IMG/VR virus record: IMGVR_UViG_2627854066_000007 | Direction: 5' to 3' (one strand) | DNA from: a virus | Taxonomy: Duplodnaviria; Heunggongvirae; Uroviricota; Caudoviricetes | DNA: 51,816 nt | Shown here: positions 1 to 51,816 of the stretch, piece by piece | How the letters are laid out: each line of letters begins with the position of its first letter | Numbering within the stretch: position 1 is the stretch's first letter | Notes under the pieces: model-generated | Database searches by the model: none | The model's input: only the letters and a program-made list of their open reading frames with translations | Told to the model about the DNA's origin: nothing | Translations under genes and position numbers: made by a program

Positions 1-1020
1 ATGAAAAGCATTTTAATTGAAAAACCGAATCAACTGGCAATTATCGAACGCGAAATACCCACCCCGTCAGCGGGTGAAGTACGAGTAAAAGTGAAACTTG
101 CCGGAATTTGTGGTTCAGATAGCCATATTTATCGTGGGCATAATCCTTTTGCGAAATATCCGCGCGTCATTGGTCATGAATTCTTTGGCGTCATTGATGC
201 AGTGGGTGAAGGCGTGGAAAGCGCCAGAGTCGGTGAACGCGTTGCTGTCGATCCGGTGGTCAGCTGTGGGCATTGCTATCCGTGCTCTATAGGTAAGCCG
301 AACGTTTGTACGACACTGGCTGTATTAGGTGTGCACGCTGACGGTGGTTTCAGTGAATATGCCGTGGTTCCGGCAAAAAATGCGTGGAAAATTCCTGAAG
401 CAGTGGCCGATCAATATGCGGTGATGATCGAACCTTTTACCATTGCGGCTAACGTTACCGGTCATGGTCAACCGACTGAAAATGATACCGTTCTGGTTTA
501 CGGTGCCGGTCCAATCGGCCTGACGATCGTTCAGGTATTAAAAGGCGTCTATAACGTTAAAAATGTGATTGTTGCCGATCGCATTGATGAACGACTGGAA
601 AAAGCGAAAGAGAGCGGGGCAGACTGGGCGATTAATAACAGCCAGACACCGCTTGGCGAGAGTTTCGCTGAAAAAGGCATCAAGCCGACATTAATTATCG
701 ATGCGGCTTGTCATCCTTCTATCCTGAAAGAGGCTGTAACGCTGGCTTCTCCAGCGGCACGTATTGTATTGATGGGCTTCTCCAGTGAACCGTCTGAAGT
801 GATTCAGCAAGGAATTACCGGAAAAGAACTCTCTATTTTCTCTTCACGCTTAAATGCAAATAAATTTCCGGTCGTTATCGACTGGTTAAGTAAAGGGTTA
901 ATTAAACCAGAAAAATTAATTACCCATACGTTTGATTTCCAGCATGTTGCTGATGCCATTAGTTTATTTGAACAGGATCAAAAACATTGCTGCAAAGTCT
1001 TACTCACTTTTTCTGAATAA
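1..1020 (+). CDS. rspB: Zn-dependent alcohol/sugar dehydrogenase (MDR family), RspB-like
   Basis: 339-aa ORF with the GHEFxG catalytic-zinc motif, a Cys-rich structural-zinc loop (CGHCYPCSIGKPNVC) and a Rossmann GAGPIGL motif; lies next to the int end of the prophage as rspB does beside Qin in K-12. Confidence 0.8.
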   Translation: MKSILIEKPNQLAIIEREIPTPSAGEVRVKVKLAGICGSDSHIYRGHNPFAKYPRVIGHEFFGVIDAVGEGVESARVGERVAVDPVVSCGHCYPCSIGKPNVCTTLAVLGVHADGGFSEYAVVPAKNAWKIPEAVADQYAVMIEPFTIAANVTGHGQPTENDTVLVYGAGPIGLTIVQVLKGVYNVKNVIVADRIDERLEKAKESGADWAINNSQTPLGESFAEKGIKPTLIIDAACHPSILKEAVTLASPAARIVLMGFSSEPSEVIQQGITGKELSIFSSRLNANKFPVVIDWLSKGLIKPEKLITHTFDFQHVADAISLFEQDQKHCCKVLLTFSE

Positions 1021-1077
1021 TACCAATAACGGCGAGTAAGTAGTACGCATCTTACCTCTTTTTTAGAGATAACCATT

Positions 1078-1089
1078 ATGACAATAGAA
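1078..1089 (+). pseudogene. ydfJ: ydfJ start codon plus codons 2-4 (MTIE), cut off by IS66-family insertion
   Basis: ATG ACA ATA GAA immediately precedes the IS left end; joining it to 3532 onward after removing one copy of the 8-bp duplication restores MTIEKHERSTKDLVKAAVSGWLGTALEF. Confidence 0.6.
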
Positions 1090-1126
1090 GTAAGCGTACA
1101 GCGAGGGCCGTATTGACGGGGATGTG

Positions 1127-2665
1127 TTATTCAGCTGGCAGTGCTATGCGCCACGGAAGCAGTTCGCTGACCCGGTTGACCGGCCAGTCTGCTATGACGC
1201 CAAGCACATGGCGAAGGTAGCTTTCTGGATCCACGTCATTCAGTTTGCACGTCCCTATCAGGCTGTACAGTAGCGCTCCCCGCTCACCACCATGGCCAGA
1301 GCCGAAGAACAGGAAGTTTTTACGACCCAGACTTACCGCCCGCAGGGCATTTTCAGCGATGTTGTTGTCGATTTCCACCCAGCCATCGTTCGCATAGTAC
1401 GTCAGTGCCGGCCACTGGTTAAGTGCGTACGCGAACGCCTTCGCCAACTCTGAGTGTCGCGACAGGGTCTTCATCTTTTCACGCAACCAGCTTTCCAGGG
1501 ATTTCAACAGCGGTTTCGTTTTTCGCTGACGTTCAGCAAGCCGCTGCTCTGCCGGCATTCCCCTTATATCCGCCTCTATGGCGTACAACTGACCGATCTG
1601 CTCCAGGGCTTCTTCCGTCAGTGCTGACGGGATGCGGACGTGCACATCGTGGATCTTTCGGCGGGCATGAGCCCAGCAGGCAGCTTCCGTTATCCCACCA
1701 TTGCGATACAGCTCGTTGAACCCGGCGTACGCATCCGCTTGCAGCACACCGCTGAAGCAAGCAAGATGAGTCTGCGGATGGATGCCTTTTCTGTCCGGGC
1801 TGTAAGCGAACCACACTGCAGGTGCCAACGCTGACCCGGCATTGCGGTCATCACGAACATACGCCCACAACCGCCCGGTCTTCGTCTTCTTATTACCCGG
1901 CATCAGTACCTGGACCGGGGTATCATCGGCATGGAGTTTGCCGTCAGTCATGACATAGCCATGAAGCGCCTCTTCCAGCGGAGACAGCAGCCGGCAGCAT
2001 GCATCCACCCAGCCCGACAGCAGTGAACGGCTCAGCTCCACACCTTGCCGGCCGTATATTTCTGACTGGCGATACAGCGGGGTGTGCTCTGCATACTTCG
2101 AGGTCAGCACGCGGGCCAGCAGCCCCGGTCCGGCGATACCCCGCTCGATGGGCCGCGAAGGTGCAGGTGCCTGCACGATGGCATCGCACTGAGTACAGGC
2201 ATGTTTTTCCCGTACCGTCCGGATAACCCGGAAGGCGCTACGCATCAACTCCAGCTGTTCGGCGGTATCCTCGCCCAGATAGCTCAGTGAACCGCCGCAG
2301 TTCGGGCAGCACGGCGCCGCAGGCAACAGTCGCTTTTCGTCACGGGGTAGTGATTCAGGGAACGGCTTACGGATGCGGGTCTGACGCAACGGACGCTGTA
2401 CTGCCGGGTCATACACCCTACCAGTCAGCGTATCGCTCTCTTTCTGAAGCTGGTTCAGATCGGCTTCCATTTGTGCGATACGGCGGGAGACTTTTTCGGA
2501 ACGACTGCCGAAGTTCATCCGGCGGAGTTTATCCAGCTGCGCCTGCAGATGGTCTATTTCGCGCTCCCGGTTGCTCAGCTTTTCCTGCAGGGCGTGGATC
2601 AGCGCTTCCTGTTCGGCCAGGCGCTGTTTCAGCAGGAAGATGTCGTCAGAAGAGATGTCGTTCAT
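1127..2665 (-). CDS. tnpC: IS66-family transposase TnpC
   Basis: 512-aa ORF with N-terminal leucine-zipper-like coiled coil, CxxC zinc motifs and DDE-type core; a paralog is at 37170-38708. Confidence 0.9.
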
Positions 2666-2714
2666 AAGCCCGTATTTTACCGGGCTTATTCTGTGACAAC
2701 CAGGATAAAGAGAT

Positions 2715-3062
2715 TTACAGCATGGTCAGGGAGGTCAGCAGCCGCTTAGGCTGTCGCCAGTCGATACCTTCCAGCAGCATCGCCAGCTGCGCCTGTGTAA
2801 GGAACACTTTGCCATCACGGGCTGACGGCCAGGCGAAGCGCCCACGCTCCAGCCGTTTGGTCAGGAGGCACAGTCCGTCACCGGTGGACCACAGCAGTTT
2901 AACCTGACTGCCGCTGCGGCCCCGGAAAATGAAAACATGGCCGGACATGGGATCGTCTTTCAGCGCCGTCTGTACTTTCGCAGCCAGGCCGTTGAAGCCA
3001 TTTCTCATATCGGTGATACCGGCAACCAGCCAAATTTTGGTCCCGGAAGGTAAAGGGATCAT
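2715..3062 (-). CDS. tnpB: IS66-family accessory protein TnpB (Orf2)
   Basis: 115-aa ORF directly upstream of tnpC, overlapping tnpA stop by 4 nt; near-identical paralog at 38757-39104. Confidence 0.85.
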
Positions 3063-3460
3063 CGCTTCAGTTCCTGTATCAGCAGAGTCAGGAGCTTTTC
3101 GCTGACATTGCCATTGAAGCGGAGCGTCCCGTGCCGGAACGTTACCTCACAGCTGATACTGAGGGTTTCCGGGTCCTCTGCGAGCGATTCTGGCTGTTCG
3201 GCAGCTGCATCGAGAGTCACAGGAAGTAGCTGGGGGCTCTCTGAAGAAGGTAATAGCAGCTTTCCCTCGCGCCATTGTTGTCGCCATTTGAACAACAGAT
3301 TGGCGTTAATGCCATTTTCAAGAGCAAGTTTTGAGATGGATATCCCGGGTTCACAGGAGGCAGCAACGAGCTGCTGTTTAAATTCGGGAGGATAATTAGG
3401 GCAGCCTTTTCGCCTGCCGGGAGTCACATTTTTCTGCATATCTGACACTTTGGTTCCCAC
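3059..3460 (-). CDS. tnpA: IS66-family accessory protein TnpA (Orf1, HTH)
   Basis: 133-aa ORF, first gene of the IS66 three-gene operon; paralog at 39101-39505. Confidence 0.8.
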   Translation of the reverse strand: MGTKVSDMQKNVTPGRRKGCPNYPPEFKQQLVAASCEPGISISKLALENGINANLLFKWRQQWREGKLLLPSSESPQLLPVTLDAAAEQPESLAEDPETLSISCEVTFRHGTLRFNGNVSEKLLTLLIQELKR

Positions 3461-3531
3461 TACTTATTTGGTGGACACCACTTTGTCTAATTCATCAGAT
3501 TCTGACCAGACGGTTCAGGCTGTACGCTTAC

Positions 3532-3620
3532 CAATAGAAAAACACGAAAGAAGCACTAAGGATTTGGTGAAAGCAGCAGTATCGGGATGGCTGGGCACTG
3601 CGCTTGAATTTATGGATTTC
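3532..3620 (+). pseudogene. ydfJ: ydfJ 5' fragment (codons ~2-30) between IS66 copy 1 and attL
   Basis: Reading frame encodes PIEKHERSTKDLVKAAVSGWLGTALEF, which continues as MDFQLYSLGAALVFHEIFFPE at 50533 on the far side of the prophage. Confidence 0.65.
3605..3620. other. attL core (prophage left junction within ydfJ)
   Basis: TGAATTTATGGATTTC here versus TGAATTATGGATTTC at 50527-50541; the two copies bracket the prophage and both lie in the ydfJ reading frame. Confidence 0.5.
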
Positions 3621-3657
3621 AAGAGTCATACGTGTCAACTATTTGATAAATATTAAA

Positions 3658-4953
3658 TTAATTTTTCATTGCTTCGTTATGGGGCATGGTTGGGGCAAAC
3701 TCGCTTAACTGTGTATTTAACAAAGCTACCTGTGCATTATTGTTTTCAGACATCCATTTTCCGTATACCTGAAATACCATTTGCGCATCTGCATGGCCCA
3801 TCTGGTTTGCTATAAATGCCGGGTTAGCACCAGCTGTCAGCGACCAGCAGGCATAAGTATGTCTCGACTGATATGATTTTCGATGGCGGAGTCCGGCACG
3901 TTTTATCGCTGCGTCCCACATCTGCCTTATTGAGTCAACGGTAAAATGGTCACCATAATTTTTTACTCTCGCTGACACTTCAGGTTGAAAAACAAAGGTG
4001 CATTTTTGTTTTTCTGTTCTGCCATACTCTCTGAGGTGAACATCAATGATATGCTCTTTGCTCAGTCTCGTTAATGTCATCTGACTCCGGAGAGCGTCGA
4101 TTGCTGGCTTAATAAGATGAATGACCCGATTGGTTCCCGCCTGTGTTTTTGGTACCGTGAAACGGTCTTTTGCTAAATTTCTCCTGATCATCATTGTTCC
4201 ATTTTTCAGATCTATGTCCTCCCATCCAAGTGCACACAGCTCACCAGGGCGAACGCCAGTATAAACAGAAACACACCATAAATTTTTTGCTTGCTGATTT
4301 CTGCACGCATCGATAAGACGGATAAATTCCTCCCGCGAAAGAGGATCCGGAATGGTTCTTGATTCCTTTAATGGCGAGATCCCCTTAAACGGATTATCTG
4401 GCAGGTAACCGTTATCAACACCAAACTGGAACACGGCGTTAAGATTTGTCATGTAATTATTTACAGTTACAGCCGATCTCCCTGGTTGTGTAACAATATA
4501 GTTACTTTTGGGGATCTGGTATCCAGTCAGTAGCTCTTTACGAACCTCCAGTAATTTTTCTTTATTAATCGATGAGGCAAGATTTTTTTCACCGATTATG
4601 CTCAGGATATTTTTGATGACGGCACGGTATGTGTTGAGTGATGTTTTGGCGACTTCAGTTTCTTTCAGTGCCAGAAATTTTTCAGCCAGTTCTTTTATGG
4701 TTAAATCTTGTCGGGCCTCACCAAATTTTTCCAGATTGCGTGAGGAGGGAAACTGTTTTGCATAGTCGAAAACACCAGTTTTTATTGCGTAACAAACAGA
4801 GGAGCGTAGTTCACCTGCAACGCGCCTGTTTTTTGCTGTGTCAGGAACCCCCAGATTTTCCCTGACTCTTACGCCTTTATAAACAAACCAGATACGTAAT
4901 TTCCCTCCATGGTTTTCCACGCCTGTCGGATATTTCATTTCAACTTCTCTCAT
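3658..4953 (-). CDS. int: Phage integrase (tyrosine recombinase)
   Basis: 431-aa ORF adjacent to attL; C-terminal catalytic region with RxxR...HxxRH...Y-type motifs (RSQMTLTR, HTYACW, QMGHADAQMVFQVYGKW); true start may be the internal Met at residue 6. Confidence 0.9.
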   Translation of the reverse strand: MREVEMKYPTGVENHGGKLRIWFVYKGVRVRENLGVPDTAKNRRVAGELRSSVCYAIKTGVFDYAKQFPSSRNLEKFGEARQDLTIKELAEKFLALKETEVAKTSLNTYRAVIKNILSIIGEKNLASSINKEKLLEVRKELLTGYQIPKSNYIVTQPGRSAVTVNNYMTNLNAVFQFGVDNGYLPDNPFKGISPLKESRTIPDPLSREEFIRLIDACRNQQAKNLWCVSVYTGVRPGELCALGWEDIDLKNGTMMIRRNLAKDRFTVPKTQAGTNRVIHLIKPAIDALRSQMTLTRLSKEHIIDVHLREYGRTEKQKCTFVFQPEVSARVKNYGDHFTVDSIRQMWDAAIKRAGLRHRKSYQSRHTYACWSLTAGANPAFIANQMGHADAQMVFQVYGKWMSENNNAQVALLNTQLSEFAPTMPHNEAMKN

Positions 4954-4972
4954 TAGTTAGTGTGGCTTTTAG

Positions 4973-5224
4973 TCAAGTAAGATGACGTCTTGGTCTCGCT
5001 GATGCCTGGCGCTCAATCCAGCGATCAATTTCTTCCAGGTTGTAAAAGCATGGACTGTTATCCCATGGCATACTGTCATGAGCGACATGCTTATATTCCC
5101 TTCCTTCCATAAACGATTTTTCCCGGGCCTTTTTTAACGTACCTTTTTTTATTCCTTTCAGCGCAATTAACTGCTCTTCGGATACCCATTTGCCGGGAGA
5201 GACAATCATGATTACTTCGCTCAT
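4973..5224 (-). CDS. xis: Excisionase-like small protein
   Basis: 83-aa basic ORF immediately upstream of int on the same strand; assignment is by position and size. Confidence 0.55.
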   Translation of the reverse strand: MSEVIMIVSPGKWVSEEQLIALKGIKKGTLKKAREKSFMEGREYKHVAHDSMPWDNSPCFYNLEEIDRWIERQASARPRRHLT

Positions 5225-5296
5225 CGATTTCTTTATCTCTTACATCAGACGAGCGCCGGTTGCAGAATACCAGTCACAACCGGCGACAGTTGAACA

Positions 5297-7768
5297 TTAA
5301 GAATCAGCCTGACTCGGGATCAGTTTTTGCCAGATAACTGAAACGTATTTTGCCTGGTAACGGGCGTCATCAAGTGCATTATGGCGCTCACCTTCGAATG
5401 GAATAGCCGTTCTGGCATCGAAGTCTATGGCTTTCCCCAGCTCAACGATTGTGCGTACATCGCGATCGTTGTAGTAACGCCACGGGCAGGGGATCCCCTG
5501 CCGTTCGTATGAACGGCGCAAAATCGTGTTGTCGAAGTTGGCTCCATTTCCCCAAACCTGAACAAAAAATTCACTGGAGTTTTCGTCGATAAATTCCCGC
5601 AATTGTAACAGTGCATCATCTAACGGGATTTCATCGGTCATAATGGCAGATTGCGCTTCGCGTGATTGCTTAAGCCACCATTTAATGGTGTCCCGATCAA
5701 TGACTCCGCCAGCAGTTTCCAGATCGATAGTCTTACTAAATTCCGGTCCCATATCTCCGGTTTGCGGATCGAAAAATATTGCACCTATTGAGATGATCGG
5801 GGCATCAGGATTTTTTCCCATGGTTTCAAGGTCGATCATTAGATGGTCACACGTCCTGCTGGTGGATGTGATTTCGTGATGACCGTTCACCTTAATTGAG
5901 TGATCTGCCGTCTCGCCAGTTTCATTATCGCTATTGTGATGCTGATTGCCGCCAGTGTTCTCCTTGTGTGGATGTTCAGCGCCTTCCATTTCCTCCGGAT
6001 CATCTTCCTGAACTTCAACCTGATACTCTTCATCGAATGTTTCTTGGTATGTTGCGTCGCCCATCACCGCGCCACAATCAGGGCAGTTGCCGCCGCCGGT
6101 CTGACCGCAGGCGGTGCAGACTTTTTCCACTTCCTGTTGCGCCACTGGTTCAGGCTGTTTCGTTTCTGGCTCGTTTTGTAACGCATTTGTGCTGTTTTGT
6201 TCCGCTTTTTGGTAGTTCCGTTCCGATTCATGCTGGTTCTGGTTCACAGAATCGCGGGTCTGGATCCCCTTAACCCATTTCGGATCATTCGGGTCACTAA
6301 TCCCTTCAACAAATTCACCACGTGATGCAGCAAGCAACTTATCGGCGTCAGGCTGGCTGATATTGGCTGCCTGCATAATTTTGTTTACTTCGTCAGCGGT
6401 AACTTTTATCGGCTCTGGTTGTTCTGAATCTTCAGCGGTATCTACATTTTGCGGTAAGCCCGTGTATGTGCCATTTTTTCGGGCAAAATATTCTTCTTTT
6501 GTGATTTCAGTGGCGCCAGCAGCCAGTGCCTTATCCAGACCAGAAAGTTTGTTTGCGCGACCGTATTTTTCTCCGTCCTTATCTGCGAAGAGGAAATAGA
6601 ACGGCCCCTCACGCTCTACAGATGGTTCAGCTTCCGGCGCGGTTTCATTTTTTGGGATATCAGATACCTCAGTTTCCACTGCATCAGTTTGTGTTTCTGA
6701 TGACTGGAGAACATCAACAGTGCCCAGGTCTGTTTCTTCATTCTCAAACACGCCCTTTGTCGTCAGGTATTCGCAGATATATTTGTTCAGTGCTATGGGA
6801 TCTTTGTGAATGTCGATCGGACGCTCACGGACAAGGCCAAAAATAGTCTGGCGGTCGTAGCGAAGGGCATCAGGCTGTTTGCGCATTGATGCCGAGATAC
6901 GCTTCCAGTCTTCGCGGTCGTTGTCGATAACTTCTTTTTTTGCCCAGCGATGGATGCTGCCGTCAATGTTTCCGGCATCCACATCACCAGGCCAGAGAGC
7001 GTAGGCCAGTTCGTCATCCAGTGTTTTCCATGTCTGCTTGTATTCGCGATGAATGGCAGCAATGACCGGGCTGATTTTTCCTGTTGAATTTTCAGTGTAC
7101 TGTTGATTGGCTCTGGCGCGGGCGAGATCAACAACAGACGTGTATTTTCCGGTTTCCTTGCGTTCACCTTCGCGACGTTTTTTCCAGATGCGCATCTCTG
7201 CCTGAATTTCGGGCCATTTAGCACCAGGAATACATTTATGCTTAACCCACCCAATGGCGTGCAACTTAAGCTCCGGATACATGGCGTTAACTTCTGGCAT
7301 TTTCATCAACGCTTCAACGATATGTCCGTCGAATGTTGCCATGTCTTCCTGCAACAATTCCTGTGCGCTAATAACCATATCAACGGTGATGTTTTCACAT
7401 GTGTCGAACTTAACCATGACAGCGTTCTGTACTTCAGGGGCCAGCTTGTCAAAAGTGACGTTCATCGGATCGGATTCAGTCTCAACCGGGACAAAAGAAG
7501 CAGACTCCTCATCCCAGCGGTTTTCCTGCATATATTCAGCATCCCATGAATCGAGGGCAGGGCGGGGTATGCCAGGTTTATCCTCGCAGACAATAAATTT
7601 ATAAGCGCAGTCCTGAGCAGCCGGATAATGTTCCAGGAACTGCCAGTGAAATTTTGCTCGAGCACGGCGTTCGTCGCCAGCTTCAATGGCTGTGGCTACA
7701 GCCACAGCGCCTTCTTCCCTTGTTGCCAGTTCGTCAGGAATAGCGGCGCAAATAAAGACTTTACTCAT
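5297..7768 (-). CDS. Phage exonuclease with C-terminal DEDDh-type 3'-5' exonuclease domain
   Basis: 823-aa ORF; C-terminal ~200 aa carry DLET, NGANFD and HNALDDA motifs consistent with the DnaQ-like DEDDh fold; a long acidic low-complexity linker precedes the domain. Confidence 0.75.
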   Translation of the reverse strand: MSKVFICAAIPDELATREEGAVAVATAIEAGDERRARAKFHWQFLEHYPAAQDCAYKFIVCEDKPGIPRPALDSWDAEYMQENRWDEESASFVPVETESDPMNVTFDKLAPEVQNAVMVKFDTCENITVDMVISAQELLQEDMATFDGHIVEALMKMPEVNAMYPELKLHAIGWVKHKCIPGAKWPEIQAEMRIWKKRREGERKETGKYTSVVDLARARANQQYTENSTGKISPVIAAIHREYKQTWKTLDDELAYALWPGDVDAGNIDGSIHRWAKKEVIDNDREDWKRISASMRKQPDALRYDRQTIFGLVRERPIDIHKDPIALNKYICEYLTTKGVFENEETDLGTVDVLQSSETQTDAVETEVSDIPKNETAPEAEPSVEREGPFYFLFADKDGEKYGRANKLSGLDKALAAGATEITKEEYFARKNGTYTGLPQNVDTAEDSEQPEPIKVTADEVNKIMQAANISQPDADKLLAASRGEFVEGISDPNDPKWVKGIQTRDSVNQNQHESERNYQKAEQNSTNALQNEPETKQPEPVAQQEVEKVCTACGQTGGGNCPDCGAVMGDATYQETFDEEYQVEVQEDDPEEMEGAEHPHKENTGGNQHHNSDNETGETADHSIKVNGHHEITSTSRTCDHLMIDLETMGKNPDAPIISIGAIFFDPQTGDMGPEFSKTIDLETAGGVIDRDTIKWWLKQSREAQSAIMTDEIPLDDALLQLREFIDENSSEFFVQVWGNGANFDNTILRRSYERQGIPCPWRYYNDRDVRTIVELGKAIDFDARTAIPFEGERHNALDDARYQAKYVSVIWQKLIPSQADS

Positions 7769-7861
7769 TTTGTTTTAACCTCATGACAGATTTAAGGATG
7801 AACAAATCCCTGCCATTGCTGGCATATAAGAATGAAACCGGATATTTATTACGGAACTGTT

Positions 7862-8053
7862 TTAAAGACCTGCCGGGATTTCGATATTATCCTGGTGAAT
7901 AACTTTATCGACCGGGTAACAGTTACCGGGAATTTTCTGTTCGGTTGCTGCTGTCATACACTCCTGCATTGTCCTGTGAACACTGACTGCAATATCAACT
8001 GGCTCTCCGGAAACAAGAAAAACTGTCAGAACAAGCGCAAATGCTGAATTCAT
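7862..8053 (-). CDS. ydfD: YdfD-like small membrane/lysis protein
   Basis: 63-aa ORF from an internal Met (MNSAFALVLTVFLVSGEPV...) with an N-terminal hydrophobic segment; overlaps dicB stop. Confidence 0.55.
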   Translation of the reverse strand: MNSAFALVLTVFLVSGEPVDIAVSVHRTMQECMTAATEQKIPGNCYPVDKVIHQDNIEIPAGL

Positions 8054-8238
8054 TGTGCACATCCTTTTGGCATCAGACGTAAACGAGCCAGCATTGAAAC
8101 AATGCATATTTTATTTAATAGCTCCCGTTCTTGTTTTCTCTTGTTAATGGCATCTTCAGTAAATACAGGGTTACTGATAGTGACACCAATTTCAAAACAA
8201 CCTTCAGACGTATTAACGTTTGGTAATAACGTTTTCAT
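8050..8238 (-). CDS. dicB: Cell division inhibitor DicB
   Basis: 62-aa ORF MKTLLPNVNTSEGCFEIGVTISNPVFTEDAINKRKQERELLNKICIVSMLARLRLMPKGCAQ, matching DicB as I recall it, ~175 nt downstream of dicF. Confidence 0.7.
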   Translation of the reverse strand: MKTLLPNVNTSEGCFEIGVTISNPVFTEDAINKRKQERELLNKICIVSMLARLRLMPKGCAQ

Positions 8239-8411
8239 TATCGCGTCCTCAACAATGAATTTTGTGATGCAATGCCTGGTGCCTCCAGGTGACGTTAACC
8301 AGTTAACAATTAACGCCGGATACAGAGAATCCACCCATAACACTGTTTTTGGTTTTAACTGTTCCGCGTGCGCTTAGCCGCATTCACCGCATCACAAAAT
8401 TCACTTTAAAA

Positions 8412-8466
8412 ACGGCGGCAGAGCAGTCACGGAGTAAAACTGATACCGCCAAACGTCACCAGAAAA
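8412..8466 (-). ncRNA. dicF: DicF small regulatory RNA (ftsZ-targeting)
   Basis: Reverse complement reads TTTTCTGGTGACGTTTGGCGGTATCAGTTTTACTCCGTGACTGCTCTGCCGCCG followed by a T-run, matching the DicF sequence as I recall it and ending in its terminator hairpin. Confidence 0.75.
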
Positions 8467-8740
8467 TTGATAACAGAGGGCGTTGCAGCGGGGTTGTCAC
8501 TTAAGCGTATGGTCAACCTGACAACTCGGTGTCCTCAACGGGGAAGGAATAACCCTGCCATACTTACCGCCGCGCCATTTCGCGGGTTGCCACAACCGGA
8601 AGCGCACGGTCGAATTAAATTTAACGACACCGTACAGTGAGACGAACTTCGCCGTGCGCTTTCGTGTTGTGTGCCTGCTTTTAACCACGTCAGGCGAGGT
8701 GGTATCCTTCTTATTCCGAATAACCAAGAAGGAAATCTAT

Positions 8741-8941
8741 ATGACTAAAGAAGAATTTGTCTCTTATATTTTTGATAAAACGGTTGAAATGTATGCCGCT
8801 ACTTACGGGTCCTGTAATCCTCTGAATAAACCAGAGGGGAAAGATGATTTCGACAAAATTTACCGCTTCTTGGAGGACCGCTATATCAAAAGGTTAGAGG
8901 ACGCAGGGATCAAATCCCCAGTGAAGTCACCATTGTCCTGA
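8741..8941 (+). CDS. Hypothetical 66-aa protein, antisense to the dicF precursor region
   Basis: ATG preceded by AAGGAAAT Shine-Dalgarno at good spacing; hydrophilic product MTKEEFVSYIFDKTVEMYAATYGS...; overlaps the 3' end of the minus-strand ydfB/C-like gene by 32 nt. Confidence 0.3.
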   Translation: MTKEEFVSYIFDKTVEMYAATYGSCNPLNKPEGKDDFDKIYRFLEDRYIKRLEDAGIKSPVKSPLS

Positions 8942-9287
8942 GAACTTGCAGGACGTCATGATCGTAACTTCCATCCAAACCGCGACGGCAAATTGCTTCT
9001 CGTATTACCGGAAGCAGTTCGCTGGAAATCTCGGTGCATATTTCACCTGATAATACGCCTGGCTCAAGTGAGAATATTGGTGAACTTACGGTCTTGGTCT
9101 CGACAGTTTCAGAGTCAGTGCCAACATTATAAAGCTCAACGAAAGCGGTCTTGATTTTCCGGGCCAGATCTTTTGCTGGCTCGCTTGCAATATCTTTCCC
9201 GATTTCTCGCAGCACAGAATGCAATGTATGAGCTGCTGTTTTCTGTACATCAGACGGTAAATCTTTAAATTCCATCGTCAGCCTCAT
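8910..9287 (-). CDS. YdfB/YdfC-like protein of the dicB operon (single 125-aa ORF here)
   Basis: Start codon overlaps ydfA stop (TGATG); occupies the ydfB-ydfC position of K-12 Qin, with ~445 nt spacing to dicF. Confidence 0.5.
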   Translation of the reverse strand: MRLTMEFKDLPSDVQKTAAHTLHSVLREIGKDIASEPAKDLARKIKTAFVELYNVGTDSETVETKTVSSPIFSLEPGVLSGEICTEISSELLPVIREAICRRGLDGSYDHDVLQVLRTMVTSLGI

Positions 9288-9439
9288 CAGTCAGTGTTTC
9301 TGGCTAACCAGCAACGCGCGCCAGATTCGGTTTTAAACGTTTTGCTTTTGGTATATGTCATCGCGGTGAACGTACCGTCCTGGTTGGGGAACACGCCACA
9401 TACCAGAGATTCGCTGTTGCCAAGATCGATAGTATCCAT
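9287..9439 (-). CDS. ydfA: YdfA-like small protein (DUF1391-type)
   Basis: 50-aa ORF from internal Met MDTIDLGNSESLVCGVFPNQDGTFTAMTYTKSKTFKTESGARCWLARNTD; first gene downstream of the dicA-side promoter region. Confidence 0.6.
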   Translation of the reverse strand: MDTIDLGNSESLVCGVFPNQDGTFTAMTYTKSKTFKTESGARCWLARNTD

Positions 9440-9552
9440 GCTGACCTCATTTCCCCTTAACGCCGGGGTCGCGGAACTGTTTGCTGAGAACACCGTGCGG
9501 TGTCTTGATGGAAAGTAATTTAGAATAACCTAACATGAGAGGCAAGTGTTTT

Positions 9553-9572
9553 TTGTTAGATTGATCTAACAA
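9553..9572. promoter_or_regulatory. Inverted repeat TTGTTAGAT-NN-ATCTAACAA, candidate DicA/DicC operator
   Basis: 9-bp arms with 2-bp centre, seen directly; the half-site TTAGA/TCTAA recurs in the dicA-dicC intergenic region. Confidence 0.35.
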
Positions 9573-9607
9573 AAAGAGTGGGCGCAACTAATCACTTGAA
9601 AAGAATG

Positions 9608-10015
9608 TTATTTTATTGATTTATTTTTACGCGCTTTAAGCATTTCTTCGAAGAGTTTGTTGAAGTTTTCTACTCTTGCGCGCATTTCAGACAGCAAGGC
9701 TTCCTGCTCGGAAGATGGAAGAGCATCGAATAATTCGATCAATTCTTTGTGGTTGGGAGTTAGCTCTGTTTCCACATGAAGTTCTTGTGCAGGCACTGGT
9801 GCCTTGTCTTCGTCACCAAACATTAGCCATGTAGGTGAGCACTTCAGAGCATCCGCTAAAGCAAACAATCGTTTTCCGACTGGCTGGGTTTCGTCTCTTT
9901 CCCATTGTGAAATTGTGACGTGAGCAACTCCAGCGAGGCGCGCAGCTTCTCGTTGTGTTAAGCGTAATTCTTTTCGTCGCGCCAGAACTCGCTGGCCTAG
10001 GGTTCTTGTATCCAT
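9608..10015 (-). CDS. dicA: HTH-XRE repressor DicA (CI-like immunity repressor)
   Basis: 135-aa ORF with N-terminal helix-turn-helix (LTQREAARLAGVAHVTISQWERDE), divergent from the Cro-like dicC. Confidence 0.9.
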   Translation of the reverse strand: MDTRTLGQRVLARRKELRLTQREAARLAGVAHVTISQWERDETQPVGKRLFALADALKCSPTWLMFGDEDKAPVPAQELHVETELTPNHKELIELFDALPSSEQEALLSEMRARVENFNKLFEEMLKARKNKSIK

Positions 10016-10092
10016 AGTTAGGTAATTCTAATTTTTCTTGACTTAGGTATCCCGCGCACAATAATGTTAGAAAAGTCTAACAAGAGGGGGCT
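10016..10092. promoter_or_regulatory. Divergent dicA/dicC promoter-operator region
   Basis: 77-bp intergenic region between divergent repressor genes, containing TTAGGTAATTCTAA and GTTAGAAAAGTCTAAC inverted repeats. Confidence 0.5.
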
Positions 10093-10323
10093 TTGATGCT
10101 TAAAGTTGACGCAATTACTTTTTTTGGCAGCAAAACAAAGCTTGCCAATGCCGCAGGAGTGAGACTGGCAAGTGTTGCTGCTTGGGGGATACTGGTTCCT
10201 GAAGGTCGCGCGATGCGTCTACAGGAGGCATCTGGCGGGGAGCTTCAGTATGATCCCAAAGTTTATGACGAATATCGTAAGACGAAGCGGGCGGGGCGGT
10301 TGAACAATGAAAATCACTCCTGA
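10093..10323 (+). CDS. dicC: Cro-like regulator DicC
   Basis: 76-aa ORF transcribed divergently from dicA, matching DicC in size and position. Confidence 0.85.
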   Translation: MMLKVDAITFFGSKTKLANAAGVRLASVAAWGILVPEGRAMRLQEASGGELQYDPKVYDEYRKTKRAGRLNNENHS

Positions 10324-10828
10324 ACAGGCTCGTGAGGCTCTGGATGCCTGGATATGTCGACCAGGAATGACACAGGAGCAGGCGACGATATTAATCACTG
10401 AAGCATTCTGGGCTTTGAAAGAGCGCCCGAACATCGATGTTCAGCGTGTCACATATGAAGGTGGCGCGGTTGATCAGCGAGCGCTTAGCGTTAATCGAGT
10501 GAAGATATTCGAACGCTGGAAGGCTATCGACACCAGGGATAAGCGTGAAAAGTTCACAGCGCTAGTGCCTGCAATTATGGAGGCTATCCGGATTAGTGAT
10601 TTCAGGTTGTATCGTGAGATCAGTGATGGAAAAAGTATTACGTACATGATCGCCGGGTTAAATAAAGAATATGGCGATGTGGTGGAATCCGGACTGCTTT
10701 TTGCAGATCCTGCCGTTGTAGATCGTGAAACTGACGAACTTATAGAAAAAGCAATTGCTTTCAAGCTTGCGTATCGACAGCAATACCAACAAAAAGCTGG
10801 ATGGAATTATGAGTCTTCTTTTTGCTGA
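10307..10828 (+). CDS. Hypothetical phage early protein (173 aa)
   Basis: ORF directly downstream of dicC with good codon usage, overlapping the next gene; no family recognised from sequence. Confidence 0.6.
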   Translation: MKITPEQAREALDAWICRPGMTQEQATILITEAFWALKERPNIDVQRVTYEGGAVDQRALSVNRVKIFERWKAIDTRDKREKFTALVPAIMEAIRISDFRLYREISDGKSITYMIAGLNKEYGDVVESGLLFADPAVVDRETDELIEKAIAFKLAYRQQYQQKAGWNYESSFC

Positions 10829-11774
10829 ACGCCCACTGGTTATAAACACGCAGCTGGCAATGAAAATCGGCTTAAACGAAGCCATTGTTTTGCAACAACT
10901 GCACTACTGGTTGAGAGATACCAACTCCGGTATGGAATGTGATGGTGTTCGCTGGATTTATAACACAACGGAACAATGGCTGGAACAGTTCCCATTCTGG
11001 TCAGAGTCAACGTTAAAGCGCGCGTTTGCAAGTCTGAAAACGCTGGGGCTTTTGCGTTGTGAAAAGCTCAATAAATCAAAGCGCGATATGACCAATTTCT
11101 ACACGATCAACTATGGGAGCGAGCTTTTAGATGGTGGCAAATTGAACGAATCCATCGGTTCAAAATGCGCCGCTCCATCAGGTCAAAATGACACGATGGA
11201 AGAGGTCAAAATGAAACGCTCCATTGGTTCAAAACGACCCAATGTCATCGGGTCAAAATGGCCTGATGATCTTACAGAGAATACAACAGAGATTACTACA
11301 GAGAATAAAAACACTTTTCGTCCGGAAGCTTCGCAACCGGACCCGCAGACGACTGAACAGGATTTTTTAACCCGGAACCCCGACGCGGTTGTGTTTAGTG
11401 TGAAAAAACGCCAGTGGGGTAGCAGGGAGGATCTGGCGTGTGCGCAGTGGATTTGGGGGCGGATCGTGAACCTTTACGAACAGGCTGCCAGCGACGATGG
11501 AGAGATCATGCGACCAAAAGAGCCTAACTGGACAGCCTGGGCCAATGACGTGCGCACAATGCGGATGCTGGATGGCAGAAGCCACAGACAAATTTGCGAA
11601 ATGTTTGGTCGGGTACAGCGGGATCCATTCTGGGTAAAAAACATCATGAGCCCGTCAAAACTCCGCGAAAAATGGGACGAACTGGTCATCCGCCTGGGAC
11701 GTTCACCTGTACAGCGTTGTGTGAATCATATTTCTGAACCGGATACAGAAATTCCGCCTGGTTTCAGGGGATAA
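10809..11774 (+). CDS. Phage replication initiator (lambda O-like) containing origin iterons
   Basis: 321-aa ORF from MSLLFAERPLV (ATG overlaps upstream gene); internal tandem repeats of GGTTCAAAATG-type sequence followed by an AT-rich stretch, the arrangement seen for ori-lambda inside gene O. Confidence 0.7.
   Translation: MSLLFAERPLVINTQLAMKIGLNEAIVLQQLHYWLRDTNSGMECDGVRWIYNTTEQWLEQFPFWSESTLKRAFASLKTLGLLRCEKLNKSKRDMTNFYTINYGSELLDGGKLNESIGSKCAAPSGQNDTMEEVKMKRSIGSKRPNVIGSKWPDDLTENTTEITTENKNTFRPEASQPDPQTTEQDFLTRNPDAVVFSVKKRQWGSREDLACAQWIWGRIVNLYEQAASDDGEIMRPKEPNWTAWANDVRTMRMLDGRSHRQICEMFGRVQRDPFWVKNIMSPSKLREKWDELVIRLGRSPVQRCVNHISEPDTEIPPGFRG
11150..11265. repeat. Iteron-like direct repeats (putative phage replication origin)
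   Basis: Five copies of GGTTCAAAATG / GGTCAAAATGA / GGTTCAAAACG / GGGTCAAAATGG spaced at ~20-25 bp, encoding repeated IGSK peptide units, followed by AT-rich sequence at 11275-11330. Confidence 0.6.
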
Positions 11775-11814
11775 GTGTTGATTTCAGGTCATGAGATAAT
11801 TTTAAGGGGGACTT

Positions 11815-12216
11815 GTGGCAAAAGTTTTTACACAAGAAGAGCGGGAAAAAATTAAAGGGCAGGTTGTTGAACTCGTACGCCGGAGTGGGCGTGAGACGTT
11901 ACGGCAACTGGAAGTCAAGACAGGTGCGACAAGATATCTGATGAGCGTTCTCGCAAGAGAGCTGGTTGCCAGCGGCGATGTATACAACTCTGGTTACGGG
12001 TTATTCCCGTCTGAACAGGCGCGTAAGGACTGGCAAAATGCCCGTAAAAAGCTCTCAAGGGCAAAGCTGAAGAAACCATCTGCGGTTGATCCGGACCTTA
12101 TCTGGTCATTACCTGACGGAGAAATACGTCGCTACGACAGGCGTCAGAACATAATCTGCCGCGAGTGCCGGAAGAGTGAAGTTATGCAGCGCATACTGGC
12201 ATTTTATCAGGGATAA
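11815..12216 (+). CDS. Hypothetical phage protein (133 aa, GTG start)
   Basis: ORF downstream of the replication gene, basic, with a CRECRK motif; no family recognised. Confidence 0.5.
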   Translation: MAKVFTQEEREKIKGQVVELVRRSGRETLRQLEVKTGATRYLMSVLARELVASGDVYNSGYGLFPSEQARKDWQNARKKLSRAKLKKPSAVDPDLIWSLPDGEIRRYDRRQNIICRECRKSEVMQRILAFYQG

Positions 12217-12749
12217 TGTTAGATATTTTAGACGTTACTAGATTAAAAAGCATTAGTTCAGGAGTGAATTGACATTCTCATTTTTCATGGCACAGGGTAG
12301 ATCTGGCGTGGTTGTCCGCTTTGTGCCAACAGCGGACGTTACTAACGAAACTGTGAGTTAAAAACGGGAGCTGGTCACCTCCATCCCGCGAAATGGAATT
12401 CAAAAATGCCCTCATGTACGGTACTTCTAGTCTGATGTGAGCATTTTCGTGGATTTTTTCGAGCCACTCCAACGAATGATTACATTCAGTTTCGGGCACT
12501 AAAACGTCATAAATCCGCAAGTTGAGGAGTAGCGATCAGCCAATTGGTTAAAAAACAGCTTTAATTCCCTTTTTCAAGCAGGCTCCTTGTCGCACGTCTG
12601 GTGCATCCAATTCATTTCAGTTACCCTGATGCCATACTGGCACGGACTAGCTCTCTTAATTGGCGCTGGTTTGTTAACCTTGTCCGCTGTCGGGTCTTTG
12701 TAAGTTGTAATTCCTAAACTAGCATAATTTTATTATAAGGCCTCTTACT

Positions 12750-13775
12750 ATGCACATTTTATCTGTTTCAAAAAAGGAAGTTGGAAGAGCTGGGGATAGA
12801 TTAGTTTCTCAGTTTGGTACAGGTGAAAAATATAAAGAGGAAGATGTACAAATTCTTCATGAGTGGAGGATGTTGCATTTATATCCTTTAAGTAAAATAC
12901 AATTTTATATGGAAAGAGAGGCTATTTCCTTAAACAAAAATGCGTTACTATCCTCTAGAATTAAGAGGATGCCTTCCATTGTTACTAAGCTTTCTAGATT
13001 TCCTGATATGAAGTTAAATAAGATGCAGGATCTTGGTGGGTGCCGGGCTATTTTAAATAATCTGGATCAAGTGTATGATTTAGTTAATAAAATAAAATCA
13101 TCTAAATTCTCACATGAACTAGTTAGAATGGATGATTACATGATAGACGTGAAAGATTCTGGTTATAGAAGCTTTCATATGGTCTATTCATTCCAAAATA
13201 AAAAATTTCCATCTTTAAATGGGTTGCGCATTGAAATGCAAATAAGAACAGCTATTCAACATAGCTGGGCTACAGCAGTTGAAATGGTTGGTTTGTTTCG
13301 AAAGGAATCATTGAAATCTGGTTTTGGTGATGCAAGATGGCTTAGGTTTTTTGAATTGGTATCAGAGCTTTTTTATAAACTTGAGTATGAAAAAGAACCA
13401 TCTGGGAGTTATATAAAAATATCAGAAGAATTAAGTTATTTATCCGTCGAGTTGAATGTTTTCGATATATTAGCTGCTTACAATGCCGTAGTTAGCCATA
13501 TTGAGGGTAGCAAAAAATATGATAAAGGACTTTGCATAATTGTTGTTGATACCATAAAGCGGAATATAAATATAAAGAGCTTCGAAAATCACAATCATGC
13601 GAAGGCGGCAGAAGCTTATGTCGAGTCTGAAAAATACTGCGCGGAAAATAAAGGCTGTGAAGTGGCTATGGTTTCTGTTAGTTCAATTAGTGAATTAAAA
13701 AATGCATATCCTGCTTACTTTTTAGATACGAAAACTTTTTTAAATTATCTCAGTAGGTATGTTTTTATAAAATAA
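12750..13775 (+). CDS. RelA/SpoT-like nucleotidyltransferase (small alarmone synthetase-like; candidate toxSAS/CapRel-type)
   Basis: 341-aa ORF carrying RSH synthetase motifs in order: R70-x-K72-x3-S76-x3-K80, D94-LGGCR99, G138-YRSFH143, E162-MQIRTAIQHSWA174; gene is strongly AT-rich versus flanks; ~120-aa C-terminal extension beyond the catalytic core. Confidence 0.8.
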   Translation: MHILSVSKKEVGRAGDRLVSQFGTGEKYKEEDVQILHEWRMLHLYPLSKIQFYMEREAISLNKNALLSSRIKRMPSIVTKLSRFPDMKLNKMQDLGGCRAILNNLDQVYDLVNKIKSSKFSHELVRMDDYMIDVKDSGYRSFHMVYSFQNKKFPSLNGLRIEMQIRTAIQHSWATAVEMVGLFRKESLKSGFGDARWLRFFELVSELFYKLEYEKEPSGSYIKISEELSYLSVELNVFDILAAYNAVVSHIEGSKKYDKGLCIIVVDTIKRNINIKSFENHNHAKAAEAYVESEKYCAENKGCEVAMVSVSSISELKNAYPAYFLDTKTFLNYLSRYVFIK

Positions 13776-14208
13776 AAAATGTTATCTGGAGTGGTCTGAA
13801 TTCTACTAACTTAGTTTTTTCAGACCGCTTCTGACCACAATGGCCTGTGAGGTTCTGCTGCTAGTCAACATAAAATAACAAAGCCGGCAGGTGGTGGTTG
13901 TTGTAAAGTTATTCAATGACATTCATGGAGGCTTAAGCGAATTATTTGTCCCTGGTCGGTATGGTGGCAACAGCTTGTTGCGAGAATTTGGCTAATTTGG
14001 ACTGACTTCCGCTCCTTGCTCAAAGCGGACTAGAAGGTTAGCTTGTGTCGGACTTTGCGTATTAAAAGAAGTGCTGGTGGTGACTAGTGGTTGAGCCCCA
14101 TTTCCACAGAAAAAATCAGAGAAACTATACCCAATAGTTGTATTGAATCACTGACGAGACAGCCTCATATTCATCAGGACTGGTGTACGTCCAATACAGG
14201 AGGTTGTG

Positions 14209-14298
14209 GTGCTGGTTCTCAAATGTGCGCTGGCTATTACGGCTGTAATGGCGATTTATTGTCTTGCTATTGTTCTTATGGATCGCCTTTCTGACTGA
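14209..14298 (+). CDS. Candidate 29-aa hydrophobic peptide (type I toxin-like)
   Basis: AGGAGG at 14198-14203, 5 nt before GTG; product MLVLKCALAITAVMAIYCLAIVLMDRLSD is a single predicted transmembrane helix with a charged tail. Confidence 0.3.
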   Translation: MLVLKCALAITAVMAIYCLAIVLMDRLSD

Positions 14299-14509
14299 TT
14301 TCATATTGGCGAGGTAAAGGTAGTTAAGTAGAATGGCTGCGGGTGCTTGAGGCTATCTGCCTCGGGCATGAACACCAAAGGCAGATAGAGAAAAGCCCCA
14401 GTTAACATTACGCGTCCTGCAAGACGCTTAACATTAATCTGAGGCCAATTTCATGCTAGACACATGTAGGTTAGCCTCTTACGTGCCGGAAGGCAAGGAG
14501 AAGCAGGCT

Positions 14510-14665
14510 ATGAAGCAGCAAAAGGCGATGTTAATCGCCCTGATCGTCATCTGTTTAACCGTCATAGTGACGGCACTGGTAACGAGGAAAGACCTCTGCG
14601 AGGTACGAATCCGAACCGGCCAGACGGAGGTCGCTGTCTTCACAGCTTACGAACCTGAGGAGTAA
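14510..14665 (+). CDS. hok: Hok-family type I toxin
   Basis: 51-aa ORF MKQQKAMLIALIVICLTVIVTALVTRKDLCEVRIRTGQTEVAVFTAYEPEE, a canonical Hok/Gef sequence; in-frame upstream extension from 14453; structured leader upstream. Confidence 0.85.
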   Translation: MKQQKAMLIALIVICLTVIVTALVTRKDLCEVRIRTGQTEVAVFTAYEPEE

Positions 14666-14733
14666 GAGACCCGGCGAGGGAGAAATCCCTCGCCACCTCT
14701 GATGTGGCAGGCATCCTCAACGCACCCGCACTT

Positions 14734-14760
14734 AACCCGCTTCGGCGGGTTTTTGTTTTT
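14734..14760 (+). terminator. Rho-independent terminator downstream of hok
   Basis: GC-rich hairpin AACCCGCTTCGGCGGGTT followed by TTTTGTTTTT. Confidence 0.5.
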
Positions 14761-14881
14761 ATTTTCAACGCGTTTGAAGTTCTGGACGGTGCCGGAATAG
14801 AATCAAAAATACTTAAGTAGCGCGCAGGGATAAGAGGGATGGTCCCTTAAAGGGGAGAGCTAATTATCCGGAAGGATTCTG

Positions 14882-15133
14882 ATGATGAACATCGAAGAAC
14901 TGCGTAAAATTTTTTGTGAAGATGGCCTCTATGCTGTGTGCGTTGAAAATGGAAATCTTGTTAGTCATTACCGCATTATGTGTTTGCGAAAGAATGGGGC
15001 TGCGTTAATTAATTTTGTGGATGGTCGAGTGACAGACGGATTTATCTTGCGCGAAGGTGAGTTTGTCACTTCATTACAGGCACTGAAAGAGATCGGAATA
15101 AAAGCAGGCTTTTCAGCTTTTGCAGAAGAATAA
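14882..15133 (+). CDS. Rem-like small phage protein
   Basis: 83-aa ORF in the position and size of rem in K-12 Qin (between hok and ydfU); name by synteny only. Confidence 0.45.
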   Translation: MMNIEELRKIFCEDGLYAVCVENGNLVSHYRIMCLRKNGAALINFVDGRVTDGFILREGEFVTSLQALKEIGIKAGFSAFAEE

Positions 15134-15199
15134 ACTCATCTACAATCTTGCGCGGGGCTGAACTCCCGCTGAGTAACACCGTGCCACCGGAGAAAACCG

Positions 15200-15478
15200 A
15201 TGGCACGCAACGTAAAATATTACAATTCTGATAATTCGCCCGTTCTTGCCTGCACGCACGGGCGGTATTCTCACGCATTCAAGTCTGAATGGTTCCAGCA
15301 CCCTCCATGCACTGCAGAACAGGCCGAATGGCTGATTCATTCTTACTGCAGGCGCGGGTTCGAGGTTAAGAAAGCTCTCAGTCTCGACTATCGGCACTGG
15401 ATAATCTCTGTCAGGCTGCCTTATTCCGAACGCCCACCACGTGCGTCCCGCACTTTCCAGCAACGGATCTGGAGGTAA
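15200..15478 (+). CDS. Hypothetical protein (92 aa)
   Basis: ORF ending 2 nt before the ydfU start; no family recognised. Confidence 0.4.
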   Translation: MARNVKYYNSDNSPVLACTHGRYSHAFKSEWFQHPPCTAEQAEWLIHSYCRRGFEVKKALSLDYRHWIISVRLPYSERPPRASRTFQQRIWR

Positions 15479-15479
15479 C

Positions 15480-16529
15480 GTGCGGGTATTACTTAGACCT
15501 GTTCTGGTGCCTGAGCTTGGGCTGGTGGTCCTTAAGCCGGGCCGTGAATCCATACAGATATTTCATAATCCTCGAGTGCTGGTGGAACCGGAACCAAAAA
15601 GCATGCGTAATCTGCCATCCGGAGTCGTTCCTGCCGTTCGCCAGCCGCTGGCGGAAGACAAAACATTGCTGCCGTTTTTTAGTAACGAACGGGTGATTCG
15701 TGCTGCTGGCGGCGTTGGCGCATTGTCTGACTGGCTATTACGTCATATTACATCCTGCCAGTGGCCTAATGGCGATTACCATCACACTGAAACAGTCATT
15801 CACCGTTATGGTACCGGCGCAATGGTGTTGTGCTGGCACTGCGACAACCAACTGCGTGACCAGACATCGGAATCACTGGAGCTGCTTGCTCAACAAAATC
15901 TGACAGCATGGGTGATTGACGTCATCCGTCACGCAATAAGCGGTACGCAGGAGCGGGAATTATCTTTGGCTGAATTATCCTGGTGGGCGGTCTGCAATCA
16001 GGTGGTGGATGCACTACCTGAGGCTGTATCGCGTCGTTCGCTGGGATTACCAGCGGAAAAAATCTGCTCGGTGTACCGCGAAAGCGACATCGTACCGGGA
16101 GAGCAGACCGCCACCAGCATATTGAAACAACGCACAAAAAATCTTGCACCGTTGCCTTACGCCCACCAGCAACAAAAACCACCACAGGAAAAGACGGTGG
16201 TAAGCATCAACGTTGATCCAGAGTCTCCGGAATCTTTCATGAAGCTGCCTAAACGTCGCCGCTGGGTTAAGGAGAAATACACTCGTTGGGTTAAGACACA
16301 GCCGTGTGCTTGCTGCGGTATGCCAGCCGACGATCCGCATCATCTGATTGGTCACGGGCAGGGCGGAATGGGAACAAAAGCACATGATCTCTTTGTGTTG
16401 CCTTTGTGCAGAAAGCATCACAACGAGCTGCATACGGATACAGTGGCATTTGAAGAGAAGTATGGCTCCCAACTGGAGCTGATATTTCGTTTTATCGATC
16501 GCGCGCTGGCAACTGGCGTACTGGCGTAA
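15480..16529 (+). CDS. ydfU: YdfU-like DUF968 protein with C-terminal HNH-like Cys/His motif
   Basis: GTG start 5 nt after GGAGG gives 349 aa; C-terminus has CACCG...DPHH...CRKHHNELH. Confidence 0.7.
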   Translation: MRVLLRPVLVPELGLVVLKPGRESIQIFHNPRVLVEPEPKSMRNLPSGVVPAVRQPLAEDKTLLPFFSNERVIRAAGGVGALSDWLLRHITSCQWPNGDYHHTETVIHRYGTGAMVLCWHCDNQLRDQTSESLELLAQQNLTAWVIDVIRHAISGTQERELSLAELSWWAVCNQVVDALPEAVSRRSLGLPAEKICSVYRESDIVPGEQTATSILKQRTKNLAPLPYAHQQQKPPQEKTVVSINVDPESPESFMKLPKRRRWVKEKYTRWVKTQPCACCGMPADDPHHLIGHGQGGMGTKAHDLFVLPLCRKHHNELHTDTVAFEEKYGSQLELIFRFIDRALATGVLA

Positions 16530-16542
16530 GTGGAGAACGAGC

Positions 16543-17295
16543 ATGAACCTTGAAGCCTTACCAAAATATTACTCCCCAAAATCTCCAAAATTGAGCGATG
16601 ACGCTCCAGCGACAGGCACCGGTTGTTTAACAATTACGGATGTAATGGCAGCGCAGGGGATGGTGCAGTCGAAAGCACCACTTGGGTTGGCCTTATTTCT
16701 GGCAAAAGTTGGTGTTCAGGACCCTCAGTTTGCGATTGAAGGCCTGCTAAATTACGCGATGGCACTGGATAACCCGACATTGAACAAATTGAGTGAAGAA
16801 ATCCGGTTACAGATTATTCCTTACCTCGTGAATTTTGCCTTTGCTGATTACTCCAGGTCTGCGGCAAGTAAGGCTCGCTGTGAGCATTGTTCAGGTACGG
16901 GATTTTATAATGTATTGCGCGAAGTGGTGAAACACTACAGACGCGGGGAATCTGTAATCAAGGAAGAATGGGTGAAGGAACTATGTCAGCATTGCCATGG
17001 TAAGGGCGAAGTCAGCACAGCGTGCAGAGGGTGTAAGGGTAAAGGGATTGTTCTGGATGAAAAAAGAACCCGGTTTCATGGCGTACCGGTATATAAGATT
17101 TGTGGGCGTTGTAATGGAAACCGATTTAGTCGTTTACCGACCACGCTGGCACGACGTCATGTCCAGAAGCTGGTACCAGACCTGACCGATTATCAGTGGT
17201 ATAAGGGGTATGCGGACGTCATTGATAAACTGGTAACAAAGTGCTGGCAGGAAGAAGCATACGCGGAAGCGCAATTGAGGAAGGTGACGAGATAA
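16543..17295 (+). CDS. quuQ: Late-gene antiterminator Q
   Basis: 250-aa ORF with Cys-rich zinc-binding region (CEHCSGTG...CQHCHGKG...CRGCKGKG...CGRCNG), followed by a strong terminator as expected for a qut/tR' unit. Confidence 0.8.
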
Positions 17296-17402
17296 ATGAT
17301 TTTTGCTGAAGATGGCGACATGATGTTTGCATTTTTCAAAAAACATGGATAAGATTCTCTCAACGATGGGCTTTGTGTATCCGACGTTTAGAAAAAAGTA
17401 GA

Positions 17403-17428
17403 AAACCCGCTTATAAGCGGGTTTTTGT
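17403..17428 (+). terminator. Rho-independent terminator (tR'-like) downstream of Q
   Basis: AAACCCGCTTATAAGCGGGTTTTT hairpin plus T-run ~110 nt after the Q stop. Confidence 0.55.
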
Positions 17429-17464
17429 GCTTTAAATGGGGCAATAGAGATATTGAATCTCATC

Positions 17465-17662
17465 CCGGGATAAACATTGGCAGTTGAAGGTCCACGCGAA
17501 CCATTTATCCGGCAAAATTCCACGCGTAATCCTGTGGTAATTTCTTCTGCATCTCGAAGATTGAGAGCTGAAACGTGAAGCTGGGCATCGATACGCCATC
17601 GGATGGGAATATAAGACCTTTGCTGCTTTTGTAGTCAAAGTTTTTGACAATTCCTGTCATTT
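17465..17662 (-). pseudogene. cspF: cspF-like cold-shock gene with frameshift
   Basis: Minus strand encodes [22 protein letters not shown], then the csp-like continuation [42 protein letters not shown] is only recovered after a 1-nt frame change following GATGGC. Confidence 0.6.
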
Positions 17663-17970
17663 TAGGGGACAGAAAAACTCCTTAATACTGATAACCTGGT
17701 GCACCATACACACGTTCCTGGAGAAAACTACTTTTTTGATAGGGTTGAAGGTGGCTGGATGTCTAAAATAAACATTGCTTCATATGTTCAACTATGAGTT
17801 AATGACTGCGTCGGTTTGAAGAACAGACGATATACGAAGTAGTTTACTAAAGCAGTTCTCATTTCAGGTGTTATTCACTTATTCCTTCTTTGAGTCTCTC
17901 CAATTAAGTACGAAGTCGTTTCTGTTATGCAAACCATTTATGCCGAAAGGCTCAAGTTAAGGAATGTAGA

Positions 17971-18186
17971 ATGTCAAATAAAATGACTGGTTTAGTAAAA
18001 TGGTTTAACGCTGATAAAGGTTTCGGCTTTATTTCTCCTGTTGATGGTAGTAAAGATGTGTTTGTGCATTTTTCTGCGATTCAGAATGATAATTATCGAA
18101 CCTTATTTGAAGGTCAAAAGGTTACCTTCTCTATAGAGAGTGGTGCTAAAGGTCCTGCAGCAGTAAATGTCATCATTACTGATTAA
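17971..18186 (+). CDS. cspB: Cold-shock protein CspB-like
   Basis: 71-aa [41 protein letters not shown]... with RNP1/RNP2 cold-shock-domain motifs; long AT-rich 5' leader. Confidence 0.85.
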
Positions 18187-18467
18187 AATTCATCGCTCGT
18201 CTGTATACGATAACGAAGAAGGCTGATGCCTGAGTAGAGATACGGACAGAGTAGTGAATATTGGATCTCTTTAATAAAAAGTAAGGAGGTCCAATACATG
18301 AAACAATGGCCAGCATATTTGGCAAAATCTTAATCAGGAAAAGTATGCTAACCATTGTGGTGAAGTGCAGGTTTGCTGCATGAATAGTTTTACAGCAGAA
18401 GCTAACTGCTGGCATGGCAAAACAAAGTGCGTAAGTGGATGACTCCCACAAAAAGCACCACAATCTC

Positions 18468-18490
18468 AAACCCGCTCAGGCGGGTTTTTT
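18468..18490. terminator. Hairpin terminator (possibly bidirectional)
   Basis: AAACCCGCTCAGGCGGGTTTTTT, with an A-run on the 5' side and a T-run on the 3' side. Confidence 0.45.
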
Positions 18491-18549
18491 ATTATCTGCT
18501 TTAAATATATTATTAAAATATAAAAAATACTTGTTACTAATAAAATCAA

Positions 18550-18720
18550 TCAGGCTACAGCTTTAAGATTTGTCTGGAATACTTTGTTGCAATGAGGGCA
18601 GATCAAAAGGGCACCTTTTTGTACTCTTGAAAAACTGTGTTCTGACTCTTGGGTGCAGTTTGGGCAGGAACATTTAACGAGATAATTACGGCGTGATTTT
18701 GAGTCTTTACGTTCTGACAT
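18550..18720 (-). CDS. Small zinc-ribbon protein (56 aa)
   Basis: ORF from MSERKDSKSRRNYLVKCSCPNCTQESEHSFSRVQKGALLICPHCNKV with two CxxC pairs. Confidence 0.45.
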   Translation of the reverse strand: MSERKDSKSRRNYLVKCSCPNCTQESEHSFSRVQKGALLICPHCNKVFQTNLKAVA

Positions 18721-18939
18721 AGGCTTTTCCTGTATAAATGGCCGTATACAGTACACTAAATATGAAAACATTTCTCGTATTATTATTTTATATATGACTT
18801 TCTTTCAAAATAATTACTCACATTTTTAATGTGTATGTTTCTTTAGCGCCGTTGAGAACAACGTGTGCTGTCAAAACTACCCCGTAGACTCCGATCTTTT
18901 CAAACATATTGCACCATCCGTGTACATCGGGGTGAGGAT

Positions 18940-19155
18940 ATGAAATCAATGGATAAGTTAACAACAGGTGTTGCCTATGGCACATCGGCGGGTAATGCTG
19001 GTTTCTGGGCATTGCAGTTACTCGATAAAGTAACTCCGTCACAGTGGGCTGCAATCGGTGTGCTGGGTAGCCTGGTTTTTGGCCTGCTGACGTATCTGAC
19101 AAATCTTTATTTCAAGATTAAAGAAGACAGGCGTAAGGCTGCGAGAGGAGAGTAA
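18940..19155 (+). CDS. essQ: Holin (lambda S-like class II)
   Basis: 71-aa ORF with two hydrophobic segments and a charged C-terminus ([13 protein letters not shown]); first gene of the lysis cassette. Confidence 0.8.
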
Positions 19156-19159
19156 TCCA

Positions 19160-19467
19160 ATGACTCAAGACTATGAACTGGTTGTGAAAGGAGTCCGTAA
19201 TTTTGAGAATAAAGTTACGGTAACTGTAGCCTTACAGGACAAAGAACGCTTTGACGGTGAAATTTTTGACCTGGATGTCGCCATGGACCGTGTTGAAGGA
19301 GCTGCGCTGGAGTTTTATGAGGCAGCAGCCAGAAGGAGCGTCCGGCAAGTCTTCCTGGAAGTAGCAGAAAAATTGTCAGAAAAAGTTGAGTCTTATCTGC
19401 AGCATCAGTACTCCTTTAAGATTGAAAATCCTGCCAATAAGCACGAGCGTCCTCATCATAAATATCT

Positions 19468-19471
<4 letters not shown>
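19160..19471 (+). CDS. ydfR: YdfR-like protein (DUF1327)
   Basis: 103-aa ORF between holin and lysozyme, as in K-12 Qin. Confidence 0.65.
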
Positions 19472-20495
<1,024 letters not shown>

Positions 20496-20859
20496 GGTAA
20501 TATTAAATCGGAACATTTACATCGCGGAATGTAAAATTTAAATAAAAAGGACTCTTCCATGAGCCAAAATTCCTGAAATCTTAAGGGTAAGATAAAAGGT
20601 CTTAATCAGAATGACACGTTTTATTAATAAATAAAGCTATTCTTTCATTGCTGTGTTTTTCTTTACAAAAGTAATCCTTGCTATGGGTGGTTAATCATGC
20701 GTTAATGGTGTTCTGGTTTGTTACAAATTTATCTGAAGCAGTCATTTTTATAATTTTATTATTTGTACCTCTTGAGATTTCCTTGTTGGTTTTTCTCTCT
20801 GATATTTTTTTTTTCGGACCATTCTGCCCAAGGGCTAATTTCTTCAAAAGGTAATAATT

Positions 20860-21072
20860 ATGTCTAACAAAATGACTGGTTTAGTGAAATGGTTTAACCC
20901 TGAAAAAGGTTTTGGTTTCATCACGCCGAAAGATGGCAGCAAAGATGTGTTTGTCCATTTCTCAGCAATTCAGAGCAACGATTTCAAAACATTAACTGAG
21001 AATCAGGAAGTTGAATTTGGTATTGAGAACGGACCTAAAGGTCCTGCCGCTGTTCATGTAGTGGCGCTTTGA
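20860..21072 (+). CDS. cspI: Cold-shock protein CspI-like
   Basis: 70-aa [41 protein letters not shown]...; long AT-rich leader upstream. Confidence 0.85.
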
Positions 21073-21343
21073 GGTAGACAATATTACAAACCATATTCAC
21101 TTTAGATGCCCGTGTTGTCATGGTTCCCAGTATAGAACATCATCTTTTGATGTTTCTGACATGAATCCTTTCGGGGCAAAATGTATCTTTTGTAAATCAA
21201 TGATGATTACATTTGATAATATTTCACAATACTTAAATGCCAGCCGTCTGTCGTTGGATTTAAAAAAGTGAAAATGAAGGCTCCTTCGGGAGCTTTTTTG
21301 CTTGGTGTCTATTCGATGGATACTCACATACTACGGTAACATC

Positions 21344-21574
21344 ATGAAAAAAATCATAGTTTTTTTTAACTCTGAACCAGCAGTGGTAGTGTCAGCGATG
21401 ACTGGAGTTAACACCATCATGCGTGAATATCCAAATGGCGAAAAAACACACCTTACTGTAATGGCCGCAGGGTTTCCATCTCTGACCGGAGATCATAAAG
21501 TCATTTATGTAGCCGCGGATCGACATGTTACTTCAGAAGAAATTCTGGAAGCAGCAATAAGGCTCTTGAGTTGA
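21344..21574 (+). CDS. Hypothetical small protein (76 aa)
   Basis: ORF from MKKIIVFFNSEP...; no family recognised. Confidence 0.35.
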   Translation: MKKIIVFFNSEPAVVVSAMTGVNTIMREYPNGEKTHLTVMAAGFPSLTGDHKVIYVAADRHVTSEEILEAAIRLLS

Positions 21575-21745
21575 TTTGATGCTATTGCATTGATAATTCA
21601 GGAAAATTCTCTTTGTCTGTTTGTGTAAAATTTAGACTATCGTATGTTGATTATTGCGATGTTTCATCTTATCTTTTACACGTTTGCACCATATAATCGA
21701 CTTACTGTGTAACTGGAAAGTCATAACAGACTAAAAGAGGAAATG

Positions 21746-21919
21746 ATGAATATTGAAGACTTAAAAACAAAAGCAGAAGCAGATATTTCTGAATATATAA
21801 CAAAAAAAATTATTGAACTTAAGAAAAAGACCGGGAAAGAAGTTACCAGTATTCAGTTTACCGCACGGGAAAAAATGACGGGTCTTGAAAGCTATGATGT
21901 CAAGATTAATTTAATCTGA
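21746..21919 (+). CDS. gnsB: GnsB-like small protein
   Basis: 57-aa ORF MNIEDLKTKAEADISEYITKKIIELKKKTGKEVTSIQFTAREKMTGLESYDVKINLI, below the track's 60-aa cutoff but matching GnsA/GnsB. Confidence 0.65.
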   Translation: MNIEDLKTKAEADISEYITKKIIELKKKTGKEVTSIQFTAREKMTGLESYDVKINLI

Positions 21920-22070
21920 TGTATTCAATAATAAAGTTTATCCATAAACCTCGTTTTTACGGGGTTTTGTTATATTTGAATGGTTCCGAATATCTAAATC
22001 ACAATTGTTGATGGTTTTTATTAAACCAATGCAGTCCGGCTCAGGAGTGAGAGAAGCCGGACGTTATGGT

Positions 22071-22481
22071 TTAGCGTGGTAAGATCTGTGTAGTTTTCTG
22101 GATGCTTTCAGTAAATAGTAATGAGTTATCAAAGGCATAGTAATATCTTTGGTGTTCCTGGATATTTGTAACCCATCGGAAAACTCCTGCTTTAGCAAGA
22201 TTTTCCCTGTATTGTTGAAATGTGATTTCTTTTGATTTCAACTTATTATAGGAGGTCTCTATAAGATGTTTGTTTCTGGAGAATTTAACATTTACAACCT
22301 TTTTGAGTCCTTTTACTAACACTATGTTGTCGTTTTCTAACACAATGTGAATATTATCTGTGGCTAAATAGTAAATATAAAGTGAGACATTGTGACGTTT
22401 TAGCTCAGAATAAAATAATTCACAGTTTAAATCTTTACGCACTTGATCGAATATTTCTTTAAAAATGGCAGCCTGAGCCAT
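22071..22481 (-). CDS. ydfO: YdfO-like protein (DUF1398)
   Basis: 136-aa ORF from internal Met [17 protein letters not shown]...; the longer 174-aa upstream start is probably not used. Confidence 0.55.
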
Positions 22482-22681
22482 TGGTAAACCTTCCATGTGA
22501 TACGATGGCGCGTAGTTTGCGTAACAAAGTTGAGCCTTGCTGGCATCCAGGAGGGATATGCAACCGACAGATGTATGTAAGGTCGATGTACTCAAACTTT
22601 CATACTTTTCCTCTTTTATGCAGAAAGATTTGAAGTAATATTTTAACCGCTAGATGACGAGCAAACGCATGGAGCGACAAA

Positions 22682-22888
22682 ATGAATAAAGAACAATCTG
22701 CTGATGAACTCTCGTTGGATCTGATTCGTGTAAAAAATATGCTTAATAGCACCATTTCTATGAGTTACCCGGATGTTGTAATCGCATGTATAGAACATCA
22801 GGTGTCTCTGGAAGCATTCAGGGCAATTGAGGCAGCGTTGGTGAAGCACGATAAGAATTCGAAGGATTATTCCCTGGTGGTTGACTGA
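22682..22888 (+). CDS. Hypothetical small protein (68 aa)
   Basis: ORF upstream of cos; no family recognised. Confidence 0.35.
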
Positions 22889-23199
22889 GCACCATAACTG
22901 CTAATCATTCAAACTATTTAACCTGTGACAGAGTCAATGTCGCATTCTGTCACTGTCAGGCTAATACAGAGCTGCAATTCAACTACTGCAATGTCCTCGT
23001 AATTAGGTGAATTTACATATCGTCCTGTTCGGATGCCGGCTGCATTGCTGAAGATGAGGCATTTATGGTTCGCATATTTTCCCCTCATGCTCGTCAGTCC
23101 TGTGCGTAGGAAGAAACAGGACACTCACACTAATTTGTGTGGGCATGCTGTGATGTCCTTCTGAATTATTCCTATGCCATTATGTAAAGCGCTGTATCA

Positions 23200-23330
23200 G
23201 ATGCTCGTCACGGCTGTCAGGCTGTCGGGTCCTCCCGGTGGGGGCCCCTGCCACGGGGCGGGAGCGTCGCGGAAAAAGGCTAGTTTTTGAAATTTCATTC
23301 GTCATCACCACTACTGTAATAGATTGATAT
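23200..23330. other. cos region (cohesive-end packaging site)
   Basis: CCACGGGGCGGGAGCGTCGCGG at 23251-23272 resembles the lambda cosN sequence as I recall it (ACGGGGCGGCGACCTCGCGG); lies just upstream of the small terminase gene. Confidence 0.5.
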
Positions 23331-23441
23331 TACAGTGTTTTTATTTTTGTGGTGTCGATTTTGATTGTTTTTTGTTCATCACTAACACCGTTTGCCTAAA
23401 GTTGTTCGCAAGATGCATGTTTAAAACATTCTGGAGCGGGT

Positions 23442-23936
23442 ATGGATCGAGAGTTAAAAAATCTGACGCTGAATATCAGTCAACTGGCGGCACTGTCAGG
23501 TGTACATCGCCAGACTGCTGCGGCAAGGCTGCAAAATCTACCCGTTGCAGGGGGGCATGAAAGCAACCTCAAGCTTTATCGGGTGGTTGATATTGTGTCG
23601 GCATTTCTGGCATTACCACCGCCGGTTGCAGAAAGCGAAATGGATGCGCATGAGCGCAAAGCCTGGTATCAGTCTGAACGTGAGCGTCTTAAGTTCGAAC
23701 AGGAAACGGCACAACTCATTCCGGCCAGTGATGTCAGACGGGAGTTTGCCATCTGGGCAAAAGCGGTCGTGCAGGTGCTGGAGACATTACCGGATATTCT
23801 TGAACGTGACTGCGGTCTGCAGCCTGCCGCTGTGAGCCGTGTTCAGTCCATTATTGATGATCTGCGCGATCAGATAGCCCTGCGGGTGACTGAAGCAGGT
23901 GCGGATGATGAGGAGGAATTACAGCAGGAGGAGTAA
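23442..23936 (+). CDS. nohQ: Terminase small subunit (Nu1-like)
   Basis: 164-aa ORF with N-terminal HTH-like region and acidic C-terminus, directly upstream of the large terminase. Confidence 0.75.
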   Translation: MDRELKNLTLNISQLAALSGVHRQTAAARLQNLPVAGGHESNLKLYRVVDIVSAFLALPPPVAESEMDAHERKAWYQSERERLKFEQETAQLIPASDVRREFAIWAKAVVQVLETLPDILERDCGLQPAAVSRVQSIIDDLRDQIALRVTEAGADDEEELQQEE

Positions 23937-26038
23937 TGCTGAATCAGGAAACCGCAAAGGCAGCACGAACCGATTCAGGTTATATCCTTCGCGCACCGAG
24001 ACGAATGCGGGTTGCTGATGCCGTTGCTCAGTATATGCGGGTGCCCCTGGGGGCAGGGAACTCAGTCCCGTGGGATCCGCTGGTGGCACCGTATGTTATT
24101 GAGCCGATGAACTGCCTGGCCTCGCGTGAATACGACGCAGTGATATTTGTTGGCCCGGCACGAACCGGCAAGACTATCGGCCTGATTGACGGCTGGGTGA
24201 TTTACAACGTGATTTGCGATCCTGCTGATATGCTGATCATTCAGATGACGGAGGAAAAAGCCCGCGAACACTCCAAAAAACGACTCGCCAGAACGTTTCG
24301 CGTCAGCCCGGAAGTGGTCAGTCGCCTGAGTCCGAACAAAAATGACAACAACGTTTATGACAGAACATTCCTTGCTGGTAACTACCTGAAAATCGGCTGG
24401 CCGTCAGTCAATATCATGTCCTCATCAGATTATAAATGCGTCGCGCTGACGGATTATGACCGTTTTCCGGAAGATATTGATGGCGAGGGGGATGCTTTCT
24501 CTCTTGCCTCAAAACGTACCACAACATTTATGTCCAGTGGTATGACGCTGGTGGAGAGTTCCCCCGGCAGGGATGTGAAGGATGTGAAATGGCGACGGAC
24601 TTCACCGCATGAGGCTCCACCAACCACGGGGATACTGTCGCTCTATAACCGTGGTGATCGCCGTCGCTGGTACTGGCCCTGTCCATACTGTGGTGAGTAT
24701 TTTCAGCCCTGCGGCGATGTGGTTGCTGGTTTCCGTGATATTGCCGATCCCGTGCTGGCAAGTGAGGCGGCTTATATTCAGTGTCCTTCCTGTTCAGGAC
24801 GGATTATGCCTGAACAAAAACGTGAGCTGAACGGACGTGGGGTCTGGTTGCGGGATGGTGAATCCATCAATGCGGATGGCAGTCGTTATGGTGATCCCCG
24901 ACGCTCACGTATTGCGTCATTCTGGATGGAGGGGCCGGCAGCTGCTTACCAGACACTCTCGCAACTCGTTTACAAACTGCTTACTGCAGAACAGGAATAC
25001 GAGACAACCGGAAGTGAAGAAACACTCAAGACGGTTATCAATACCGACTGGGGATTACCTTATCTTCCCCGCGCCAGCATGGAGCAACGAAAAAGTGAAC
25101 TGCTTGAGCAGCGGGCAGAGCCAGTTCCTTCCCGCAGTGTGCCGGATGGCGTTAATTTCCTTGTGGCGACAGTGGATGTGCAGGCGGGACGTCATCGCCG
25201 TTTTGTGGTTCAGGTAACGGGCTATGGCAGCCGTGGCGAACGCTGGATTATTGATCGTTACAACATCACGCAGTCATTGCGCGGTGACAGCGACGGGGAG
25301 AGCCAGCGAATTGATCCGGCCAGCTATCCGGAAGACTGGGATGTCCTGCTGACGGATGTTTTTCATAAAAGCTGGCCGCTGGCCTCCGATCCTTCTCAAC
25401 AAATGCGACTGATGGCAATGGCGGTGGACTCCGGCGGTGAAGACGGGGTCACTGATAATGCCTATAAATTCTGGCGTCGTTGCCGTCGTGATGGCCTTGG
25501 TAAACGTATTTACCTGTTTAAGGGCGACAGCATCCGGCGCGCAAAACTGATCACCCGTACATTCCCTGATAACACCGGACGAACGGGCCGACGGGCGCAG
25601 GCCGCAGGTGATGTGCCGCTCTGGCTTCTTCAGACGGATGCACTGAAAGACCGGGTGAATAACGCGTTATGGCGTGACTCGCCAGGTCCCGGCTATGTGC
25701 ATTTCCCTGACTGGCTGGGGAGCTGGTTTTACGACGAACTGACGTATGAAGAGCGGAGCAGTGACGGGAAATGGAGTAAGCCAGGTCGCGGTGCCAACGA
25801 AGCTTTTGACCTGATGGTGTATGCCGAGGCTCTGGTCATTCTGCATGGATACGAAAAGATCCGCTGGCCGGATGCACCGGAGTGGGCGAGCCGGGAAACC
25901 TGGCTGGAGTGTGTCCCGGACAGTACCGAACCGTCACCCACACCGGAACCGGTATCCACGCCTGTTAAAAAACAAAAACGGAAGAAAACAGTAACTGACG
26001 ATGTTAACCCCTGGCTGACTTCCGGAGGATGGTTATGA
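23936..26038 (+). CDS. Terminase large subunit (lambda gpA-like)
   Basis: 700-aa ORF with Walker A-like VGPARTGKT and a C-terminal nuclease region. Confidence 0.9.
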   Translation: MLNQETAKAARTDSGYILRAPRRMRVADAVAQYMRVPLGAGNSVPWDPLVAPYVIEPMNCLASREYDAVIFVGPARTGKTIGLIDGWVIYNVICDPADMLIIQMTEEKAREHSKKRLARTFRVSPEVVSRLSPNKNDNNVYDRTFLAGNYLKIGWPSVNIMSSSDYKCVALTDYDRFPEDIDGEGDAFSLASKRTTTFMSSGMTLVESSPGRDVKDVKWRRTSPHEAPPTTGILSLYNRGDRRRWYWPCPYCGEYFQPCGDVVAGFRDIADPVLASEAAYIQCPSCSGRIMPEQKRELNGRGVWLRDGESINADGSRYGDPRRSRIASFWMEGPAAAYQTLSQLVYKLLTAEQEYETTGSEETLKTVINTDWGLPYLPRASMEQRKSELLEQRAEPVPSRSVPDGVNFLVATVDVQAGRHRRFVVQVTGYGSRGERWIIDRYNITQSLRGDSDGESQRIDPASYPEDWDVLLTDVFHKSWPLASDPSQQMRLMAMAVDSGGEDGVTDNAYKFWRRCRRDGLGKRIYLFKGDSIRRAKLITRTFPDNTGRTGRRAQAAGDVPLWLLQTDALKDRVNNALWRDSPGPGYVHFPDWLGSWFYDELTYEERSSDGKWSKPGRGANEAFDLMVYAEALVILHGYEKIRWPDAPEWASRETWLECVPDSTEPSPTPEPVSTPVKKQKRKKTVTDDVNPWLTSGGWL

Positions 26039-26247
26039 ATCAGAATGATATTGAAGCCATGATTCAGCGTTATACGGAAGCTGAAATGGCGGTGCTGGAC
26101 GGAAAATCCGTCACTTTTAATGGTCAGCAGATGACCATGGAAAACTTATCTGAGATCCGGCAGGGGCGGCAGGAGTGGGAGCGCCGCCTTGCGGCTCTGA
26201 TTACACGACGACGGGGGCATCCCGGGTACCGGCTGGCGAGGTTCTGA
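26029..26247 (+). CDS. Head-tail joining protein W-like
   Basis: 72-aa ORF between terminase and portal, C-terminal RRRGHPGY resembling lambda gpW. Confidence 0.65.
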   Translation: MVMNQNDIEAMIQRYTEAEMAVLDGKSVTFNGQQMTMENLSEIRQGRQEWERRLAALITRRRGHPGYRLARF

Positions 26248-27755
26248 TGGCAATTCTTGATGATGTGATTGGCGTTTTTTCACCAGGATGGAAAGCGGCA
26301 AGGCTGCGTTCCCGAGCGGTGATCCAGGCTTATGAGGCCGTAAAAACGACGCGGACACACAAAGCCCGACGGGAGAACCGAACTGCCGACCAGTTAAGCC
26401 AGTACGGGGCCGTGTCGTTACGTGAGCAGGCCCGTTACCTTGATAACAACCACGATCTGGTCATTGGTGTATTTGACAAGCTGGAAGAACGGGTGGTGGG
26501 GAAAAACGGGATTATTGTCGAGCCACATCCGGTATTACGCAATGGTGCCATTGCCCGTGACTTGGCAGCGGAGATACGTACCCGATGGAGTGAATGGTCT
26601 GTCAGTCCGGAAGTCACCGGGCAGTTTACCCGTCCGATGCTGGAACGTCTGATGCTGCGTACCTGGCTGCGCGATGGTGAGGTGTTTGCCCAGATGGTTT
26701 CCGGGCGCATAAACAGCCTGACGCCTTCTGCCGGTGTTCATTTCTGGCTGGAGGCGCTCGAGCCGGACTTTATTCCCATGACCAGTGATGAGAGCAACAG
26801 GCTGAATCAGGGCGTGTTTGTTGATGACTGGGGGCGTCCCGAAAAATATCTGGTGTATAAAAGTCGTCCTGTATCCGGACGGCAGATGGAAACCAAAGAA
26901 GTGGATGCAGAGCGAATGCTGCATCTTAAATTTGTTCGCCGTCTGCACCAGATGCGCGGGACGTCTTTATTGTCCGGTGTGCTGATCCGCCTCAGCGCCC
27001 TGAAAGAGTATGAAGATTCTGAGCTGACTGCAGCAAGGATCGCCGCTGCTCTGGGGATGTACATCCGGAAAGGCGACGGACAGAGCTATGAAACGGATGG
27101 TAATGACAGCAAGGAGAATGAACGCGAGCTTACCATTCAGCCAGGCATTATTTACGACGATCTGAAACCCGGCGAAGAAATCGGAATGGTGAAGTCGGAT
27201 CGTCCCAATCCTAACCTTGAAACTTTTCGTAATGGTCAGTTGCGTGCCGTGGCGGCGGGCAGTCGTCTGAGTTTTTCCAGTACGGCACGCAACTATAACG
27301 GCACTTACAGCGCCCAGCGTCAGGAACTGGTTGAGTCTACTGATGGCTACCTGATCCTGCAGGACTGGTTTATTGGTGCCGTCACCCGCCCGATGTATCG
27401 TGCATGGCTGAAACAGGCTGTGGCATCCGGTGTTATCAGGCTACCCCGCGATCTTGACCGTTCTTCACTGTATACCGCGGTGTATTCCGGACCAGTGATG
27501 CCGTGGATTGACCCTGTTAAGGAGGCTGAGGCCTGGAAAATCCAGATTCGTGGTGGAGCGGCGACAGAATCAGACTGGGTACGTGCTGGTGGTCGTAATC
27601 CGGATGATGTCAAACGTCGGCGCAAGGCCGAAATTGATGAAAACCGCAAGCTGGATCTGGTATTTGATACCGATCCGGCCAGTGATAAAGGAGGCAGCAG
27701 TGCCGCAACGAAACGACAGGAGCCGCAGCACACCGACGACCAGTCCGAAGAATAA
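26247..27755 (+). CDS. Portal protein (lambda gpB family)
   Basis: 502-aa ORF from MAILDD (ATG overlaps W stop as TGATG); position and size match the lambda-type portal. Confidence 0.85.
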   Translation: MAILDDVIGVFSPGWKAARLRSRAVIQAYEAVKTTRTHKARRENRTADQLSQYGAVSLREQARYLDNNHDLVIGVFDKLEERVVGKNGIIVEPHPVLRNGAIARDLAAEIRTRWSEWSVSPEVTGQFTRPMLERLMLRTWLRDGEVFAQMVSGRINSLTPSAGVHFWLEALEPDFIPMTSDESNRLNQGVFVDDWGRPEKYLVYKSRPVSGRQMETKEVDAERMLHLKFVRRLHQMRGTSLLSGVLIRLSALKEYEDSELTAARIAAALGMYIRKGDGQSYETDGNDSKENERELTIQPGIIYDDLKPGEEIGMVKSDRPNPNLETFRNGQLRAVAAGSRLSFSSTARNYNGTYSAQRQELVESTDGYLILQDWFIGAVTRPMYRAWLKQAVASGVIRLPRDLDRSSLYTAVYSGPVMPWIDPVKEAEAWKIQIRGGAATESDWVRAGGRNPDDVKRRRKAEIDENRKLDLVFDTDPASDKGGSSAATKRQEPQHTDDQSEE

Positions 27756-27768
27756 TTCCTGGTTCAGG

Positions 27769-29727
27769 ATGCAGGCTGGTCACCAGAGTGACGCGGATAT
27801 TTATATTTATGACGAGATTGGTTTCTGGGGTGTTACAGCGAAGCAGTTTATCAGTGATCTGAATGCACTGGGCGATATCACCCACATTAATCTCCATATT
27901 AATTCACCGGGTGGCGATGTCTTTGAAGGCATCGCCATTTTTAATGCGCTGAAAACACATGGTGCGTCCATTACCGTTTATGTCGACGGTGTGGCGGCGT
28001 CAATGGCGTCGGTCATTGCGATGGTGGGAAACCCGGTCATTATGCCGGAAAACACTTTCATGATGATTCATAAACCATTTGGCTTTACGGGCGGTGATGC
28101 GGAGGACATGCGCACCTATGCCGACCTGCTCGATAAAGTTGAGGCGGTTCTGTTACCCGCTTATGCACAGAAAACCGGGAAAACCACCGATGAAATTGCT
28201 GCCATGCTGGCGGATGAGACCTGGATGTCCGGTGCCGAATGTCTGGCACATGGATTTGCTGATCAGGTAACGCCAGCCGTTAAGGCAATGGCATGTATTC
28301 AGTCAAAACGTACAGAGGAATTTAAAAAGATGCCGGAATCCATTCGAAACATGATTACTCCGCCACGCAACAGTGCTCCACGCGTACAGGATGATGAACC
28401 TGCAGCCTCCCGGACGCCAGTGCAGGCAGCAGCACCCGTGGTGGATGAAAACAGTATCCGTGCGCAGGTACTGGCAGAGCAAAAAGCGCGTGTAAACGGT
28501 ATTAATGATCTGTTTGCCATGTTTGGCGGGCGTTATCAGACGCTGCAGGCTCAGTGTCTTGCCGATCCTGAATGTTCGCTGGAGCAGGCCCGCGAAAAGC
28601 TGTTGAACGAGATGGGGCGCGAGTCCACGCCATCCAATAAAAATACCCCGGCTCATATTTATGCCGGTAACGGTAATTTTGTGGGGGACGGGATCCGCCA
28701 GGCGCTGATGGCGCGTGCCGGATTTGAAAAAACCGAACGTGATAATGTCTACAACGGGATGACCCTGCGTGAATATGCCCGTATGTCACTGACTGAACGG
28801 GGTATTGGGGTTTCCAGTTATAACCCGATGCAGATGGTCGGTGCGGCGTTCACACACAGTACGTCTGACTTCGGTAATATTCTGCTGGATGTTGCGAACA
28901 AAGCCATTCTGCAGGGCTGGGAAGATGCTCCTGAAACCTATGAACAGTGGACGCGGAAAGGTCAGTTGTCTGATTTTAAAATTGCCCATCGTGTGGGTAT
29001 GGGGGGCTTCAGTGCTCTGCGTCAGGTGCGTGAAGGGGCGGAATATAAATACGTCACCACCGGAGATAAACAGGCCACTATTGCACTGGCGACCTATGGC
29101 GAGCTGTTCAGTATCACCCGTCAGGCCATTATCAATGATGATCTGAATATGCTGACCGATGTCCCGATGAAGCTGGGCCGTGCGGCGAAATCCACCATTG
29201 CCGATCTGGTTTATGCCATTCTGACGTCTAACCCGAAAATCTCCACAGATAATGTAAGTCTGTTCGATAAAGCGAAACATGCAAACGTACTGGAGAGCGC
29301 TGCAATGGACGTGGCATCGCTGGATAAAGCCCGCCAGTTGATGCGCGTTCAGAAAGAGGGGGAGCGTCATCTGAATATTCGTCCTGCGTTCGTACTGGTA
29401 CCGACGGCGATGGAGTCTGTTGCTAACCAGGTCATTCGCTCCTCAAGTGTCAAGGGGGCTGACATTAACGCCGGTATTATTAACCCGGTGAAAGATTTTG
29501 CGACCGTTATTGCAGAGCCTCGTCTTGATGATAACAGCCAGACCACCTTCTACCTGGCTGCGTCCAAAGGCTCCGATACGATTGAAGTGGCTTATCTCAA
29601 CGGTGTGGATACGCCATATATTGATCAGATGGAGGGCTTCAGTGTGGATGGCGTGACAACGAAAGTGCGTATTGACGCCGGTGTCGCGCCAGTTGATCAC
29701 CGCGGTCTGGTGAAATGTACGGCGTAA
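27769..29727 (+). CDS. Fused prohead protease (ClpP/S14-like) and major capsid protein
   Basis: 652-aa ORF; N-terminal third has the ClpP-type prohead protease signature (ADIYIYDEIGFWG, INSPGG, SMAS); C-terminal ~400 aa is capsid-like. Confidence 0.8.
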   Translation: MQAGHQSDADIYIYDEIGFWGVTAKQFISDLNALGDITHINLHINSPGGDVFEGIAIFNALKTHGASITVYVDGVAASMASVIAMVGNPVIMPENTFMMIHKPFGFTGGDAEDMRTYADLLDKVEAVLLPAYAQKTGKTTDEIAAMLADETWMSGAECLAHGFADQVTPAVKAMACIQSKRTEEFKKMPESIRNMITPPRNSAPRVQDDEPAASRTPVQAAAPVVDENSIRAQVLAEQKARVNGINDLFAMFGGRYQTLQAQCLADPECSLEQAREKLLNEMGRESTPSNKNTPAHIYAGNGNFVGDGIRQALMARAGFEKTERDNVYNGMTLREYARMSLTERGIGVSSYNPMQMVGAAFTHSTSDFGNILLDVANKAILQGWEDAPETYEQWTRKGQLSDFKIAHRVGMGGFSALRQVREGAEYKYVTTGDKQATIALATYGELFSITRQAIINDDLNMLTDVPMKLGRAAKSTIADLVYAILTSNPKISTDNVSLFDKAKHANVLESAAMDVASLDKARQLMRVQKEGERHLNIRPAFVLVPTAMESVANQVIRSSSVKGADINAGIINPVKDFATVIAEPRLDDNSQTTFYLAASKGSDTIEVAYLNGVDTPYIDQMEGFSVDGVTTKVRIDAGVAPVDHRGLVKCTA

Positions 29728-29813
29728 ACGTCGCAGACAACAACTCTGATGGCCCGTAAGGGCTTTTTTTGTACCTGAAATCAGCCTCTGAACGGGGCTG
29801 TGCGGAGACAGTT

Positions 29814-30137
29814 ATGGCAAAGAATTTTGTAGAAGAAGGAAAAACGGTGGCGATTGTTGCCAGTGCAGCCATCAGCAGCGGAGATCTGGTGCAGGTGGGT
29901 GATGTTTTTGCGGTGGCGCTGACCGATATTCCACAGGGTGAAACAGGCGACGGCATGACCGAAGGTGTGTTTATCCTGCCTAAACTGAAAACGGATGACA
30001 TGAAAACGGGTAAGAAGGTTTATCTGAAGTCCGGAAAAGTTCAGCTGACTAACAGCGGCTCTGATCCGCTGGTCGGGGTTGTCTGGGCAGATGCCGGAAC
30101 CAGTGCAGAAGAAGTGCCGGTAAAACTCAATGTCTGA
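29814..30137 (+). CDS. Small head protein (DUF2190-like, possible decoration/stabilisation protein)
   Basis: 107-aa ORF from MAKNF immediately after the capsid gene. Confidence 0.5.
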   Translation: MAKNFVEEGKTVAIVASAAISSGDLVQVGDVFAVALTDIPQGETGDGMTEGVFILPKLKTDDMKTGKKVYLKSGKVQLTNSGSDPLVGVVWADAGTSAEEVPVKLNV

Positions 30138-30405
30138 TCCCTTTTCCCGGCTGGCAGCGCGTATGGATGCGATCACGGTCAGAAAGATGGGAAAGACAGC
30201 CTCGATTAATGATGTCGATATGGCTGTGATCCCGGACGAAACACTTGCAGAGCTGAATGCTCTGTCCGGACCTGCGGTCTCTCTGGTGGTGTTTTCTTCG
30301 GGATACCGCCCACGGCGCGGGGATCGCGTTGTTTATGACGGACAACAATGGACGGTCACACGGCATGAACGTTTTAACGGTAAGCCAATGATCTTTATTG
30401 AGTAA
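30130..30405 (+). CDS. Head-tail connector/adaptor protein
   Basis: 91-aa ORF between head and tail genes. Confidence 0.5.
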   Translation: MSDPFSRLAARMDAITVRKMGKTASINDVDMAVIPDETLAELNALSGPAVSLVVFSSGYRPRRGDRVVYDGQQWTVTRHERFNGKPMIFIE

Positions 30406-30416
30406 AGAGGTGTGGG

Positions 30417-30995
30417 ATGAAGGGGCTTGAGAATGTCATCCGCAATCTGAACAGCCTTGATACCCGTATGGTGCCACAGGCCAGCGCATGGGCGATAAAC
30501 CGTGTGGCACAGAAAGCGGTCTCGGTTGCCACCCGGCAGGTTGCCGGGAATACCGTTGCGGGAGATAACCAGGTGAAAGGGATCCCCCTGAAACTGGTAC
30601 GTCAGCGTGTCCGGGTGTTTAAAGCCAGTCCGTCAGGAAAAATGACGGCCAGGATCCGCGTTAACCGGGGCAATCTGCCCGCCATTAAGCTGGGGACAGC
30701 CCGGGTCAGACTGGCCCGGCGTGGTGGAAAACTGCAGTACCGTGGCAGTGTGCTGAAGGTGGGTAAATATCTTTTCCGGGATGCGTTTATTCAGCAACTG
30801 GCGAATGGTCGCTGGCATGTGATGCGGCGTATTGATGGCAAAAATCGTTACCCCATTGATGTGGTGAAAATCCCGCTTTCCAGACCGCTGACACAGGCAT
30901 TTGAAGATGCCCGCGACCGCATCATTGCTGCGGAAATGCCGAAACAGCTGGGGTATGCACTGAAACAACAACTGAGGTTATGGCTGACCCGATGA
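30417..30995 (+). CDS. Minor tail protein Z-like
   Basis: 192-aa ORF, same size and position as lambda gpZ. Confidence 0.7.
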   Translation: MKGLENVIRNLNSLDTRMVPQASAWAINRVAQKAVSVATRQVAGNTVAGDNQVKGIPLKLVRQRVRVFKASPSGKMTARIRVNRGNLPAIKLGTARVRLARRGGKLQYRGSVLKVGKYLFRDAFIQQLANGRWHVMRRIDGKNRYPIDVVKIPLSRPLTQAFEDARDRIIAAEMPKQLGYALKQQLRLWLTR

Positions 30996-31393
30996 ACCGA
31001 CATACACAAATCCGCCAGGCCGTACTGGCACGCCTTCGGGAACAGTGTGGAGACAGCGCCACGTTTTTTGACGGGCTTCCGGCATTTATTGATGCGCAGG
31101 AACTGCCTGCCGTGGCGGTGTGGCTGAGTGATGCTCAGTACACCGGAAAAATGACGGATGAAGATGACTGGCAGGCTGTTCTGCATATTGCTGTCTTCAT
31201 CCGGGCACAGGCACCGGATTCAGAGCTGGATATGTGGATGGAGAGCACCATTTTCCCGGCCCTGAATGATATACCGGCACTTTCCGGACTCATCGACACC
31301 CTGATCCCTCTCGGTTTTAACTATCAACGTGATAATGAGATGGCCACCTGGGCGATGGCGGAAATCACGTACCAGATCACGTACACGAATTAA
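30980..31393 (+). CDS. Tail terminator protein U-like
   Basis: 137-aa ORF preceding the major tail gene. Confidence 0.7.
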   Translation: MADPMNRHTQIRQAVLARLREQCGDSATFFDGLPAFIDAQELPAVAVWLSDAQYTGKMTDEDDWQAVLHIAVFIRAQAPDSELDMWMESTIFPALNDIPALSGLIDTLIPLGFNYQRDNEMATWAMAEITYQITYTN

Positions 31394-31398
31394 AGGAG

Positions 31399-32148
31399 GT
31401 GGCAATGACCACACCAAATCCACTGGCAAAAACGAAAGGTGCGGGAACGACGTTCTGGATGTACACCGGCAAGGGCGATGCGTTTGCGAACCCTTTATCG
31501 GACACTGACTGGCTGCGTCTTGCGATGGTGAAGGATCTGCAACCTGGCGAAATGACCGCTGATGCAGAAGATGACACTTATCTCGATGATGAAGATGCAG
31601 ACTGGAAAACGACAACCCAGGGGCAGAAATCCGTCGGTGATACTTCGGCGACGCTGGCCTGGCGTCCGGGTGACAGCGGGCAGAAAAAACTGGTTCAGTT
31701 GTTCGACTCCGGTGAAGTCTGCGCGTTTCGTATCAAATATCCCAACGGCACTGTTGATGTTTTCCGTGGCTGGCTGAGCTCACTGGGTAAAACCATTGCC
31801 TCAAAAGACGTGATGACCCGCACAGTGAAAATCAGCGGTGTGGGGCGTCCGTATCTGGCAGAGGAAGGCACTGAAACAGTGAGCGTTACCGGGCTGACGG
31901 TGGCACCGGCATCTGCCAGTGTAAAAGTGGGAGCAACCACCACGCTGACCTTTACAGTAAAACCTGACGGAGCCAGTGACAAAGCGATCAGTGTGCATTC
32001 GACAGATCCACAGACTGCCACGGTGACCCTGAACGGGCTTGTGGCCACGGTGAAAGGCGTGAAGCAGGGCAGTGTCAGCATTGTGGGCATGACTTCTGAC
32101 GGCGATTTTGTGGCAGTGGCTGCGGTGGCTGTCAGCGCCGCAGGTTAA
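31399..32148 (+). CDS. Major tail protein V with C-terminal Ig-like domain
   Basis: 249-aa ORF closely resembling lambda gpV (PNPLAKTKGAGTTFW..., LDDEDADW..., FRGWLSSLGK). Confidence 0.9.
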   Translation: MAMTTPNPLAKTKGAGTTFWMYTGKGDAFANPLSDTDWLRLAMVKDLQPGEMTADAEDDTYLDDEDADWKTTTQGQKSVGDTSATLAWRPGDSGQKKLVQLFDSGEVCAFRIKYPNGTVDVFRGWLSSLGKTIASKDVMTRTVKISGVGRPYLAEEGTETVSVTGLTVAPASASVKVGATTTLTFTVKPDGASDKAISVHSTDPQTATVTLNGLVATVKGVKQGSVSIVGMTSDGDFVAVAAVAVSAAG

Positions 32149-32205
32149 CAGGACGATACTCATCATTTGCCCCGGTTATCCGGGGCTTTTTTGCAGGTGG
32201 AGAAC

Positions 32206-32595
32206 ATGATGTTTCTGAAACAGGGCACGTTTAATTATGAAAAGCAGTCCGTGGTGCTCAGTGAGCTGTCCGGGCTGCAGAGAATTGAATATCTGGCGTT
32301 TGTTCAGCAGCGAACGGCAAAGTTTGATGCCGAAGAGGGAGAACTGCCGGAGGCTGAACGACAGATTGCTTTTCTGCGGATGGGGATGGATATCAATGCC
32401 TGGCTGGTTTCCCGCTCACTGTGGAATGCGGAACAGTCTCAGGATGTTGAGACGCTTTGCGCATCCGTTATTACAACATGGTCGTATGATGCCCTGGGAG
32501 CGGGGGCGGAGATGGTTCTGTCGCTGAGCGGTATGGGAGCCATTGAGAATGCCGGGGATTTGGAGCATGAGGTGCTGACGCCGGAAAAGTCCTGA
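32206..32595 (+). CDS. Tail assembly chaperone G
   Basis: ORF from MMFLKQGTF with GGTGGAG upstream; lambda gpG-like N-terminus (MFLK...LSELSGLQRIE). Confidence 0.8.
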   Translation: MMFLKQGTFNYEKQSVVLSELSGLQRIEYLAFVQQRTAKFDAEEGELPEAERQIAFLRMGMDINAWLVSRSLWNAEQSQDVETLCASVITTWSYDALGAGAEMVLSLSGMGAIENAGDLEHEVLTPEKS

Positions 32596-32933
32596 CGCGG
32601 GAAATGCAGTTTGTCATGCGGCTTGCCCGGGAGTTCCGGCGGGCAGACTGGCGGCGGATGCTGTCGGAAATGTCGGCCACTGAGCTTGGTGAGTGGGGCG
32701 ATTATTTCCGGATGCAGAGCTTCAGTGATGTGTGGATGGATGCGCAGTTTGCCTCGCTGAAGGCATTGATCGTGAGAATGGTGTCCGGTAGCAGTGATGC
32801 TGCGGTGGCTGATTTCAGCCTTTTACCGGAAGAGAACGGGATACCGGAGCGAACGGACGAAGAACTGATGCATCTTGGGGAAGGTATTTCCGGAGGTGTG
32901 CGTTATGGACCAGATAGCCAACCTGGTCATTGA
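32206..32933 (+). CDS. Tail assembly chaperone G-T (predicted -1 programmed frameshift product)
   Basis: The -1 frame is open across the G stop and continues to 32933, overlapping the H start, as in lambda G/GT; the slip site near CCGGAAAAG is not a canonical heptamer. Confidence 0.45.
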
Positions 32934-35900
32934 TTTGGGGATTGATGCGGCAGAGTTTAAAAATGAAATTCCCCGTATCAAAAACCTTCTGAATGGTGCA
33001 GCCAGCGATGCAGAACGGTCTTCTGCCCGTATGCAGCGTTTTATGGAGCGTCAGACTCAGGCCGCCCGGCAGACAATGCAGGCGGCTTCTTCGGCTGCAA
33101 CAGCCGCATCCGTCCATGCGCAGACGGTGGAGAAGAGCGCACAGGCTCATGAACGCATGGCCCGCGAGGTGGAGCAAACCCGCCAGCGTATGGAGGCACT
33201 GAGCCAGAAAATGCGCGAGGAACAGGCGCAGGCCATGGCTCTGGCGGAGGCTCAGGATAAAGCGGCTGCCGCGTTTTATCGTCAGATTGACAGTGTGAAA
33301 CAGGCCAGTGCGGGGCTGCAGGAATTACAGCGTATTCAGCAGCAGATCCGACAGGCCAGAAACAGTGGCGGGATTGGTCAGCAGGATTATCTGGCGCTGA
33401 TTTCTGAGGTTACGGCGAAAACCCGTGTTCTTACGCAGGCTGAGGCAGAGGCTACCCGACAGAAAGTGGCGTTTATCCGTCAGCTTAAAGAGCAGGCAAC
33501 CCGCCAGAATCTTTCTTCTTCTGAGTTGCTTCGTGCTAAGGCTGCCCAGCTGGGGGTAAGCAGTGCTGCAGAAGTGTATATCCGCAAAATGGAGCAGGCA
33601 GGAAAAGCCACGCATTCGCTGGGTCTGAAAAGTGCAGCGGCCCGCCAGGAGATAGGCGTTCTGATAGGTGAACTGGCTCGCGGCAATTTAGGTGCGCTGA
33701 GGGGATCCGGGATAACGCTGGCTAACCGTGCCGGATGGATAGACACACTGATGTCACCGAAAGGCATGATGCTGGGCGGGGTTATTGGCGGTATTGCCGC
33801 GGCCGTCTATGGTCTGGGTAAAGCCTGGTATGATGGTCAGAAGGAGGGGGAAGAATTTAACCGCCAGTTGTCGCTGACGGGGCATTATGCCGGAGTCACT
33901 GCCGGGCAGCTGTGGACGCTCAGTCGTGCTATTTCCGGGAATGGTATTACGCAACATGCTGCAGCCGGTGCGCTGGCTCAGGTGGTGGGGAGTGGTGCAT
34001 TTCGTGGAAACGATATCGGTATGGTGGCGAGAGCTGCCGCACAGATGGAGCGATCGGTTGGCCAGTCGGTCAGCGATACCATAAATCAGTTTAAGCGGCT
34101 GAAGGATGATCCTGTAAATGCCGCGAAGGCTCTGGACAATGAGCTGCATTTTCTTACTGCCACTCAGCTTGAGCAGATACGCGTCCTTGGGGAACAGGGG
34201 CGGTCCAGTGATGCGGCACGGATAGCCATGTCTGCACTGGCAGAGGAAACCGGTCGGCGTACTGCGGATATTGATAATAACCTCAATGCGCTGGGCAGTA
34301 CGCTGAAGTATCTGTCTGATTTATGGAGTAGTTTCTGGGATGCGGCCATGAATATTGGTCGTGAAGACTCGCTGGATGAACAGATTTCCGCTTTACAGGA
34401 GAAAGTGTCGCGGGCGAAAAGACTCCCCTGGACGGCATCATCTTCTCAGGTTGAGTACGATCAGCAGCGTCTTAACGAGCTTCAGGAGAAAAAACGCCAG
34501 AAGGATTTGCAGGATGCAAAAGAGCAGGCAGAGCGCAATTATCAGGAGCAACAGAAACGCCGTAATGCTGAAAATGCTGCACTGAACCGGATGAATGAAA
34601 CGGAAGCAGCACGACATCAGCGTGAAATTGCGCGTATTAATGCCATGCAGTACGCCGATCAGGCTGTCAGGGATGCGGCGATACAACGTGAAAATGAACG
34701 TTACGAGAAAGCCCTGGCATCCGGTAAGAAAAAAACACGCGAACCCCGTAATGATGAGGCCACCCGGTTATTGCTGCAGTACAGTCAGCAACAGGCACAG
34801 GTGGAAGGACAGATTGCTGCTGCCAGACAGTCAGCAGGCATTGCCACGGAAAGGATGACAGAAGCGCATAAACAGCTTCTGGCTCTGCAGCAGCGCATCA
34901 GCGACCTGGACGGGAAAAAACTGACGGCAGATGAAAAGAGTGTGCTGGCCCGTAAAGATGAACTGATTCAGGCACTGACGCTGCTGGATGTAAAACAGCA
35001 GGAGCTTCAGAAACAGACGGCACTCAACGAGCTGAAGAAAAAAACAATTCAGCTGACCAGTCAACTGGCTGAAGAAGAGCGCGCTCAGCGTCAGCAACAT
35101 GACCTGGATATCGCCACGGTGGGTATGGGTGATCAGCAGCGGCAGCGATATCAGGTACAACTGAGTCTTCGCCAGAAATACCAGCAACAGCTGGAGCAGT
35201 TGAGGCGGGATAGTGAGCAGAAAGGAACATATAACACGGATGACTACAGAAAGGCCGAGCAGGCGCTGACGGAGAGCCTGAACCGACAACTGAATGAGAA
35301 TCGCCGTTACTGGCAACAGCTTGAAGTTGTGCAGGGTAACTGGAAAAACGGAGTCCTGCGTGCATTTCAGGATTTTACCGTGGATGCAGATAATACGGCA
35401 GGAACAGCAGAACAGGTGTTCTCGTCAGCCTTCAGCAACATGGGAAATGGCCTGGCAACTTTTGTCACTACCGGCAAACTCAATTTCAAATCCTTCACCT
35501 CTTCTGTGCTGTCAGATATGGCGAAAATCCTGGCGCAGGCAACCATGATGAAATCGATAAAAGGGATTGGCAGTGTACTGGGATTTGATCTCAGCAGCCT
35601 TTCCCTGAATGCCAATGGGGGGATTTATCAGTCTGCTGATTTGAGTCGTTACAGTGGCACGGTGGTTAACCGTCCGACGTTTTTTGCTTTTGCAAAAGGC
35701 GCGGGTGTGATGGGGGAAGCGGGACCTGAAGCCATTCTGCCTCTGCGTCGTGGTGCTGACGGTAAGCTGGGGGTTGTGGCGGATATTGGCGGTTCAGGTA
35801 TGGCGATGTTTGCCCCGCAGTACAACATCGAGATCAATAACGATGGCACGAACGGGCAGATAGGTCCGGCTGCCCTGAAGGTGGTTTATGACCTTGGGAA

Positions 35901-35970
35901 AAAAGCGGCAGCGGACTTTATGCAACAGCAGGCCCGTGATGGTGGTCGGTTAAGTGGAGCATATCGGTAA
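32905..35970 (+). CDS. Tail tape measure protein (gpH-like)
   Basis: 1021-aa ORF from MDQIANL (GGAGGTG upstream), coiled-coil-rich, with a Gly-rich hydrophobic segment; upstream of M and L. Confidence 0.9.
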   Translation: MDQIANLVIDLGIDAAEFKNEIPRIKNLLNGAASDAERSSARMQRFMERQTQAARQTMQAASSAATAASVHAQTVEKSAQAHERMAREVEQTRQRMEALSQKMREEQAQAMALAEAQDKAAAAFYRQIDSVKQASAGLQELQRIQQQIRQARNSGGIGQQDYLALISEVTAKTRVLTQAEAEATRQKVAFIRQLKEQATRQNLSSSELLRAKAAQLGVSSAAEVYIRKMEQAGKATHSLGLKSAAARQEIGVLIGELARGNLGALRGSGITLANRAGWIDTLMSPKGMMLGGVIGGIAAAVYGLGKAWYDGQKEGEEFNRQLSLTGHYAGVTAGQLWTLSRAISGNGITQHAAAGALAQVVGSGAFRGNDIGMVARAAAQMERSVGQSVSDTINQFKRLKDDPVNAAKALDNELHFLTATQLEQIRVLGEQGRSSDAARIAMSALAEETGRRTADIDNNLNALGSTLKYLSDLWSSFWDAAMNIGREDSLDEQISALQEKVSRAKRLPWTASSSQVEYDQQRLNELQEKKRQKDLQDAKEQAERNYQEQQKRRNAENAALNRMNETEAARHQREIARINAMQYADQAVRDAAIQRENERYEKALASGKKKTREPRNDEATRLLLQYSQQQAQVEGQIAAARQSAGIATERMTEAHKQLLALQQRISDLDGKKLTADEKSVLARKDELIQALTLLDVKQQELQKQTALNELKKKTIQLTSQLAEEERAQRQQHDLDIATVGMGDQQRQRYQVQLSLRQKYQQQLEQLRRDSEQKGTYNTDDYRKAEQALTESLNRQLNENRRYWQQLEVVQGNWKNGVLRAFQDFTVDADNTAGTAEQVFSSAFSNMGNGLATFVTTGKLNFKSFTSSVLSDMAKILAQATMMKSIKGIGSVLGFDLSSLSLNANGGIYQSADLSRYSGTVVNRPTFFAFAKGAGVMGEAGPEAILPLRRGADGKLGVVADIGGSGMAMFAPQYNIEINNDGTNGQIGPAALKVVYDLGKKAAADFMQQQARDGGRLSGAYR

Positions 35971-36299
35971 TGGAGACGTTTCACTGGAAAGTGCGCCCGG
36001 ATATGAATGTGGTATCAGAGCCGAAAGTGGTGACAGTGAAGCTGGGCGATGGTTATGAACAGCGTCGTGCGGCGGGACTGAATAACCAGTTGTCGACTTA
36101 CAGCGTGACGATACGTGTTCGTAAATGTGAACACCCATCTTTAAAAGCCTTTCTGGAACGGCACGGTGGCGTCCGCGCATTTCAGTGGACGCCACCTTAT
36201 GACTGGAAACCGATTAGGGTGGTTTGTCGTAAATGGTCGGCAAGCGTGGGGGCGCTGTGGGTAACCATAACGGCAGATTTTGAACAGGTCGTGGCATAG
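35970..36299 (+). CDS. Minor tail protein M
   Basis: 109-aa ORF, lambda gpM size and position. Confidence 0.85.
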   Translation: METFHWKVRPDMNVVSEPKVVTVKLGDGYEQRRAAGLNNQLSTYSVTIRVRKCEHPSLKAFLERHGGVRAFQWTPPYDWKPIRVVCRKWSASVGALWVTITADFEQVVA

Positions 36300-36308
36300 G
36301 AGGCTCTG

Positions 36309-37007
36309 ATGCAGGATATTCCACAGGAAACACATCATGAGACGACACGCCTCACTCAGTCAGCCCAGGTGGTGCTCTGGGAAATCGATCTGACAGAGGT
36401 CGGTGGTGAACGTTATTTTTTCTGTAATGAGCAGAACGAAAAAGGTGAGCCGGTTACCTGGCAGGGGCGGCAGTATCAGGCATACCCCATTCAGGGGACG
36501 GGATTTGAACTGAATGGCAAGGGCAGTGCTGCCCGTCCGACACTGACGGTTTCTAACCTGCACGGCATGGTCACCGGGATGGCGGAAGACCTGCAGAGTC
36601 TGGTCGGCGGAACGGTGGTCAGGCGTAAGGTTTACGCCCGTTTTCTGGATGCGGTGAACTTCGTCAACGGAAACAGCGACGCCGATCCGGAGCAGGAGGT
36701 GATCAGCCGCTGGCGCATCGAGCAGTGCAGCGAACTGAGTGCGGTCAGTGCCTCCTTTGTACTGTCCACACCGACGGAAACGGATGGTGCCGTTTTTCCG
36801 GGGCGCATCATGCTGGCTAATACCTGCACCTGGACCTATCGCGGTGATGAGTGCGGTTATCACGGTCCGGCTGTCGCGGATGAATATGATCAGCCGACGT
36901 CCGATATCACGAAGGATAAATGCAGCAAATGCCTGAATGGCTGTAAGTTTCGCAATAACGTCGGCAACTTTGGCGGCTTCCTTTCCATTAACAAACTTTC
37001 GCAGTGA
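36309..37007 (+). CDS. Minor tail protein L
   Basis: 232-aa ORF with C-terminal Cys cluster (CTWTYRGDECGY...CSKCLNGC), lambda gpL-like. Confidence 0.9.
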   Translation: MQDIPQETHHETTRLTQSAQVVLWEIDLTEVGGERYFFCNEQNEKGEPVTWQGRQYQAYPIQGTGFELNGKGSAARPTLTVSNLHGMVTGMAEDLQSLVGGTVVRRKVYARFLDAVNFVNGNSDADPEQEVISRWRIEQCSELSAVSASFVLSTPTETDGAVFPGRIMLANTCTWTYRGDECGYHGPAVADEYDQPTSDITKDKCSKCLNGCKFRNNVGNFGGFLSINKLSQ

Positions 37008-37012
37008 ATCCC

Positions 37013-37132
37013 ATGACAGAGACAGAATCAGCGATTCTGGCGCACGCCCGGCGATGTGCGCCAGCGGAGTCGTGCGGCTTCGTGGTGAGAACGCCGGAAG
37101 GGGAAAGATATTTTCCCTGCGTGAATATCTCC
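37013..37132 (+). pseudogene. Tail assembly protein K, N-terminal 40 codons (interrupted by IS66-family element)
   Basis: MTETESAILAHARRCAPAESCGFVVRTPEGERYFPCVNIS ends at the IS boundary; resumes in frame at 39595 after the 8-bp duplication. Confidence 0.75.
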
Positions 37133-37169
37133 GTAAGCGTGCAGCAAGAACCGTATTGACGGGGATGTG

Positions 37170-38708
37170 TTATTCAGTCGGCAGTGCTACGCGCCAGGGG
37201 AGCAGTTCGCCGACCCGGTTTATCGGCCAGTCGGCTATGACGTCAAGGACATAGCGGAGGTAGCTTTCTGGCTCCACTCCGTTCAGTTTGCACGTCCCGA
37301 TCAGGCTGTACAGCAGCGCTCCCCGCTCTCCTCCATGATCCGAACCGAAGAACAGGTAGTTTTTGCGGCCCAGACTGACCATCCGCAACGCATTTTCAGC
37401 GATGTTATTGTCCGCCTCAGCCCAGCCATCATCTGCATAGTACGTCAGCGCCGGCCACTGGTTCAGGGCGTATGCGAACGCTTTCGCCAGTTCTGAGTGT
37501 CGCGACAGGGTTTTCATCTTTTCACGCAGCCAGCTTTCCAGGGATTTCAGCAGCGGTTTCGTTTTCAACTGACGTTCGGCAAGGCGCTGCTCCGCCGTCA
37601 TTCCCCTTATCTCTGCCTCGATGGCGTACAGTTCGCCGATCCGTTTCAGCGCTTCCTCCGTCAGGGCTGACGGGGTGCGAACGTGCACATCGTGGATTTT
37701 ACGGCGGGCGTGAGCCCAACAGGCGGCTTCCGTTATCCGGCCATCCCGGTACAGCTCGTTGAACCCGGCGTATGCATCCGCCTGCAGTACACCACTGAAC
37801 CCCGCAAGATGGGTCTGCGGATGGATGCCTTTTCTGTCCGGGCTGTAAGCGAACCACACCGCCGGCGCCAGCGTTGACCCGGCGTTACGGTCGTCACGAA
37901 CGTAGGTCCATAACCGCCCGGTCTTCGTTTTCTTATTGCCTGGCAACAGCACCGGGACAGGCGTGTCATCAGCATGGAGCTTACCGTCAGTCAGCACATA
38001 GTCCTGAAGCGCTTCTTCCAGCGGTGACAGTAGCCGGCAGCATGCATCCACCCAGCCCGACAGCAGTGAACGACTCAGCTCCACGCCCTGGCGGCCGTAC
38101 ATTTCAGACTGGCGGTACAGCGGGGTGTGCTCTGCATACTTTGAGATCAGCACGCGGGCCAGCAGCCCCGGTCCTGCGATACCCCGCTCGATGGGCCGTG
38201 AAGGCGCGGGGGCCTGCACGATGGCATCGCACTGAGTACAGGCATGCTTTTCACGTACAGTCCGGATAACCCGGAAGGCGCTGCGCATCAGCTCCAGCTG
38301 TTCGGCGGCATCCTCACCCAGATAGCTCAGCGAGCCTCCACATTCCGGGCAGCATGACGCTGCCGGCAGCAGCCGTTTTTCATCGCGGGGGAGTGATTCG
38401 GGGAACGGTTTGCGGGTGCGGGTTTGACGCAGCGGGCGCTGCACGGCCGGGTCGTCAACCCGACCGGTAAGGGTATCACTTTCTTTCTGAAGTGCCTTCA
38501 GGTCAGCTTCCATCTGTGCGATACGACGGGAGACTTTTTCCGAGCGGCTGCCGAAGTTCATCCGGCGCAGCTTATCCAGCTGTGCCTGCAGATGGTCTAT
38601 TTCGCGTTCACGCTCGTTCAGCTTTTCCTGCAGGGCACGGTTCAGCGCCTCCTGTTCGGCAAGGAGACGTTTCAGTGCATTGATATCGTCAGGAAGTGAG
38701 CTGCTCAT
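37170..38708 (-). CDS. tnpC: IS66-family transposase TnpC (copy 2)
   Basis: 512-aa ORF, paralog of 1127-2665 with scattered substitutions. Confidence 0.9.
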
Positions 38709-38756
38709 ACCGGGTATATTACCAGGCTCATTCAGCGTCGACCAGGATAAAGAGGC

Positions 38757-39104
38757 TTACAACATAGTCAGGGACGTAAGCAGTCTTTTAGGCTGCCGCC
38801 AGTCGATACCTTCCAGCAGCATCGCCAGCTGTGCCGGTGTGAGGAACACTTTGCCATCCCGGGCTGACGGCCAGGCGAAGCGGCCGCGCTCCAGCCGTTT
38901 GGTCAGCAGACACAGTCCATCGCCGGTAGACCAGAGGAGCTTTACCTGACTGCCATTACGCCCACGGAAGATAAAAACGTGACCTGACATCGGATCGTCT
39001 TTCAGCGTCGTCTGCACCTTTGCCGCCAGGCCGTTGAAGCCGTTTCTCATATCGGTGATGCCAGCGACCAGCCAGATCTTTGTCCCTGATGGTAATGGGA
39101 TCAA
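38757..39104 (-). CDS. tnpB: IS66-family TnpB (copy 2)
   Basis: 115-aa ORF, near-identical to 2715-3062. Confidence 0.85.
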   Translation of the reverse strand: MIPLPSGTKIWLVAGITDMRNGFNGLAAKVQTTLKDDPMSGHVFIFRGRNGSQVKLLWSTGDGLCLLTKRLERGRFAWPSARDGKVFLTPAQLAMLLEGIDWRQPKRLLTSLTML

Positions 39105-39505
39105 CGTTTGAGCTCCCGTATCAGCAGGTTCAGGATATTTTCACTGATGGCACCATTCAGACGGAGTGATCCGTGCCGGAACGTCACTTCACAGCTGATA
39201 TTGAGTGATTCAGGTGTCGCAGTAGCTACAGGTTGTGACCGGGGGGAGGTTGTAGGGACAACATCTTCGGCATCAAGTGTTATCGGGAGCAGCTCAGGCA
39301 CGTTGTTTTCTGTTGTTGAAGGAGGACGTAGTTTTCCTTCGCGCCAGTACTGGCGCCACTTGAACAGCAAATTATCGTTGATCCCATGCTCACGAGCGAG
39401 TTGCGCTACGGAGATCTCTGGTCGATGCGAGAGTTCAACCATTTTGATTTTGAACTCAACGGGATAATTAGGGCTTTTTTTACGCACTGCGGTTAATGAT
39501 TTCAT
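39101..39505 (-). CDS. tnpA: IS66-family TnpA (copy 2)
   Basis: 134-aa ORF; N-terminus differs from copy 1. Confidence 0.8.
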   Translation of the reverse strand: MKSLTAVRKKSPNYPVEFKIKMVELSHRPEISVAQLAREHGINDNLLFKWRQYWREGKLRPPSTTENNVPELLPITLDAEDVVPTTSPRSQPVATATPESLNISCEVTFRHGSLRLNGAISENILNLLIRELKR

Positions 39506-39594
39506 GGATAGCGTCCACCATATTTGGTGTCCACTATTCTCTCAGGAATTTCAGGATCTGCCAGACGGTGCTGAGACGACGCTTACATATCTCC

Positions 39595-40218
39595 GGTGAG
39601 CCGGAGGCGTATTTCCGGATGTCGCCGGAGGACTGGCTGCGGGCAGAGATGCAGGGTGAGATTGTGGCGCTGGTCCACAGCCACCCCGGTGGTCTGCCCT
39701 GGCTGAGTGAGGCCGACCGGCGGCTGCAGGTGCAGAGTGATTTGCCGTGGTGGCTGGTCTGCCGTGGGGAGATTCATAAATTCCGCTGTGTGCCGTATCT
39801 CACCGGGCGGCGCTTTGAGCACGGGGTGATGGACTGTTACACGCTGTTCCGGGATGCTTACCATCTGGCGGGGATTGAGATGCCGGATTTTCATCGCGAG
39901 GATGACTGGTGGCGTCACGGTCAGAATCTCTATCTGGATAATCTGGAGGCCACAGGGCTGTATCAGGTGCCGTTGTCAGCGGCGCAGCCGGGCGATGTGC
40001 TGCTGTGCTGTTTTGGTTCATCGGTGCCGAATCATGCCGCCATTTACTGCGGCGACGGTGAGCTGTTGCACCATATTCCTGAACAACTGAGCAAACGAGA
40101 GAGGTATACCGACAAATGGCAGCGACGCACACACTCCCTCTGGCGTCACCGGGCATGGCACGCATCTGCCTTTACGGGGATTTACAACGATTTGGCTGCC
40201 GCATCGACCTTCGTGTAA
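39595..40218 (+). pseudogene. Tail assembly protein K, C-terminal 207 codons (JAB/MPN + NlpC/P60-like)
   Basis: GEPEAYFRMSPEDWLRAEMQGEIVALVHSHPGG (JAMM-like HSHP motif) continuing to the stop; in frame with 37013-37132 once the IS and one duplication copy are removed. Confidence 0.75.
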
Positions 40219-40763
40219 AAACGGGGGCTGAAGCCATCCGGGCGTTGTCCACACAGCTCCCGGCGTTTCGTCAGAAACTGAATGACGGCTGGTATCAGGT
40301 GCGCATTGCTGGGCGTGATGCAGGTGAAACCGAATTATCTGCCCGTCTTAATGAGCCGCTGGCAAATGGTGCCGTGATCCACATCGTGCCGCGTCTGGCG
40401 GGAGCTAAAAGTGGCGGTGTGTTTCAGGTGGTGCTGGGGGCGGCGCTGATTGCTGTGGCATGGTGGAACCCTGTGGGCTGGCTGGGTGCCGCGGCTGTAT
40501 CGGGCATGTATGCGGCAGGGGCCAGTATGATCCTGGGTGGTGTGGCCCAGATGCTGGCACCGAAAGCCCGGACGCCCACAGCGACCAGCACGGATAACGG
40601 TAAGCAGAACACCTATTTTTCATCACTGGATAACATGGTTGCCCAGGGCAATGTTCTGCCTGTTCTGTACGGTGAAATGCGTGTGGGGTCTCGTGTGGTT
40701 TCTCAGGAGATCAGCACGGCAGATGAAGGGGACGGTGGTCAGGTTGTGGTGATTGGCCGCTGA
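40116..40763 (+). CDS. Tail assembly protein I
   Basis: 215-aa ORF overlapping the K 3' end, with a Gly/Ala-rich hydrophobic C-terminal half as in lambda gpI; the internal start at 40155 is also possible. Confidence 0.8.
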   Translation: MAATHTLPLASPGMARICLYGDLQRFGCRIDLRVKTGAEAIRALSTQLPAFRQKLNDGWYQVRIAGRDAGETELSARLNEPLANGAVIHIVPRLAGAKSGGVFQVVLGAALIAVAWWNPVGWLGAAAVSGMYAAGASMILGGVAQMLAPKARTPTATSTDNGKQNTYFSSLDNMVAQGNVLPVLYGEMRVGSRVVSQEISTADEGDGGQVVVIGR

Positions 40764-40823
40764 TGCAAAATGTTTTATGTGAAACCGCCTCCGGGCGGTT
40801 TTGTCGTTTATGGAGCATGACGA

Positions 40824-43800
40824 ATGGGCAAAGGCAGCAGTAAGGGGCATACCCCGCGCGAAGCGAAGGACAACCTGAAATCCACGCAGTTACTGAGTGT
40901 GATCGATGCCATCAGCGAAGGGCCGATTGAAGGTCCGGTGGATGGATTAAAAAGCGTGCTGCTGAACAGTACACCGGTGCTGGACAGTGAGGGGAATACC
41001 AACATCGCCGGTGTCACGGTGGTGTTCCGGGCAGGTGAACAGGAGCAGACACCGCCGGAGGGATTTGAATCCTCCGGATCCGAGACGGTGCTGGGTACGG
41101 AAGTGAAATACGACACGCCGATCACCCGGACCATCACGTCTGCAAACATCGACCGTCTGCGCTTTACCTTCGGTGTGCAGGCACTGGTGGAAACCACCTC
41201 AAAGGGGGACCGGAATCCATCGGAAGTCCGCCTGCTGGTTCAGATACAACGTAACGGTGGCTGGGTGACGGAAAAAGACATCACCATTAAGGGCAAAACC
41301 ACCTCGCAGTATCTGGCCTCGGTGGTGGTGGGTAACCTGCCGCCGCGCCCGTTTAATATCCGGATGCGCAGGATGACGCCGGACAGCACCACAGACCAGC
41401 TGCAGAACAAAACGCTCTGGTCGTCATACACCGAAATCATCGATGTGAAACAGTGCTACCCGAACACGGCACTGGTCGGCGTGCAGGTGGACTCGGAGCA
41501 GTTCGGCAGCCAGCAGGTGAGCCGTAATTATCATCTTCGCGGACGCATTCTGCAGGTGCCGTCGAACTATAACCCGCAGACGCGGCAATACAGCGGTATC
41601 TGGGACGGAACGTTTAAGCCAGCATACAGCAACAACATGGCCTGGTGTCTGTGGGATATGCTGACCCATCCGCGCTACGGCATGGGGAAACGTCTTGGTG
41701 CGGCGGATGTGGACAAATGGGCGCTGTATGTCATCGGCCAGCATTGCGAGCAGTCGGTGCCGGACGGTTTTGGCGGCACGGAGCCGCGCATCACCTGTAA
41801 TGCGTACCTGACCACACAGCGTAAGGCGTGGGATGTTCTCAGTGATTTCTGCTCGGCGATGCGCTGTATGCCGGTATGGAACGGGCAGACGCTGACGTTC
41901 GTGCAGGACCGACCGTCGGATAAGGTGTGGACCTATAACCGCAGTAATGTGGTGATGCCGGATGATGGCGCGCCGTTCCGCTACAGCTTCAGCGCCCTGA
42001 AGGACCGCCATAATGCCGTTGAGGTGAACTGGATTGACCCGAATAACGGCTGGGAGACGGCGACAGAGCTTGTGGAGGACACGCAGGCCATTGCCCGTTA
42101 CGGTCGTAACGTCACGAAGATGGATGCTTTTGGCTGTACCAGCCGGGGGCAGGCACACCGCGCCGGGCTGTGGCTGATTAAAACGGAGCTGCTGGAAACG
42201 CAGACCGTGGACTTCAGCGTGGGCGCAGAAGGGCTTCGCCATGTACCGGGCGATGTCATTGAAATCTGCGATGATGACTATGCGGGCATCAGCATCGGCG
42301 GGCGCGTGCTGGCGGTGAACAGCCAGACGCGGACACTGACGCTCGACCGTGAAATCACGCTGCCATCCTCCGGTACCACGCTGATAAGCCTGGTTGACGG
42401 AAGTGGCAATCCGGTCAGCGTGGAGGTCCAGTCCGTCACCGACGGCGTGAAGGTAAAAGTGAGCCGTGTTCCTGACGGCGTTGCCGGATACAGCGTGTGG
42501 GGGCTGAAGCTGCCGACGCTGCGCCAGCGCCTGTTCCGCTGCGTGAGTATCCGTGAGAACGACGACGGCACGTATGCCATCACCGCCGTGCAGCATGTAC
42601 CGGAAAAAGAAGCCATCGTGGATAACGGGGCGCACTTTGACGGCGACCAGAGCGGCACGGTGAACGGGGTCACGCCGCCAGCGGTGCAGCACCTGACCGC
42701 AGAAGTCACCGCAGACAGCGGGGAATATCAGGTGCTGGCGCGCTGGGACACGCCGAAGGTGGTGAAGGGGGTGAGTTTTATGCTTCGCCTGACCGTGGCC
42801 GCGGATGACGGCAGTGAGCGGCTGGTCAGCACGGCCCGGACGACGGAAACCACATACCGCTTCACGCAACTGGCGCTGGGGAACTACAGGCTGACAGTCC
42901 GGGCGGTAAATGCGTGGGGACAGCAGGGCGATCCGGCATCGGTATCGTTCCGGATTGCCGCACCGGCAGCGCCGTCACAGATTGAGCTGACGCCGGGCTA
43001 TTTTCAGATAACTGCCACGCCGCATCTTGCGGTTTATGATCCGACGGTACAGTTTGAGTTCTGGTTCTCGGAAACGCGGATTACCGATATCAGGCAGGTT
43101 GAAACCACAGCCCGCTACCTTGGCACGGGGCTGTACTGGATAGCCGCCAGTATCAATATCAAACCGGGCCATGATTATTACTTTTATATCCGCAGTGTGA
43201 ACACCGTTGGCAAATCGGCATTCGTGGAGGCCGTCGGTCGGGCGAGCGATGATGCGGAAGGTTACCTGGATTTTTTCAAAGGCAAGATAACCGAATCCCA
43301 TCTCGGCAAGGAGCTGCTGGAAAAAGTCGAGCTGACGGAGGATAACGCCAGCAAACTGGAGGAGTTTTCGAAAGAGTGGCAGGACGCTAACGATAAGTGG
43401 AATGCCATGTGGGGCGTCAAAATTGAGCAGACCAAAGACGGCAAACATTATGTCGCGGGTATTGGCCTCAGCATGGAGGACACGGAAGAAGGCAAGCTGA
43501 GCCAGTTTCTGGTTGCCGCTAACCGTATCGCGTTTATTGACCCGGCAAACGGGAATGAAACGCCGATGTTTGTGGCGCAGGGCAATCAGATATTTATGAA
43601 CGACGTGTTCCTGAAGCGCCTGACGGCCCCGACCATTACCAGTGGTGGAAATCCACCGGCATTTTCCCTGACGTCAGACGGAAAGCTGACCGCTAAAAAT
43701 GCGGATATCAGTGGCAGTGTGAATGCGAACGCCGGGACGCTCAACAATGTCACGGTAAATGAAAACTGTACGATTAAGGGCATGCTGGAGGCGACTCAGG

Positions 43801-44237
43801 TCAGAGGTGACTTCGTTAAAGCTGTATCCAAATCATTCCCGAAACAGGCTGGTACGTGGGGTAACACGGAAACACCAAACGGGACGGTTACAGTCACCAT
43901 CAGTGATGATCATAACTTTGACCGTCAAATCATTATTCCGCCCATTATCTTTAACGGAATAGCGTATAGCGATCCGGGAAGTGGTAATAACCCGGGAGGT
44001 ACAAGATACACGGGTTATGGTTTTGAAGTTCGCAAAAACGGTGTATTAATCGCATCCAGAGAAACTAAAGGGGCCATTCCCGGTAGCTACAGTGCGGTTA
44101 TTGATATGCCGAGTGGCAGGGGAAGCGTCACTCTGGAGTTTAAGGTTTTCCATAAAGGCAATCAGTGGGCAGGTAATATCACCGACTGTACGGTGATTGT
44201 GACCAAAAAAGCCGCTTCCGGCATCAGTATTCGTTGA
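40824..44237 (+). CDS. Tail tip/host specificity protein J
   Basis: 1137-aa ORF, lambda gpJ size and position. Confidence 0.9.
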
Positions 44238-44306
44238 AATTGTTATAACCCATATAAGGGCACCAGAAATGGTGCCTTTTTTATTGCAGAAAAGCGAGAG
44301 GTAATT

Positions 44307-44906
44307 ATGCGTAAAGTTTGTGCAGCAATTTTGTCCGCAGCCATTTGTCTGGCCGTATCCGGTGCGCCTGCATGGGCATCTGAACATCAGTCCACGCTGA
44401 GCGCGGGGTATCTTCATGCCTCGACCAACGTTCCCGGCAGCGATGATCTGAACGGGATTAACGTGAAATACCGTTATGAGTTTACGGATACGCTGGGGAT
44501 GGTGACGTCATTCAGCTATGCAGGAGACAAGAATCGCCAGCTGACCCGTTACAGCGATACCCGCTGGCATGAAGATTCTGTGCGTAACCGCTGGTTCAGC
44601 GTGATGGCGGGGCCCTCTGTGCGCGTGAATGAATGGTTCAGTGCGTATGCGATGGCGGGCGTGGCTTACAGCCGTGTGTCGACTTTTTCCGGGGATTATC
44701 TCCGCGTAACTGACAACAAGGGGAAAACGCATGATGTGCTGACCGGAAGTGATGACGGTCGCCACAGCAACACGTCTCTGGCGTGGTGGGCTGGCGTGCA
44801 GTTTAACCCGACCGAATCCGTGGCCATTGATATTGCTTATGAAGGTTCCGGCAGTGGTGACTGGCGCACTGATGGTTTCATCGTGGGTGTCGGTTATAAG
44901 TTCTGA
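44307..44906 (+). CDS. lom: Lom/Ail/OmpX-family outer membrane protein
   Basis: 199-aa ORF with signal peptide (AVSGAPAWA) and beta-barrel-like alternating pattern ending in aromatic GYKF; sits downstream of J as lom does in lambda. Confidence 0.85.
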   Translation: MRKVCAAILSAAICLAVSGAPAWASEHQSTLSAGYLHASTNVPGSDDLNGINVKYRYEFTDTLGMVTSFSYAGDKNRQLTRYSDTRWHEDSVRNRWFSVMAGPSVRVNEWFSAYAMAGVAYSRVSTFSGDYLRVTDNKGKTHDVLTGSDDGRHSNTSLAWWAGVQFNPTESVAIDIAYEGSGSGDWRTDGFIVGVGYKF

Positions 44907-44964
44907 TTAGCCAGGTAACACAGTGTTATGACAGCCCGCCGTTTCAGGCGGGCTTTTTTGTGGG

Positions 44965-47931
44965 GTGAATATGGCAGTAAAGATTTCAGGTGTACTGAAA
45001 GACGGCACAGGAAAACCGGTACAGAACTGCACAATCCAGCTGAAAGCAAAACGTAACAGCACCACGGTGGTGGTGAACACGCTGGCATCTGAAAATCCGG
45101 ATGAAGCCGGGCGTTACAGTATGGACGTTGAGTACGGTCAGTACAGCGTTATTCTGTTGGTGGAGGGATTCCCGCCGTCACATGCCGGGACCATCACCGT
45201 GTATGAAGATTCTCAACCCGGTACGCTGAATGATTTTCTCGGTGCCATGACGGAGGATGATGCCCGTCCGGAGGCACTGCGCCGTTTTGAGCTGATGGTG
45301 GAAGAGGTGGCGCGTAACGCGTCCGCAGTGGCACAGAACACGGCAGCCGCAAAGAAGTCAGCCAGCGATGCCGGCACATCTGCCCGTGAGGCGGCAACCC
45401 ATGCGACTGATGCTGCAGACTCAGCACGCGCAGCCAGCACGTCAGCCGGACAGGCCGCGTCGTCGGCTCAGTCAGCGTCTTCCAGCGCAGGAACGGCATC
45501 AGCAAAGGCCACTGAAGCGGAAAAAAGTGCTGCCGCTGCAGAGTCCTCAAAAAGCGCGGCAGCTACCAGTGCCGGTGCCGCGAAAACGTCTGAAACGAAT
45601 GCTTCAGCGTCACAACAATCAGCCGCCACTTCTGCATCCACCGCGACCACGAAAGCGTCAGAAGCAGCCACTTCAGCACGGGATGCGTCGGCCTCAAAAG
45701 AGGCAGCGAAATCATCAGAAACGAACGCAGCCTCGAGCGCCAGTAGTGCCGCTTCCTCGGCAACGGCGGCAGCAAATTCTGCGAAGGTGGCAAAAACGTC
45801 CGAGACGAACGCCAGGTCTTCTGAAACGGCAGCGGGACAGAGCGCCTCAGCTGCGGCAGGCTCAAAAACAGCGGCTGCATTATCTGCCAGTGCCGCGTCA
45901 ACAAGTGCCGGGCAGGCCTCAGCCAGTGCCACCGCCGCCGGAAAATCGGCAGAAAGTGCTGCATCGTCTGCTTCAACAGCCACAACGAAGGCTGGCGAAG
46001 CCACTGAACAGGCCAGCGCAGCAGCGAGTTCTGCTTCCGCAGCGAAGACATCCGAAACGAACGCGAAAGCGTCGGAAACCAGCGCAGAATCCTCAAAAAC
46101 GGCTGCCGCATCGTCAGCCAGTTCGGCGGCGTCATCGGCATCATCTGCGTCTGCTTCAAAAGATGAGGCGACCAGACAGGCGTCAGCAGCAAAGGGCAGC
46201 GCCACGACGGCATCCACGAAGGCGACAGAGGCAGCTGGCAGTGCGACGGCGGCAGCTCAGAGCAAAAGTACGGCGGAATCCGCGGCAACGCGCGCCGAGA
46301 CAGCGGCAAAACGGGCAGAGGATATTGCATCCGCCGTGGCGCTTGAGGATGCGAGCACGACGAAAAAGGGGATAGTCCAGCTAAGCAGCGCGACCAACAG
46401 CACTTCCGAGTCACAGGCGGCAACGCCAAAAGCCGTTAAGGCCGCGTATGAGCTGGCTAACGGGAAATACACCGCACAGGATGCAACGACAGCACAGAAA
46501 GGGATAGTTCAGCTTAGCAACGCGACCAACAGCACATCTGAAATGCTGGCGGCAACGCCAAAGTCGGTAAAGGCAGCCTATGACCTTGCTAACGGGAAAT
46601 ATACTGCTCAGGACGCTACGACAGCACAAAAAGGAATTGTCCAGCTCAGTAGTGCAACCAACAGCGCATCTGAAACGCTTGCCGCGACACCGAAAGCAGT
46701 GAAAGCAGCTAATGATAATGCGAATGGTCGGGTACCTTCTGCCCGTAAGGTGAATGGTAAGGCGCTTTCAGCGGATATAACACTGACGCCGAAAGATATT
46801 GGTACGCTTAACTCAACAACAATGTCATTCAGCGGTGGTGCTGGTTGGTTCAAATTAGCAACGGTAACCATGCCACAGGCGAGTTCTGTTGTTTCAATTA
46901 CGTTGATTGGTGGCGCGGGATTTAACGTGGGGTCACCTCAACAGGCAGGTATATCTGAACTTGTTTTGCGTGCAGGTAATGGTAATCCGAAGGGGATTAC
47001 TGGTGCTTTATGGCAGCGCACATCGACAGGGTTTACAAATTTTGCCTGGGTCAATACATCTGGTGATACTTACGATATTTACGTTGCAATCGGAAATTAT
47101 GCGACTGGTGTAAATATTCAATGGGATTATACCAGTAATGCCAGCGTGACGATTCATACGTCACCAGCATATTCTGCTAATAAGCCGGAAGGGTTAACGG
47201 ACGGTACAGTTTATTCACTCTATACGCCATCAGAGCAGTTTTATCCGCCTGGCGCACCAATCCCGTGGCCATCAGATACCGTTCCGTCTGGCTATGCCCT
47301 GATGCAGGGGCAGGCTTTTGACAAATCTGCATACCCGAAACTTGCAGCGGCTTATCCGTCAGGCGTGATCCCTGATATGCGTGGCTGGACGATTAAGGGC
47401 AAACCTGCCAGTGGTCGGGCCGTATTGTCTCAGGAACAGGACGGCATTAAATCGCATACCCACAGCGCCAGCGCATCCAGTACGGATTTGGGGACGAAAA
47501 CCACATCGTCGTTTGATTACGGCACTAAATCCACGAATAACACTGGTGCGCATACCCATAGTTTAAGTGGCAGCACGAATGCGGCTGGTAATCACAGCCA
47601 TAGAGATGGCCGTCGATTTAACCCCAGTGTTTTTAAAGATACTTATCAATATGGTTATACAAGCTCAGGTCAAAATACCTGGGGTGTACAAGGCTCAGTA
47701 GGTATGTCTACGGGGTGGTTAGCGAATACCAGTACAGATGGTAATCATAGCCACTCACTGTCCGGCACAGCAGCATCTGCAGGTGCACACGCGCATACTG
47801 TCGGTATTGGTGCTCATACGCACTCCGTTGCGATTGGTTCACATGGACACACCATCACCGTTAACGCTGCTGGTAACGCGGAAAACACCGTCAAAAACAT
47901 CGCATTTAACTATATTGTGAGGCTTGCATAA
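44965..47931 (+). CDS. Side tail fiber protein (Stf-like)
   Basis: 988-aa ORF with a long Ala/Ser/Thr-rich low-complexity region (KTSETNA repeats), three ~42-aa fibre repeats ([37 protein letters not shown]) and a His-rich C-terminus (HTHS repeats). Confidence 0.85.
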
Positions 47932-48533
47932 TGGCATTCAGAATGAGTGAACAACCACGGACCATAAAAATTTATAATCTGCTGGCCGGAACTAATGAAT
48001 TTATTGGTGAAGGTGACGCATATATTCCGCCTCATACCGGTCTGCCAGCAAACAGTACCGATATTGCACCGCCAGATATTCCGGCTGGCTTTGTGGCTGT
48101 TTTCAACAGTGATGAGGCATCGTGGCATCTCGTTGAAGATCATCGGGGAAAAACCGTCTATGACGTGGCTTCCGGCGACGCGTTATTTATTTCTGAACTT
48201 GGCTCGTTACCGGAAAATGTCACCTGGTTATCCCCGGAAGGGGAATATCAGAAGTGGAACGGCACAGCCTGGGTGAAGGATACGGAAGCAGAAAAACTGT
48301 TCCGGATCCGGGAGGCGGAAGAAACAAAAAACAGCCTGATGCAGGTAGCCAGTGAGCATATTGCGCCGCTTCAGGATGCTGTGGATCTGGAGATCGCAAC
48401 GGAGGAAGAAACCTTGTTGCTGGAAGCCTGGAAAAAGTATCGGGTGTTGCTGAACCGTGTTGATACATCAACTGCACCGGATATTGAATGGCCAGCCCTA
48501 CCGTATGGTAAGATATATAAATTCTATAATTAG
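47931..48533 (+). CDS. Tail fiber assembly protein (Tfa)
   Basis: 200-aa ORF starting at the stf stop (TAATG overlap), Tfa-like size and position. Confidence 0.85.
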
Positions 48534-48603
48534 AAGTATCTTTCCATTTAAGGCTAGGAAGGGGGGCTTGGAAAACGTAAGGAATCTCACACCGAGATTA
48601 TTT

Positions 48604-49194
48604 TTATATATCAGGCGTCTGATTTTTTGCTTTAGCTCTTAAAATGGTTTGCCGCGAGGTTTTGAATTCTTGGGCAATGTCACTTATATTTATACCTGAC
48701 TTAATTTGCTCTAGTACCCTCTGTATTTGTTCATCATTTAACACAGGTGGGCGACCAAATCGCTTTCCTGCGCCCCGTGCTCTTAATATCCCTGAATGAG
48801 TACGCTCAAGTAAAAGGTCTCGCTCAAATTCAGCGACTGCTGAAATTACTTGCATCATCATTTTTCCAGGTGGACTGGTCAGGTCAACGCCCCCCAATGC
48901 TAAGCAATGCACTTTGATACCTGCTTTGGTCAGTTGTTCCACCGTTTTACTGATATCCATTGGATTACAACCGAGGCGATCCAGTTTTGTGACAATCAAT
49001 GCATCACCTCTTTTCAGTCGATCAAGCAACTGGTTAAAACCAGGACGCTCACTGGTTGCTGCTGAGCCGCTAATTTGTTCTTCAATTATTTGCTGAGATT
49101 TGATGTTAAAACCTGCACTTTCGATTTCCCGACGTTGATTTTTGGTTGTCTGTTCCAGAGTTGATACCCGACAGTAAGCATAAATTCGAGACAT
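48604..49194 (-). CDS. pinQ: Serine recombinase (Pin-type DNA invertase/resolvase family)
   Basis: 196-aa ORF with N-terminal catalytic YCRVSTLEQ (Ser nucleophile) and C-terminal HTH; convergent with tfa. Confidence 0.85.
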
Positions 49195-49512
49195 AGTGAG
49201 ATCTTCTATACGAAATTGGTGTACATATCATAATGCATCTCAGAAAATAATTTTGATTATTTTTGTACATATTTGTATGTACACGTTCGAAAATAAACGA
49301 ATGCGTATGCAACCCCGTAATTTTGGTGAGACCCAAAATCGATTTTGTGAAAAATGGCCTTAACTCGGTTTGTTTTTCGAGTTCCGGGCGGACTCAAGGA
49401 AGAAGAATAGTGTTGCGTGTTATTTTAACCAGATTTCAAGTTGTTTGGTCGTGGAAAAGTGGAGCAAAATGTTGTTAAAGTGGAAAAATGATAAAAAAGT
49501 AAGTTTATTATA

Positions 49513-49746
49513 TTACATTTTACCATTTAAATTTTTGTTGTCTTTAAGAACTGATATCGCTGTTTGTAATAATTCTTTGTTATCCAGCCATGACTTTTTC
49601 TTTATGTTTCCTTCAATGTAATCAAGCAATGTTCTGGTATTGATAGGTCTTCCCTGTTTTGCTACTTCCACTACAGCATCCCCTAGGATAATTCTTACTT
49701 CAGGAAGCTGCGCAGGGAACCACTTTAGGGTGTCTTTTGATTTCAT
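49513..49746 (-). CDS. ydfK: YdfK-like small protein
   Basis: 77-aa ORF MKSKDTLKWFPAQLPEVRIILGDAVVEVAKQGRPI... with a long AT-rich leader. Confidence 0.65.
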   Translation of the reverse strand: MKSKDTLKWFPAQLPEVRIILGDAVVEVAKQGRPINTRTLLDYIEGNIKKKSWLDNKELLQTAISVLKDNKNLNGKM

Positions 49747-50526
49747 GAAGATATTCCTTAAAATATTATTGATTTTCATTGCGATATTGTATGTCTGATT
49801 CAGGATATGTTGACTTATACATCGGTTTTGTCTGGGTTATTGGATATGCCAATCCCTAATTTTATTAGAGCATGACTAAAAATGCTGAATATGATAAGGA
49901 GCGAAGTGATTATCAGTATGCTGTTCATATAGCCTCGAATTAGTAATGTGTTATATATGATATAGTTGACAATTTTTATCTTGGGTGTTCTTAAAGTTCG
50001 TAGATAAACATTGTCGTTTCAGGTATACAGGAATGCTAACAGGTGGCGGCAAAAATCAGGCGGTTTATGGCGCAAGCTGAAGTGGCAACTGCAAACTATC
50101 TTATGCAGAGACTCTACACGGATTGGGTTTAAAAGTATACATAGATAACAGTTTTTATCTGAAGAAGAAAAATATCAAGGTGATATAGCCTATATGCCTT
50201 TGATGCGGAGGAATGAATGTGATGGGAGTGATGTATCTGAATAGTTGAAAAACCGCAGACACGCCTTATGCAAGAACGTGCTGCGGTTGGCTGGTAAATT
50301 TTTCGATAGTGCGAGTATTGAATGATTTCCAGCCGTTATTGATTTTACGCGTAAATCCATGAAAAAACTACTTATCTGTTGGGGAGTTTTTTTTGGGGCA
50401 TATATGGGACAGGAATAGGCCCCAGATAGACACTGAGATCGAACTTAGGATGCTTTTTAAAAAATGCAACTATCTGAAAAAACCTAGAAAACGCCAAGGA
50501 AACCACAGGATGGGAAAAAACACCTG

Positions 50527-50541
50527 TGAATTATGGATTTC
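50527..50541. other. attR core (prophage right junction within ydfJ)
   Basis: TGAATTATGGATTTC, the counterpart of 3605-3620. Confidence 0.5.
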
Positions 50542-51816
50542 CAGTTATATTCGCTCGGTGCAGCGTTAGTGTTTCATGAAATATTTTTTCCTGAATCATC
50601 AACGGCAATGGCGTTAATTCTGGCAATGGGAACCTACGGTGCAGGTTATGTGGCGCGTATTGTCGGAGCATTTATTTTCGGCAAAATGGGCGACAGAATA
50701 GGGCGTAAAAAAGTGCTCTTTATTACCATCACCATGATGGGGATCTGTACCACCTTAATTGGTGTGTTACCGACCTATGCACAGATTGGTGTTTTTGCAC
50801 CCATCTTGCTGGTGACGCTGCGTATTATTCAGGGATTGGGTGCAGGTGCGGAAATTTCCGGTGCCGGTACGATGCTGGCGGAATATGCGCCAAAAGGTAA
50901 GCGCGGAATTATCTCCTCATTTGTGGCTATGGGAACTAACTGCGGAACCTTAAGCGCAACGGCAATCTGGGCCTTTATGTTCTTCATTCTCAGTAAAGAG
51001 GAACTGCTGGCGTGGGGATGGCGTATACCGTTCCTGGCGAGCGTTGTCGTGATGGTCTTTGCTATCTGGTTGCGTATGAATCTGAAAGAAAGCCCGGTCT
51101 TTGAGAAGGTTAACGACAGCAACCAACCGACAGCAAAACCTGCACCTGCTGGTAGCATGTTCCAGAGCAAATCCTTCTGGCTGGCAACAGGACTGCGTTT
51201 TGGTCAGGCAGGTAACTCCGGGTTAATTCAGACTTTCCTTGCAGGCTATTTAGTACAGACGTTATTGTTTAACAAAGCAATTCCAACAGATGCATTGATG
51301 ATCAGTTCGATTCTCGGCTTTATGACCATTCCGTTCCTTGGTTGGTTATCCGATAAAATTGGTCGCCGGATCCCGTATATTATTATGAATACCTCTGCGA
51401 TTGTGCTGGCGTGGCCAATGCTTTCTATCATCGTAGATAAAAGCTATGCCCCGAGCACCATTATGGTTGCACTGATTGTGATTCATAACTGTGCGGTGCT
51501 GGGATTATTTGCTCTGGAAAACATTACCATGGCAGAAATGTTCGGCTGTAAAAACCGCTTTACCCGGATGGCTATTTCAAAAGAAATTGGTGGTCTTATC
51601 GCTTCCGGTTTTGGTCCTATCCTGGCGGGTATTTTCTGCACCATGACGGAATCCTGGTATCCGATCGCCATTATGATCATGGCATATTCAGTGATTGGTT
51701 TAATCTCTGCGCTGAAAATGCCAGAAGTGAAAGACCGTGATTTAAGTGCGCTGGAAGACGCTGCGGAAGATCAACCGCGTGTTGTAAGAGCTGCGCAACC
51801 TTCCAGAAGTCTTTAA
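50533..51816 (+). pseudogene. ydfJ: ydfJ 3' portion (MFS transporter, sugar-porter/metabolite:H+ symporter-like) separated from its 5' end by the prophage
   Basis: 427-aa ORF with multiple hydrophobic helices and MFS signature GKMGDRIGRKK; begins within the att core and continues the 5' fragment at 3532-3620. Confidence 0.8.

Follow-up and report, generated by a model that had tools for sequence, protein, structure and literature searches.

The small inner-membrane proteins AcrZ, MgrB, MgtS, CydX, and KdpF of E. coli are non-toxic and bind larger membrane proteins. Type I toxins (Hok/Gef, TisB, Ldr, ShoB, Ibs, DinQ, and ZorO) are also very small hydrophobic peptides with a single helix. In lambdoid phage biology, the prophage genes that are expressed in the lysogen from their own promoter are called morons. 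Here we analysed a 29-codon frame that shares features with these three groups. It lies in a viral record (IMGVR_UViG_2627854066_000007), whose full 51,816 nucleotides are hereafter called the window. The window holds a Qin-like lambdoid prophage, and the identical locus is annotated in E. coli strain 104, in which the gene order is dicB, ydfD, cI/cro-like, replication genes, DUF977, RelA/SpoT-domain, hokD, rem, ydfU, antiterminator, and lysis. The original prediction had seen in this frame an unannotated peptide with the architecture of a type I toxin, perhaps stacked with other toxin modules. Our results indicate that the frame is a genuine, conserved protein-coding gene whose relatives are translated, and we consider it reasonably probable that its product is a lysogen-expressed, non-toxin inner-membrane microprotein of the Qin-like prophage, linked to hok but separable from it.

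Table 1. Features of the locus in window coordinates
Feature	Positions	Strand	Basis or remark
DUF977 gene	11815-12216
CapRel-like RelA/SpoT fused toxin-antitoxin gene, variable cargo	12750-13775	+	PADLOC, PDB, and Pfam matches
-35-like hexamer TTGAAT, putative small-gene promoter	14143-14148	+	conserved over a diverged spacer
-10-like hexamer CATATT, putative small-gene promoter	14166-14171	+	at least 90% conserved in every column
Shine-Dalgarno AGGAGG of the small gene	14198-14203	+	5 nt before GTG 14209
Small gene, product MLVLKCALAITAVMAIYCLAIVLMDRLSD, predicted single-helix membrane microprotein	14209-14298	+	GTG start, TGA stop
hok promoter TTGGCG-17-TAGAAT	14306-14334	+	nearly invariant in relatives
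hok mRNA 5' leader including the Sok-targeted region	14341-14515	+	Rfam RF01794 (sok), 117 bits, E 3e-27, full model length
mok frame overlapping hokD	14453-14665	+
hokD, 51 aa	14510-14665	+	WP_000813254.1, 'type I toxin-antitoxin system toxin HokD', identical locus
Intrinsic terminator of the hok transcript	14734-14760	+	first terminator downstream of the small gene
rem	14882-15133

Like AcrZ and the other small proteins cited above, the peptide has fewer than 50 residues and one transmembrane helix (predicted here), is translated in growing cells, and is under moderate purifying selection; it differs from them in being carried by prophages, confined to Escherichia and Shigella, and often lost, and in having a conjectural partner. 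The resemblance to morons lies in the self-contained unit of putative promoter, Shine-Dalgarno sequence, and ORF, placed among the early-right operon genes of a lambdoid prophage and beside other cargo expressed in the lysogen (hok, defence genes), whereas the lack of a terminator of its own and the putative status of the promoter set it apart from them.

Read directly from the sequence, the Shine-Dalgarno motif is followed by TT and by two successive GTG codons, at 14206-14208 and 14209-14211, and the mechanical ORF list starts the frame at the first of them (30 aa). Among relatives, codon 14206 varies (GTC, ATC, TAT, GCC, or GTT) while codon 14209 is GTG, or ATG on Shigella plasmids, and never otherwise, indicating that the true start is 14209. 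From there, the frame closes with the TGA at 14296-14298 and encodes M-LVLKCALAITAVMAIYCLAIVLMDRLSD. The coordinates originally given for the motif, its 5-nt spacing, and the GTG opening a 29-codon frame are thus correct, and the start is now fixed by comparison. AGGAGG occurs 19 times in the window on both strands, and four of the other occurrences precede long ORFs at 4-5 nt spacing; translation of the small gene would begin at GTG 14209 behind this strong Shine-Dalgarno sequence.

The 29-aa peptide has a GRAVY of 1.74 and is the most hydrophobic of the 440 ORFs of 25-60 aa found in the six frames of the window. AlphaFold models it as one continuous helix covering residues 2-29 (pLDDT 92), in agreement with the single transmembrane helix announced by the original prediction, and such a peptide would be expected to insert into the inner membrane. 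No helical face shows significant conservation (p = 0.17), which leaves the binding of a partner a conjecture; if the peptide acts on another membrane protein, it would probably do so by contacts between transmembrane helices. Inside the ORF, a terminator-like hairpin (GCTATTAC/GTAATGGC, then GATTTATTGT) can be drawn at 14233-14252 on the plus strand; its stem is kept via wobble pairs in the common variants and its T-tract is poor.

Two sets of copies were compared, 130 from IMG/VR and genomes found by a pattern inside the ORF, and 131 anchored on the hok promoter alone. In both sets, the full-length copies share the same start site and their frame is always open, so that the conservation of the peptide in homologous prophages, whose absence would have spoken against the original prediction, is found. 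GGAGG, GGAG, or GGGGG stands at a constant distance before the start in 130/130 copies, and the Shine-Dalgarno sequence and start codon survive where the upstream DNA has been replaced (phage HannyBb, E. coli BL21, and plasmid pWR100). The open frame alone is weak, non-significant evidence because 65 random substitutions leave the frame free of stop codons in about 27% of histories (P about 0.27). Substitutions were therefore counted by frame on a neighbour-joining tree of 29 unique alleles. We obtained 28 synonymous and 37 non-synonymous changes (omega about 0.47), distributed over codon positions 1/2/3 as 19/14/32, as compared with an omega of 0.8-1.1 in the other five frames of the same DNA. 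Pairwise omega ranges from 0.13 to 0.62 when a diverged 34-aa type, described below, is included. For the small-protein cluster Escherichia_98807 (389 members), the values published independently are dN 0.074, dS 0.161, and dN/dS 0.46 (Fesenko et al. 2024, PMC11188072, Table S4). As judged from these alleles, the small-gene frame is under purifying selection of moderate strength (omega about 0.5).

Two ORFs overlapping the small gene were rejected as genes. The 67-aa ORF at 14091-14294, which had already been suspected to be spurious, is intact in only 24/47 unique relatives with a dN/dS of about 1.1, and the 59-aa minus-strand ORF at 14125-14304, annotated in phage HannyBb, is broken in about half of the relatives (omega about 0.8-1.1). 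In one allele (L006 1501-1706; also L073, L079, and L130), the small gene has lost its stop codon through an 11-bp deletion, and the peptide grows to 35 aa (…FSDWRGRGS); hok is replaced there by an IS element.

The strongest evidence for the small gene, as far as sequence comparison goes, comes from its diverged 34-aa relative. This peptide (MSDDISLVMEGALAVIAVVGVYCLVVFLMERLGN, ATG start, RefSeq WP_001278460.1) aligns without gaps to the 29-aa peptide with 50% identity, 79% positives, and a pairwise E of 3e-10, the genes being about 62% identical in DNA with a saturated dS of about 1 and a dN of about 0.36. In other lambdoid prophages, the 34-aa gene immediately precedes the hokD promoter, as the 29-aa gene does here, and the flanks of the two genes are unrelated on both sides. 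The 34-aa type is found in 672 genomes, with up to 5 copies per O157:H7 genome, and within it 7 synonymous changes and a TGA-to-TAA change were counted vs 2 conservative replacements.

Ribosome profiling at the GTG had been proposed as a check, and published data of this kind exist for relatives of the window allele, namely the BL21 and Sakai alleles. The BL21 copy has 13 retapamulin (Ribo-RET) initiation-site counts, and 38 footprints cover 90% of its ORF (PMC11188072), indicating initiation at this start in a relative; the signal is low compared with the 102-1461 counts of known small proteins in the same table (PMC11188072). The BL21 locus (L008 1204-1613) has undergone a deletion that joins a shortened DUF977 gene to the sequence immediately preceding the Shine-Dalgarno motif of the small gene; the putative promoter is thereby lost, and the DUF977 and small-gene frames overlap by about 40 nt. 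The 34-aa type was catalogued in O157:H7 Sakai as XECs145, a predicted inner-membrane protein with one helix, and is among the better-translated small ORFs of growing cells (PMC5597208). In LB, its transcriptome RPKM is 79, its translatome RPKM 346, its RCV 4.35, and its coverage 0.99; in BHI, the first three values are 121, 150, and 1.14, and translation is almost off under combined stress (PMC5597208). These footprints were assigned by the authors to a longer frame of 54 codons at a multi-copy locus (PMC5597208).

Could the peptide be functionless, its DNA being kept as the upstream part of the hok promoter or through a recent spread of the module, with incidental ribosome loading? Nucleotide conservation is indeed high over the whole stretch from the Shine-Dalgarno sequence to the hok promoter, loci truncated at cargo junctions (see below) keep only the last 20-40 nt adjoining the hok -35 hexamer, and both the non-significance of the open frame taken by itself and the low BL21 initiation signal would fit. 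However, synonymous changes are enriched in the small-gene frame only, the 34-aa type keeps the peptide despite its DNA divergence and different flanks, and the ribosome-binding site and start codon are retained in front of replaced upstream DNA in HannyBb, BL21, and pWR100. We consequently regard a functionless peptide as very unlikely.

Upstream of the small gene, the arrangement TTGAAT-17-CATATT recurs at one alignment position in 38 of 46 unique relatives; its spacer diverges, and the 10 nt following CATATT vary freely. Such a footprint is the one expected of a sigma-70 promoter, and we consider it a putative promoter from which the small gene would be transcribed in the lysogen. Transcription is predicted to start at about 14177-14179, giving a leader of about 30 nt. 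One of the relatives, described below, stands on the Shigella invasion plasmid pWR100 upstream of icsP, in a region silenced by H-NS. The start-site table of Shigella M90T (PMC7132871, Table S3) contains no start at the pWR100 equivalent of the predicted site; the nearest same-strand starts, 90709, 90726, and 91318, correspond to two icsP starts and to a 'novel transcript' 321 nt upstream (PMC7132871). Immediately before the putative promoter, about 135 nt (14008-14142, plus strand) are shared with mEp460, Tritos, and others despite different cargo; this block contains a CCGCT...AGCGG hairpin and has neither a conserved ORF nor an Rfam match.

The pWR100 copy (MLVLKGTLAIAAVMTIYCLIVVLMERFSD, ATG start) precedes icsP by about 260 nt. 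On this plasmid hok is absent and the remnant of the hok leader has decayed, with many changes and an indel, while the small frame, its Shine-Dalgarno sequence, and the promoter hexamers are intact (-35 as TTGAGT). Between the pWR100 and window alleles, 7 codons differ synonymously and 8 by conservative replacements, with a pairwise omega of 0.18. The identical peptide is present on 134 invasion plasmids from four Shigella species and enteroinvasive E. coli (EIEC), that is, within the much-studied regulatory region upstream of icsP. The DNA 150-400 nt upstream of the icsP start codon (pWR100, NZ_CP037924.1; L203 2930-3200) has the appearance of a prophage-module fossil; it comprises the small gene, a hok promoter (TTGGCG...TAGAAT) that seems intact, and the hok 5' leader in decayed form, beyond which lies AT-rich icsP DNA. 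A literature search on icsP and hok returned nothing relevant, and no paper describing this fossil was found.

The type I toxin proposal implies a new toxin depolarising the inner membrane and held down by an unseen antisense or divergent small RNA, as for TisB, ShoB, Ldr, and Hok. Among the traits generally expected of such toxins are a small hydrophobic membrane-targeted peptide and translation that is off in growing cells. The first is present: the size of the peptide, its single hydrophobic helix, and its short charged tail all fit, its gene is carried by a prophage and has a bona fide type I locus and a CapRel-like toxin gene as neighbours, and many such peptides are toxic when overexpressed. 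The second is not, as shown by the short leader, the efficient translation of the 34-aa relative in growing cells (RCV of 4.35 in LB), unlike a silenced toxin, and the initiation observed in BL21. In addition, the leader and ORF (14188-14305) are not significantly structured on the plus strand (z -1.13 vs shuffles), whereas type I toxin mRNAs have leaders that are long and structured, and the minus strand folds no better (z +0.08 vs shuffles). The antisense RNA is hypothetical. A minus-strand TTAACT-18-TAAAAT motif present in 23/46 unique variants could give rise to an antisense transcript covering the whole ORF, but this motif reads TGAAAT in the window, without the key A at position 2, a promoter scan gives no minus-strand site between 14100 and 14340, and no opposite-strand start is listed near the pWR100 copy in the M90T table (PMC7132871). 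This promoter-like motif (14290-14332, -35 from 14327) overlaps the hok promoter back-to-back.

Searches for relationships with known toxins were also negative. The peptide matches no toxin family at E<=10, Hok/Gef (Pfam PF01848) included, BLASTP against the neighbouring HokD gives no alignment at E<=100, and no Rfam family reaches threshold over the ORF. On the minus strand, an Rfam 'sok' match at 14257-14399 was rejected as far below threshold (20 bits, E 0.16), and a 15-nt inverted repeat at 13834/14196, considered as a possible link, was discarded since it lies in cargo-specific DNA and is not conserved. Finally, the Shigella plasmid copy persists without hok/sok. Altogether, the peptide is unrelated in sequence to any type I family, no conserved antisense promoter accompanies it in the window, and the label of type I toxin is unsupported; we consider this interpretation unlikely, while toxin-like activity on overexpression is possible. 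Of the stacked modules envisaged by the original prediction, the two neighbours, the CapRel-like gene and hok/sok, are true toxin modules, and the small peptide as a further one is unsupported. At its native level, the peptide would rather behave as a non-lethal membrane microprotein than as a silenced toxin. Describing a real gene that is probably no toxin corrects the annotation and avoids the over-calling of toxin-antitoxin modules.

As originally described, the small gene lies between a RelA/SpoT-like gene and the hok promoter and leader. The former (PADLOC PDC-S33, E 5e-119; Pfam RelA_SpoT) matches PDB 7ZTB and 9ERV over its full length (E 2.6e-34, residues 6-338) and is related along its whole length to CapRel, a protein of anti-phage defence in which toxin and antitoxin are fused. 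It occupies an interval of variable cargo, from DUF977 to the small gene (about 12217-14007), which in other genomes holds SIR2, DUF4145, QueH, an alpha/beta hydrolase, or a 449-aa hypothetical protein. The right-hand cargo junctions vary, at about 14008, 14130, 14186, and 14256-14276 (window vs L001, L002, L005, L006, L009, and L010). The small gene and hokD are thus the conserved right flank of a hotspot in which defence genes are swapped, and the small gene marks the fixed right border of a lambdoid-prophage site exchanging anti-phage genes (CapRel-like, SIR2, DUF4145, and others). Among 120 viral contigs anchored on the hok promoter, the gene is full in about 73 and cut in about 46; the truncating junctions fall at about 14256, 14262, and 14276, and the hok promoter is always spared. 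Since cargo junctions truncate it in about 38% of the hok-anchored loci, the small gene is dispensable.

The position of both diverged types immediately upstream of the hokD promoter suggests a long-standing linkage, and raises the question of whether the peptide is an accessory of the phage hok/sok system, either as a membrane partner tuning Hok or as a leading cistron transcribed through the hok promoter. In the window-type arrangement, the small gene has its stop codon 8 nt away from the downstream hok -35 hexamer, and no terminator was found between 14298 and the hok promoter, so that transcripts of the small gene should read into hok. Against an accessory role, hokD with an intact promoter is often without the small gene, as in the cut loci above, and the peptide gene is found in only 4 of about 20 phage records with identical HokD; conversely, it persists on invasion plasmids devoid of hok. 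Neither repeats nor complementarity were found between the small ORF and the Sok target region, and the peptide has no sequence relation to Hok. Because hokD and the peptide gene each occur without the other, it is unlikely that the peptide is strictly required as an antidote to Hok or as a co-toxin, and we judge the accessory role as a whole improbable. We are equally doubtful that the peptide is an unrecognised functional partner of phage hok/sok, either as a toxin of a new type I family stacked on hok or by modulating Hok killing or abortive infection from the membrane; were this true, the recurring pair of peptide gene and hokD would form a composite module guarding the edge of the prophage defence hotspot. 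If the peptide acts with Hok or in phage exclusion, a classic system would gain an added component. The preferred reading of a lysogen-expressed microprotein is compatible with a gene that is habitually linked to hokD yet functionally separable from it. A weak Rfam isrK match (14674-14755, plus strand, 25.7 bits, E 0.011, threshold 50) over the 3' end of the hok transcript and its terminator is probably mere terminator similarity.

The claim that the peptide is unannotated needs to be qualified. PGAP mostly omits the gene, but in at least one genome it lists the homologous 90-nt CDS under the RefSeq accession WP_000960667.1 (hypothetical protein). The Shigella copy is predicted by Prokka, and public collections contain the exact 29-aa sequence, likewise labelled hypothetical. 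The family is also listed in two small-ORF catalogues, those of Fesenko et al. 2024 (PMC11188072) and Hücker et al. 2017 (PMC5597208; the 34-aa type as XECs145). By sequence identity, the window peptide belongs to the Entero67K cluster Escherichia_98807/WP_000960667.1, whose BL21 member (VLVLKCTLAIVAVMAIYCLVIVLMDHLSD) is about 86% identical to it, and WP_001278460.1/XECs145 belongs to the same family. The gene is therefore already catalogued as hypothetical. These entries assign no function to the peptide and, in their searchable texts, do not mention the linkage to hokD, the existence of two diverged types, the promoter, or the copy upstream of icsP; peptide strings and accessions retrieved nothing from the main texts of the literature. 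No family of Pfam, NCBIfam, or PHROGs matches the peptide at E<=10 and none of PADLOC at E<=1. A phmmer search of 1.84 billion representatives gave only 9 matches, each at least 83% identical, which means that remote relatives remain invisible to it.

The gene is nevertheless widespread. A survey of 5426 complete E. coli genomes shows that 1734 carry 80% or more of the stretch 14120-14345, almost never with an annotation, so that a translated membrane peptide mostly skipped by standard annotation resides in about a third of these genomes. It is also found in phages mEp460, Evi, Tritos, and HannyBb, and in E. albertii and E. ruysiae. The core of the E. coli-type ORF also has exact matches in short contigs attributed to a 'Candidatus Scatousia' MAG and a Haemophilus MAG (L131 and L133), which are most likely misbinned E. 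coli DNA. Lastly, a second family of hydrophobic ORFs, absent from the window, occurs in many prophages at a distance of 100-340 nt upstream of the small gene; these unannotated ORFs of 25-27 aa follow the pattern M.WPEAF...G.A.A..LVY.ICRWG and comprise about 13 variants (L205 2370-2447, L007 1282, L017 3185, L250 1382, and others).

Follow-up and report, generated by a model that had tools for sequence, protein, structure and literature searches.

Positions 14306–14757 of the window, by which we mean the whole 51,816-nt stretch of viral DNA analysed here, carry a full hok/mok/sok type I toxin-antitoxin cassette. Very probably it is intact and belongs to the hokD/hokW lineage, and its place is a lambdoid prophage at the Qin site, between a variable defence-gene slot and the rem-ydfU-Q genes. 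For this interval we have observed the sequence elements, their alternative pairings, the conservation of both and their homology to validated loci. The hok/mok/sok system met here is already known; it is a textbook one, present in one of its commonest forms, and judging from the sequence we have high confidence that its molecular mechanism would follow the R1 paradigm.

The preliminary description of this DNA had proposed a complete hok/sok-type unit, and this proposal has held, as the Rfam leader match, the sok promoter and the fbi, tac, ucb and dcb pairings have all been found. Of the elements that it had suggested locating, the sok promoter has been placed by comparison with 933W and an R1-type locus, and fbi, tac and ucb have been recovered by folding. 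The prophage concerned is lambdoid and is integrated beside rspB-rspA-ynfA-ynfB-speG, the chromosomal site of Qin in K-12. In the annotated record of strain 104 that matches the window, the integrase, excisionase, exonuclease, terminase and portal genes bear no pseudogene flags, unlike those of Qin.

Transcripts and reading frames of the cassette

The promoter, transcript, reading frames and terminator of the hok mRNA are the following.

14306–14334, plus strand: hok promoter, with −35 TTGGCG (14306–14311), a 17-bp spacer and −10 TAGAAT (14329–14334)
14341–14757, plus strand: predicted full-length hok mRNA, ~417 nt
14441–14444, plus strand: mok Shine-Dalgarno (SD) sequence GAGG, 8 nt ahead of the mok ATG
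14453–14665, plus strand: mok reading frame, 70 aa, with hok in frame and a common stop codon
14495–14500, plus strand: hok SD sequence AAGGAG, read from the sequence and invariant
14510–14665, plus strand: hok toxin gene, 51 aa from ATG 14510, product MKQQKAMLIALIVICLTVIVTALVTRKDLCEVRIRTGQTEVAVFTAYEPEE
14648–14650, plus strand: Tyr47 codon TAC in a UACG motif, a candidate TadA A-to-I recoding site (Tyr to Cys)
14734–14760, plus strand: intrinsic terminator of the hok mRNA from a terminator scan, a hairpin (14734–14751) with a 7-bp GC-rich stem followed by the T run TTTGTTTTTA

The hok promoter matches the consensus at 9 of 12 positions in a consensus scan. The predicted transcription start, G14341, agrees with position 1 of the Rfam model, and also with the GGCGCUU 5' end that we have taken as position 1 of the R1-type mRNA. 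Rfam family RF01794, named 'sok', matches the leader at 14341–14515 on the plus strand with 117.1 bits against a gathering score of 59 (model positions 1–157). What RF01794 captures in this match is the leader on the sense strand, which runs from the start of the hok mRNA to the hok AUG. A minus-strand 'sok' match at 14257–14399 is weak (20 bits) and has been dismissed as noise. At the other end of the transcript, the downstream terminator reported earlier is indeed present as a hairpin and T run. The hok 3' UTR and terminator (14674–14755) also match Salmonella IsrK in Rfam, at 25.7 bits and thus below the gathering score of 50; this likeness probably reflects a shared hairpin-terminator shape. 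A Salmonella counterpart was sought via Rem homologues, which gave Escherichia phages only, and a literature search for IsrK together with hok returned nothing relevant.

The 51-aa product had been described as a canonical Hok/Gef toxin, and we agree with this assignment. It matches Pfam HOK_GEF (PF01848) with E 1.2e-23, its residues 6–47 aligning on profile positions 1–42 of 42, and it is identical to K-12 HokD, as the hok DNA is to K-12 hokD. The in-frame upstream extension from 14453, which had also been pointed out, can be identified as Mok: it shares 91% identity with MokW as annotated in phage 933W, and the geometry of mok and hok is that of the annotated mokW/hokW and mokC/hokC pairs. 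In a four-way alignment of the window, 933W hokW, K-12 hokC and the R1-type locus, both the mok SD GAGG and the hok SD core AAGGAGAAG (14495–14503) are invariant; GAGG is likewise given as the mok SD of R1 (PMC9841398). As for the putative recoding site, hokC, hokD and hokE are reported to be edited at the corresponding Tyr codon (bioRxiv 10.1101/2025.08.07.668861).

The antisense RNA and its promoter can be placed on the opposite strand as follows.

14391–14461, minus strand: Sok RNA gene, ~71 nt, placed through two annotated homologues, sokW (a misc_RNA in 933W) and sokC (an ncRNA in K-12)
14468–14496, minus strand: sok promoter, with −35 TTGCCT (14491–14496), a 17-bp spacer and −10 TAACCT (14468–14473)

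A Sok RNA had been expected on the minus strand across the leader, and our mapping by homology and structure would place it exactly there. Its 5' end is 14461 according to two independent annotations (933W sokW and K-12 sokC), and its 3' end lies somewhere within 14385–14391. For comparison, sokW is complementary to the hokW 5' UTR over 71 nt (PMC8621323). Folded Sok has an unpaired 5' tail of 15 nt, after which come a long hairpin and the U tract (−30.3 kcal/mol, z = −5.5). The free 15-nt tail is complementary to the loop region of the target hairpin in the hok mRNA, and Sok overlaps the mok start by 9 nt, as does sokC. A generic promoter scan did not call the sok promoter, because its −10 TAACCT matches the consensus at only 3/6 positions. 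We have accepted this promoter by homology and not by consensus score: both hexamers are identical in 933W, and TTGCGC-17-TATCCT stands at the corresponding position of the R1-type locus.

The RNA switch and its conservation

Using the definitions of fbi, tac, ucb, dcb and the metastable hairpin from PMC9841398, we have assigned the RNA elements below, all on the plus strand.

14341–14352, plus strand: tac element, which supplies the 5' strand of the fold-back (fbi) helix
14348–14364, plus strand: metastable 5' hairpin of the nascent transcript, UGAGGC-uaucu-GCCUCG, from the fold of the first 25 nt
14353–14388, plus strand: upper tac stem, 14353–14362 with 14379–14388, 10 bp
14393–14399, plus strand: ucb, the anti-SD box AAGCCCC, from the folds
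14441–14478, plus strand: Sok-target hairpin of the truncated mRNA, GAGGC (14441–14445) with dcb GCCUC (14474–14478)
14673–14694, plus strand: 3'-UTR hairpin GGCGAGGGA-GAAA-UCCCUCGCC, from the folds
14715–14727, plus strand: fbi element CCUCAAcGCACCC, which supplies the 3' strand of that helix

The full-length hok mRNA has a minimum free energy (MFE) of −176 kcal/mol, with z = −7.8 against 100 shuffles; together with the RF01794 match, this bears out the long structured leader that had been proposed. In the full-length MFE structure, 14341–14352 is paired with 14715–14727 over 12 bp with one bulged C, and the mok SD is masked by ucb, its G14444, G14443 and G14441 being paired with C14396, C14397 and C14399, respectively. 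When the 3' end is cut to 14710 or 14700, 14341–14348 switches to ucb 14393–14399. The loop of the Sok-target hairpin is CUAGACA (14456–14462), including a YUNR-type CUAG, and the mok AUG lies in its stem. We have also folded nascent transcripts of 25–175 nt, and the switch elements are recovered there and in truncations at or before 14710. The perfect stem CTATCTGCC/GGCAGATAG of the preliminary description (14353–14361 / 14380–14388) corresponds to the upper tac stem, where it extends to 10 bp. The R1-type equivalent of the metastable hairpin sequence is GAGGCuuucuGCCUC. By analogy with the R1 mutational map (PMC9841398), the 14673–14694 hairpin is probably the stem that protects the processed mRNA at its 3' end.

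As a control, we have folded the R1-type mRNA in the same way. The fbi helix appears at 398 nt and the tac-ucb stem at 375 nt, and this switch agrees with the published model (PMC9841398). On the other hand, the MFE structure at 361 nt is unlike the published truncated form, and we therefore read single MFE folds as qualitative support only.

Based on the above pairings and on the R1 paradigm, we infer that the cassette is transcribed, that its mRNA is processed at the 3' end and that its product can kill, in the following manner. The sigma-70 promoter would give rise to the hok mRNA of ~417 nt, and tac would be sequestered by the 5' hairpin in the nascent transcript. In the full-length RNA, tac would pair with fbi and the mok SD would be masked by ucb, a state that should permit neither translation nor Sok binding. 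Slow 3' trimming would then strip fbi, so that tac could move to ucb and the mok SD to dcb, and the resulting SD/dcb hairpin would present the mok start region in its loop. Sok, ~71 nt long and made convergently from TTGCCT-17-TAACCT, would pair by its 5' tail at the mok start hairpin; mok translation and the coupled hok translation would be blocked and the duplex degraded. In the hok/sok paradigm Sok is short-lived, its duplex with the mRNA is cut by RNase III, and killing follows as Sok decays. Once the supply of Sok stops, which could happen when the element is lost, when an infecting phage shuts off transcription or when the prophage is induced, the stable processed mRNA would be translated and Hok would depolarise the inner membrane.

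Conservation has been examined in 64 distinct mRNA sequences, which derive from a viral-contig scan (80 loci, with Mok identity of 93–100%) plus phage records. In these variants 97.9% of pair cells are standard, against 34–41% with slid partners, although this control is biased toward the structure, which was derived from the window sequence itself. For the fbi helix, 99.9% of cells are paired. The tac element at 14341–14352 is invariant in 64/64 variants with a column entropy of 0, the entropy is also 0 across 14497–14509, and the outer stem of the Sok-target hairpin is conserved. Some pairs do change on both sides. The tac-stem pair 14355/14386 goes from A-U to G-C in 5 variants, and the 3'-hairpin pair 14677/14690 is A-U in 45 variants, G-U in 17 and G-C in 1. 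As the relatives are close and most pairs never vary, we consider this covariation to be supportive, not strong.

These data bear on two ways in which the cassette could be without function. Firstly, the locus might be a decayed relic, inactivated by mutations in its promoter or fold-back elements. Decayed copies do exist: K-12 hokD is without everything upstream of 14496, and at one IMG/VR locus (L038) a deletion equivalent to 14157–14353 removes the promoter and tac. In the window, however, all elements are present and pair as expected, the ORFs are open and the allele is the commonest one. A missing sok promoter and mutations in the fold-back elements, which the preliminary description had named as the marks of a relic, were sought in the window and not found, so that decay at this locus appears, from its sequence, to be hardly credible.

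Secondly, the cassette might be intact, transcribed and controlled by Sok but physiologically silent, that is, neutral prophage baggage. As summarised in a recent preprint (bioRxiv 10.1101/2025.08.07.668861), the intact-looking chromosomal hokA, hokB and hokC are reported to show neither post-segregational killing nor activation by rifampicin, and structural integrity is thus no proof of killing activity. Against silence stand the strict retention of tac, SD and fbi in the 64 variants and the compensatory changes, which argue for continued selection on the RNA switch, as well as the spread of the cassette through many phage backgrounds. In addition, the 93%-identical hokW-sokW causes growth arrest when the sok promoter is missing, and deletion of the locus halves phage release (PMC8621323). 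Overall, we regard a silent cassette as unlikely, and prefer the reading of an intact unit that works through its RNA switch.

Within this well-conserved mRNA, the most variable stretch is the patch at 14446–14462 (15–17 nt), where the Sok 5' tail meets the target loop. The alleles of the patch are discrete (CUAGAC, CUGAAC, CUUUGC and AACGGC), and the backbones that carry them are otherwise nearly identical. Such alleles would be in keeping with diversifying selection that, where a genome has multiple copies, favours Sok/hok pairs that do not cross-react.

Relation to hokW, R1, hokC and K-12 hokD

The hokW/mokW/sokW locus of the Stx2 phage 933W shows 93.4% nucleotide identity over 95% of 14330–14760. 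Phage VT2-Sakai gives the same 93.4% match, and on this ground the locus of Sp5, the Stx2 phage of Sakai, has been assumed to have in essence the sequence of 933W. The window and 933W have in common the sok promoter hexamers, the 71-nt Sok with an extended hairpin, and the tac, ucb, dcb and fbi elements. They also share an 18-nt insertion in the Sok hairpin that is absent from hokC and R1, and with this insertion and the 93.4% identity the locus belongs to the hokW-sokW subfamily. Sp5 hokW-sokW is an experimentally validated toxin with an antisense antitoxin and its own sok promoter (PMC8621323).

The two loci differ in several respects. At the Hok C-terminus the window has TAYEPEE and HokW has VDYESEK, with four residues different; the Sok-target patch reads CCAATTTCATGCTAGAC in the window and CTCAATCCATGCTGAAC in 933W. 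The sequence after fbi is also different, and the intrinsic terminator of the window is absent from 933W. Finally, the 933W locus adjoins a YgiW/YdeI-family gene and a long LPD5-domain gene, whereas that of the window lies upstream of rem-ydfU-Q.

With R1/IncF hok/sok (parB), the window has in common the whole architecture, the order of elements and, under the same folding, the switch from fbi to tac-ucb. Both the R1-type locus and the window begin with the 5' end GG(G/C)(U/G)CUUGAGGCU, contain the CAAGGAGAAG motif, use GAGG as the mok SD and have mok in frame. On the other hand, the Hok proteins are only 42% identical, the Sok hairpin of the window is 18 nt longer and its tac-stem loop is shorter, and the window locus is on a prophage while R1 hok/sok is on a plasmid. 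To our knowledge, post-segregational killing has been demonstrated for R1 only. As for hokC/mokC/sokC (gef), its leader aligns throughout and its Mok is in frame; K-12 hokC is flanked by IS186, and sokC is shorter, at 59 nt.

The comparison with K-12 hokD (relF, in Qin) concerns the same prophage site, and the downstream genes rem-ydfU-ydfT(Q)-cspB are common to both. Homology starts at 14496, 14 nt before the hok ATG, and runs past 14900 with a single difference (14677); it takes in the hok SD and ORF and, further on, the 3' hairpin, fbi and terminator. K-12 hokD has no hok promoter, tac, ucb, dcb, mok start, sok gene or sok −10, but it keeps fbi though the 5' partner of this element is gone, and relB-relE is fused 71 nt upstream of hok. 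In the window, the relB-relE-hokD (relBEF) arrangement is not found: relBE is absent and the hok leader is present.

Considering that the homology extends only from 14496 and that a partnerless fbi has been kept, the relBE-hokD of K-12 is a truncated form derived from a locus like that of the window. Since its leader and sok are missing, K-12 hok, if expressed at all, would come from the relBE operon without antisense control. The preliminary description had spoken of relBE as the partner found in K-12 Qin and absent here. The absence of relBE stands, but relBE is not a partner that this locus has lost, as K-12 is the truncated derivative.

The distribution of the two forms in E. coli is also informative for annotation. 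At least 80% of the 14200–14800 query, with the complete leader required, is present in 2578 of 5426 complete E. coli genomes, and the relE-hokD junction of K-12 type in 1165 of 5426. The window sequence is the commonest allele, and 100%-identical copies occur in many E. coli chromosomes, those of E24377A and strain 104 included. That is, the complete form of the cassette is ordinary and not unusual, being found in about half of complete E. coli genomes. In the records examined, RefSeq names the gene 'hokD' and gives neither mok nor sok, a label that leads to the mistaken view of the K-12 relBE-hokD layout as the norm; the value of the present description for annotation lies here.

Neighbouring genes and possible roles

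Upstream of the cassette, one further gene needs to be considered.

12750–13775: RelA_SpoT-domain ORF, 341 aa, by domain match

This ORF accounts for the RelA/SpoT-like gene that had been noticed in the neighbourhood. Its protein matches the PADLOC candidate PDC-S33 (E 5e-119) and aligns end to end with PDB 7ZTB/9ERV, which we take to be the structure of CapRel from phage SJ46, a defence protein in which toxin and antitoxin are fused. By this sequence likeness, the neighbour appears to be a CapRel-like defence protein and one of many alternative cargoes of the slot. The exact RelA/SpoT-hok arrangement occurs in 41 genomes, and E24377A has an AIPR-family gene in the same place. At the 80 viral loci the upstream gene belongs to ~30 unrelated clusters, among them Septu PtuB, Kiwa KwaB, a dCTP deaminase, PDC-S06, PDC-S39, PDC-M68B and a SIR2-like protein. 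On the left, homology tends to end at 14041, 14166, 14199, ~14254–14276 or ~14313–14341, and on the right at 14752–14780. Judged from these sequence comparisons, the cassette behaves as a mosaic module that borders a defence hotspot.

As a side observation, a hypervariable slot in lambdoid prophages has the cassette as its constant boundary on the right, and relBE is also found among the cargoes of this slot. A search of the literature has turned up no direct statement that hok marks defence hotspots in prophages.

With regard to physiological role, which we likewise infer, prophage addiction, help in lysis or release after induction (as with hokW-sokW) and abortive infection are the candidates suggested by analogy. 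The cassette may work mainly in the lytic programme of the phage or in abortive-infection defence, and not in addiction; we treat this as a serious possibility, though somewhat short of an even chance. In Sp5, mitomycin C lowered sokW RNA and raised HokW, and deletion of the locus delayed growth arrest after induction and halved Sp5 release (PMC8621323). The hok gene of the window is co-oriented with the rightward early genes, between the replication genes and Q, and from this orientation read-through upon induction could oppose the convergent sok promoter. The adjacent slot holds defence systems in many relatives, and R1 hok/sok excludes T4 according to Pecota and Wood 1996, as far as that work is cited in PMC8621323. 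However, the Sp5 locus is at a different place in its phage genome, and a genome-wide survey has found no general enrichment of hok beside defence systems (bioRxiv 10.1101/2025.08.07.668861). Moreover, these roles and post-segregational killing look alike at the level of sequence and are not mutually exclusive. The intact, Sok-controlled cassette that we favour is compatible with any of them.

Two small ORFs have been noted next to the cassette. A 59-aa ORF on the minus strand (14125–14304), which is annotated in phage HannyBb, has been rejected because stop codons interrupt it in 5 of 16 variants. The other is a conserved hydrophobic ORF of 29 aa, unannotated and with its own SD, which abuts the hok promoter in a subset of phages. 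Its putative start is GTG 14209, it probably has its own promoter, and by tblastn the peptide is found in only four phages. Judging by its sequence, the product could be one more small membrane protein associated with hok. It is conceivable, though rather doubtful, that the variable Sok patch alleles, the cassette-bordered defence slot and this hok-linked 29-aa ORF are jointly undescribed; these side observations could seed modest work on antisense specificity and on the exchange of defence cargo.

Variable sites in the hok mRNA and in Sok

Among the 64 distinct natural hok mRNA variants from IMG/VR viral loci and phage records, the highest variability of the entire hok mRNA falls at positions 14446-14462, where the mean entropy is 0.42, compared with 0.04 for the hok ORF. 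This patch is the contact site of the Sok 5' tail with the target loop, and it coincides with mok codons 2-3. The variation takes the form of discrete alleles, i.e., CUAGAC, CUGAAC, CUUUGC, and AACGGC, which sometimes sit on backbones otherwise like that of the window, as in the IMG/VR viral locus L053. We suggest that these four sequences may be antisense specificity alleles.

Sok itself differs between locus types. Compared with hokC and R1, the terminator hairpin of Sok in the hokD/hokW-type loci is extended at its tip by an 18-nt insertion (ACGCGTCCTGCAAGACGC, 14410-14427); therefore, their Sok is ~71 nt long rather than 55–64 nt.

Within the hok coding region, a UACG motif contains the codon for Tyr47, and it is likewise retained in phage 933W.

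14648-14650: Tyr47 codon TAC of hok, inside the UACG motif

Further downstream, a sub-threshold Rfam match to Salmonella IsrK spans the hok 3' UTR and terminator (14674-14755, plus strand), scoring 25.7 bits against a gathering score of 50 (E 0.004 in a 1.5-kb search). Since no Salmonella counterpart was retrieved from the available collections, this match is probably a mere resemblance in shape.

The small ORF upstream of hok

Immediately 5' of hok lies an unannotated hydrophobic ORF with its own Shine-Dalgarno sequence and a possible promoter.

14143-14148 and 14166-14171, plus strand: possible promoter of the 29-aa ORF (TTGAAT / CATATT)
14198-14203, plus strand: Shine-Dalgarno sequence of the 29-aa ORF (AGGAGG)
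14209-14298, plus strand: 29-aa ORF, GTG start, product MLVLKCALAITAVMAIYCLAIVLMDRLSD

The hok -35 element begins 8 nt past the end of this ORF, which is open in all 16 DNA variants examined and occurs in 4 phage records and 32 of the 80 IMG/VR loci, always immediately 5' of hok and nowhere else. Its product has no match in Pfam, NCBIfam or PADLOC. An overlapping minus-strand ORF of 59 aa was rejected as a candidate, with stop codons in 5/16 variants.

A hok cassette decayed in nature has also been observed, in the viral locus L038 (IMGVR_UViG_2778261226_000002). A deletion there, the counterpart of window 14157-14353, has taken out the hok promoter together with the small ORF and the 5' element of the tac/fbi pairing.

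The cargo slot left of the cassette and other RNA elements

The stretch from the DUF977 gene to the hok cassette (about 12220-14040), like its equivalent in the viral loci L001 and L010-L089, serves as a cargo site with hypervariable content: AIPR in E24377A, relBE in K-12, and, across further prophages, Septu PtuB, Kiwa KwaB, dCTP deaminase, PDC-S06, PDC-S39, PDC-M68B, and a SIR2-like protein, together with many unassigned genes. The window has a RelA/SpoT-domain gene here.

12750-13775, plus strand: RelA/SpoT-domain protein gene (PADLOC PDC-S33, E 5e-119)

PDB 7ZTB/9ERV, a CapRel-type fused toxSAS, can be aligned with its product from one end to the other, and this product is a candidate single-gene phage-defence protein. 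Only 41 of the 5426 complete E. coli genomes carry this gene and hok in exactly the arrangement of the window.

Elsewhere in the window, the following Rfam matches reach the gathering score, and all are consistent with a Qin-like prophage.

8413-8464, minus strand: DicF sRNA
17810-18233 and 20712-21099, plus strand: two leaders of the cspA thermoregulator type, which precede cspB and cspI
48274-48472, plus strand: IS009

Follow-up and report, generated by a model that had tools for sequence, protein, structure and literature searches.

ISEc22 splits tail assembly gene K of a lambdoid prophage within a likely insertion hotspot of IS66-family elements

Analysis of the window (the whole stretch of 51,816 nt under study) revealed that a full-length lambdoid prophage occupies the Qin locus in the order rspB / ISEc8 / int ... 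L K I J lom stf tfaQ pin / ydfK and hosts a copy of ISEc22 in its tail gene K. ISEc8, a second IS66-family element (1090-3531), flanks the prophage and is bordered by an 8-bp duplication there too. K is located in the tail module between its 5' neighbour L (36309..37007, plus strand; 232 aa, listed among the open reading frames and called 'phage minor tail protein L' by PGAP in strain 64.1) and two genes identified from the ORF list and annotation, the tail assembly gene I (40116..40763, plus strand), which overlaps the end of K, and J (40824..44237, plus strand), encoding the tail tip and host-specificity protein of 1,137 aa. A sequence-only reading of this DNA had found that the head, lysis and regulatory genes look intact; this was borne out by the 99.97% identical prophage of strain 64.1, in which PGAP marks cspF as the only broken phage gene besides the interrupted K.

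K starts with an ATG at 37013 and reads MTETES...PCVNIS up to 37132 on the plus strand, a 5' fragment of codons 1-40 delimited from the ORF list and the sequence and including the predicted JAB/JAMM residue Glu19. It is interrupted at 37133, resumes in frame at 39595 (GEPEAYFRMSPEDW...) and ends at 40218, every coordinate matching those given by the sequence-only reading. The interrupting stretch, 37133..39586, had been described there as an IS66-type element with GTAAGCG...CGCTTAC ends. The boundaries were right, with GTAAGCG running from 37133 and CGCTTAC to 39586, and we identified the element as a complete, 2,454-bp copy of ISEc22 (IS66 family) on the minus strand. Along its whole length it shows 100% identity to copies present in many genomes under the PGAP label 'IS66-like element ISEc22 family transposase'. 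The terminal inverted repeats, which are imperfect, begin with GTAAGCGT and agree at 17 of the first 26 positions. The proposed 8-bp target duplication is likewise present: ATATCTCC stands at 37125..37132 on the left and at 39587..39594 on the right, and the repeat extends over 8 bp exactly, the ninth base being mismatched.

All three transposition genes of the element are intact and lie on the minus strand, antisense to K: tnpA (39101..39505; 134 aa, an accessory protein with a helix-turn-helix, Pfam HTH_Tnp_1 E 9e-12, PGAP 'IS66-like element accessory protein TnpA'), tnpB (38757..39104; 115 aa, an IS66 Orf2-like accessory protein, Pfam TnpB_IS66 E 1.6e-38) and tnpC (37170..38708; 512 aa, the DDE transposase, DDE_Tnp_IS66 E 5e-107, with the zinc finger zf-IS66, the leucine zipper LZ_Tnp_IS66 and DDE_Tnp_IS66_C). 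Together their products matched PF01527, PF05717, PF03050, PF13005, PF13007 and PF13817 above the Pfam gathering thresholds. The start codon of tnpB is a TTG that overlaps the tnpA stop codon (TTGA). Judged from its sequence, the integrity of the ORFs and of both ends suggests that this copy is competent for transposition. The presence of an insertion sequence in K is, as such, an ordinary event that RefSeq annotation already contains.

Removing ISEc22 and one copy of the duplication, i.e. joining 37013-37132 to 39595-40218, yielded a continuous frame of 744 nt for 247 aa and a stop, so that the element lies between codons 40 and 41. This restoration of a 247-aa K had been foreseen, and the product has the same amino acids as K of strain 181.1. 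By Pfam, the rejoined protein carries a Prok-JAB domain at residues 4-105 (E 2.8e-14) and an NLPC_P60 domain at residues 111-224 (E 2.5e-13); an alignment with the JAB-type structure 2KKS spans residues 7-110, the 'E-x-C-G' segment included. The cut falls inside the N-terminal JAB/MPN domain, leaving Glu19 on one side and the HxH...S..D motif on the other: the 3' fragment (39595..40218, plus strand; codons 41-247 plus stop) holds the H68-x-H70...S81..D84 part of the JAMM motif and the whole NlpC/P60 domain. A mismatch between the joined frame and intact homologs had been named as one observation that would speak against a split K; instead, it matched K of the plaque-forming phages mEp460, cdtI, 434 and lambda derivatives with 96-98% nucleotide identity over 742-744 nt.

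A comparison with related strains for the empty site had been proposed, and by sequence this site exists. At least 18 complete E. coli genomes with uninterrupted K contain the 428-bp rejoined site at 100% identity, so the rejoined gene is not a chance resemblance, and a sister prophage in strain 181.1 (99.6-99.96% identical) aligns up to 37133 and resumes at 39587, the overlap being the 8-bp target; between its intact K and the rejoined gene there are 5 nt differences and none in the 247 aa. The filled site, with both junctions 100% identical, was found in six complete poultry-associated E. coli genomes. The exact K-ISEc22 junction had no match among species-representative genomes and metagenome contigs. 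The insertion had also been called recent. It is indeed young, but only in a relative sense: being common to six complete poultry-associated genomes, it is not private to one strain.

In lambda, classical genetics showed that gpK is required for building the tail tip. The split gene would yield no full-length gpK, and since gpK is needed for the tail tip, induction would be expected to lead to lysis and filled heads, with infectious tailed particles scarce or absent. Transcription of I, J, lom and stf, downstream of the element, would continue, since late transcription in lambdoid phages is antiterminated by Q. Loss of tail assembly in this prophage, which the sequence-only reading had stated as certain, is thus a reasonable inference from the gene's structure and from lambda genetics.

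We considered whether the insertion could be phenotypically mild, with tails still built because a remaining part of K supplies enough function, and found this unlikely, though the least improbable of the alternatives. The 5' stretch now runs 8 codons into the element to a stop at 37159, and PGAP lists it as a pseudogene 'missing C-terminus'. Two candidates remain on the 3' side. The first is a 199-aa ORF from Met49 (39619..40218, plus strand), which lacks the first 48 residues of K and has its own GGAGG at 39603-39607, 11 nt 5' of Met49; as this ORF and its GGAGG survive, with the NlpC/P60 domain entire and the JAB domain in part, some residual K activity from it may persist. The second is a 240-aa ORF that starts inside the end of the element and reads into K (39496..40218, plus strand). 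PGAP calls it an intact 'C40 family peptidase', a label that is most likely an annotation artefact; its JAB match is partial only (profile positions 45-113). No sigma-70-like promoter facing K from the end of the element was found in 39000-39700, which argues against a mild effect. In favor of a mild effect, gpK is an assembly factor that was not detected in virions (PMC10721106), and in the lambda reference record K is a protein of 199 aa, exactly the Met49 form. That record, however, appears to carry a truncated K owing to a single missing base: J02459 lacks one G in the region 14,260-14,275, through either a sequencing error or a stock polymorphism, and independently sequenced lambda stocks read through a continuous 247-aa K. 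The idea that laboratory lambda builds its tails with a naturally split K was rejected, the frameshift being limited to the old reference and to OR474059 and OR974322, which are the same as that reference over the 321-nt query. Codons 1-48, which encode the predicted JAMM Glu19, are moreover conserved, with mostly synonymous change (e.g. 12 synonymous vs 3 non-synonymous differences against an O103-type allele), and in 247 of 249 phage records with K a single match covered at least 80% of the gene. Given the 96-98% identity across 744 nt, the continuity in resequenced lambda and the conservation of codons 1-48, sequence comparison identifies the 247-aa form as the real K gene, and we favor loss of gpK function over a mild effect.

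The IS66 family is usually considered to have little target specificity, and our literature search found no report of a K hotspot or of IS66-family target specificity. Junction searches centred on the K site, in which insertions were detectable from about -350 to +900 bp, revealed nine junctions between K nt 92 and 142, distinguishable by where they lie, which element they contain, its orientation or the K allele hit, and involving ISEc22 (nt 92, 113 in both orientations, and 117), ISEc23 (nt 113 in both orientations, in the sense orientation with two K alleles, and 135) and IS679 (nt 132). At least four of them, probably five, are exactly at nt 113-120, in both orientations. Every other full-length IS66-family junction examined in the K region also had an 8-bp duplication. 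An apparent orientation bias, the first five events all being antisense to K, vanished when flipped-junction queries added sense insertions; the final count of 6 antisense vs 3 sense represents no real bias. It is this recurrence at the K site that is new, the single insertion being already known. Neither the recurrence nor the flanking ISEc8 had been noticed in the sequence-only reading.

The clustering could instead stem from selection, recombinational spread or ascertainment rather than from a target preference of transposition, a reading we consider improbable. Prophage-inactivating insertions may be neutral or favored and therefore kept, the great abundance of K, with 11,476 places in 4,336 genomes, offers many chances, and the searches were centred on the K site. 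Selection for K inactivation, however, does not account for nucleotide-exact re-use, and the junctions are not copies of one event because they differ in position, orientation or IS species, TnpC of ISEc22, ISEc23 and IS679 being only 59-65% identical. As to ascertainment, the same searches detected nine events in the 51-bp cluster vs two in the remaining ~1.2 kb, and the 94 unique ISEc22/ISEc8 sites from viral contigs included a single pair within 150 bp of each other. A loose gapped pattern searched for in viral contigs gave mostly chance matches, two being real. A hemagglutinin gene carrying ISEc22 was considered as a second re-used site and set aside as uninformative; its copies do not differ in position or orientation among three strains and therefore probably represent one inherited event.

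We then looked at what might mark the K site. The logo of 93 unrelated ISEc22/ISEc8 sites showed an AT-rich duplication core, a C at -2 mirrored by a G at +9, and A/T at -16 and -19. The corresponding PWM ranked the K site only about 2,000-4,000 of 46,900, and a target consensus thus fails to explain the hotspot. The local fold at the K site was stable relative to shuffles (z = -3.6 and -2.9) and the hairpin potential of the region ranked 66-126 of 3,900 window segments (top 2-3%). A hairpin or cruciform target was nevertheless rejected, IS66-family targets being generally no more foldable than control DNA (p = 0.89). Beside the target, K contains a motif similar to the subterminal IS66 inverted repeat; this motif ranked 9-60 of ~93,750 window positions and outscored all 105 comparison segments. 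Attraction by such a pseudo-repeat is weakened as a cause because the motif misses the invariant C, the ordinary IS66-family targets compared have no such motif, and the K allele of the strain 1446 group carries an insertion at these 8 bp despite lacking it. Consensus PWM, hairpin potential and repeat-like motif thus yielded no determinant of the K hotspot. Around the target, three AT-rich islands ~21 bp apart, at K nt 92-102, 112-118 and 135-140, are set in GC-rich, hairpin-prone DNA. Further candidate features of the region are the palindromes GGGAAA/TTTCCC and CTCCGG/CCGGAG and the sequence GGCGTATT.

Together, we think it likely that ISEc22, ISEc23 and IS679 share a natural hotspot at K nt 113-120 (ATATCTCC) and the ~50 bp around it, which they hit with nucleotide precision; its determinant would be other than a simple consensus, e.g. 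the three AT-rich islands; the clustering would reflect target choice by the transposition machinery. That the element is a misplaced repeat created during assembly has practically no chance of being true: misassembly often stems from IS copies and this one is 100% identical to others, but the perfect 8-bp duplication, the exact rejoined frame and the identity of both junctions in six independently assembled complete genomes argue against it. We are highly confident of the joint explanation, in which ISEc22 splits K in its JAB domain, gpK would be lost, and the hotspot would arise through target choice by the transposition machinery.

As a single case, the split K is another example of a prophage gene inactivated by an insertion sequence. 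It can aid annotation and mark a lineage within poultry-associated E. coli, and it predicts a prophage able to lyse its host and unlikely to spread as an infectious virion. It also exposes two annotation problems, the 199-aa K of the lambda reference and the IS-K fusion ORF that PGAP calls an intact peptidase. If the hotspot is true, it provides a defined, compact natural substrate for dissecting target choice by TnpA/B/C of IS66, as well as a recurrent route to loss of tail function in lambdoid prophages. The data suggest that K loss is a common and mechanistically biased first step in lambdoid prophage domestication or decay.

The element itself is indistinguishable from ISEc22 elsewhere, sharing 100% of its nucleotide sequence, the tnpA/tnpB/tnpC order, the GTAAGCG termini and the 8-bp duplication, and its sole peculiarity is its location in prophage gene K. 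K of the window resembles lambda gpK in its L-K-I-J synteny, 96-98% nucleotide identity and the two domains, JAB/MPN and NlpC/P60, and differs from it in being split after codon 40. Lambdoid prophages decay via insertion sequences, as in the IS-riddled prophages of EHEC and the Qin remnant of K-12, and the prophage described here is alike in that an insertion sequence interrupts one of its structural genes, although it otherwise looks complete. With K-12 Qin it further shares the Qin locus, dicB, rem, hokD, cspB/I, tfaQ and pin, but unlike K-12 Qin it keeps the whole head and tail module. Hotspots are also known from other IS families: IS30 has hot spots and targets inverted repeats, IS911 targets inverted repeats, and IS10 has consensus sites. 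As with these elements, one short target in K is re-used with nucleotide precision by DDE-type insertion sequences. The K hotspot differs from them in that no explanatory consensus or repeat-like determinant was found for it, and in that its region is shared by three IS66-family species.

Reading of the sequence, the ORF list and a script bore out all the coordinates of the sequence-only reading. The 5' fragment of K (37013-37132, +; MTETES...PCVNIS) is interrupted by a 2,454-bp element (37133-39586) that starts with GTAAGCG and ends with CGCTTAC, the boundaries that had been proposed, and the 3' fragment (39595-40218, +) starts with GEPEAYFRMSPEDW and reaches its stop at 40218. The claimed target-site duplication, ATATCTCC, is exactly 8 bp and lies on both sides (37125-37132 and 39587-39594). 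Removing the element and one repeat copy by script left 744 nt with the frame kept, encoding 247 aa. The assignment to the IS66 family also held, as the element is ISEc22, with 100% full-length identity and three IS66 proteins. Many E. coli chromosomes and plasmids carry copies identical across all 2,454 bp, labelled by PGAP as 'IS66-like element ISEc22' with tnpA and tnpB, and a match to the element (≥80% coverage) was found in 2,192 of 5,426 complete genomes. The minus strand of the window encodes TnpA (134 aa; HTH_Tnp_1), TnpB (115 aa; TnpB_IS66), whose TTG start overlaps the tnpA stop, and TnpC (512 aa; DDE_Tnp_IS66, E 5e-107), which also carries the IS66 zinc-finger, leucine-zipper and C-terminal modules. 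Both ends share GTAAGCGT in their terminal repeats, with 17 of the first 26 positions identical; every sequence-level defining feature of the IS66 family is present in the element.

Comparison with related strains in silico uncovered the empty site. At least 18 complete genomes have an uninterrupted K, under the label 'C40 family peptidase', that matches the rejoined 428-bp site at 100% identity. In strain 181.1 this prophage occupies the same chromosomal locus and its K is intact. Identity between the window and 181.1 was 99.94% up to 37133 and 99.6-99.96% from 39587 onward, the left and right alignments overlapping by the 8-bp target, and the joined frame matched its intact homologue, with 5 nt differences and 0/247 aa differences from 181.1 K. 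Both filled-site junctions recurred with 100% identity in six complete genomes of poultry isolates (64.1, APEC 102026, E7, APEC17, GPEC673 and GPEC1258), and 64.1 was 99.97% identical to the window across 49.9 kb. The insertion is real. Given the empty site in the 181.1 prophage, it postdates the split from the 181.1-type prophage, and given the junctions common to six genomes, it predates the divergence of those isolates; the insertion called 'recent' from the sequence is thus recent only in a relative sense.

The rejoined K carries a Prok-JAB domain (residues 4-105) and an NlpC/P60 domain (111-224), and its residues 7-110, the 'E-x-C-G' segment among them, can be aligned to 2KKS, a structure of the JAB type. 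The cut after residue 40 parts Glu19 from H68-x-H70...S81..D84, leaving an N-terminal peptide of 48 residues (40 of K and 8 encoded by the IS) and a C-terminal fragment in which NlpC/P60 is retained along with the distal two-thirds of the JAB domain. Classical lambda genetics established that gpK is needed for tail-tip assembly. Tail loss would most likely be the outcome of the split. In virions, gpK was not detected (PMC10721106). A 240-aa ORF (39496-40218, +) starts within the ISEc22 end and continues into K, and in 64.1 PGAP treats it as intact, under the name 'C40 family peptidase' (WP_374704724.1), whereas equivalent fragments of other K::IS alleles are flagged as pseudogenes. No promoter-like site directed toward K was found at the IS end, and no Shine-Dalgarno-like sequence was seen by eye just upstream of the ATG of this ORF; the intact call looks like an annotation artefact.

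By the annotation of 64.1, the lambdoid prophage is full-length and occupies the Qin locus, with the order rspB, ISEc8, int-xis-exo, dicB/ydfD, repressor/cro, hokD, rem, Q-like antiterminator, cspB/cspI, holin-lysozyme-Rz, terminase, portal, protease/capsid fusion, tail genes, tape measure, M, L, K::ISEc22, I, J, lom, stf, tfaQ, pin and ydfK. The long ORFs corresponding to these genes are open in the window, so that the claim of intact head, lysis and regulatory genes stands, though only as far as reading frames go. Besides K, just one gene of the prophage is annotated as a pseudogene, cspF (window ~17470-17672), which is marked as frameshifted and truncated in both 64.1 and 181.1. The early region, near hokD and rem, encodes a 341-aa RelA/SpoT-domain protein (12750-13775, +; WP_000547812.1 in 64.1) that could be a small alarmone-synthetase-type toxin or a defence gene. 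A second IS66-family element, ISEc8 (1090-3531; 2,442 bp), lies between rspB and the integrase with a clean 8-bp duplication, CAATAGAA (1082-1089 and 3532-3539). It is in the same orientation as ISEc22 and 85% identical to it over ~2.1 kb; with 33.6 kb between them, the two enclose int through K and might in principle bring about a deletion. The sister prophage in 181.1 has an IS3-family IS of its own, which lies after lom and before the side tail fibre gene (L237, its retrieved sequence, 25645-26900), and both ydfR and the lysozyme gene are flagged there as frameshifted. If these frameshifts are not assembly errors, sister copies are decaying along different paths. In other strains, ISEc22 was also seen to interrupt the lambdoid genes for J (EC21Z-014), tape measure (EC0880B) and portal (B1_2); prophage morphogenesis genes are often disrupted by IS66-family elements.

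The left-junction search also turned up IS66-family insertions in K in other prophage backgrounds. Exact junctions, extracted from these and from flipped-orientation queries, ISEc23 junction queries and viral-contig scans, were positioned in nt from the K ATG. At nt 113-120, ISEc22 lies antisense at ATATCTCC in the window and the six genomes and sense at ATATATCC in GF8, GF75, GF161 and CDF6; ISEc23 occupies ATATCTCC there antisense in 23CRST030 and viral contig L131/L187, sense in REF2 and EC17, and sense again in 1446, 1447, AZ189 and AZ190, where the K allele is different, with flank differences ≤14 bp from the IS. Viral contig L130 carries another sense ISEc23 at nt 113-120, which could be a separate event or a copy of one of these two. 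Further antisense insertions were ISEc22 at nt 92-99 (AAAGATAT; F8704-2, E110019) and nt 117-124 (CTCTGCAG; seven genomes including an O103:H2 strain, and viral contig L079), IS679 at nt 132-139 (GGATTATT; FDAARGOS_1059) and ISEc23 at nt 135-142 (GTATTTTC; AVS0343, AVS0155). The junctions cannot all descend from a single event, since they are distinct in position, IS species or orientation; TnpC is only 59-65% identical among ISEc22, ISEc23 and IS679. The detection range ran from about -350 to +900 bp relative to the site, and only two events were found elsewhere in it, both of them ISEc22, one in the L 3' end and one at K nt ~617. By comparison, the 94 unique ISEc22/ISEc8 sites in viral contigs had very diverse flanks and yielded only one pair ≤150 bp apart. 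In strains 104, 13P477T and KKo009 (L238-L240), which come from chicken, pig and river water, ISEc22 also interrupts a large hemagglutinin-repeat gene, each time with identical position and orientation; the simplest reading is a single event that was inherited or passed on horizontally.

Selection for K inactivation cannot account for re-use that is exact to the nucleotide. We conclude that the K site is a genuine IS66-family target hotspot, of which no report was found in the literature searched. As for its cause, all duplications fall, post hoc, within three AT-rich islands (nt 92-102, 112-118 and 135-140) spaced ~21 bp apart in GC-rich DNA. This spacing agrees with the logo of 93 unrelated targets, in which A/T is weakly preferred at about ±16-19 bp, and suggests as a hypothesis that the target at K may be bent or flexible. 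The sequence adjoining the target resembles a subterminal IS66 repeat and outscored 105 of 105 comparison segments, but it is absent from one K allele that had been hit. The K region folds better than its shuffled versions, and the target is flanked by two perfect hairpins with 6-bp stems, yet the region ranks no better than the top 2-3% of window segments, and targets in general showed no unusual foldability. The logo's preference is weak and roughly palindromic, and a PWM from the 93 targets did not single out the K site.

The sequence-only reading was accurate in its finding and sound in its interpretation. An IS insertion in a prophage gene is an ordinary event that RefSeq automatic annotation already has; what is added is the recurrent IS66-family hotspot in K and two annotation issues. 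The ~247-aa K of that reading agrees with the rejoined frame and with the long form in re-sequenced lambda. RefSeq lambda K is 199 aa (14276-14875), with a start equivalent to Met49 here; the Met49 ORF (39619-40218) and its GGAGG (39603-39607) survive in the window. The lambda reference (NC_001416, 14133-14875) lacks one G at K nt 135 in the alignment (GGAGGC-TATTT), which breaks the 247-aa frame and explains both the 199-aa annotation and the 148-nt 'gap' after L. With a 321-nt query across the L-K junction, independently sequenced lambda stocks and derivatives with accessions of their own (PV340536, LC730321, KT232076, DE3, lambda imm21 and lambda imm434) were one base longer, and in PV340536 and LC730321 the extra base was placed at nt 135 and a continuous 247-aa K confirmed. 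The missing G is probably an error of the 1982 sequence or a stock polymorphism. The curated annotation of phage 434 has the long form too, codons 1-48 are open across diverged alleles with mostly synonymous changes (e.g. 12 synonymous vs 3 non-synonymous), and a single match covers ≥80% of K in 247 of the 249 phage records with K, together indicating that the long form is the functional gene.
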